Part shown: piece by piece, positions 1 through 40,692 of the stretch | How positions within the stretch are numbered: the first letter of the stretch is position 1 | How the letters are laid out: each line of letters starts with the position of its first letter | Assembly (NCBI GenBank): GCA_037441705.1 | Contig: JBBIRR010000036.1 | Location: forward strand, 1-40,692 | Length of the DNA stretch: 40,692 nucleotides | Direction: 5' to 3' | Origin: Ignavibacteriales bacterium | GTDB taxonomy: Bacteria > Bacteroidota > Ignavibacteria > UBA10030 > UBA6906 | Position numbers and translations under genes: made by a program | The notes under the pieces: model-generated | The model's database searches: none | What the model was told of the DNA's origin: nothing | What the model saw: only the letters and a program-made list of their open reading frames with translations

Positions 1-77
1 ATGTACATGACCAAAAATACGAAAACGTGTCGAGAATCTGAACCACCGAGCCCGCGGCCGTCCCTCCACGCCCTCCC

Positions 78-746
78 TCAAGGTTTGGAAGCCTTCTCGG
101 CTCCTGTAGCAGGGCGAGTATGGCGACCGGAAGGCTGAACAGGAGCCCGCAGATTGAGCGATTGGAGAAGCCGCGTGCGCTCATGCTCTGTCAGTTCGCG
201 GCTCTCTCCCGGTCGCAGCGTTCCCAGTCGCAACGGTCCGATAGCCGTTCGCACGAGCCGCAATGTTGGATGCCCAACCGCCGCGGTCATCTTCCGCACC
301 TGTCGATGTCTCCCTTCCCGAAGCGTGATTTCCAGCCAGGCGGTTGGGACGGTCTTCCTGAACCGAATCGGCGCATCCCTCGGCGGCAGAGAGGGTTCGC
401 GTTCAAGCAGGCGAACGTCCGCGGGTTTCGTTCTTTTGCCTTCTATCACGACACCGCTGCGCAGTATTCGTAATGCCGCGGAGCTCGGCGTGCGTTCCAC
501 ATGTACAAGATAGGTTTTGGGATGGTCGAACCTCGGATGTGCTGCTCGATGCTTTACGCGCTTGTCGTTGGTGAGCAAGAGCAAGCCCTCGCTGTCAACA
601 TCCAGCCTTCCCACGGGATACACATCGCGAGGGAACGGACCGAACTCGCTGAGGCTCCTATGGCCGTGTTCCGGCGTGAATTGCGACAGGACGCCGTACG
701 GCTTGAACATCACAATGTATCGGTACGTTGAATGGCGTAGGCTCAT
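78..746 (-). CDS. rluE: rRNA pseudouridine synthase, RluE/RsuA family
   Basis: FKPYGVLSQF N-terminus, catalytic GRLD motif (YPVGRLDVDSEGLLLLTND), WLEITLREGRHRQVRKMTAAVGHPTLRLVR; no S4 domain, as in RluE. Confidence 0.85.
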   Translation of the reverse strand: MSLRHSTYRYIVMFKPYGVLSQFTPEHGHRSLSEFGPFPRDVYPVGRLDVDSEGLLLLTNDKRVKHRAAHPRFDHPKTYLVHVERTPSSAALRILRSGVVIEGKRTKPADVRLLEREPSLPPRDAPIRFRKTVPTAWLEITLREGRHRQVRKMTAAVGHPTLRLVRTAIGPLRLGTLRPGESRELTEHERTRLLQSLNLRAPVQPSGRHTRPATGAEKASKP

Positions 747-790
747 ACACCATCAAGGTAGCGAAGAGGCGTTCGAGGCGCAAGGGGCGC

Positions 791-819
791 TTGACATTGT
801 CCGCTGATGGCTTTATCTT
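791..819 (+). promoter_or_regulatory. sigma70-type promoter for the marR operon
   Basis: TTGACA (791-796), 17-nt spacer, TATCTT (814-819), ~32 nt upstream of GTG 852. Confidence 0.7.
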
Positions 820-846
820 GAATTCGGATATTTTGAATTCAAAATA
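814..846. promoter_or_regulatory. MarR operator: two overlapping palindromic boxes
   Basis: Perfect 18-bp palindrome TATTTTGAATTCAAAATA (829-846) plus imperfect copy TATCTTGAATTCGGATAT (814-831) covering the -10 box. Confidence 0.75.
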
Positions 847-851
847 ATATC

Positions 852-1310
852 GTGAAGACCACCAGACAGTACGGCAAAAAGGCAGATCGGGCGCTCACCC
901 TGTGGGTCAAGCTCGCCCGGGCGTTTGCCGTATTCTCCAAGGCCTCCGATGCCGATATTGCACGGTACGGCCTGACGGCTGCCCAGTTCGGCATCGTGGA
1001 GTGTCTCGGTCACCTCGGCCCGATGACGCTCGGCCAGCTGTGCAGAAAAAAACTTGTCAGCGGCGGCAACATGACCGTTGTGGTGGATAATCTGGAGAAG
1101 CTGGGACTCGTCGAGCGTGTCCACAGCACACAGGATCGGCGGGCGATTGTCGTTCAGCTAACGCGAAAAGGGAAGAGACTGTTCAAAGCAATTTTCCCCC
1201 AACATGCGAAGTTCATTTCGTCGTTGGTTTCGTCGCTGACGGAACAGGAGCAAGATCAACTTGCCCGGCTGCTCAAGAAATTGGGTCTTTCGATCCAAGA
1301 GCGGTTGTGA
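852..1310 (+). CDS. MarR-family transcriptional regulator (MhqR-like)
   Basis: GLTAAQFGIVECL...SGGNMTVVVDNLEKLGLVER...DRR wHTH signature, 152 aa. Confidence 0.9.
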   Translation: MKTTRQYGKKADRALTLWVKLARAFAVFSKASDADIARYGLTAAQFGIVECLGHLGPMTLGQLCRKKLVSGGNMTVVVDNLEKLGLVERVHSTQDRRAIVVQLTRKGKRLFKAIFPQHAKFISSLVSSLTEQEQDQLARLLKKLGLSIQERL

Positions 1311-1404
1311 TACGGTGGAACACCAGAAGGGGATTGAGCGTTCTACATGATAGCCTCTGCCATTGTTCGGAGTGACGGGAGAGAAACCAGAGAGGAGAAG
1401 ATTC

Positions 1405-1701
1405 ATGTATCAATTTATGATCGACATAACGCTGCCGGGCGTGCTGACGAAGGAGTTCATCGCGCTTGTGCCAAAGCAGCGAGCGCAAGTGGAGCGGTTG
1501 CTGAACGAGAGGCGACTTATCAATTTCAGTCTGGCACTCGACCGTTCCAAGTGTTGGGCGACGATGCTCGCCGAATCGGAGGCAGAAGTACAGAGAATTC
1601 TCTCGTCTTTTCCTCTGCGGGAGTTCATGAAGGTGAAGATTCATCAACTCCAATTCGTCGAGAGTGCGCCGACAATCACTGCACAGATTTCTCTCAACTA
1701 A
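1405..1701 (+). CDS. muconolactone delta-isomerase-like small protein
   Basis: 98 aa from ATG 1405 with SD GAGGAG; dimeric alpha/beta-barrel pattern (QFMIDITLP...WATMLAESEAEVQRILSSFPL). Confidence 0.6.
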   Translation: MYQFMIDITLPGVLTKEFIALVPKQRAQVERLLNERRLINFSLALDRSKCWATMLAESEAEVQRILSSFPLREFMKVKIHQLQFVESAPTITAQISLN

Positions 1702-1743
1702 ACCATCTAACCACCAATCACCCATAATGTTAGGAGGTACACT

Positions 1744-2340
1744 ATGATTCGTTTCCTTGTTCCTATTCTTGCTGTGATGCTTGCAGTGCCTGGGGTTCGA
1801 GGGCAGAATGCCTGGAATGTGGACAAGAATCACAGCCAAATTCTGTTCACGGTCAGTCACATGGTGTTCTCGGAGGTGACCGGCGCCTTCCGTGACTTCG
1901 ATGTGACGTTCGAAAACGCGAAGGACGATTTCACGGATGCGAAGATTACGGCTACACTCAAAGTGAGAAGCATTGATACGCAGAATGAGAAGCGTGACAA
2001 TCATCTCAAGAGCAACGACTTTCTGAATGCTGAGAAGTTTCCCGAAATCAAGTTCAAGAGTACAAAGGTGGAGAAGACCGGGAACGATAGATACCGGATC
2101 ACCGGCGATCTCACGATCAGGGACGTGACCAAACCCGTGGTGCTGGAGGCGGTGTACCGCGGAATGATTGATGATCCGTGGGGCAACAAGAGGATCGGGT
2201 TCAAGGCAACGACGACGATTAATCGTTTCGATTTTGGTGTTGCCTGGAATGCGACGCTCGAAACCGGCGGCCTCATTGCCGGCAAGGATGTTCAGATCAC
2301 GCTGCTGATGCAGTTCGTGCGTCCGAAGCAGCAAGGATGA
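1744..2340 (+). CDS. YceI-family polyisoprenoid/lipid-binding protein with signal peptide
   Basis: SD AGGAGG; WNVDKNHSQILFTVSHM, SIDTQNEKRDNHLKSNDF, GDLTIRDVTKPV, INRFDFGV motifs. Confidence 0.92.
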   Translation: MIRFLVPILAVMLAVPGVRGQNAWNVDKNHSQILFTVSHMVFSEVTGAFRDFDVTFENAKDDFTDAKITATLKVRSIDTQNEKRDNHLKSNDFLNAEKFPEIKFKSTKVEKTGNDRYRITGDLTIRDVTKPVVLEAVYRGMIDDPWGNKRIGFKATTTINRFDFGVAWNATLETGGLIAGKDVQITLLMQFVRPKQQG

Positions 2341-3218
2341 TGCACGTGGCGGATTTCCTGCCGCACCAGACACGCATCCAGCATGTTCATCTGCGGGTGA
2401 AAGACCTAAGCAGCGTTCGAACGTTCTACGAACAACTGCTCGGCTTTCGCGTCGTGAAAGATGATGGGCAGGCGGTTGCCCTCTCTGCTACGGGGCAACC
2501 TCCCGCTCACGTTTTCCTTACGGAAGATCGCGGTGCAGCTCATCGGCCGCCGCGATCTCCCGGTCTGTTTCATGTCGCATTCCGGTATCCTCATCGCGCC
2601 GCGCTCGCGGCGGCATTTCTGCAGCTTCTTCATCACGGTTATCCCATTCATGGCGCCTCCGACCATGCCGTAAGCGAAGCGGTCTACCTTGCCGATCCTG
2701 AAGGCAACGGCATCGAGTTATATTGCGATCGGCCACGGGAGTCATGGCGCCATCAGGATGGCGAAGTCTATATGGTGACGGAGCCGTTGGATGTTGATGG
2801 GCTTCTTGCAGAGTCAAGTTCTCCTGCGCTCACAATCGATCCGCAGACCGATGTCGGTCACATTCATCTTAGCGTGAGCAATCTCTCGAAGGCGGAAGCA
2901 TTCTATGCTGGGGTGTTGGGATTTGAAATCACAACACGTTCCTATCCGGGTGCGCTGTTCCTCGCTGCAGGAGGGTATCATCACCACATTGGGGCGAACG
3001 TGTGGTACACACGCAACGGCTCGCCGGCTCCCGCCCATGCGTTAGGGTTGATTGAGTTTGGGATAGCGGTTCCCGCGGCAGGGTGGGACGAGTTGATCCA
3101 ACGATTGACGAAAGCCGGTACGCCGATCGAGCAGAAGCAGGTCGAAAGAATCTATCTGCGCGACCTTGACGGGATAGGCGTGGAGCTGATGATCAACGAT
3201 GAAGAAGTGAAAGGTTAG
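2337..3218 (+). CDS. VOC-family extradiol dioxygenase (CatE-like catechol 2,3-dioxygenase)
   Basis: Two VOC domains: HVHLRV, GLFHVAF, DHAVSEAVYLADPEGNGIELY, GHIHL, GGYHHHIGAN; ATGA overlap with yceI. Confidence 0.85.
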   Translation: MMHVADFLPHQTRIQHVHLRVKDLSSVRTFYEQLLGFRVVKDDGQAVALSATGQPPAHVFLTEDRGAAHRPPRSPGLFHVAFRYPHRAALAAAFLQLLHHGYPIHGASDHAVSEAVYLADPEGNGIELYCDRPRESWRHQDGEVYMVTEPLDVDGLLAESSSPALTIDPQTDVGHIHLSVSNLSKAEAFYAGVLGFEITTRSYPGALFLAAGGYHHHIGANVWYTRNGSPAPAHALGLIEFGIAVPAAGWDELIQRLTKAGTPIEQKQVERIYLRDLDGIGVELMINDEEVKG

Positions 3219-3295
3219 TAAGATGTGGCATGGCGGCGGCTGATGCCTGAGCTACGCCAAAACCGGATAGAAGGTGGGACTCGCAATTCGACGCG

Positions 3296-3847
3296 TCACG
3301 CTCGAAACACATCCTCTACATTGATCGTCAACTCCGGCAAGAGCCGTGAGGTCACGGCTCCGGTCTCTCGTTCTTTCGCGACTGAAACGAACCTTCCATT
3401 GACGTTTTCAAAGATTTCAATCGTTTTCCCCTTCGGATCAACAACCCAGTACTCCTTCACGCCGTGAGCTTCATAAACATCTTTCTTCGTTGCCAGGTCG
3501 TAATAGCCGGTGGTTGCTGAAAGGATTTCGACGATGAGGTCCGGTGCGCCTTCAATGTAATTGGTTTTGAGAATGTGTTTGCGTCCGGCAGCAACAAAGA
3601 TGATATCAGGCTGATATGTCTCGTGCTCGGTAAATAGCACATCAATAGGAGCGTAGAACAACTCGCCAAGGTTTTTCCCTGCGATGAACGCGCTTAGCTG
3701 AAGAAAGATGTTCCGGGAAACTGCTTGATGGAACAGGTCAGGCGCTGGTGAGGTGATGATCTCTCCTCCAGTGAGTTGGCACGACGCCCCCTCCGGCAGC
3801 TTTGCGTAGTCATCGTAGGTCTTCAGCTTCTCGTCGGTTATTTGCAT
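3296..3847 (-). CDS. Uma2-family (DUF820) putative PD-(D/E)xK endonuclease
   Basis: ATG 3847 with SD AAGGAG; SPAP..HQ, QPDI, GAPDLIVEILS, K..YEAHGVKEYWVVDP. Confidence 0.88.
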   Translation of the reverse strand: MQITDEKLKTYDDYAKLPEGASCQLTGGEIITSPAPDLFHQAVSRNIFLQLSAFIAGKNLGELFYAPIDVLFTEHETYQPDIIFVAAGRKHILKTNYIEGAPDLIVEILSATTGYYDLATKKDVYEAHGVKEYWVVDPKGKTIEIFENVNGRFVSVAKERETGAVTSRLLPELTINVEDVFRA

Positions 3848-4035
3848 TGCCCGGCTCCTTCGTTTCAGATGAATGATACGCTTCGTGTGGTTGAACCGCA
3901 ATTGATACTCACTCGTCTTTTGTCTATCTTCTGAGCAACAGAAGCGGTGCACATCATTGAAAATCGGATAGCATTGGCCGGGCGGGATGATGTCCCGCCT
4001 TCATTTTGTTCCTTCTGACACAGTGGAGTTAATCG

Positions 4036-5802
4036 TTGGCGGCATTCAGGAAGCGGACACATACGTGTGGGGAGTTGCGCATACAGCACATTGGCGAAAC
4101 GGTCACACTCGCGGGCTGGGTGGATACCCGGCGCGACCTGGGCGGTGTCATCTTTATTGACCTCCGGGACAGGTACGGAAAAACGCAGGTCGTGTTTAAT
4201 CCGCAAACGAACGCCGCTGTTCATGAGCTGGCAGGTTCGCTGCGAAGCGAGTATGTCATCTCCGTGTCGGGCAAAGTGGAGCGCCGCCCTGAAGGTACGG
4301 TCAACCCCGAGCTTGCCACAGGCGAGATTGACGTAATGGTGCATGAGCTGACCATTCTGAGCAAAGCCGAGACGCCTCCGTTTCCCATCGAGGATGAGAT
4401 CGAGACCAACGAAGACTTGCGCCTGAAGTATCGCTATCTCGACCTGCGGCGGCCGATCCTGCAAAAGAATCTGATCTTCCGCCACAAACTCTACCAGGTG
4501 ATTCACCGATACTTCGACGAGCACGGCTTTCTGGAAATCGAAACACCGATGCTGATGAAAAGCACGCCCGAAGGGGCGCGGGACTATCTTGTGCCGAGCC
4601 GCGTGCATCCGGGAAAGTTTTACGCGTTGCCGCAATCTCCGCAAACCTATAAGCAGATTCTGATGGTGGCAGGCTTCGACCGCTACGTTCAAATCACGAA
4701 ATGTTTCCGCGACGAAGACCTTCGTGCCGATCGTCAGCCGGAGTTTACGCAGATTGACGTCGAGATGTCGTTCGTGGATGAGTCCGATGTGCAGCGCATC
4801 GCCGAAGGCATGATGGCTCGCATCTTCAAAGAACTGCTGGACGTCGAGATTCCTTTGCCCTTGCCCCGACTCACGTACAGGCAAGCGATGGAGAGCTACG
4901 GCAGCGATAAACCGGATACACGGTTCGGTATGAAGATCACGACGTTGAACTATCTGGCTCAGGGGTCAGGGTTCAAGGTGTTTGCCGAAAACGTCGCGAA
5001 GGGCGGAGTGGTAGCGGGCATCGTTGTGCCGGGTGGTGCGTCATTCACCCGCAACCAGATGGACAATCTCGTTGATTACACGAAGTCCATTGGCGGCGCG
5101 GGATTGGCCTACATCAAATGGACGGAGAATGGGTTGGAGTCGGCCATCGGTAAATTTCTTGGCGACGACCTGATGAAGAAAATTGCTGTTGAGATGGGAG
5201 CTAGGCAGGGCGACCTGATGCTGTTCCAATCAGATGCGTGGCTGAAGGCGTATTCGGTGCTCGGCACGCTGCGTCTCGACATGGCGAAGCGACTGAATCT
5301 GATCGACGAATCGAAGTGGAACTTGTTATGGGTGACGGAGTTCCCGATGTTCGAGTGGAATGACGAAGAGAAACGGTACGAGGCGATGCATCACCCCTTT
5401 ACCTCCCCGATGGCGGAGGATGTTGACTTGCTGGAAACAACGCCGCAGCAGGCGCGCTCGCGTGCATACGATATGGTATTGAATGGAAATGAGTTGGGCG
5501 GAGGAAGCATTCGCATTCATGACCCTGCGCTTCAGACAAAAGTTTTTCGTTTATTAGGGATAGACGCGGGAGAAGCCGAGAAGCGATTCGGCTTTTTGCT
5601 CAACGCGTTCAGGTACGGCGCGCCGCCGCACGGCGGCATTGCCTTCGGCCTTGATCGCATTGTCATGTTGCTGACCGGAAGCAAATCACTGCGGGATGTA
5701 ATCGCTTTCCCGAAGACCGCAAGCGCCATGTCGCTGATGGACGAAGCCCCGAGCGAAGTGGATGAGAAGCAGTTGCGGGAGTTGCACATAAGGGTCGTGT
5801 GA
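4036..5802 (+). CDS. aspS: aspartate--tRNA ligase (bacterial type with GAD insert)
   Basis: RTHTCGELR, RRDLGG, STPEGARDY, YALPQSPQ, FRDEDLRADRQPEFTQID, GAPPHGGIAFGLDR; TTG start with SD GGAG. Confidence 0.97.
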   Translation: MAAFRKRTHTCGELRIQHIGETVTLAGWVDTRRDLGGVIFIDLRDRYGKTQVVFNPQTNAAVHELAGSLRSEYVISVSGKVERRPEGTVNPELATGEIDVMVHELTILSKAETPPFPIEDEIETNEDLRLKYRYLDLRRPILQKNLIFRHKLYQVIHRYFDEHGFLEIETPMLMKSTPEGARDYLVPSRVHPGKFYALPQSPQTYKQILMVAGFDRYVQITKCFRDEDLRADRQPEFTQIDVEMSFVDESDVQRIAEGMMARIFKELLDVEIPLPLPRLTYRQAMESYGSDKPDTRFGMKITTLNYLAQGSGFKVFAENVAKGGVVAGIVVPGGASFTRNQMDNLVDYTKSIGGAGLAYIKWTENGLESAIGKFLGDDLMKKIAVEMGARQGDLMLFQSDAWLKAYSVLGTLRLDMAKRLNLIDESKWNLLWVTEFPMFEWNDEEKRYEAMHHPFTSPMAEDVDLLETTPQQARSRAYDMVLNGNELGGGSIRIHDPALQTKVFRLLGIDAGEAEKRFGFLLNAFRYGAPPHGGIAFGLDRIVMLLTGSKSLRDVIAFPKTASAMSLMDEAPSEVDEKQLRELHIRVV

Positions 5803-5805
5803 AAA

Positions 5806-6198
5806 ATGTACGGCGTGTACTACTACAGTCGTTGGACGGAACCAATTCGGAAGAAGAAGTTTTCCGAGCTAAAATTGCTGAAGAATGAACGCGCTGCAAT
5901 CCTTGCGTTCTCGCGGCGACTGAAGAAGTTGTTAGGCAAGCAGCGTGTTTCCCTTCTTCTTTTTGGCTCAAAAGCCCGAGGTGATGCGCGCAAGGATTCC
6001 GATATTGACATCTTTATTCTTGTGAAGGACAAGAAGAACGATGTGAACGACAAGATTGCGCAAGTGACGGCTGAAATTCTCGACGACTATGGAATTCTGC
6101 TTTCTCCGGTGTCGTACGACTTGCATGAGGCAGAGATGAACGTCAAGTTGCATTCTTTCTTTTTCGAAGAAGTGCAAAGGGAAGGCATCCCGATTTGA
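5806..6198 (+). CDS. minimal nucleotidyltransferase (MNT/MntA-like antitoxin domain); start uncertain
   Basis: LFGSKARGDARKDSDIDIFILV (GSx10DxD) and C-terminal FFEEVQREGIPI typical of MNT proteins. Confidence 0.8.
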   Translation: MYGVYYYSRWTEPIRKKKFSELKLLKNERAAILAFSRRLKKLLGKQRVSLLLFGSKARGDARKDSDIDIFILVKDKKNDVNDKIAQVTAEILDDYGILLSPVSYDLHEAEMNVKLHSFFFEEVQREGIPI

Positions 6199-6329
6199 AG
6201 GGAAATCACCGCAGATGAACGCGTGCGGCATCATAAGACAACCGCATTCGTGAAAAAACCTGGGCGCTGAAGCTCTATGAATCAAGAAAACCCAAATCAA
6301 CCATTCTTTCATTTACTCATGGAGGTCAT

Positions 6330-7376
6330 ATGGTTGGCATCGTCGGGTACGGCGCATACCTCCCGAGGTATCGCATCAAGACAGAAGTGATTGCCCAGCA
6401 GTGGGGCGCAGACCCCGTGGCGGTCACAAGAGGACTACAACTGTTCGAGAAAACGGTTCCCGGACAGGACGAGGACACGATCACGATTTCTGTTGCGGCG
6501 GCGCGCAATGCACTCCGCCGCGCGCAGATTGATCCGAAAGACATCGGAGCGGTCTACATCGGCTCCGAATCCCATCCCTACGCAGTGAAACCGAGCGGAA
6601 CGATCCTGATTGATGCACTCGGTATCGGTCCGCATGTGCATGTGGCGAGTTACGAGTTTGCATGCAAAGCCGGAAGCGAAGCGATGTACGTCGCTTACAG
6701 TCACGTGAAGGCGGGCGAGATGAAGTACGCGATGGGCATCGGTGCTGACACTTCGCAGGGCGCGCCGGGTGATGCGCTCGAGTACTCTGCCTCAGCGGGT
6801 GGCGCTGCGTTCATCATGGGGCGTGAACGCGTAGTGGCGGAGATTCTTTTCACACACTCGTACACATCCGACACGCCCGACTTCTGGCGGCGCGAGGGCG
6901 AGGCCTATCCGCGGCATGGCGGGCGGTTCACCGGCGATCCGGCGTATTTCCGCCATATCATGGGTGCCGGACGAGCGCTGTTGGAAAAATCGAAGATGAC
7001 GCCGGAGGATTTCACCCACGCGGTCTTTCATATGCCCAACGGCAAGTTCCCAATGGAGGTGGGCAAGCGGCTGGGATTCAGGAAGGAGCAGATCGAAACG
7101 GGCTGGCTGGTGCCGTGGATGGGCAACACCTACTCCGGCTCCTCGCCGACCGGACTGACGGCGATTCTGGATGTTGCTAAACCCGGGGATCTGATTTTCA
7201 TGGTGTCGTTCGGTTCCGGTGCCGGCAGCGATGGCTTCATCTTTCGCGTCACTGATGAAATCACCAAGGTACAGGACCGCGCGCCCAAAGTCCGTGAGAT
7301 GTTGGACAAAGACAAGATTCATCTCAACTACGGCGAGTACGCGAAGTTCCGCCGCAAAATCAGACTGAACGACTAA
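6330..7376 (+). CDS. hydroxymethylglutaryl-CoA synthase, archaeal type
   Basis: [25 protein letters not shown] (Glu), EFACKAG (Cys), FHMPNGKFP (His), [15 protein letters not shown]; 348 aa. Confidence 0.9.
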
Positions 7377-7387
7377 GGAGGCCCACC

Positions 7388-8539
7388 ATGAGAGACGTTG
7401 TTGTCATTGGGGCGGGCATGACGAAGTTCGGCGAATTGTGGGATAAATCTATCCGAGACATCTTCGTCGAAGCCGCATTGAAAGCCATTGAAGACTCCGG
7501 TGTTGATCACATTGACTCGATGTACGTCGGGGCAATGTCGCCCGGATTGTTTGTCGGACAAGAACATCTTGGTGCCGTCATGGCGGATTATCTTGGTGTC
7601 ACCCCGATTCCTGCTACACATGTCGAATCCGCTTGCGCTTCGGGGGGTGCAGCGTTTCGACAGGCGTATCTCGAAGTTGCCTCCGGCGCGAGCGACATCG
7701 TGCTGGCCGGGGGGGTTGAAAAGATGACCGATGGCGCAGATATCACCGACACGCTGGCTACTGCCGCCGACCAGGAGTACGAGGTGTACCACGGGATTAC
7801 GTTCCCGGGCTTGTATGCGATGATCGCACGGGCACACATGGAGCGCTATGGAACGACCCGCGAGCAGCTTGCTGCCGTTGCCGTGAAGAACCATCGCAAC
7901 GGTGCAAAGAATCCGAACGCGCAGTTTCGTTCGGAAGTGACGGCTGAGCAGGTGATGAAGTCAACGATGGTAGCCGATCCGCTTCGCTTGCTCGATTGCT
8001 CGCCGGTGAGCGATGGAGCCGCAGCGGTGATCGTTGCCTCGGTGGATGTTGCCAGGCAGTTGAAGAAGAATCTGATTCGGGTAGCTGCCTCTGCGCAAGC
8101 ATCCGACACGATTGCGCTCCACAGCAGGAGGGACGTCACCACATTGAACTCCGTCGTCAAGGCGGCAGAGAAAGCATACAAGCAGGCGGGCAAAAAGCCG
8201 AGCGACATCAACCTGGTTGAGGTGCATGACTGCTTCACGATCGCCGAGATTGTGGTGACGGAAGACCTTGGGTTCTTTGAAAAAGGAAAAGGCGGCGAAG
8301 CAGCGGAAAAAGGGTGGACGTCCATCGAGTGCAACAAGATTCCCGTCAACACCAGCGGAGGACTGAAATCGAAGGGCCATCCGGTTGGGGCCACCGGCAT
8401 TGCGCAGATCATTGAACTCTATGAACAACTCAGCGGCACGGCCGGGGCGCGCCAGGTGAAAAATGCGCGCGTGGGGATGGCGCAAAACATGGGAGGCACT
8501 GGTGCCAGCTGTGTTATCCATATTCTGGAGGCAATATGA
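7388..8539 (+). CDS. acetyl-CoA acetyltransferase (thiolase), archaeal/SCP2 type
   Basis: VESACASGG (catalytic Cys), [24 protein letters not shown]; SD TAAGGAGG. Confidence 0.9.
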
Positions 8540-8925
8540 TTCCAGCACGATATCATCGGGAGATCCCTCAGCGATACCGGCTCGAGGCGGGCAAGTGCAT
8601 CTCGTGCGGGCACGTGAGTTTTCCGCCGCGCCACGTCTGCCCGAAGTGCAAGGCGAAGAAGTTCGAGGCGGTGAAGTTGAGCGACGAGGGGACCCTGGTA
8701 ACGTTCACCGTCGTTCGTGTTGCGTCGGAGAAATTTTCGAAAGAAATTCCCTTTCCTGTCGGTATCGTTGAGTTGAACGACGGCGTTCGGGTCACGACCC
8801 AGATCGCCGACGCAGATATTGATGAGTTGAAGATCGGTCAGAAGGTGAGGCTTGTGTTCCGCAAGATTCAGGAAGATGGGAGGGCGGGGATTTTGTGTTA
8901 TGGGTACAAAGCGGTTGCGGCTTGA
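8536..8925 (+). CDS. DUF35 Zn-ribbon/OB-fold protein (thiolase-HMGS scaffold subunit)
   Basis: CxxC (CISC)...FPPR..CPKC rubredoxin-like motif followed by OB fold; ATGA overlap with thiolase. Confidence 0.9.
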
Positions 8926-8942
8926 TCCCCCTGCTCAGAATG

Positions 8943-9090
8943 AACCACGGATGAACACGGAAGAAGCGCGGAAGGGACACGGATTATTAGAGTGACAAAC
9001 TTCGAGCTGAGCCTCGAACCAAGTTGCGCGGATAATCGCAAACAGACGATGCGCGTTCATCCGTGCCGTTTCCGTGCACATTCGTGGTGA
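8943..9090. repeat. ~150-bp intergenic element with imperfect inverted arms built from 10-11-nt CACGGA units
   Basis: Left arm ACCACGGATGAACACGGAAGAAGCGCGGAAGGGACACGGAT; reverse complement of right arm ACCACGAATGTGCACGGAAACGGCACGGATGAA; central TTCGAG...CTCGAA hairpin. Confidence 0.7.
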
Positions 9091-9104
9091 ATCCTTTGGA
9101 GAAT

Positions 9105-10466
9105 ATGAGAGAAAAAATTCGAATCGCATCCGGCCAGGGTTTCTGGGGCGACTTGCAAAGCGCGCCGTTCGATCAGGTGACGAAAGGTCCGATTGATTAC
9201 ATCATGATGGACTTCCTCGCTGAAGTCACGATGTCCATCATGCAGAAGCAGAAGAAACGGAACCCGGAGCTGGGCTATGCGAAAGACCTTGTGCATATCA
9301 TCGAGCACATTCTGCCGGTCTGCCTGGAGAAGGGAATCAAAATCATCTCGAACGGCGGCGGCGTGAACCCGAAAGGGTGCCGCGATGCGATCTTCCACTG
9401 GGCACACAAGAAAGGCATCAAGGGGCTCAGGATTGGAACTGTCCTCGGCGACGACATTCTTCCCCGCATTGACGAGCTTCGCCGGCAGGGCATCATGCTC
9501 GACAATATGGAAACGGGCGAGAGCCTCGATGCGGTGCGTGATCGCCTCATGAGTGCCAATGTGTACTTCGGCGCATGGCCCATTGTGGAAGCGCTGCGAA
9601 TGGGCGCGCACATCGTGATTACGGGCAGAACGACGGATACCGGCCTCACGCTCGCGCCCATGATCTATGAGTTCAGATGGAAGCAGGACGATTGGGATAA
9701 GCTTGCAGCCGGCACGGTAGCGGGACATATTCTCGAATGCGGAGGACAGGCGAGCGGCGGCAATTTCTCGGCCGATTGGCGCAGCGTTCCCGACCTTGCA
9801 CACATCGGCTTTCCGATTGCCGAAGCCTATCCCGACGGCGAAGTAGTCATCACCAAGCATGAAGGAACGGGCGGATTGGTATCGCGACAGACGGTAACAG
9901 AGCAGTTGCTGTATGAGATTGGCAATCCTGCCAACTACATTACACCCGACTGCATCGCCGACTTCACGACCATCCGGCTTGAGGATGTCGGCCCAAATCG
10001 CGTACGTATGTACGGTGTGAAAGGAAGGCCGGCAACGGATTCCTACAAAGTGTCAATGTCGTATCTCGACGGCTACACCGCAATCGGTACGCTCACCTAC
10101 GCATGGCCCGATGCGTTGGAGAAAGCCAAAGCAGCTGACCAGATTCTTCGAACGCGTCTGGCCGATCTGGGCTTGAAGTTTGATGAGATTCGAACGGAGT
10201 TTGTCGGCTACAATTCGTGCCACGGTCCGCTGGCGACGACGCCGAACGAGATCAACGAAGTGGTGCTGAGGATCGGCGTTCGTGGACACGATCACAAAGC
10301 GGTGGAGCGGTTCGGCATGGAACTCGCCCCGCTCATCCTCACCGGACCTCCGGCGGTTACGGGCTTCGCCGGAGGCCGACCGAAGCCCAGTGAGGTGATT
10401 GCCTACTGGCCGGCCCTCATTCCCAAGAGTGCTGTCAAACCGATCGTCGAGCTTGCCGACGCATAA
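9105..10466 (+). CDS. AtuA-family (DUF1446, acyclic terpene utilisation) protein, N-terminal large part
   Basis: IRIASGQGFWGD, DFLAEVTMSI, NGGGVNP, SANVYFGA, VITGRTTD, AGHILECG, EQLLYEI; ATG 9105 with SD GGAG. Confidence 0.85.
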   Translation: MREKIRIASGQGFWGDLQSAPFDQVTKGPIDYIMMDFLAEVTMSIMQKQKKRNPELGYAKDLVHIIEHILPVCLEKGIKIISNGGGVNPKGCRDAIFHWAHKKGIKGLRIGTVLGDDILPRIDELRRQGIMLDNMETGESLDAVRDRLMSANVYFGAWPIVEALRMGAHIVITGRTTDTGLTLAPMIYEFRWKQDDWDKLAAGTVAGHILECGGQASGGNFSADWRSVPDLAHIGFPIAEAYPDGEVVITKHEGTGGLVSRQTVTEQLLYEIGNPANYITPDCIADFTTIRLEDVGPNRVRMYGVKGRPATDSYKVSMSYLDGYTAIGTLTYAWPDALEKAKAADQILRTRLADLGLKFDEIRTEFVGYNSCHGPLATTPNEINEVVLRIGVRGHDHKAVERFGMELAPLILTGPPAVTGFAGGRPKPSEVIAYWPALIPKSAVKPIVELADA

Positions 10467-10497
10467 AACCACAAACCATCATAGGAGATCATCAATC

Positions 10498-10659
10498 ATG
10501 GCACGGACCAAGCGAACAACACACCGCAGCGTGTCGGGAACAAAACTCTATGCCGTGCGCGATGCACGCGGCCGCTTTGTTGATATTCAGACCTACAAGC
10601 GTGCTCATGGAGCCGACATCAAAAGGAGGAGCCGTTCGGAAAAGAAAAGGAAGAAATGA
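10498..10659 (+). CDS. small highly basic hypothetical protein (53 aa)
   Basis: SD AGGAG (10483-10487), ATG 10498; MARTKRTTHRS...RDARGRFVDIQTYKRAHGAD...KKRKK; stop overlaps next start (ATGA). Confidence 0.65.
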   Translation: MARTKRTTHRSVSGTKLYAVRDARGRFVDIQTYKRAHGADIKRRSRSEKKRKK

Positions 10660-10979
10660 AAATTCGTCTCATCGATATTGCCCACGCCCGTTCGGGCGAC
10701 AAAGGGGATACCGGCAACGTTGGTGTCATCGCCCGCAGGCAGGAGTACTATCCGCTGCTCGTGAAGTATCTGACGGTTGACCGCGTGAAGAAACACTTCG
10801 AGGGCATTACGCTCGGCAAGGTGGAGCGGTTTGAGCTGCCGAATCTGTGGGCGTTGAATTTCTTGCTGCACGAGTCGCTTGGCGGTGGCGGGACAAAATC
10901 GTTGAAGAACGACGCGCAAGGGAAAACGCTCAGCAGCGCCATGCTGAGGATGGAGTTGGAGATAGAGGAAAAATTATGA
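10656..10979 (+). CDS. AtuA C-terminal-domain protein (stand-alone small part)
   Basis: IAHARSGDKGD.GNVGVIAR, VERFELPNL.ALNFLL...LGGGG..SL..DAQGK motifs match the C-terminal domain of full-length AtuA proteins. Confidence 0.8.
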   Translation: MKIRLIDIAHARSGDKGDTGNVGVIARRQEYYPLLVKYLTVDRVKKHFEGITLGKVERFELPNLWALNFLLHESLGGGGTKSLKNDAQGKTLSSAMLRMELEIEEKL

Positions 10980-11127
10980 TGAGTGGGCGCGCGGAAACCG
11001 CACCGCGGAGGTCTTGAAAAGCCGAGATCCAGCCGTTTCTTTGCCGCCAACTGAATGAAGTCGGCGCAAAGGAGTTTGCTATTTTTGTCAGCATGACTGA
11101 ACACGAAATAAGATAGGTGGAGGTAGA

Positions 11128-12238
11128 ATGTTCGACGACCAGAAAACCAGCATCCGAGAACTCCAGAAGCGTTTAGCCGAGCTTCGAGGGTATCTTTGAC
11201 TTAGATGCAAAGGAACAGGAACTTGCCGCACTCCAGGCGAAGTCCGAATCGCCGACATTCTGGAACGACAACGTCGCTGCGCAGAAAGTGATGCAGCACA
11301 TTAGTTCGTTGAAGGAGTGGATTGATGCCTGGCAATCACTGAAGCGATCACTCGATGATGCCTCTTCGCTGATCGAACTGGCCGAGGAGTCGCACGACGA
11401 CTCCTTTGCAGCGGAGATTGAACGGGAGTTGGAGAAGGTGGAAAAGGGCATCGGCGAGCTTGAGTTCAGAAACATGCTCAGCGGTCCCGACGATGAACGC
11501 AACTGCATTCTCAACATCAACTCCGGAGCCGGCGGTACAGAGGCGCAGGACTGGGCCGAAATGCTGCTGCGTATGTACATCCGTTGGTGCGAACGAAAAG
11601 GCTACAAGGTCGCCCTTGTGGATCGGCAAGAAGGGGATGGGGCGGGCATCAAGAGTGCAGCCCTGGAAGTGGTCGGAAAGTATGCCTACGGGTACCTGAA
11701 GGCCGAAAGCGGCGTGCATCGTCTCGTACGTATCTCGCCGTTTGATGCCAACGCCCGACGCCACACATCATTTGCATCCGTGTTTGTCTATCCGGAGATG
11801 GAGGATGATATCCAGATCGAAATCAATCCTGCCGACCTGAAGATTGATACCTATCGGTCGGGCGGAAAGGGCGGACAGAATGTGAACAAGGTCGAGACGG
11901 CCGTACGCATTACGCACATTCCGACGGGCATCGTCGTGGCGTGTCAGCAAGAACGCTCGCAGTTCCAAAACAAAGAACGGGCACTCAAGATGCTGAAGTC
12001 GCAACTCTATCAGAAGAAGAAAGAAGAAGAGGAAGCCCGATTGAGCGCCATCGAAAGTACAAAAAAGAAGATCGAGTGGGGAAGCCAGATTCGCTCATAC
12101 GTATTCCATCCTTACAACATGGTGAAAGATCATCGCACCGACATCGAGACGAGCGACGTCCATGGTGTGATGGATGGAGACCTGGACGAGTTCATCAAGG
12201 GATACTTGATGGAATATAGCACGCGAGGTGGCGGTTAG
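11128..12238 (+). CDS. prfB: peptide chain release factor 2, programmed +1 frameshift (join 11128..11196, 11198..12238; ~369 aa)
   Basis: ATG 11128 with SD GGAGGT; GAGGG TAT CTT TGA C frameshift site at codons 23/24; SPF (RISPFD) and GGQ motifs in the +1 frame. Confidence 0.96.
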
Positions 12239-12245
12239 ACCGGGC

Positions 12246-13463
12246 ATGACGTATCCCGCCTTCATAGCCAAACGCTACCTTCAGGCGACACGCCGCAAAG
12301 GATTTCTTTCCTTCATTAGTTCCATCGCCATCGTCGGTGTGGCTCTCGGGACTGCTGCGCTGATCATCGCGCTTGCCGTCCTCGGCGGCTTCGAGCAAGA
12401 GATTGCCGAAAAGGTCATCGGGTTCACCAGCCACATTCAGGTGACAGGCTTCTCCGGCCAGCCGCTTCTGGATGCTGCAGCAACCGTCGGCCGCATCGAA
12501 CGCGCCTCCTCACTCATTAAATCGGTTCAGCCCTTTGTCTCCCGCGAGGCTCTCATCCGTTCCGCAGAATCCGTTGATGGCGTCTTGTTGAAGGGGGTAG
12601 ATCCGAGTAAGGACGGTTCTTTCGTGAGCCGCTTTGTTGTGGAAGGAAAATACACTCTCAGCAGGCCGGCCGGTGGCCTGGCGAACATTGTGATCGGAAA
12701 AAAACTCGCCAACAAACTCGCCGTGAAGGTGGACGACAAGGTAACGGTCTTTGGACCGAGCGGCGCGGGCGAGTTCGGCCAGATGCGCGTCATGCAATTC
12801 AAAGTCTCCGGAATCTATGAGAGTGGAATGGCAGAGTACGACGATGTCTATGCGTTTACTTCGCTGCAAGATGCTCAGATTCTCTTTCAGTACGGGGATG
12901 CGGTAACGGGTTACGACATCATGCTCACCCACGCGGATAGCGCGTCCGTTCTTGCCCCGACCATTCAGGCCATGCTCGGGTATCCGCATTACGCGAGAAC
13001 CGTGTTTCAGAATTATAGAAACCTGTTCAGCTGGATCGAACTCCAGAAGAAGCCCGTGCCAATTATTCTCGGCCTGATTATTATCGTGGCAACGGTGAAC
13101 ATTATCGGAACGTTGCTGATGATGGTAATCGGAAAGACGAAGGAAATCGGCATTCTGAAATCCCTCGGGGCAACCCGGCGGGGAATTATCGCCGTTTTCG
13201 TTCGGCAGGGTGTCCAGATCGGGCTTGTCGGGACCCTCATAGGAGATGCACTGGCATTCGTGCTGTGCTACGCCGAACAGAAGTTTCGCTTCCTCTCATT
13301 GCCGAGCGACATCTATTTTATGACATCGGTTCCTATTCTGTTGAAAGTGGACTTCTTCGTTCTTGTCTCGGGCATCAGCATCACCCTCTGTTACTGCTGC
13401 TCGCTGGTTCCGGCGTTTCTCGCATCCCGTATTGACCCGGTGAGAGCCATTCGCTTCGCGTGA
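12246..13463 (+). CDS. lipoprotein-releasing ABC transporter permease (LolC/E family)
   Basis: FIAKRYL...FISSIAIVGVALGTAALII; MacB periplasmic domain; KTKEIGILKSLGAT; A.RIDPVRAIR; start 12246 or 12228. Confidence 0.9.
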   Translation: MTYPAFIAKRYLQATRRKGFLSFISSIAIVGVALGTAALIIALAVLGGFEQEIAEKVIGFTSHIQVTGFSGQPLLDAAATVGRIERASSLIKSVQPFVSREALIRSAESVDGVLLKGVDPSKDGSFVSRFVVEGKYTLSRPAGGLANIVIGKKLANKLAVKVDDKVTVFGPSGAGEFGQMRVMQFKVSGIYESGMAEYDDVYAFTSLQDAQILFQYGDAVTGYDIMLTHADSASVLAPTIQAMLGYPHYARTVFQNYRNLFSWIELQKKPVPIILGLIIIVATVNIIGTLLMMVIGKTKEIGILKSLGATRRGIIAVFVRQGVQIGLVGTLIGDALAFVLCYAEQKFRFLSLPSDIYFMTSVPILLKVDFFVLVSGISITLCYCCSLVPAFLASRIDPVRAIRFA

Positions 13464-13464
13464 C

Positions 13465-14694
13465 ATGTCCTTCGAACGTTTCATAGCGCTGCGATATCTT
13501 CGCTCCAAACAACAGACGTTGTTCATCAATATTATCATGCTCGTGTCCGTCATCGGCATTACGGTCGGCGTTGCTGCACTGTTGGTTGTTCTCTCGGTGT
13601 TTAACGGTTTCAACAAGGTGGTGACCGATGTTTTGGTAGGATTTGATCCTCATGTGCGGATCGTTGCTGCGCGCGGAAAGGAGTTCGTGGTGAGTGATAG
13701 CCTGGTACAGCAGCTCCGCAGTGACGCGCGGATCCGGGCATGGTCGCCGTACATCGAAAGCAAAGCAATGCTGAGCCTCCGGGGTCAGAATCGTGTCGTC
13801 GTCGTACGCGGCGTGGTAGATTCCACGGTTGGTCAGGTCTCCGGTGTCCGTGATGCTCTCGTGCTTGGTTCGTTCGATGTGGCGGAGAAGGGGAAGCAAG
13901 CCGGGATCGTGCTGGGATTGACATTGGCCGACCGCCTGGGGGCAACCGTCGGCACCGAGCTGACGGTCATTAGCCCTGTGGGCGTGGATGCCTTTCTGAT
14001 GCAGTATGGTCAGCCCTTGATGCGTACCTTCACCGTGGTGGGCATCTACGACTCGCGCAATAAAGACTACGACAGCTACTACGCATACATCTCGCTGGAT
14101 GCGGCTCGAAAACTCTTTCAATACCCAGCTTCGGTTTCCGGCATCGAGGTGCGAGCCTACGACATTGCCCAGTCGGACGCCGTGCAGAGATCCTTACAGC
14201 AGTCCATCGGCTCACGGTACACGGTGATGACTTGGTATGATTTGCACAAGGACCTGTATTCGGTGATGCAGATTGAACGGTGGAGCGCATACATCATCCT
14301 CTGTTTGATCATCGGTGTGGCAACATTCAACATGTTGGGCTCGCTGACGATGGGTGTCATCGAGAAGCGACGGGATATTGGCGTGCTGAAATCGCTCGGC
14401 GCGAATAATCGCAGCGTGATGCGTGTGTTTATGTTTGAGGGAATTTTTGTCGGCGTGGTGGGGACGGTGCTCGGGATGGCTCTGGGCCTGCTCGTGTGTT
14501 ATCTCCAGATCACCTATCACCTCTTTCCCCTGGACCCCAATGTCTACATCATCTCTGCGATTCCCGTTGATATTCGTTGGACGGACTTCGCGGCGATCGG
14601 CTCAGCGTCGATGATTCTCAGCTCACTTGCAGCGCTCTATCCTGCCCGCAGAGCAGCATCGCTGTTCCCGGTCGAAGCCATCCGTTGGGAGTGA
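13465..14694 (+). CDS. lipoprotein-releasing ABC transporter permease (LolE/C family)
   Basis: FIALRYL, IGITVGVAALLVVLSVFNGF, EKRRDIGVLKSLGA, YPARRAA..PVEAIRWE. Confidence 0.9.
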   Translation: MSFERFIALRYLRSKQQTLFINIIMLVSVIGITVGVAALLVVLSVFNGFNKVVTDVLVGFDPHVRIVAARGKEFVVSDSLVQQLRSDARIRAWSPYIESKAMLSLRGQNRVVVVRGVVDSTVGQVSGVRDALVLGSFDVAEKGKQAGIVLGLTLADRLGATVGTELTVISPVGVDAFLMQYGQPLMRTFTVVGIYDSRNKDYDSYYAYISLDAARKLFQYPASVSGIEVRAYDIAQSDAVQRSLQQSIGSRYTVMTWYDLHKDLYSVMQIERWSAYIILCLIIGVATFNMLGSLTMGVIEKRRDIGVLKSLGANNRSVMRVFMFEGIFVGVVGTVLGMALGLLVCYLQITYHLFPLDPNVYIISAIPVDIRWTDFAAIGSASMILSSLAALYPARRAASLFPVEAIRWE

Positions 14695-14698
14695 ACAC

Positions 14699-15376
14699 AT
14701 GATCAAGGCAGAGAACATCACCAAAAACTTTCCGATCGCCGGCTCGCACGGCAAGGAGCTGCGCGTGCTGCGCGGTATCAGTCTGCAGGTTTCCAAAGGC
14801 GAGATTGTCGCGATTGTTGGTGCCTCCGGCGCCGGGAAGAGTACACTTCTTCACATTCTGGGTACACTCGATCGCCCGACGAGCGGCACTGTAAGCTACG
14901 ATGGTGAGGACGTGTTCTCATTCAGCGACGAGAAACTCGCCCGATTCAGGAACCGGCATGTGGGGTTTGTCTTTCAATTCCATCACCTCTTGCCCGAGTT
15001 CACGGTGTTTGAAAATGTAGCGATGCCCGCACTCATTGGGGGTGCTTCCTTTGATACCATTCGTGATCGCGTCATGGAGCTGCTGGTTGAAGTGGGAGTG
15101 CAGGACAAGGCGCTCGCCCGACCAGGGAAGCTTTCGGGAGGCGAACAGCAGCGTGTTGCCGTTGCCCGGGCCTTGGTCAACTCTCCGAAAGTCATCCTTG
15201 CCGATGAACCCTCGGGCAATCTGGACACGGCGAATGCAAGACAACTGCAGGATCTGATCAAGAGGCTGAGTCGCGAGCGCCAGCAAACCTTTGTCATTGT
15301 TACACATAACGAGGCTTTCGCCCGCCAGGCCGATCGGATTGTGAAGATTATGGACGGGTTGATTGTCAATTCTTAA
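14699..15376 (+). CDS. lolD: lipoprotein-releasing ABC transporter ATP-binding protein
   Basis: Walker A GASGAGKST, LolD motif GFVFQFHHLLPEF, LSGGEQQR, ADEPSGNLD. Confidence 0.9.
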   Translation: MIKAENITKNFPIAGSHGKELRVLRGISLQVSKGEIVAIVGASGAGKSTLLHILGTLDRPTSGTVSYDGEDVFSFSDEKLARFRNRHVGFVFQFHHLLPEFTVFENVAMPALIGGASFDTIRDRVMELLVEVGVQDKALARPGKLSGGEQQRVAVARALVNSPKVILADEPSGNLDTANARQLQDLIKRLSRERQQTFVIVTHNEAFARQADRIVKIMDGLIVNS

Positions 15377-15401
15377 ATTATGATAAATCGTAATTTTTTA
15401 C

Positions 15402-15429
15402 TTGACAATTACGTAGAAAGGCGTATATT
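15402..15429 (+). promoter_or_regulatory. near-consensus sigma70-type promoter
   Basis: TTGACA (15402-15407), 16-nt spacer, TATATT (15424-15429), with AT-rich UP-like tract upstream. Confidence 0.75.
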
Positions 15430-15434
15430 TATAG

Positions 15435-15518
15435 GTGACCTTACGACAGTTTCTCCCCTGACTGTTGTAGACAAATGGTCAAGCCCGGCGTTCCCCCCAA
15501 CGCTGGGCTTTTAATTTT
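15435..15518 (+). ncRNA. candidate small RNA or attenuator leader with two C-rich-loop hairpins
   Basis: Hairpin TTACGACAGT/ACTGTTGTAG with loop TTCTCCCCTG, closed by TGACC/GGTCA; hairpin AAGCCCGGCGTT/AACGCTGGGCTT with loop CCCCCC followed by TTAATTTT; G-U pairs favour the + strand; directly behind a strong promoter. Confidence 0.6.
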
Positions 15519-15544
15519 CACACTCATCATTCACACAGGACTCT

Positions 15545-15811
15545 ATGGCGAAAGCGATTCGAAAACAGAAACGCGCACAGAAAGAAGAACCGTTGCCGCT
15601 TGGCAGAGAGAATTTCATGATCATGGGAGTTGGTCTTCTCGTCATCATTATGGGCTACGTGGCGTTGGCAAAGGGACCCATCGAGGGATTCCTGCCGCTC
15701 GTGTTAGCGCCGATCCTGCTTGTTCTCGGGTACTGTGTAATAATCCCGTTGGGAATTCTGTTCAAAAAATCATATCTTAGATCACGGAACTCGAACCAGA
15801 CTCAGTCGTAA
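15545..15811 (+). CDS. DUF3098-like small membrane protein
   Basis: 88 aa, two TM helices; LPLGRENF..MGVGLLVIIMGY...LAPILLVLGY pattern; SD AGGA. Confidence 0.7.
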   Translation: MAKAIRKQKRAQKEEPLPLGRENFMIMGVGLLVIIMGYVALAKGPIEGFLPLVLAPILLVLGYCVIIPLGILFKKSYLRSRNSNQTQS

Positions 15812-15837
15812 GTGAGGAGGTAGAGTTCACACGGAGC

Positions 15838-15909
15838 GACCGTGTAGCTCAGGGGTAGAGCATCTGCCTTTTAAGCAGAGGGTCGGTGGTTCGAGCCCAC
15901 CCACGGTCA
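15838..15909 (+). tRNA. tRNA-Lys(TTT)
   Basis: Acceptor GACCGTG/CACGGTC, anticodon arm TCTGC-CTTTTAA-GCAGA, T-loop TTCGAGC; CCA not encoded. Confidence 0.95.
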
Positions 15910-15925
15910 CTGGAGTGACTGTTCT

Positions 15926-16008
15926 GCGGAAGTGGCGAAACTGGCAGACGCACCATCTTGAGGGGGTGGCGCCCAAAAGGCGTGCGGGTTCAAGTCCCGC
16001 CTTCCGCA
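15926..16008 (+). tRNA. tRNA-Leu(GAG)
   Basis: Acceptor GCGGAAG/CTTCCGC, anticodon loop TTGAGGG, long variable arm, T-loop TTCAAGT; CCA not encoded. Confidence 0.95.
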
Positions 16009-16013
16009 CTCAC

Positions 16014-16043
16014 AAAGCCTTGCACACCAACGCAAGGCTTTTT
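16014..16043 (+). terminator. intrinsic terminator after the tRNA pair
   Basis: Stem AAAGCCTTGC/GCAAGGCTTT followed by T tract. Confidence 0.8.
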
Positions 16044-16071
16044 CATTCCTTCATCAGTTCAGTTCCTACTT

Positions 16072-16689
16072 GTGAATCTATCGGAGACGAAACTTCTTGC
16101 ACGCATCTCTCTTCTCGCGGCGCTCGGCAGGCACATCGAGCTCCGCGCGATGTTCAAGGCGAAAGCTCTGTCGCGGATTCCCGCCACCAAAATCATTGAG
16201 ACGTTGCTTCAGGTGCATCTCTTCGCTGGCTACCCTGCAACAATTGAGGGTCTTAGAGCCTTCAACGAAACCCGGCCCAAGACACAGGTTCGCCCCAGCA
16301 GCAATGGCCGATCGACCCTCCATCAACGCAAGAGGCTTGGGATTGACACCTGTCGGCGCGTGTACGGCTCCAAGTACGCCGACCTGGTTGCGGCTATGCA
16401 GCGCTTGCATCCTGACCTGTGTGCATGGATGATCGAAGACGGCTACGGGAAAGTTCTCTCTCGCTCGGGGCTCACCTTGGCGGAACGTGAGCTGGTAACA
16501 GTTGCAACCTTGGCCGGCCTGAACTGGCCGAGGCAACTTCATTCACATGTCAAGGGCTGCTTGAACGTCGGTACACACCCCAGGTCTATCAGAGCAGTCC
16601 TTCGCTCCATCCGGGCATTTCTTCCGCGGAGAAGGTACTTTAGAGCACTGCTTGTTACCCAACATGCGTTACAACAAAAAAGTGCTTGA
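16072..16689 (+). CDS. carboxymuconolactone decarboxylase/AhpD-like protein
   Basis: ETLLQVHLFAGYP, GYGKVLSRSGLTLAERELVTVATLA, QLHSHVKGCLNVG; GTG start at 16072 chosen because the longer ORF overlaps tRNA-Leu. Confidence 0.7.
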   Translation: MNLSETKLLARISLLAALGRHIELRAMFKAKALSRIPATKIIETLLQVHLFAGYPATIEGLRAFNETRPKTQVRPSSNGRSTLHQRKRLGIDTCRRVYGSKYADLVAAMQRLHPDLCAWMIEDGYGKVLSRSGLTLAERELVTVATLAGLNWPRQLHSHVKGCLNVGTHPRSIRAVLRSIRAFLPRRRYFRALLVTQHALQQKSA

Positions 16690-16714
16690 TTTTGACGGCA
16701 GGTGGGAGTATATT
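16686..16714 (+). promoter_or_regulatory. sigma70-type promoter for the secreted-protein gene
   Basis: TTGATT (16686-16691), 17-nt spacer, TATATT (16709-16714). Confidence 0.55.
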
Positions 16715-16744
16715 CCTTCCGAACCATCCATGTGACCAATGACC

Positions 16745-17155
16745 ATGAAACTTCAGCACTCCATACTTACAATCGCCACAGTGCTTCTTACTACGAGTGC
16801 ATTTGGTGGAGTTGTGAAGGAAGGAAGTTTGAATGGTAGAAGCGACGGCAATACGATTACGATTCGATGGTTGAGCGAGGACGAAAGCGGTGTTGTGCGG
16901 TATGTTCTTGAGCGGAAGGCTGGCCCCAGCGGTTCGTTCATCCAGCTTGCGGAAATTCAACCGAGGGGGAATAACGAGTCATATGAGTATGTTGATGATA
17001 CTGCCTTCCGCATTTTGGAGAGCGTCTACCAGTATCGTCTCAAAGTACTGTTTGCGAACAATGCGGCGCCGATTTATTACGGGCCTATCACGGTGAGCCA
17101 CAGAACGAGCGACGTTCGCCGAACATGGGGCAGCATCAAAGCGATGTTCCGATGA
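16745..17155 (+). CDS. secreted single Ig/FN3-like beta-domain protein with C-terminal TWGSIKAMFR motif
   Basis: Signal peptide ending SAFG; ITIRW.SEDE...YVLER...YEYVD...YQYRLK beta-sandwich pattern; start 16745 or 16739. Confidence 0.75.
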   Translation: MKLQHSILTIATVLLTTSAFGGVVKEGSLNGRSDGNTITIRWLSEDESGVVRYVLERKAGPSGSFIQLAEIQPRGNNESYEYVDDTAFRILESVYQYRLKVLFANNAAPIYYGPITVSHRTSDVRRTWGSIKAMFR

Positions 17156-17182
17156 TGTTCGTTCCGCAACTCGTCTGGTGTG

Positions 17183-17216
17183 AAGAAAAGCGATACGGTG
17201 TGTCGCTTTTTTTCTT
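17183..17216 (+). terminator. intrinsic terminator
   Basis: AAAAGCGATAC-GGT-GTGTCGCTTTT hairpin followed by TTTCTTT. Confidence 0.8.
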
Positions 17217-17231
17217 TGGATGAGTTGGTTC

Positions 17232-17831
17232 ATGCATCTCCTCAAACCTTTGATCCTCGCTTCGAAGTCGCCGCGGCGAATGAGCTTGCTGCGGCAAATC
17301 GGCATTGAGCCGACTGTAATTGCGGCCGATGTTGAAGAGGATTTCAGACGTGATGAGACCCCGGTGGAGAATGCGATCCGGCTCTCGTTGAAGAAGGCGC
17401 AGGCGGTCGAAGAACATGTGCAGCAAGGAATCATCATCGGGGCGGATACGATTGTGGTGCTTGATGGGCAGTTGCTCGGCAAACCGGAAGACGAAGCCGA
17501 TGCCCATCGAATGCTGCGCTTGCTGAGCGGCAAGACCCACAGCGTTATCACCGCGTTCGCGTTGGTGGACATGCCCACGCGCAGATGGACGACGGACTAC
17601 GAGGAGACGCGTGTTACGTTTCGCGAACTGCCGGACGAGGAAATTGCCGAGTATGTCAGAGGCGGCTCGCCGATGGACAAAGCGGGCGCATACGGTATTC
17701 AGGACGATTACGGGGCAGTGTTCGTCACGCGCATTGAGGGCTGCTTCTATAACGTTGTCGGTTTTCCGCTTGCGAAGTTCTACGCAAGACTACGACTGTT
17801 TCAAACTCAATTGAATCACGAAACGCGATAA
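17232..17831 (+). CDS. maf: Maf-family nucleoside triphosphate pyrophosphatase (YhdE type)
   Basis: LILASKSPRR, IIGADTIV, LGKP, LSGKTH, DKAGAYGIQ, NVVGFPL. Confidence 0.93.
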   Translation: MHLLKPLILASKSPRRMSLLRQIGIEPTVIAADVEEDFRRDETPVENAIRLSLKKAQAVEEHVQQGIIIGADTIVVLDGQLLGKPEDEADAHRMLRLLSGKTHSVITAFALVDMPTRRWTTDYEETRVTFRELPDEEIAEYVRGGSPMDKAGAYGIQDDYGAVFVTRIEGCFYNVVGFPLAKFYARLRLFQTQLNHETR

Positions 17832-17834
17832 CCT

Positions 17835-18239
17835 ATGGCGCGCAAGATCAGAGTACTCGTTGCCAAAGTCGGACTCGATGGGCATGATCGCGGGGCAAAG
17901 GTGGTGGCTGCAGCGCTCCGCGATGCCGGAATGGAAGTTATCTACACCGGGCTGCGAAAAACTCCGGACATGATCGTCGAAGCGGCGCTCCAGGAAGATG
18001 TGGATGCCATCGGCGTCAGCATCTTGAGCGGGGCCCACATGACCGTGTTTCCGAAGATCGTGTCGCTTCTCAAAGACAAAGGGCTGCACGATGTCCTTCT
18101 GTTCGGCGGCGGCATCATTCCGCAGCAGGATATCGAAGAGTTAAAGAAGATGGGTGTGGGTGAACTTTTCACGCCCGGAGCTTCGACGAAGGAAATTGTC
18201 GAGTATGTGAAACGCTGGGCCGCCGAACACCGAAACTGA
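17835..18239 (+). CDS. stand-alone cobalamin-binding subunit of an acyl-CoA (methylmalonyl-CoA-type) mutase
   Basis: [19 protein letters not shown] (DxHxxG), [19 protein letters not shown]. Confidence 0.9.
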
Positions 18240-18257
18240 ATCTCTCCATCGAAACAG

Positions 18258-18285
18258 CAATCCCTTCTCGATGGAGAAGGGATTG
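18258..18285. terminator. hairpin between convergent genes (probable terminator)
   Basis: 12-bp perfect stem CAATCCCTTCTC/GAGAAGGGATTG, loop GATG; weak U tracts. Confidence 0.55.
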
Positions 18286-18323
18286 AATCGGGTCAATGTT
18301 CCGAAGAAGGCGACCGCCCTCGA

Positions 18324-18530
18324 TCACGAACTCGTTCTGGTGACCTTGACCGCTTGCAGCCCCTTGGCACCCTGCTCAACCTCGAACTGGACCGTCTCTC
18401 CTTCCTTGAGAGTCCTGTAGCCTTCACCAACAATCGACTTAAAGTGGACGAAGAGGTCTTCGCCACTCTCGCGCTTGATGAAGCCGTAGCCCTTCGCGTT
18501 GTTGAACCACTTCACGGTACCCTTTTCCAT
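18324..18530 (-). CDS. cold-shock protein (CspA family)
   Basis: MEKGTVKWFNNAKGYGFI (RNP1), DLFVHFKSI (RNP2), 68 aa. Confidence 0.95.
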   Translation of the reverse strand: MEKGTVKWFNNAKGYGFIKRESGEDLFVHFKSIVGEGYRTLKEGETVQFEVEQGAKGLQAVKVTRTSS

Positions 18531-18712
18531 ACGCGAGTAACCTTTAGTTGTGGAACAAATGAGTAACACCATTTGCCCGCGCACGCTTCTCTCAGCAAAG
18601 AGTACCGTGCAGTGTGGCTACTGTTTCGGCAGAGATGCGCTCGCCACCTGCCCCTCTCCACACCCGACAATCTTGGAACGAAAACAGCTGGTGTTGCGTG
18701 AACTGTGGGCGT

Positions 18713-18741
18713 ATATTAGCAAACAGGATTGATAAACGCAA
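18713..18741 (-). promoter_or_regulatory. promoter for csp, giving a ~175-nt 5' UTR
   Basis: Minus strand TTGCGT, 17 nt, TAATAT with extended -10 TG. Confidence 0.55.
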
Positions 18742-18755
18742 GCGGCGAACTTTCG

Positions 18756-21122
18756 TTATCTATTTTCGTCGTCTTCCACCCAGAGGCGTTCATCGGCCGG
18801 AGCTGCGGCCTCTGCTCGGGCTGCGGCAAGCGTTCGGCGGGTAATGATTTTTATCCCTTCCGGTGAAAAGGGGAACAGGTCCTCGGGCGAGAAGATGTTC
18901 CGGAAATCCTTTGGCTCAAAAAACTCTTTGAATTTCTCGGAGAACTCGTCAAGCCTGCGCACGTAGTAGGCGGAGTTCTCGTCGGGGAAGTTGGGGTTCC
19001 ATTCGGCGATAGGTTTGCAATGCTCGAAAGTCCTCACGTTGGGATCGTCGCCGGTGATGTAATACGAGATGGAATCCCCCGGCCTGTAGTTCCGGCCCGT
19101 TGCTCTGGCAACTTCATAGGCAGCGCTCTTGTTCCGTCGCTCGCTTTGCACTCCGCGTTCGTAATCGGCAAGCGAGTCCTTCAGGGTTTCTGTCCGCGCG
19201 AAGTCCCGCACGTCCAGCGCATGCTCGAGAATAGCATTGCGGTACTGAATGTACAGCCGGTGCAGTCCCGCGATATCCTCTTTCAGCAAACACTCGATGC
19301 ACTGACGGATGTACTGGCGGCCGAAACGTTCGATGCTGCGGGAAATGAGCGACGACCCTTTGATGCGAAGGGTACCGTCATATTCTAACAGCGCGTAGTT
19401 CTTCATCTTGTAGCTTAACATCTTCTGGTACCGGCCATCGAGCGCCACCGTGATGCCTTCCGGCATCAACGCCGAGAGACGTTCCACGAACGCTCCTTCC
19501 TCCTCCTCAGTGCGCACAGAAGGGGGAGGGACGAAAAAGATTCCGTCGGTATCAACTTCAATCACCGTTCCCTTTTCGGATTGGATGAAGTCAATCATCC
19601 GACGCAACAGTTCCTGTCCCGTCGTTGTTACAACGTCTGCCTGTTCAACGTCATTAAACAGGCCGCGGGCATACCCCAGATACCCGTAGAAGGAGTTGAT
19701 GAGAATCTTGAGAGAGGACTGGAGGGCATCAAGCCGTGAGCGTTCATCATTGCCACGCGCTCCTTGCATCTGTCGCTTCGCTTCAAGGCGCGATGCCGTG
19801 AGTACTTTCAGCAACTGTTGGAATACCCCGAGGACGTCGGAGGCGGGGGCGATCTGCTTGCTGATCATGATGGAGGGGTACAAGGACTCGACATCGACGT
19901 GAAGGACAGGTCCGAGAATGCCGGTCACGAAAATGTCGGTGTAGCCGCCCGTCGTCTGAACGCCGACACGTGGTCGAGGAAGCGCGTGCCGTGCGCGGAG
20001 GTACTCGCGGACAAGAAGGCTCTCGATTTTAGCTGCTGACCCGATCCGCGCTACCTGCCCATAACTCATGGGAAGCATCTGGGTAAGATAGAATGTGGTT
20101 CCCGAAAGCCGATCGCTGAGCTTGCGCGTTTCGGTCACATCATCCAATGCGTAGGCCATCAACGTCTTTACGTCGTTGTCCCAATACCACGAAATTTTGT
20201 TCCCGGGGATGTAGGTACGATCGGGAGACGAAATGCCGAAGTAACGGGCAGCGTACTTCAGGCCATAGCTTTCCATGTTGCGCTTGGTCATGTCGTAGGT
20301 CTGCACCAGCAGCATGGTATCAATCACATGCCGTCCGGCGATCTCTGCGGCAGTATACTCGAACGCGCGATCGGCATAGGAGGCCCGCGTGTCGAACACG
20401 CGCGGTGTGCTTCCGTCCCGGCCGATGGCGAAAGGCACGTTGTGCAGCTCGCAGCGCTTCAGGATGTAGGGGAGATCGAAGTTGAAAATGTTGTGACCTT
20501 CGATGACGTCCGGGTCCTTCTCTCGAATCAGCCGCACAAGTTCCGTCAGCATCTCCTTCTCGGTCTTCTTCTTGCCGCTGATGATTTCCTGCCAGCCGCG
20601 GTTGTCCGAAAGGGCGATGAGGATGATGCGATCGCTCGACCTGTTTGCATTACTGAAACGATGCATGCCTCCCGCGTACGTTTCGATATCCAGCTGCATG
20701 CGGTAGATGTCCTCAAACTTCATCCCTTTAAAAAGCGTTCTTCCGCTCTGCATCAGGTACTGCGTCACCGGGTCGGCGTAGAGAAGGATGTCCTCCAGTT
20801 CGGTGTACGACTCTTTGCGTTGATTGTACAGCCTGCCGTGGCGATCGAGAATGAAGCGGACGGCTTCCCACATCGTTCCCCATTCCTCGAACGCGCAAAT
20901 ATGCTGATAGTAAGCCTTGCCCTCGAGCTTCTTGATCCAGTGTTTGTGTGAGAAGCCGTCGAGGAGTTGTTTGTCGGCGAGAAAGAAGAACGGAAAGAAC
21001 GGTGCATCCTCGAAGCGGACTGTATCTCCTTCACGAAAATACACCCGCATCGTCCGGTCGTCCTTCTGGTGGACGGCAACGATGTGTTCATCGGAATTGT
21101 GACCGTAGAGAAGAGCGTTCAT
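18756..21122 (-). CDS. family B DNA polymerase with 3'-5' exonuclease domain
   Basis: ExoI LDIET, ExoII GHNIFNFDLPYI, ExoIII YALDD; Pol motifs DVESLYPS, KILINSFYG, VDTDG. Confidence 0.92.
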   Translation of the reverse strand: MNALLYGHNSDEHIVAVHQKDDRTMRVYFREGDTVRFEDAPFFPFFFLADKQLLDGFSHKHWIKKLEGKAYYQHICAFEEWGTMWEAVRFILDRHGRLYNQRKESYTELEDILLYADPVTQYLMQSGRTLFKGMKFEDIYRMQLDIETYAGGMHRFSNANRSSDRIILIALSDNRGWQEIISGKKKTEKEMLTELVRLIREKDPDVIEGHNIFNFDLPYILKRCELHNVPFAIGRDGSTPRVFDTRASYADRAFEYTAAEIAGRHVIDTMLLVQTYDMTKRNMESYGLKYAARYFGISSPDRTYIPGNKISWYWDNDVKTLMAYALDDVTETRKLSDRLSGTTFYLTQMLPMSYGQVARIGSAAKIESLLVREYLRARHALPRPRVGVQTTGGYTDIFVTGILGPVLHVDVESLYPSIMISKQIAPASDVLGVFQQLLKVLTASRLEAKRQMQGARGNDERSRLDALQSSLKILINSFYGYLGYARGLFNDVEQADVVTTTGQELLRRMIDFIQSEKGTVIEVDTDGIFFVPPPSVRTEEEEGAFVERLSALMPEGITVALDGRYQKMLSYKMKNYALLEYDGTLRIKGSSLISRSIERFGRQYIRQCIECLLKEDIAGLHRLYIQYRNAILEHALDVRDFARTETLKDSLADYERGVQSERRNKSAAYEVARATGRNYRPGDSISYYITGDDPNVRTFEHCKPIAEWNPNFPDENSAYYVRRLDEFSEKFKEFFEPKDFRNIFSPEDLFPFSPEGIKIITRRTLAAARAEAAAPADERLWVEDDENR

Positions 21123-21180
21123 GGCCAAAGGAAAACCGTCGTTCAGCTACGCAAATGGTACGGATTTCCTTCTGGAAAAG

Positions 21181-21225
21181 AAAAAAACAAGCGGGCGCGG
21201 CTCCGAGGTCACGTCGGAGCCGCCC
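21181..21225 (-). terminator. probable terminator after slipin
   Basis: Stem GCGGCTCCGA/TCGGAGCCGC, followed on the minus strand by TTGTTTTTTT. Confidence 0.6.
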
Positions 21226-21239
21226 ATGCCCGGCAACCC

Positions 21240-22010
21240 TCACTTCTTATTGTTCTTCTTCGCCATATCGAGGAACGGCGAGATGAGATCAATCGGAACG
21301 GGAAAGATGGTGGTCGAATTCTTTTCCGAGGCGACTTCTGTGAGCGTTTGCAGGAATCTGAGCTGCAGTGCCGTGGGATGTCGTTCGATCACCTGGGCTG
21401 CATCGGCCAGACGCTGGGATGCTTGATATTCGCCTTCGGCGTGAATGACCTTTGCGCGACGTTCGCGCTCGGCTTCTGCCTGGCGGGCCATCGCGCGCTG
21501 CATCTCCGTGGGCAGGTCGACGTGCTTGACCTCAACGTTCGATACTTTGATTCCCCACGGCTCCGTCTGGAAATCTATGATCTGCTGGAGCTTCTGGTTG
21601 ATCTTCTCGCGCTCGGCAAGCAGTTCATCAAGCTCTGATTGACCCAGAATGCTGCGCAGCGTTGTTTGCGACAACTGAGACGTCGCGAACAAATAATTCT
21701 CGACCTCGACAATCGCTTTGTCGGGCTGGATCACCCGGAAGTACACGACTGCATTGACTTTGATCGAGACGTTATCGCGGGTGATGATGTCTTGAGGGGG
21801 AACGTCCATCACCACCGTTCGCAGGCTTACTTTGACCATCTTATCAACAATGGGAATCAGCAGGATAAGACCCGGGCCTTTCACGCCGATGAGCCGGCCA
21901 AGACGGAACACGACGCCGCGTTCGTACTCCCGCAAAATGCGAATGGCATTGGCGAGAATAATGAGAACGAAGAGGATAAGAACAAAGAGAAAGACGCCAT
22001 ACGCTTCCAT
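21240..22010 (-). CDS. SPFH/stomatin-like (slipin) protein
   Basis: N-terminal [45 protein letters not shown]. Confidence 0.93.
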
Positions 22011-22024
22011 AGTTCACCTCGTGT

Positions 22025-23356
22025 TCAAGTTGTTAATGATGATTTGCCTCGCGAGCTTGCATGAGCCTGCGCAGACTTCCTCACACGTAACGTGAGATTT
22101 TCCACTCCTGTCACGATAATGGGCGTCGCTGCTGCGATCTTCCCCTCTTCGCTCGTTGCTCGCCAGATTTCCCCATGCACACGCACCTGGCCGTCGGGAT
22201 TGAGCGTCGAGAGTGTTTCGCCGGTCGCACCGATGATTCCTTCGATTCCCGTCGTCGGCTTTCTCCGTTGCGCACGGATACCCATTCCCACCGCGAACGC
22301 AAAGAACCCCGCCGTCACGAGTGCCGCGGGGATGATCACGCTCCACGAGATGCGTACGAACTCTAAGGGAGAGTCGGAATCAATCAGCATGATGGAGCCG
22401 AGGGCAAGCGAGATGATGCCGCCGACGGTCAGCAAGCCGTAGCTGGTCACTTTGATTTCTGCGATGAACAGAATGATGCCGAAGAGAATCAGGGCAAGTC
22501 CGGCATAGTTGATCGGCATGGTGTGCAGCGAGTACAATGCAATGATGATGGCGATTACGCCGACGACTCCCGGGAGGATCGAACCGGGGTTGTACAACTC
22601 GAACATCAATCCGTAAATCCCCAACAAGAAAAAGATATAGGCGATATTCGGATCGCTGAGAAGATCGAGCAGGCGATGCTTCCATCCCATTTCAAATTCC
22701 TTGACGTCTGCATTCCGTGTACCGAAGATGTGGGTCGTGCCGTCAAGGTCAACCCGCTTTCCGTCAATCGAGTCGAGCAAGGCGGTGACGGTTGGCGCGA
22801 TGAGGTCAATGACGCCTTGCTTCAGCGCTTCGGATTCTGTGATCGAGAGGCTTTTGCGAACGGCCTCTTCCGCCCACTGCACATTGCGCTTGCGTTTTTC
22901 GCTGATGGTGCGAATGAAGGCCGCCGCGTCGTTGGTGGCCTTTTCGTTCACGATGGAATCTTTTTCGCCGCCCTGAATGCCTACCGGATGTGCCGCCCCG
23001 ATGTTGGTTCCCGGTGCCATTGCCGCGACATGCGCGGCCAGCGTGATGAACGTGCCGGCGGAGGCTGCTTGAGAACCGCCCGGGGCGACATACACAATCA
23101 CGGGGAGGGGAGAGGAAAGCAGGTCCGTCACAATTACTCGCGTGGACTTCAACAATCCGCCGGGAGTGTTCAGTCGGATGATCAGGCACTCTGCCTTCTG
23201 CGCGGACGCGCGCTCGATGGAGGTGTGGATGTAATCCGCCGTTGCAGGATTGATGGTCGCATCCAGTGTGATGACGTGAACCGTCGGGTTGGCGAACGAC
23301 AAGGACACGGCGAGACTACAGACAACCGCAGCAACAGTTCGGCAGAGCGTCTTCAT
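22025..23356 (-). CDS. nfeD: NfeD-family membrane-bound serine protease (long form)
   Basis: Signal peptide, LNTPGG, AASAG (Ser), MAPGTNIGAAHP, EKATND (Lys), TM bundle, C-terminal OB fold (GQVRVHGEIWRA). Confidence 0.9.
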   Translation of the reverse strand: MKTLCRTVAAVVCSLAVSLSFANPTVHVITLDATINPATADYIHTSIERASAQKAECLIIRLNTPGGLLKSTRVIVTDLLSSPLPVIVYVAPGGSQAASAGTFITLAAHVAAMAPGTNIGAAHPVGIQGGEKDSIVNEKATNDAAAFIRTISEKRKRNVQWAEEAVRKSLSITESEALKQGVIDLIAPTVTALLDSIDGKRVDLDGTTHIFGTRNADVKEFEMGWKHRLLDLLSDPNIAYIFFLLGIYGLMFELYNPGSILPGVVGVIAIIIALYSLHTMPINYAGLALILFGIILFIAEIKVTSYGLLTVGGIISLALGSIMLIDSDSPLEFVRISWSVIIPAALVTAGFFAFAVGMGIRAQRRKPTTGIEGIIGATGETLSTLNPDGQVRVHGEIWRATSEEGKIAAATPIIVTGVENLTLRVRKSAQAHASSRGKSSLTT

Positions 23357-23393
23357 GTTCGCGCTCAGGGGGAATGGGTCGTGATAGATTGAG

Positions 23394-23480
23394 CGGAGAG
23401 GGTGGGATTCGAACCCACGAACCCCGTTAAGGGTTACACGCTCTCCAGGCGTGCCAGTTCAGCCACTCCTGCACCTCTCC
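23394..23480 (-). tRNA. tRNA-Ser(GGA)
   Basis: Minus strand GGAGAGG.../CCTCTCC-G, anticodon arm CACGC-CTGGAGA-GCGTG, long variable arm, TTCGAAT; CCA not encoded. Confidence 0.95.
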
Positions 23481-23561
23481 GATTCCTTCTTGCGACGCGT
23501 GTACGTTTGAGTTGAGCTGCACAAACTCTCTCGTACCCGCCGCTCGAGAGATTCCAGAGTC

Positions 23562-23619
23562 AAGATATGAAGAATGCCCCTTCCAAGCAATTTGAAATTC
23601 TACCAAATCAAAGTATATT
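23562..23619. promoter_or_regulatory. back-to-back divergent sigma70 promoters (tRNA-Ser/nfeD and glycan operon)
   Basis: Minus: TTGCTT (23590-23585), 17 nt, TATCTT (23567-23562). Plus: TTGAAA (23592-23597), 16 nt, TATATT (23614-23619). Confidence 0.55.
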
Positions 23620-23650
23620 GCCTCAACCTTTTTGCTCTGCCTTTCTCATA

Positions 23651-25183
23651 ATGTCCAACGCCCGACGAATCTTCGAAAGCGCTCTCTGGAACCACGCCGG
23701 CAGGATACTCGAATATGTTCTGATGTATCTTACCTCGGTGGTGATTGCGCGCGGCCTCGGCGTTGAAGAAAACGGACGGTTCGTCGGACTCTTCAGCATT
23801 ACCCAGCTCCTGATTGTGTTGTGCTCGTTGGGGCTGGAGACCTCTCTGAACAAATTCATTCCGCAGCTCGCCCAGGAACACGCCGACCAACAGGCCCGAT
23901 TTCTTCTTCGTAGGGTGTTGCTCCTGCGCGTTGGGCTGTTTGCCGTCGTGACGCTGGTTTTTTCTGTGTTTGTCCGGTTCGTGTCCGTACCGTTTCTGGA
24001 TGCTAACCGCCACATTCTGGCTCCCGTCATCCTCTTCACGGGTGTACGAGCGGTTGTGCCGTTGTTGGCAATGGTTCTCACGGCCCGCCTTCAGACCGCA
24101 GTTACCGCTCTTATCAATCTGGTTGTGAGAACGATTGAGCTTGGTGCAGTCCTCTGGCTCATGACCAACACGCTCACCGTCGAACGTCTCTTTCTTGTGT
24201 TTCTGGGAACGAGCATTCTTCATGTATTGGCATACGTTGCCCTTTCTCGGCCCACATGCTTTGGTGCCGTGCGGGCGGTAGAGATGCGGCCCATTCTTTC
24301 CTTCAGTGCGTTGTTTTGGATCAATACGCTTGTTGACTTCGTTCTGGGCAGACAGGGCGACGTGCTGCTTCTTGCGAACCTTCATCCCGACCGCGCACAG
24401 ACAGGCCTGTACGACGTTGCGTACTCGGTCGCTCAGCTTGCTTCCATGGCAATGACAGTGGGATTGAGCGGAGTGATGTTTGCTACGTTTGCGCGTCTTG
24501 CCGTAGAGAACCGCGACGTGATGGATCGCTTCTACGCGTTTTCGATCCGCATCATCTCGTTACTCACTGTACCGCTTTATGCTTTCATGATCTGGAATGC
24601 TGACGCCATGCTGCGCATTCTGTACTCGCCCGATTACGGCGCAGCCGCATCGCTCGTGGTGGGAATCCTGGCATTTCGTGTCGCGTCGCGGCTGTTTGGC
24701 GGACCCGAGAACGCCGAGTACTTGCTCGCGCGCGGTCGCGTGGGAACTGTTGTGTCGTTTGGCATCGCTGCCGCCCTGACCAATGTTGTGCTGAACACGG
24801 TGCTGATTCCTCGCATGGGGGCTGTCGGCTCTGTTATCGCCGGCGGATGCGCAAACGTTCTTGTCAACACGCTCGGCGCTCTGGCGGTGTATCGAATCTC
24901 GCCAAACCGCGTGCAGGCGGTTTTCTGGTTGAAGCTTACGCTTGCTTCAGGCATTGCGGCATTCCTGAGTCACAGCCTCATGCCGGATCAGTCCCTGCCA
25001 ACATTCCTTCTCAACGGTATGGTTTTTCTGGTGCTTTTGTTTCTCGGGCTGCGCATCATGAAGCCGCTAACACGAGGCGACGCAGAATGGTTAGGTCGGC
25101 TCGGCAGACGAGTTGAGGGAGTACTTGGGCTTTTTACGGCGACAAGAGGTCACGCTGCCGAAACAAATCCCTCTGCGTTATGA
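23651..25183 (+). CDS. Wzx-like oligosaccharide flippase (MOP superfamily)
   Basis: ~14 hydrophobic segments; IARGLGVEENG, LGLETSLNKFI, GLYDVAY, LN.VLIPRMGAVG pattern; ATG 23651. Confidence 0.85.
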   Translation: MSNARRIFESALWNHAGRILEYVLMYLTSVVIARGLGVEENGRFVGLFSITQLLIVLCSLGLETSLNKFIPQLAQEHADQQARFLLRRVLLLRVGLFAVVTLVFSVFVRFVSVPFLDANRHILAPVILFTGVRAVVPLLAMVLTARLQTAVTALINLVVRTIELGAVLWLMTNTLTVERLFLVFLGTSILHVLAYVALSRPTCFGAVRAVEMRPILSFSALFWINTLVDFVLGRQGDVLLLANLHPDRAQTGLYDVAYSVAQLASMAMTVGLSGVMFATFARLAVENRDVMDRFYAFSIRIISLLTVPLYAFMIWNADAMLRILYSPDYGAAASLVVGILAFRVASRLFGGPENAEYLLARGRVGTVVSFGIAAALTNVVLNTVLIPRMGAVGSVIAGGCANVLVNTLGALAVYRISPNRVQAVFWLKLTLASGIAAFLSHSLMPDQSLPTFLLNGMVFLVLLFLGLRIMKPLTRGDAEWLGRLGRRVEGVLGLFTATRGHAAETNPSAL

Positions 25184-26304
25184 ACATCGGCATGGCATTT
25201 TTCGAGTTCGGAGGAGACAAAGGAGTAGCGCGAGCGGCGGCGGAACTGTGCATGCGCTTCGCGCAGAAGGGACACAACGTTTCCTTTCATTGCGCGCAGC
25301 TTCCCACACATTCTATACACGAGCGAATAAAATTTCACAGAGTACACGCGTTGAACTCCTTCGGAACTCTGGGACTTGCATCATTTGCGTATGCAGGCGG
25401 AAAAAGTCTCGCTCGCGGCTCGTACGATGTCACACACTCCCATGGCAACATTCTTGGTTCGGACATCATTACGGCGCAAAGCTGTCACAAAGCAGCGATG
25501 CAGGCCGCACGCATGCATGCTCGACGTACGCAGTTTTCCAATTGGGGGATTGCCGATGCTTTCCGACTTTTTCTTGAGCGAAAGAACTACGGGAAGCGCC
25601 GCTTCAAGAAAGTCATCGCCGTCTCTTCGGGAGTGAAACAAGAACTGATGGAGTGGTATGGATTGAGCGAAGCGGATATCTGCGTCATTCCCAATGGCGT
25701 GGATATCGAGAGATTCCATCCCACAATGAAACAGACAGTCGGTCCGGATATGAGAAAGCGCCTCGGCATTCAGCCCGACGAGTTTGTGATGATTCTTGTC
25801 GCGAATGAGTTTGAACGAAAGGGCCTGGCCTACGGCATTGGTGCTCTCCTACTCATGAAACACATTCGAGCGCGACTGCTTGTGGTGGGTGCCGATCGCG
25901 CAAACGTCTTCCAGCGACAGGCGATGCAGAGCGGTGTTGCCGACCGCGTGATGTTCTGCGGGGCGGTTCGTGACATCGAAAGGTACTATGCCGCAAGCGA
26001 TGTATTTCTTCTTCCCACGTACTACGAAGCATTCTCGCTTGCAACGCTCGAGGCGGCAGCCTCTGGCCTGCCGCTGCTTGTCACGAAGGTGAACGGAACC
26101 GAAGAATTGGTTCGCGAGGGCCACAACGGGTTCTTCATTCGTCGTGATGCCGAGGACATTGCCGAACACGTGATGACCCTGGCGGCAGACGAACAACAGC
26201 GTGCTGCGCTTTCCACGAATGCTCGTCGTGCTGCCGAAGCGTATAGTTGGGATCACATTGCAGATCAGACACTTCAGGTGTACGAGGAAGTGTGTCATGG
26301 TTGA
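25180..26304 (+). CDS. GT4 glycosyltransferase
   Basis: VIPNGVD, KGL, EAFSLATLEAAASGLP (Ex7E); ATGA overlap. Confidence 0.9.
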   Translation: MNIGMAFFEFGGDKGVARAAAELCMRFAQKGHNVSFHCAQLPTHSIHERIKFHRVHALNSFGTLGLASFAYAGGKSLARGSYDVTHSHGNILGSDIITAQSCHKAAMQAARMHARRTQFSNWGIADAFRLFLERKNYGKRRFKKVIAVSSGVKQELMEWYGLSEADICVIPNGVDIERFHPTMKQTVGPDMRKRLGIQPDEFVMILVANEFERKGLAYGIGALLLMKHIRARLLVVGADRANVFQRQAMQSGVADRVMFCGAVRDIERYYAASDVFLLPTYYEAFSLATLEAAASGLPLLVTKVNGTEELVREGHNGFFIRRDAEDIAEHVMTLAADEQQRAALSTNARRAAEAYSWDHIADQTLQVYEEVCHG

Positions 26305-27805
26305 GCGTATCCAACGCAATCCGCTTGTGCTCGTCGCGATGCTTCTGACCGTCGGCAACCTCCTTGTCGTGTGGGCGTTTCGATTTCTTCCGCTCTTCGA
26401 TTATCCCATCTGGCTCTACGAGGTTCGTATCATGCGGGCTTTGTCGGAGCCGATGTTCAGCAATAGGTATGAGTTAGCAGCGGCACCGGTGCCCAACCTT
26501 GGCTTTGTGGGACCGGTGTGGATGCTGAGCTTCTTCTTTCCGCTTGAGGTGTGCGGCAAGATAGTGATCTCCCTCTGCGTCGCGGCGTTCCCGTGGGCGG
26601 TGCGGCATTGTGTGAAAGCGATGTCCGGCGGCGCTGAGAGTCCCGCGGCGTACATTGGATTTCCGTACGCCTTCAATATCTATTTCTTCGGGGCGAATGG
26701 ATTTCTTGTCGGTCTCATCCTCGCGCTAATCGTTCTTGCCTCCTTCGTGCCGCGCGTGAATCAGATGTCGAATCGCCAGTTCGTTGTGCTCAGCCTGCTC
26801 CTGCTTCTCGTGTACTTTGCGCATCTGATGGCGTTCGCGCTTCTGACTATGGCACTTGCGGGAGCGATGCTCGCACAGGAGGCGTCGCGAAGGAACCTCC
26901 GGCTGTTTCTTCTCGCACTCGTTCCCTCGGTGGTGTGCCTTGCGTGGTATGCTTTCAGCGTGCCGCCGGAAGGAGAGAAGATAGGAGGGTGGTCCCTGTG
27001 GGGACTTGCACAAAACATCTTCAAACCGATATTTCTGTTTGTCAAGAGCTACGCAATCCCCAACACGCTGCCGTTGACGGCATTGAATCTGATGTGGCTC
27101 TTCGTGCTGGCAGCATTTCTCTGGCGCCTTGTAACGGAATCACGCAAAAGGATGATCGACCGTCGCTTTGTGGTTGCGGCTTGCCTTGCCTTGATCGCGA
27201 CGGTTGGTATGCCCAAGATATTTTTCGGCGTGTACGAAGCGGGCGTTCGGTTCGGACTTCCCGCCCTCCTGTTCGTCATCCTCATGTTTTCTCGCGGCCG
27301 GACTGCTCGACACTGGGCGGCCGTTTTCGTCTTTGCTGCGTTCTGCGTGATGCTGTACAATGCAGTTCATTTCAAAAAAGTAGATGCACAGATGCAAGCG
27401 CTTTACCGAGACCTTGTGTCTCACGTCGAGCTTCGCGGAAAAAGTTTTCGTCCGGTTCGGTTCGACTATCCACCGCCGCGGGATGCCTGGGACATTGCGG
27501 CCGCGTCGGTTGATCCGTTGTTTGGCGCGGTGTACTACGCCGGACTCGAATCGGGCGGAGGTGAGGCATGGATTTTTGGGTCTGCTTTGCTGAAGAAGAG
27601 GCGCGGCAGGCAGCATCTGGAGGTTCAGGAAAACTCGAAAGACGATCTGGCGCGACAACTCCTTTCCGATCCCGCGAACCTGCCTTGCGATGTGGTTGTG
27701 CTGGTCGGGAACCATCCTGCAATCGAACAACACCTGAAACAGTATCGGGGTCCTTATCATCTCGGGAAAAATTGGACGATTCTGATGCGGAGCGTGCAGC
27801 GATGA
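26297..27805 (+). CDS. polytopic membrane protein, possibly a GT-C-fold transferase or polymerase
   Basis: ~11 TM helices, acidic first loop (PLFDYP), soluble C-terminal domain; overlaps both neighbours. Confidence 0.6.
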   Translation: MVERIQRNPLVLVAMLLTVGNLLVVWAFRFLPLFDYPIWLYEVRIMRALSEPMFSNRYELAAAPVPNLGFVGPVWMLSFFFPLEVCGKIVISLCVAAFPWAVRHCVKAMSGGAESPAAYIGFPYAFNIYFFGANGFLVGLILALIVLASFVPRVNQMSNRQFVVLSLLLLLVYFAHLMAFALLTMALAGAMLAQEASRRNLRLFLLALVPSVVCLAWYAFSVPPEGEKIGGWSLWGLAQNIFKPIFLFVKSYAIPNTLPLTALNLMWLFVLAAFLWRLVTESRKRMIDRRFVVAACLALIATVGMPKIFFGVYEAGVRFGLPALLFVILMFSRGRTARHWAAVFVFAAFCVMLYNAVHFKKVDAQMQALYRDLVSHVELRGKSFRPVRFDYPPPRDAWDIAAASVDPLFGAVYYAGLESGGGEAWIFGSALLKKRRGRQHLEVQENSKDDLARQLLSDPANLPCDVVVLVGNHPAIEQHLKQYRGPYHLGKNWTILMRSVQR

Positions 27806-28389
27806 CAAAGAAACTCCATCTTGGCTGCGGACGGAACATTCTGAGCGGGTATGTCAACGTTGACCGCGCGCCGCTGCCGGGCGTTGACTGCGTGCACGAC
27901 CTTTCTGTCTTTCCGTGGCCGTTTGCAGATCAGCAGTTCGAGCACGTGATCATGATTGATGTGCTGGAACATGTGCCGAATGTTATTCGGTCACTTGAAG
28001 AGATACACCGGATAACGGCTCCGGGCGGGCGAGTAACGATTCGCGTCCCGTACTACAACTCATGGGACGCGTCATTCGACCCGACACACGAGCATTACTT
28101 CAATGAAAACTCATTTGAGTTCTTTGACCCTTCCACCGAAACCGGCAGACAAAGGGCCTACTACACGCGAGCGAAGTTCCGAATACAGACGGTGGGGTAC
28201 CTCATTTTTCCTTTTGGCTCCTCGTATTTGTTGTGCGATTCGAGTGTGCATGCTGAAAAGCTGAGACTGCCGGATGTCTATGACAAACCGGTCATTCGTT
28301 CGACTCTTTTCAAAACTTTCTACACAAAACTGGGGCATAAGATCGGCAACATGATTCGCTCGCTGCATGTGGAGCTTATTCGTGAGTGA
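27802..28389 (+). CDS. class I SAM-dependent methyltransferase
   Basis: KLHLGCG, NVD, VHDL..FPWPF, VLEH, EIHRI..PGG, DPTH. Confidence 0.85.
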   Translation: MTKKLHLGCGRNILSGYVNVDRAPLPGVDCVHDLSVFPWPFADQQFEHVIMIDVLEHVPNVIRSLEEIHRITAPGGRVTIRVPYYNSWDASFDPTHEHYFNENSFEFFDPSTETGRQRAYYTRAKFRIQTVGYLIFPFGSSYLLCDSSVHAEKLRLPDVYDKPVIRSTLFKTFYTKLGHKIGNMIRSLHVELIRE

Positions 28390-28392
28390 CTG

Positions 28393-29514
28393 ATGCGCAT
28401 TGCGTTCGATGTCAGCTACATTCAAACCAAACCTCACGGCTACCGGCGCTATGCCACGGAGTTGCTGCATGCGCTGACGAACCTGACCGAAGGGCACCAA
28501 TGGTTGTTGCACGGTTGGTCAGCCTCGCTTGACGTGCGATGGATCGAGGCTCTCCACAAGCCGGGCGTGGAACTTTCGCTGCTGCGCGTCCCGGGCCAGC
28601 TCAAGCGATTGTACTGGAACACCGTGCGCACGCCGAGCATCGAGCGACTGCTGGGTGACTTCGACATTTTTCACAGCACCGATCCTTTGCTACCGCCGAC
28701 ACGCCGCAAGGCAATCATCACCGTCCACGATGTGGTGTATGCGAGGTTTCCGCAATGGGTCGAACGACGGGTGGTTCGATGGGGCAAGCACGTACGCAGC
28801 AACATTGCCCGCGCCGATGCCATCGTCGCCGTGTCTTCCAACACGAAACGGGACGTCGTAGAACTCTTCTCCGTACCGGAATCGAAGGTGCATGTTATCT
28901 ATCCTATCGTTTCCCCCATCTTCACTTATCACGCCGGAGACCGAGACGAGGACGTGTTGATCCGATACAATCTGCTGCAACCGTATATCCTTTTCGTTGC
29001 AACCATCGAGCCGCGAAAGAACGTCATGTGTTTACTCGAAGCGTACGATCGGATGCCGCAATCGTTGAGAAACGAAGTACGGTTGGTTTTAGTTGGAAGG
29101 CAAGGATGGAAAAGTGACGAAACGGTGCGAGCAATCCTTGCACGCCAGCGTGCAGGGCACGTGTGCTGGCTGCAGGAGGTTTCCGATGCCGAATTGCCGG
29201 CGCTGTACCGCCGTGCGCTGATGTTTGTGTACCCATCGTTGTACGAAGGCTTCGGTTTGCCGGTGGCGGAGGCGCTTGCGAGCGGCACGCCGGTCATTGC
29301 GTCCAGGGTTGCTTCGCTTCCGGAAATTGCCGGGAATGCTGCTGTGCTGGTTGAGCCGGGCGATGCGGACGCGCTGAGCACGGCCATGGCTTCGCTTGCC
29401 GACGACGGAGCACAACGACGTCACCTGCAACGACGGGGTCCTGAGCAGGCCCGTCAGTTTAGCGCTCGACACGCCGTTGAAAAGATTCTCTCCCTCTACA
29501 AAAGTTTGAGCTAA
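28393..29514 (+). CDS. GT4 glycosyltransferase (MtfB/WbaZ-like)
   Basis: ITVHD, TIEPRKN, PSLYEGFGLPVAEALASGTPV. Confidence 0.9.
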   Translation: MRIAFDVSYIQTKPHGYRRYATELLHALTNLTEGHQWLLHGWSASLDVRWIEALHKPGVELSLLRVPGQLKRLYWNTVRTPSIERLLGDFDIFHSTDPLLPPTRRKAIITVHDVVYARFPQWVERRVVRWGKHVRSNIARADAIVAVSSNTKRDVVELFSVPESKVHVIYPIVSPIFTYHAGDRDEDVLIRYNLLQPYILFVATIEPRKNVMCLLEAYDRMPQSLRNEVRLVLVGRQGWKSDETVRAILARQRAGHVCWLQEVSDAELPALYRRALMFVYPSLYEGFGLPVAEALASGTPVIASRVASLPEIAGNAAVLVEPGDADALSTAMASLADDGAQRRHLQRRGPEQARQFSARHAVEKILSLYKSLS

Positions 29515-29517
29515 GAC

Positions 29518-30636
29518 GTGCGTCTGTTAGTTGTAGATCACAATGCCCTTGAACCCGCCCATCGCAAGCTGTACGATGAGCTGGCGCGACTCGGTGACGT
29601 CACGCTTCGGCTGATTGTTCCTGCACGCTGGTTCAACGGTCTTCGCGAGCTTACGTTCACGCCGCCGGTTCAGCCTTCCGGCTACGATATTTTTTCATGT
29701 GATGTTCTGTTTCCAACTCGAACGCATCGTCTGATCTATCGTTCACTCTCCACACATCTGAAAGAATTCCGGCCTCATATCCTGTACATCAACGCCGAGC
29801 CGGAAAATTTTCAAACCTTTCAAGCAGCGCGGTTGTGTTCTTCCTCGAAAACACAACTCGTGTTCTCTTCCTGGCGCAACATTGACCACGTGCGTGAGGG
29901 GTATCCCTACAAACTTGCGTTTCTCCATCGATCCATCGAAACGTATGTGCTGAAGCGGGCGGCGCATGGGATTGTCTTCAACAATCAAGCAAAGAAGATC
30001 TTCTCGCTTCACGGCTACAATGCCACGACGGTTATCCCGCCGCCGGTGGACATGCAACTGTTCTCTTCGACGGAGCGACGAGTGAGCGATGAACACTTTG
30101 TCGTTGGCTATGTCGGCAGGCTGGTGGAAGGGAAGGGCGTTGATCTCCTGCTCGAGGCTCTCGCGTTACTGCCCGGGCATTTTCGTGCCGTGATTGTTGG
30201 CGATGGGCCGGCCGTCCGGAGCCTGAAACACCTTGCGCGTGAGCTTCGACTCACGGATCGGGTAGAATTCAAACCTCCCGTCCTGCCTACGGATCTACCT
30301 GCCATGTATGCGACGTTCGACGCTCTTGTTCTTCCATCACGAACCACCAAGCATTGGCGCGAGCAGTTCGGGCGTGTTCTTGTCGAGGCGATGGCCTGCG
30401 GGGTACCGGTGATCGGCTCGAGTTCGGGGGAGATTCCAGACGTTATCGGGGACGCGGGGCTTGTATTCAAGGAGGGGAGTGTTGAAGGTCTGCGATTGGG
30501 GCTTGAACGTCTCGCCCAGAACGAACGCCTCAGAGATGAGTTGCGGCAGAAAGGTTTGCGAAGAGTGAGAGAAAAATACGACCTGACGATCATCGCTCAA
30601 CGGATGCATCGTCTCTTCTTGAAGCTGGGAGGTTGA
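29518..30636 (+). CDS. GT4 glycosyltransferase
   Basis: VGYVGRLVEGKGV, WREQFGRVLVEAMACGVPVIGS; GTG start. Confidence 0.9.
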   Translation: MRLLVVDHNALEPAHRKLYDELARLGDVTLRLIVPARWFNGLRELTFTPPVQPSGYDIFSCDVLFPTRTHRLIYRSLSTHLKEFRPHILYINAEPENFQTFQAARLCSSSKTQLVFSSWRNIDHVREGYPYKLAFLHRSIETYVLKRAAHGIVFNNQAKKIFSLHGYNATTVIPPPVDMQLFSSTERRVSDEHFVVGYVGRLVEGKGVDLLLEALALLPGHFRAVIVGDGPAVRSLKHLARELRLTDRVEFKPPVLPTDLPAMYATFDALVLPSRTTKHWREQFGRVLVEAMACGVPVIGSSSGEIPDVIGDAGLVFKEGSVEGLRLGLERLAQNERLRDELRQKGLRRVREKYDLTIIAQRMHRLFLKLGG

Positions 30637-30718
30637 GCCGGCGCACCTGTGTCTCTCGCTTCATTGAATCTGGACTGCCAATTCCGTAGCTTCCCTGCAA
30701 CTACACACCCATTTCACA

Positions 30719-31867
30719 GTGTTTCTTCGCTTTGTCATACATCTTCTGCGGTTCAGCGGGCGGTTCCGCAAGATGCGCGACCTCTCGGGCGTCCACTCGT
30801 TGCTGGTGGTGGAACTGACGCGTCTTGGAGATGTTCTTGCAATGCTGCCCGCGATCCGCCTTCTGGCGCAGCGCTTTCCCGGTGCCCGCATCAGTCTGCT
30901 TGTTGACCAACAGTATGCATCATTTCTCCGTGTCCTCGATCTGCCCTGCGGAGTGTATGGCGTCAAGAGACCGGAAACGGTGCGAGGCTTCATGCGTGCC
31001 GTTTCTCTTGCCCGTAAACTCGAGCCGGATTTGGCGCTCAGCATGAGTCCCCCGAAGCGCAACGCTGCCGTGACCCTGGCCAGCGGTGCGGAGCGCAAAG
31101 TGGGCTATCTCACCTACGTTGATTCCCTCACGCCTTACCTTCAATCCACGCCGATAGAAGCCATCGGGTGCTCGCTTCAGCTTCGCGCATCCTACGGGAT
31201 GGAGAACATTGAAGAGCGATCGCTCAAAGTGTGCAGGGTGTTGGGCGCACACACCGATGCCGCGCAGCACAGCATCGCCGTTGATGCAGCAGCATGGAAG
31301 CGAGAGCAGGATGTGTTGTTGGGTGAACGAAAACTTCCGCGCAGGCCATTCATCGTGCTGCATCCGTTTTCCGGCTGGAGATTTCGGTCTTGGCCGTTAG
31401 AGCGCTTTGTTGACTTAGCGGATGCACTTCTCGTGGAGTTGCGGGACTACGAGGTCGTCTTCTTGTGTGAGAAGAGTGAGGCTTCACGGCTTGCACCCGT
31501 CGCGCAGCGCTACAAGGAATGTCGAGCCGTCCATGTGCTTGCGTCGGATGATCTTGTGCAGACGTCCATCGTGCTGAAGGAGGCGGCGCTGTTTGTGGGG
31601 AATGATTCAGGACCGCTGCACCTGGCTGCAGCGCTTGGCACGCGTGTCGTTGGATTGTTTGGGCCGGCTGCGCCCGACCTGACAGCGCCGCGCAGCGCGC
31701 AAGGCCGGTTCCTCTACGAGCGTGTCGAGTGTTCGCCGTGCGACCAATGTTCCTGTGTGCGGCCCGAGCGTTCGTGCATGACGTTGATCTCGACCGAGGA
31801 TGTGGTGAGAACCGTTCTCGCGCAGCTTTCCGTTCAGACTGCCGTTGAAGCCGTTGCGAATGCCTAA
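30719..31867 (+). CDS. GT9 (heptosyltransferase-like) glycosyltransferase
   Basis: RLGDV, HPFSG...WP, GNDSGPLHLAAALG, GLFGP, C-terminal CSPC..C...C cluster; start uncertain. Confidence 0.85.
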   Translation: MFLRFVIHLLRFSGRFRKMRDLSGVHSLLVVELTRLGDVLAMLPAIRLLAQRFPGARISLLVDQQYASFLRVLDLPCGVYGVKRPETVRGFMRAVSLARKLEPDLALSMSPPKRNAAVTLASGAERKVGYLTYVDSLTPYLQSTPIEAIGCSLQLRASYGMENIEERSLKVCRVLGAHTDAAQHSIAVDAAAWKREQDVLLGERKLPRRPFIVLHPFSGWRFRSWPLERFVDLADALLVELRDYEVVFLCEKSEASRLAPVAQRYKECRAVHVLASDDLVQTSIVLKEAALFVGNDSGPLHLAAALGTRVVGLFGPAAPDLTAPRSAQGRFLYERVECSPCDQCSCVRPERSCMTLISTEDVVRTVLAQLSVQTAVEAVANA

Positions 31868-32609
31868 AGTTGATATCCTCGGCGTCAGGGTGGATGTGAT
31901 TGACACGAACGGCCTGCATGGGGCGATTGCCGACAGTATAGCGCGACGCGCACGGGACATATACGCGTATGTGAACATCAACGCCATCAACATTGCGTGC
32001 GCCAGCGAGCGGTTCAAACGCTTTCTCAATAGTGCACACATTGTGTACTGCGATGGCGAAGGTGTGCGCCTGGGCGGAAAAATTCTCGGCTACCACCTTC
32101 CGCCGCGCGTCGTGCTGACGTACTGGATCTGGGAGCTGTGTGCGTTTTGCGAGGAGAGGGATTTCTCTTTCTACTTCCTCGGTGCCACAGAGCAGCATGT
32201 GCGCGAAGCTGTGGAGAGAGTTCGCGAACGGTTCCCGCGCTTGCGGATCGTCGGATTTCATCACGGCTATTTTGCCAAGCACGGAACGGAAAGTGACGCG
32301 GTCGTTGCGATGGTCAATCATGCCCGGCCGGATATTCTCGTTGTGGGTTTCGGTATGCCCATGCAGGAGTTCTGGATCGAGGAGAATCTCGATCGGCTCG
32401 ATGCGCACGTCATTCTTCCGGCGGGGTCGATGATTGACTACACGGCAGGACGGAAAGGTCTTGCTCCGAAATGGATGGCAGATCACGGCATGGAGTGGTT
32501 GTATCGCTTCTTTCAAGAACCGGGGCGCTTGTGGAAGCGGTACCTGATCGGGAATCCCTCCTTTATGATTCGTGTTCTGTCGCAACGTTTTCAAAAGGGG
32601 AGAGAGTGA
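31860..32609 (+). CDS. WecG/TagA/CpsF-family (GT26) glycosyltransferase
   Basis: ILGVRVD, DGEG, FYFLGA, HHGYF, VGFGMPMQE, APKWM...GMEWLYRF.QEP.RLWKRY. Confidence 0.92.
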   Translation: MPKVDILGVRVDVIDTNGLHGAIADSIARRARDIYAYVNINAINIACASERFKRFLNSAHIVYCDGEGVRLGGKILGYHLPPRVVLTYWIWELCAFCEERDFSFYFLGATEQHVREAVERVRERFPRLRIVGFHHGYFAKHGTESDAVVAMVNHARPDILVVGFGMPMQEFWIEENLDRLDAHVILPAGSMIDYTAGRKGLAPKWMADHGMEWLYRFFQEPGRLWKRYLIGNPSFMIRVLSQRFQKGRE

Positions 32610-35600
32610 AACTTCTTGCTGCATGTGTCGTGCTGGCGATGCACATCGTGCCGGCACCGGCGGCCATTGCTGGCGAACGCGAAGGTACTCATTCGGCGTT
32701 TTCTCTCATCGCGCAATCGGCGCAGGGTTGGGAGATACGCTATGTACCGCGGCCGCGGAGGATGACAACGGTAGAGATCGACGGCCGGACGTATTTGCGC
32801 TTTGTCGATCCGGGTACGATGCACGAGCAGGACGACGCAACAGGCAAACCCTCGCTGCCCGCAGACGCGCTCACGCTCGGCATTCCGTTCGGCGCGCAGC
32901 TTACCGCCGAGCTTGTTGATGTGGAGTTTTCTGACGCAGAGAACATCCATCTTGCCTCTCATCCGGCCTACGAGTTTACGCAAGACAACGATGCGATTGA
33001 GGTCTTCCAAAAGGACCCACGTGTCTACGCGTTGAATGCATACTTCCCCGCATCGCTGCTTGAGGTGGGAAAGCCTTTTACACTGCGTGAACAGCATCTT
33101 GCCGTCGTCAGAATCCATCCCTACCAATACAATCCTGCCGCCGCAACACTGCGGCGCATCGTGCGTGCAACGCTGCGTGTGCGGGTCGCGGCGCCGCAGG
33201 CCTCGATGGCGCAGATGTCTTCCGCCGCAGGCGATCCCTTCTTCGAGGATACATACAAGTCGCTGGTCTGGAACTACGATCAGGCAAAGCAATGGCGTCG
33301 CGCAATTCGCGACCACGGCAAGCGAGGAGACGATCCTGATCCGACACGCGATTGGTTTGAGACAGGCAGAACATATTTCAAAATTCCCATCGCCAGAGAT
33401 GGCTGGTACAAAGTCACCAGGGCCGATCTCCTTGCGGCAGGAGCCGACCTCACGTCTCTTGATATTTCCACGATCAAACTGTTTGCAAAAGGCATCCAGG
33501 TTCCGATTGTTGTACGGCCCGACACGACGATCGAGTTCTATGCGTATCGCCAGTACGGTGACTCGACGTTTTTTGATTTTTACACCGACACGAGTGCGTA
33601 CTGGTTGACGTGGGGCGGCACGACGGGAATGCGGTTTGGGCCGAGCACATCCACCGGCGTGCCGTCGGCAGCAATCATCTCCGCGCCGCACACGCTGCAT
33701 GTCGAGCAGAATTGGTCGTACTTCTACGGCGCGTCGGAACTGACAAGCGAGATAGTAGATATCAACACGGTGCCAGGCGAAGCGTGGTACTGGAGGTGGT
33801 TCAACGTCAACAATCAATTTGATTTCTCGTTCATTCTCGACTCGCTTGATGCAAGCGTCCCGACATGCTCGCTGCGCGTACGCTTATGGGGGACAAGCTA
33901 TTTCAATCCCCCCGGACCTCATCGCGCGCGCTTCTGGTTGAACGACTCGCTCATCGGGGATCTGGATTTCAATCAACGGCAGGCGGCATTGTTAAATGTT
34001 GCGCTCCCCGCACGCTGGTTCAGAGAGGGGACGAATACGCTCCGCGTCCGCAACCTCGATCTCGGTCAGGGGAATACCAGGTTCTATCTCGATTGGTTTG
34101 AGATTGATGATCAACGGATGTTGAGCGCCGTGGATAATCAACTCCTCTTCGTCGGTACCAATCCTTCCGGAATGAATCCTGTTGAGTTCGTCGTGAAAGG
34201 GTTCAGCACGCCGGAGATAGAAGTGTACGATCTCACGAACGCCCGTGCACTTGGCGGCGTTGTGATTTCCGGTGATTCGACGTCCGGCTATACCGCAACA
34301 TTTCGCGATTCGGTGACCGCCCCACGCACCTACATTGCTGTTGCCAGACCGGGCGCGTTACCCGTTCTTTCGTTGCGGCAGAAGATGTTTGCCGATATCC
34401 GCGTCAATGCCACCGGCGCCGACTACATCGTGATTACGCATCGGAACTTCATGGCGCAGGCCAACCAGCTTGCTGCTCACCGCCAGACGACGAACGGCGT
34501 CCGCACCCGGGTGATTGACGTGGAGGATATTTATGATGAATTCAATTACGGCATCTTTAGCGCAATACCGATAAAGACGTTCCTTCGCTATGCGTTTGCG
34601 CATTGGCCTTCGCCGTCACCGGCATTTGTCCTGCTGTTCGGCGATGCGTCGAATGACTTCCACAAGTACTACGGTGCAAGTTCCATCAAGAGCAACTTCG
34701 TTCCCGCATACGGTTTCCCGACGGCAGATAACTGGTATGCCTGCTTCGATTCGACCTATCCCTTCCTTCCGTCGCTTGTCATTGGGAGAATCCCGAGTGA
34801 GAACGTTGCGCAAGCACAGATTGCCGTGAACAAAGCCATCGGCTTCGACGCGCATTCGATAGCGGAATGGAACAAGCGATTCCTGTACATCACCGGCGGC
34901 GTTACGCTGAGTGAACAAGCGGCGTTCAATTTCCTCGCCGAGAATTCCATCAACACATACATCACGCCCCCGCCGTTTGGCGGAACGCCGGTGCGCGTCT
35001 ACAAATCGACGCCCGGGTACGTGGATGGAGAGAACAAACAGAAACTCAAGCAGATCATTCGTGATGGGGTGTCGTTCATCAGTTTCACGGGGCATTCCGG
35101 CGGGCGTATCTGGGGGGTGGATGCGGGCCATCCGAACGAGATGGAAAACACGAACGGCCGACTTCCCTTTATCTCGTCGGTGACGTGCAATGTGGGCGGG
35201 TTTGCGACTCCGTTCAACAGCGTGCTGGCTGAAGATTTTTTGTTTGCCGACAACCGCGGCGCCATTGCCTCGTGGGCATCGTCGTGGGTTGGGTACGCGA
35301 CCTATGGCGCTGCGCTCACCAATTACTGGCTTGCGCATGCGACGCAGGATTCGGTGCGTGAGTTAGGCAAACTCTGCACGAACGCGTGCATTCGTCTGTG
35401 GATCGAAACGGGATCGGGATACGTCACCATCGCGATGGTCAATCTCAATCCCTTGATCGGCGACCCGTTGTCGAGATTTGCCGTGCCGCGCAAGCCCGAG
35501 CTTGCCATCGCGCCCGACGATATTTCCCTCAACACCCCTTATCCAACGCCGAACGATTCCATCCTGACCATCCGTCTGAACATCCACAACTACGGATTGG

Positions 35601-37630
35601 TACCTCCGGATAGCGTCGGCGTAACGCTGGCAGATGTGTACAACGGCAACACGAGGTATCTTCTGAACAATAGAAACCTCAGACCGACACTTCATCTTGA
35701 CTCGCTCCTAGTGTCCTGGAACGGAAGAAGCCAGGTGGGCCTGCACACGCTTGTTGCTTCGCTCGACCCGACGAACTCGATCGAAGAGGTGAGTGAGCTG
35801 AACAACATTGCCTCCGGCGATCAGTATGTGTACACGAACAACGTCTACGTTGTTCGGCCGTTGAACAACATGCTCGTGCCGCCGGGTGCGCAGCGGCTCG
35901 TTGCGACGAGTCCCATTGGCTACGATTCGTCGGGATTCAGCTATTATTTTGAACTGGACACGGTCGCGACGTTCGACTCGCCGGCGCTGGTGGTGTCGGG
36001 CCCTGTTGTCCCCGACAATGCCAAAGGAGAATGGCTCACGCCGTCGCTGCCTGCGGAGCTCTTGTACTTCTGGCGTGTGCGCACGCTGCACAAGCAGCTC
36101 GCCGGCAACTGGGTGACGTCGGCGTTTACGACCTCGTCGGACCTTCCGGCGGCATCGCATCCATCTGCGTTCAAGGCTCGCGTGCGAGAGCGCTCCGTGA
36201 AGCAGTTTGTTCGCGACCGGAACATCAACACGCTGCCGTCGGATTCGGGCGTGACGATTGCTCCAACCGCGCCGCTGACCATGTATGTCCGCTCGGTCGG
36301 TTTCCGCTACAACCAAACGCTGGAGTATTACAGTACGGTGAAGGCGAACGCGCAATACGCTATCGGTTTCTGGTGGGAGTTGGGTTCGAGTTTCATGGTG
36401 ATGCGCGTGAACGATTTCACCGGCAGCTTTACCTTCAAGAGTTTCAACGTCCAATCGAACCCTGCCCTTTCGGACAGCATGGCGGATTTCATTCGGGCAA
36501 CGCCGGTGGGCAACTATATCGGCATCGCGGTGATCTTTGACGGGCAGACCAACGTCGGCGAGCCGTTGAAGCAAGTGATGGACACGCTTGGCGCTACGCT
36601 CTTTCGTTCGATTGTCTACGGTCAATCATATGCCTTCCTCGGAAGAAAAGGCAACGGCGTTCCGGGCATGACGGCGTTGGAACGACTGACCAATGACACG
36701 GCCGTCGTCAATCTGACCGTCCCCAACTACTACTCGCTCGGCTCAGGCTCGATCACGTCAGCGGCGATGCCGATTGCGGCGTCGTGGGATTCGCTGCACT
36801 GGCGCAGTGGTGGGGAGGTAGGCGTAACGGACATTCGTCTGGCGCTGCTGGGCGTGCGAACGACGGGAGCCCTCGACACACTGCGGATCTTTCCGCGCGA
36901 TTCTGCCGATGTGAGTCTTGCCTGGCTCGATTCGATCACCGCGGGTACAACCTACAACGGGGTGAACACCGCCGTCCTGCTTTCGACATCGGATGCGAAC
37001 TACACACCGCGGCTGACGGAATGGTGGATGGATATGGAGCCGCCCGCCGATCTCGCCGTGAGTGCGCGGACGTTAGGGCAGACGCAATCGGCCGTGTATC
37101 CCTTCCCGATCACAGTATACAACATCGGCTACCGAACGAGCGATAGTGTATCGGTGAAGGTGTATGCGCTCGATCGCAGCAACAACGGTCGTCTCATCGC
37201 CGAGACGGTGTTGGATTCCATCCCCGTCGAGGGGAGCCGAACGGCCACCGTTCCGATTTCCACGGTCGGCTTCGGCTATCGGACGCTCCTGCAAGTAGTG
37301 GTTCGTTCGCTGCGCGGGCGGATGGATCTTGTTCCGGAAAACAACGTCGCCTATTACACATTGTACAAGAGTGGCATCGGCCCGCCGAAGTTTCTCGTGT
37401 ACAACGACGGTAAGCTGCTGATGGACGGCGATTATGTTCGGCCGAACCCGACCATCGTCGTGAAGGTGCCTGCCGGGGAATCGACCCCTGCAGCGGCGCG
37501 CATGGACCTCTTTGTGAACGATGCGCCGGTGGAGCATGCAACGGCCCTGTTGTCGAAATCGGTCGGGGGCAAAAGCTCAACGGTGGAAGAGACATTCATG
37601 CCGTCTCTTTCGAGGGCACACATGCGCTGA
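32606..37630 (+). CDS. C25-family (gingipain/PorU-like) cysteine peptidase, large multidomain; truncated by a frameshift before the secretion domain
   Basis: GTG 32606 with SD AGGGGAG; signal peptide; propeptide; ADYIVITH, IYDEFNYG, LLFGDA, IGRIP, FTGHSG (His), SVTCN (Cys), LIGDP; CARDB-like (IEEVSELNN), ILEI-like (SYAFLGRKG). Confidence 0.85.
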   Translation: MKLLAACVVLAMHIVPAPAAIAGEREGTHSAFSLIAQSAQGWEIRYVPRPRRMTTVEIDGRTYLRFVDPGTMHEQDDATGKPSLPADALTLGIPFGAQLTAELVDVEFSDAENIHLASHPAYEFTQDNDAIEVFQKDPRVYALNAYFPASLLEVGKPFTLREQHLAVVRIHPYQYNPAAATLRRIVRATLRVRVAAPQASMAQMSSAAGDPFFEDTYKSLVWNYDQAKQWRRAIRDHGKRGDDPDPTRDWFETGRTYFKIPIARDGWYKVTRADLLAAGADLTSLDISTIKLFAKGIQVPIVVRPDTTIEFYAYRQYGDSTFFDFYTDTSAYWLTWGGTTGMRFGPSTSTGVPSAAIISAPHTLHVEQNWSYFYGASELTSEIVDINTVPGEAWYWRWFNVNNQFDFSFILDSLDASVPTCSLRVRLWGTSYFNPPGPHRARFWLNDSLIGDLDFNQRQAALLNVALPARWFREGTNTLRVRNLDLGQGNTRFYLDWFEIDDQRMLSAVDNQLLFVGTNPSGMNPVEFVVKGFSTPEIEVYDLTNARALGGVVISGDSTSGYTATFRDSVTAPRTYIAVARPGALPVLSLRQKMFADIRVNATGADYIVITHRNFMAQANQLAAHRQTTNGVRTRVIDVEDIYDEFNYGIFSAIPIKTFLRYAFAHWPSPSPAFVLLFGDASNDFHKYYGASSIKSNFVPAYGFPTADNWYACFDSTYPFLPSLVIGRIPSENVAQAQIAVNKAIGFDAHSIAEWNKRFLYITGGVTLSEQAAFNFLAENSINTYITPPPFGGTPVRVYKSTPGYVDGENKQKLKQIIRDGVSFISFTGHSGGRIWGVDAGHPNEMENTNGRLPFISSVTCNVGGFATPFNSVLAEDFLFADNRGAIASWASSWVGYATYGAALTNYWLAHATQDSVRELGKLCTNACIRLWIETGSGYVTIAMVNLNPLIGDPLSRFAVPRKPELAIAPDDISLNTPYPTPNDSILTIRLNIHNYGLVPPDSVGVTLADVYNGNTRYLLNNRNLRPTLHLDSLLVSWNGRSQVGLHTLVASLDPTNSIEEVSELNNIASGDQYVYTNNVYVVRPLNNMLVPPGAQRLVATSPIGYDSSGFSYYFELDTVATFDSPALVVSGPVVPDNAKGEWLTPSLPAELLYFWRVRTLHKQLAGNWVTSAFTTSSDLPAASHPSAFKARVRERSVKQFVRDRNINTLPSDSGVTIAPTAPLTMYVRSVGFRYNQTLEYYSTVKANAQYAIGFWWELGSSFMVMRVNDFTGSFTFKSFNVQSNPALSDSMADFIRATPVGNYIGIAVIFDGQTNVGEPLKQVMDTLGATLFRSIVYGQSYAFLGRKGNGVPGMTALERLTNDTAVVNLTVPNYYSLGSGSITSAAMPIAASWDSLHWRSGGEVGVTDIRLALLGVRTTGALDTLRIFPRDSADVSLAWLDSITAGTTYNGVNTAVLLSTSDANYTPRLTEWWMDMEPPADLAVSARTLGQTQSAVYPFPITVYNIGYRTSDSVSVKVYALDRSNNGRLIAETVLDSIPVEGSRTATVPISTVGFGYRTLLQVVVRSLRGRMDLVPENNVAYYTLYKSGIGPPKFLVYNDGKLLMDGDYVRPNPTIVVKVPAGESTPAAARMDLFVNDAPVEHATALLSKSVGGKSSTVEETFMPSLSRAHMR

Positions 37631-38016
37631 AGTTTCGTCTCACCGTGCTGAGCGAGCGGGGAATTGTCGATACCCTCGAGCATACGCTGAACGTTCAGGT
37701 ATCGGAAGAAACCAAGATTGTGGAAACCTACACGTATCCGAATCCTTTTCCGAGGGATACGTATTTCATGTTCGTGCTCGCCGGCGCCGCTGTGCCCGAA
37801 GAGATGCGCATCAGGATTTATACCGTAGCGGGCCGGAAGATTCGAGACATTGAATTGCCGGGAAGTTCTTTGCACATTGGTTTCAACCAGGTGTATTGGG
37901 ACGGACGAGACGACGATGGAGATGAGATTGCCAACGGCTACTATTTCTACGAGGTAATGGTCAAGCAGGGCGGCAAGACCCACGCGGCAGTGCAGAAGCT
38001 GGTCAAGTTGAGATAA
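37612..38016 (+). pseudogene. frameshifted C-terminal part of the C25 gene: FlgD-Ig/T9SS-type sorting domain
   Basis: -1 frame continues EGTHALKFRLTV...YTYPNPF...IRIYTVAGRKIR...WDGRDDDGDEIANGYYFY...KLVKLR; no signal peptide or convincing independent start. Confidence 0.75.
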
Positions 38017-38062
38017 GAAAGAAAAGAGTTGTTGTGTGTATTTAGAGAAAAAGGGTAGAACC

Positions 38063-40692
38063 ATGAAACGGCTACTCTCTCTCGTCATGTTGGTCGCTGC
38101 AGGCTATGCAACGCTTCTCGCGGCGAGTGCGGTGGAAGGATCACGCAAGAACGTTCGCATCGTTTCTCAAACCTTCGATCAATGGGTGATTGAGTACGCG
38201 CCTGAAGCTTTTCCGTACACGTTCATTGATATCGGCGGACGCCCGCATATTCTGTTTTCGAGCGCTGCAAATCTTGATGGAGGGGCCGATCATGCAGGCG
38301 AGCCTCTGCTTCCGATTGATGTCGTAACGCTCGGCATCCCGCCCAGCACAGCGCTTCGCGCGGAACTCGTTGACCCGGTCTACGAGACAATCTCCGATCA
38401 ACTGGTTGCGCCTGTGCCAACATACAGATTGAACGACGATCAGGAAATCGTTACGGAATACATCCCGAACGCAGGTGCTTACAGCCAGAACAGATTCTTC
38501 CCAACGAAGGAACTGATCACCGACCCGCCAGCGTTGCTGCGCGATCAATGGATTGCGTCGGTGCGGATGAGTCCCTACAGATACAACCCGGCAACGAAGG
38601 TGCTGCGAAGACTCGTTCGCGCAACACTCAAGATTCGCCTGACTTCCACCACCGATGCGCCGCCGCAGATTCAACCGACGGTTCCTGTGCGCGATCCTCT
38701 TTTTGAAAGCACGTATGAAGGAACGATCCTGAACTACGAACAAGCGCGGGAATGGCGAGTTGGAACAGCACAAGCGCAATCCCGCCCGAGCACGGACCCG
38801 ACGCGCGATTGGTTTGAGACGGGAAAGGATTACTACAAAATCCCCGTGGCGGAGGATGGGTGGTACAAAGTGACGAAAGCACAACTCGTGGCTGCCGGCG
38901 CAATTCCATCGCAGATCGATGTGCCGACGATGAAGATGTTCTACCGCGGCGCACAAATCCCGATTGTCGTGCGACCCGATACCAGTGTGGAGTTTTACGG
39001 CGTACGCAATGCCGGCGACTCGACATACACCGATTTCTTCACGGACACAAGCGCCTACTGGCTGACGTGGGGCGGAACGCCGGGCATGCGATTCACACCC
39101 ACGCTTGTCGATTCGGTCCCGCCGGTTTCAGCCGCAGCCTCGGCAACGGTGACGAGGCATTTCGAGAAGAATGAATGGTACTTCCAGGGCACAACGGCGG
39201 CCGATATCATCAATATCGAAACTGTGCCCGGTGAAGGATGGGCATGGGGCACGGCAAATGAGTGGTTCTTCCCGGGAGCAACGCGCGAGTTTGAGTTTAC
39301 GCTCGACAACGTCGATACGACGACGGCCGCGCAGGCAACCATGCGCATTCGTCTCGTGAGCACGACGTTGAACTACACGACGCCCAACCATCATGCTCGC
39401 TTCTGGCTCCTGGATTCGACTTCGTCCTTCGGTGCGATGGACCCCTGGCCGTTGGGCGAGGTGACATTTGCGGGCCGGACAAGCGTCGTGTACACCGTGT
39501 CGTTTCCGCGCGAGTATCTGAAGAACGGACGAAACGTTCTCCGCATTCAATCCATCAACACGGGCGCATCACCCAACCAGTTTTATCTCGATTGGTTTGA
39601 GGTGGATTATGTACGGAACTTGCGTCCGCAGAACAACCAGCTCACGTTTCCTATCGCGGCGCAGATGCCGGCGGCACGCACAATCTTTCGGGCTTCCGGG
39701 TTTACCGCGCCGCAGATCGAAGTGTTCGATCTTGCCACACGACGCGCGATCACCAGCGTCCAGATCACGCCCGTTGGAGGCGAGTACGAGATCGCCTTTC
39801 GCGATTCGGTGACAGGCCCGCGGCTGTACGCCGTTGTTGCCGAAGGCGGCGCTCGACAGGTTCCGTACGTGAAGCGCAAGAGGTTTTCGGATATTCGCGT
39901 CAATCCTCAGGGTGCCGATTATCTCGTGATCGCGCATCGAGATTTTCTTGTCGCTGCGCAGCAGTTGGCGGCACATCGGCAGGCCGTCAACGGCGTGCGC
40001 ACAAAGGTGATCGACGTGGAGGAGATTTATGACGAATTCAACTACGGCATCATGAACGGAACGAAGCTGAAGGCGTTCATCAAACATGCGTACGACTTCT
40101 GGCCCGCACCGCGACCCACGTACCTTCTCCTCTTCGGTGATGCATGCTGGGACTACCATCGCTTCTACGCAACCTCCATCAACACCAATTACGTCCCGTC
40201 GTATGGGGTGCCGGTGACCGACAACTGGTTTGTCACATTCAATCCCGATACAAGCGCATTGCCTGCCATGCTTGTCGGGCGGCTGCCGGTAAGAACCTCT
40301 CATGAGGCAAGGCAGACGGTGCTGAAAATCATCGGATACGACAACTACCAGCTTGCGGAATGGAACAAGAACTTTCTGTTCATCACCGGCGGGAATGATC
40401 CCGGAGAGCAATCCCTCTTCAACGCATACTCGGAGTTCATGATCAGTACAAAAATTCTTCCGGCGCCCATCGGCGGAACGAGCTTCCGCGTGTACAAGAA
40501 CACACGCGGTGCTATCGACGGCGAGCATAAGGCACGGCTGAAAGAGTTGGTGCGCAACGGCCTCGCGTTCATGAACTTCATCGGCCACTCGGGCGGAAGA
40601 ATCTGGGGTGTGGATATCGGCCCGCCGGGTGAACTGGAGAACACCGACGGGAAACTGCCGTTTGTTGCGTCGACGAGCTGCAACGTGGGCGG
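38063..40692 (+). CDS. second C25-family cysteine peptidase (paralog), 3'-partial
   Basis: ATG 38063 MKRLLSLVMLVAAG... signal peptide; same frame at the window end; DPTRDWFETG, ADYLVIAH, IYDEFNYG, FIGHSGGRIWG, STSCNVG; absent from the ORF track because it has no stop in the window. Confidence 0.88.
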   Translation, partial: MKRLLSLVMLVAAGYATLLAASAVEGSRKNVRIVSQTFDQWVIEYAPEAFPYTFIDIGGRPHILFSSAANLDGGADHAGEPLLPIDVVTLGIPPSTALRAELVDPVYETISDQLVAPVPTYRLNDDQEIVTEYIPNAGAYSQNRFFPTKELITDPPALLRDQWIASVRMSPYRYNPATKVLRRLVRATLKIRLTSTTDAPPQIQPTVPVRDPLFESTYEGTILNYEQAREWRVGTAQAQSRPSTDPTRDWFETGKDYYKIPVAEDGWYKVTKAQLVAAGAIPSQIDVPTMKMFYRGAQIPIVVRPDTSVEFYGVRNAGDSTYTDFFTDTSAYWLTWGGTPGMRFTPTLVDSVPPVSAAASATVTRHFEKNEWYFQGTTAADIINIETVPGEGWAWGTANEWFFPGATREFEFTLDNVDTTTAAQATMRIRLVSTTLNYTTPNHHARFWLLDSTSSFGAMDPWPLGEVTFAGRTSVVYTVSFPREYLKNGRNVLRIQSINTGASPNQFYLDWFEVDYVRNLRPQNNQLTFPIAAQMPAARTIFRASGFTAPQIEVFDLATRRAITSVQITPVGGEYEIAFRDSVTGPRLYAVVAEGGARQVPYVKRKRFSDIRVNPQGADYLVIAHRDFLVAAQQLAAHRQAVNGVRTKVIDVEEIYDEFNYGIMNGTKLKAFIKHAYDFWPAPRPTYLLLFGDACWDYHRFYATSINTNYVPSYGVPVTDNWFVTFNPDTSALPAMLVGRLPVRTSHEARQTVLKIIGYDNYQLAEWNKNFLFITGGNDPGEQSLFNAYSEFMISTKILPAPIGGTSFRVYKNTRGAIDGEHKARLKELVRNGLAFMNFIGHSGGRIWGVDIGPPGELENTDGKLPFVASTSCNVG

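Follow-up and report, generated by a model that had tools for sequence, protein, structure and literature searches.

A probable new family of small RNAs with two C-rich loops in the class Ignavibacteria

The window, that is, the whole 40,692-nucleotide stretch of Ignavibacteriales DNA analysed here, harbors between the lolD stop (15376) and the DUF3098 start (15545) a gene for a predicted RNA of about 78 nt on the + strand (15437 to about 15514). We have little doubt that this is a real non-coding RNA, conserved at the level of the class. Its sequence, structure, promoter and terminator are conserved, and it occurs independently of any particular gene context. By analogy with known RNAs carrying C-rich loops, it is probably a trans-acting, chaperone-independent base-pairing sRNA present in much of the class, and it combines general features of such sRNAs, namely its own promoter and terminator, a conserved structure and an exposed, conserved loop. 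In the proposed mechanism, the sRNA would be driven by its own sigma70 promoter and ended by its own terminator, and two rigid hairpins would present single-stranded C-rich loops. These loops would start G-C-rich duplexes with exposed G-runs (GGGG, GGGGAG) located on or close to ribosome-binding sites, and translation would be repressed in the manner of 6C and RepG. At the ancestral locus the sRNA would double as the leader 5' of DUF3098, whose expression would come from read-through. From the features described below we infer its expression, base-pairing, repression, read-through and all of its targets.

Promoter and structure of the RNA

The promoter (TTGACA-16-TATATT, Table 1) matches the consensus at 11 of 12 positions, with a 16-nt spacer, in agreement with the near-consensus promoter reported ahead of the RNA by the first-pass annotation. 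It is the sole promoter-like site on the + strand between 14500 and 16500, a region that holds four such sites on both strands (0.7 expected). The spacing from the promoter to the basal helix P1 would put the transcription start at about 15435-15437. The stretch from 15434 to 15518 folds with -36.9 kcal/mol (z -6.61) and none of 200 shuffled sequences was equally stable, so that the earlier description of some 80 nt as almost fully structured holds. The reverse strand reaches a z of only -1.62, indicating that the + strand, as originally called, is the correct one. Both C-rich loops, the second of them inside the terminator, are present as described. P1, which the earlier annotation had left unnamed, shows the strongest conservation of all helices, with 93% column identity. 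The U-tract that follows the terminator stem is interrupted in the window.

Table 1. Predicted features of the RNA locus and related sites in the window
Feature	Position	Strand	Basis or remark
-35 hexamer TTGACA	15402-15407	+	sigma70-type promoter
-10 hexamer TATATT	15424-15429	+	sigma70-type promoter
5' domain (P1, P2 and 3' bulge)	15437-15480	+	fold, covariation
Basal helix P1, GACC/GGUC	15437-15440 with 15477-15480	+	fold, covariation
Helix P2	15441-15450 with 15461-15470	+	fold, covariation
Loop 1 UUCUCCCCUG, candidate seed	15451-15460	+	core (C/U)UCCCC(U) conserved
Variable one-sided 3' bulge	15471-15476	+	49% conserved
Intrinsic terminator hairpin P3, 12-bp stem	15481-15510	+	followed by U-tract UUAAUUUU to 15518
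Loop 2 CCCCCC, second candidate seed	15493-15498	+	inside terminator P3
DUF3098 small membrane-protein gene	15545-15811	+	usual downstream neighbour of the RNA
C25/PorU-like gene ribosome-binding site AGGGGAGA	32596-32603	+	candidate target, loop 1 rank 10/3216

All 12 loci of the genus (L001-L012; window 15389-15414) share the motif TCGTAA directly ahead of the -35 box, and a complementary TTACG half lies 3' of that box in seven of them (both by eye); the pair may represent an operator. A minus-strand promoter-like site (15408-15380), directed antisense into lolD, overlaps the TCGTAA region.

Conservation and covariation

Homologs were compared in an alignment of 63 full-length sequences (A3), from which weak or truncated hits, hits with loop 2 only and the majority of the near-identical copies from f1, the family of the window genome, were left out (f-numbers designate families, L-numbers loci and G000 the window genome). 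In this alignment 95.6% of the cells are paired. A covariation check of the kind that the first-pass annotation had proposed came out in favor of the structure, with two-sided changes in 23 of 24 pairs, including all four pairs of P1 and all nine of P2. The covariation score reaches 0.495, compared with 0.229 in shuffled alignments and at most 0.157 with slid partners, in an alignment fitted to the model and made of related sequences. A separate MAFFT alignment (A1) has compensatory changes in 8 of 21 pairs.

Column identity over the 63 homologs is highest in P1 (0.93), followed by loop 2 (0.87), loop 1 (0.86), P3 (0.83) and P2 (0.72), and lowest in the bulge (0.49). Loop 1 is therefore more conserved than its own stem, which is the usual signature of a seed. 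The promoter pattern is present in 56 of the 63 homologs (34 of 3000 random windows), and in all 56 the -10 box ends 5-9 nt ahead of P1 (6-7 nt in 47), placing the start at P1. The core terminator has a pair probability above 0.9 in 63/63 homologs when folded with 60 nt of downstream sequence.

CCCC is found in loop 1 of 59 homologs and in loop 2 of 57; it occurs in both loops in 54, in loop 1 only in five, in loop 2 only in three and in neither in one. The DUF3098-linked homologs of f11 and f53 have an A/U-rich loop 1, with loop 2 as their sole C-loop, and in L321, L326 and L043 loop 1 is the sole C-loop. This alternate retention of a single loop across lineages suggests that the two loops are redundant. 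Nine genomes harbor 2-4 copies of at least 40 bits, and the extra copies mostly have their own promoter. Two genera, g62 (L184-L198, L204-L212) and g47 (L199-L202, L335), show sibling expansions with an altered loop 1 and 2-4 strong copies per genome.

Distribution

The RNA is nearly invariant in 30/30 loci of f1, with diverged flanks. It has no paralog in its own genome according to blastn, nhmmer and two covariance models (next best match E 0.06 with R1 and E 0.016 with R2). A search of genome contigs with an exact 20-nt pattern returned 67 stretches, of which six match by chance, with nothing else of the element around them, and one is masked; the remaining ones are mostly in Ignavibacteria or Bacteroidota MAGs. 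Viral contigs gave no exact match to one pattern.

In the large covariance model searches 30 candidates per genome were scored, so absences are to be read as "not found"; for instance, the RNA of genome G042 was missed in the large search and later found at E 4.9e-7. Of 150 other genomes of the order, 90 gave a match at E<=1e-10 to model R1, which was built from 66 distinct sequences (30 candidates scored per genome); they are distributed as f1 31/31, f3 1/3, f4 2/3, f6 3/4, f7 26/32, f8 24/31 and f9 3/3; among the same candidates no strong match was found in f2 (0/11) or f5 (0/32). Model R2, again with 30 candidates scored per genome, gave a match at E<=1e-3 in 61 of 151 genomes of the class and at E<=1e-8 in 36, and 23 of the latter genomes fall in eight families of other orders of the class. 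In 114 genomes outside the class, the best R2 match among the 30 candidates per genome had E 8.4e-6, and the inspected loci L337-L339 were not convincing.

The families f2 and f5, where no strong match was found, indicate that the RNA is dispensable in some lineages. This would agree with the locus being only a strong, insulated promoter-terminator unit whose RNA has no function of its own. However, covarying stems and a conserved loop in a 5' hairpin are more than termination requires, and duplicated copies of the RNA retain both loops and the promoter, which makes a functionless transcript very improbable.

Relation to DUF3098

The downstream gene corresponds to Pfam PF11297; its match in the window (E 1.5e-4) falls short of the curated cut-off, which homologs exceed, and DUF3098 was found in 57 of 61 genomes. 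Its ATG lies 27 nt after the end of the terminator tract, as the first-pass annotation had estimated. The RNA is upstream of DUF3098 in 30/30 f1 loci, and the link outlasts changes of the upstream genes and is kept in many families. In most families a single-copy ortholog stands upstream of DUF3098, a situation that a cis role would account for too. A promoter-like site directly ahead of DUF3098 was seen by eye in six f2/f5 loci without the RNA. Together with the DUF3098 link, this fits a leader position and read-through, and DUF3098 is probably transcribed by read-through from the promoter of the RNA.

The first-pass annotation had left the choice between a trans-acting repressor of translation and an attenuator for DUF3098, tRNA-Lys and tRNA-Leu. 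As an attenuator, the RNA would be a cis leader in which a ligand, a protein or a partner RNA on the loops switches termination. Its location between DUF3098 and the only + strand promoter found, the survival of the DUF3098 link in many families despite upstream gene changes and the interrupted U-tract of the window are all consistent with such a leader, which we nevertheless consider quite unlikely. In the window no antiterminator is formed, since the 5' arm pairs upstream with a probability of at most 0.08 (-3.3 versus -19.6 kcal/mol), and among homologs the terminator forms throughout. The tRNA part was not borne out, as only 10 of the 19 f1 loci inspected gave a tRNA-Lys and the link is not conserved. 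Pairing of loop 1 with the DUF3098 start is moderate, with a median of -8.3 in 49 RNA-bearing loci versus -7.0 for the genome, and -3.7 in seven RNA-lacking loci.

Moreover, some copies lie ahead of convergent genes (L166, L169, L170, L186, L187 and L321). Among 17 copies located away from DUF3098, five face a convergent ORF, the next same-strand ORF is more than 170 nt away in seven and it lies within 100 nt in five, according to crude ORF calls. The genes adjoining these copies belong to unrelated families. In f15 and f18 the RNA adjoins ispG, and a convergent gene then follows in L170 and L321. The RNA is thus not always 5' of functionally related same-strand genes, as an attenuator, T-box or riboswitch would be. 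The copies away from DUF3098, the lack of an antiterminator in the window and the unconserved tRNA link favor a context-independent, trans-acting RNA over an attenuator, with repression at ribosome-binding sites suggested by analogy.

Some loci of f11, f16 and f53 (L171, L173, L328 and others) have a conserved ORF of about 83 aa without Pfam match directly upstream of the RNA, and in L171-L173 and L328 a 16S rRNA gene is nearby on the opposite strand. In the window genome, the 16S-23S spacer contains, after tRNA-Ile and tRNA-Ala(UGC), a third tRNA-like gene (G000:C18:14440-14513). ARAGORN reports it as Lys(ttt); its body nearly reproduces tRNA-Ala, the anticodon arm being changed and the acceptor stem mismatched.

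Candidate targets and pairing

The genome uses Shine-Dalgarno sites, AAGGAG being found 294 times within 20 nt upstream of starts (21 expected), a partly circular count since the gene caller used Shine-Dalgarno motifs. A figure of 32% is given for Ignavibacteria in connection with Shine-Dalgarno use in a table of PMC10783764. Neither Hfq nor ProQ was found in the window genome, which is 100% complete, and the search for LSM gave one weak match (E 6.8e-4), below cut-off and in a 43-aa frame.

Over 3216 start regions, the best loop 1 duplex reaches -21.1 and the 1% level is -15.6; the ranges given by 20 shuffled loops include both values. Loop 1 pairs with start regions scarcely better than with gene interiors. 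The enrichment of its complement at starts is seen for a control 7-mer too, again with a gene caller that used Shine-Dalgarno motifs. For loop 2, start regions show no enrichment of complements, and the pattern CAGGGGAGA..ATG is equally common in f5 genomes lacking the RNA.

The absence of a target signal above shuffled controls would be expected if the RNA bound a protein rather than mRNA, as a trans-acting sponge or scaffold whose C-rich loops and GACC/GGUC basal helix would make the contact. The conservation of P1 (93%) and of the terminator stem (83%), above what structure or display of a seed needs, fits protein binding as well, and multiple copies are typical of sponge RNAs. Yet the search for Hfq, ProQ and LSM gave no candidate protein, and known C-rich-loop sRNAs, in the portions of the literature cited below, pair with G-rich mRNA; we regard protein binding as unlikely.

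As to mRNA targets of a base-pairing sRNA, the complementarity between loop 1 and the ribosome-binding site of the C25/PorU-like gene noted by the first-pass annotation is present and high-ranking (Table 1), but it is only partially retained: GGGG is present in 4 of 6 homologs of the genus, and loop 1 pairing puts 8 of the 28 homolog loci into the top 5%. Two further genes have GGGG at the ribosome-binding site of most orthologs in the genus, glmS (8/9) and peptidase C26 (9/10), compared with one occurrence in 61 ortholog starts of neighbouring genes in the same loci and a genome background of 128/3226 (4%). Since glmS, peptidase C26 and PorU were picked for having GGGG, shared descent can explain its retention. 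For peptidase C26, 8 of 28 loci are in the top 5% for loop 1, six of them in the genus. In a comparison of glmS starts, for which 120 of 151 genomes matched the pattern, GGGG was counted by eye in 16/24 genomes of f1, 1/26 of f8, 0/25 of f7 and 0/3 of f9, all RNA-bearing families, in 0/4 of f6, and in 2/25 of f5 and 0/10 of f2, which lack the RNA. The glmS site is a candidate target at the family level only. No order-wide conserved target was found among glmS, peptidase C26 and PorU, and 30 loci with the pattern did not include a recurring gene. The glmS starts compared are L244-L272, and that of the window genome is at G000:C21:40794. A second PorU/C25-like N-terminal region, missed by the gene caller, lies 3' of the first one (window 38108-39250), and tandem copies exist in relatives too.

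Other pairing partners were considered and rejected. The D-loop in the downstream tRNA-Lys was discarded as a partner of loop 1, because it is variable among genomes bearing the RNA and because L040 and L042, which lack the RNA, have the G-run. Outside the RNA gene, the best long antisense site measures 15 nt (E 0.37), with no called sense gene at that position, and duplexes with rRNA are no stronger than the best mRNA duplexes. Loss of the RNA does not track loss of Shine-Dalgarno use, since in f2 and f5, similarly to f1, AGGAG..ATG is more frequent than its reversed control (by eye).

A broader scenario would be a class-wide, leader-derived sRNA reading a G-run code. Its regulon would be the mRNAs with GGGG instead of the canonical GGAG at the ribosome-binding site (128/3226, including glmS, the glutamine amidotransferase peptidase C26 and PorU); interchangeable loops would have been lost alternately and diversified in sibling copies, and partial termination would couple its output to DUF3098. 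We consider this whole scenario doubtful.

Comparison with known RNAs

No Rfam family was found at its own cut-off for the element, the window or 20 homolog loci, so the novelty suggested by the first-pass annotation withstood this search. 6C, RepG and cuckoo RNAs have C-rich loops for which pairing with G-rich leaders is described or proposed in the parts of the respective papers drawn on here. In Mycobacterium tuberculosis, the loops of 6C are described, in the section of PMC6486639 used here, as binding G-rich ribosome-binding sites without a chaperone. The present RNA shares with 6C (RF01066, Actinobacteria) the two hairpins with C-rich loops, but it belongs to a different phylum and its loop 2 is inside the terminator. 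RF01066 (cut-off 47 bits) gave no match at E<=10 in the region or the genome, a genome search that stays under the cut-off in control genomes too.

RepG of Helicobacter pylori has a C/U-rich terminator loop that pairs with G-runs, as stated in an excerpt of PMC8295292. The two RNAs have in common two stem-loops and such a terminator loop, here with CCCC in most homologs. RepG is reported from Helicobacter species, whereas in the present RNA both loops are C-rich and a basal helix is present; the two are set apart by description, and no Rfam hit named RepG was obtained at the window or homolog loci.

The best Rfam resemblance is to cuckoo/ar14 (RF02344, Alphaproteobacteria), with 30.9 bits (E 0.002) and 34.9 bits for L187, under a cut-off of 58.8. 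Like cuckoo RNAs, the present RNA has anti-SD-like loops on adjacent hairpins, of which it has two (2-4 in cuckoo/ar14), and several copies in some genomes. However, the defining CCUCCUCCC motif occurs in none of the 63 homolog loop pairs, and the stems are conserved here but highly variable in cuckoo RNAs, to judge from the portion of PMC4615179 that describes their anti-SD-like loops. Chlorobi-1 (RF01696), from the related Chlorobia, is likewise a small two-hairpin ncRNA with a terminator, but its loop is GGGGG and not C-rich, as given in an extract of PMC2864571. With a cut-off of 50 bits it has no match at the RNA locus, and its best score elsewhere in G000 is 13.5 bits. The GGGGG loop of Chlorobi-1 is complementary to loop 2; co-occurrence of the two RNAs was not found in G000.

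The RNA most likely represents a new sRNA family, working by analogy like 6C, RepG and cuckoo RNAs and falling outside 6C, cuckoo and Chlorobi-1 by the features tested and outside RepG by description. In the literature searched, neither such an RNA nor any regulatory sRNA of the class was found. Chlorobi and Ignavibacteria are not mentioned in the main texts of PMC11109978, PMC8632094 and PMC5737381, whose supplementary motif lists could hold the RNA.

Significance

In a class mostly known from metagenome-assembled genomes, the RNA would provide a family of Rfam quality, with covariation, a defined promoter and 3' end (both predicted), sibling expansions and alternate loop loss. It would apparently be one more independent origin of sRNAs with C-rich loops, in a lineage in which neither Hfq nor ProQ was found. 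Moreover, glmS is controlled elsewhere by the glmS ribozyme and by GlmY/GlmZ, and its targeting by the present RNA, if true, would add a further route of glmS control.
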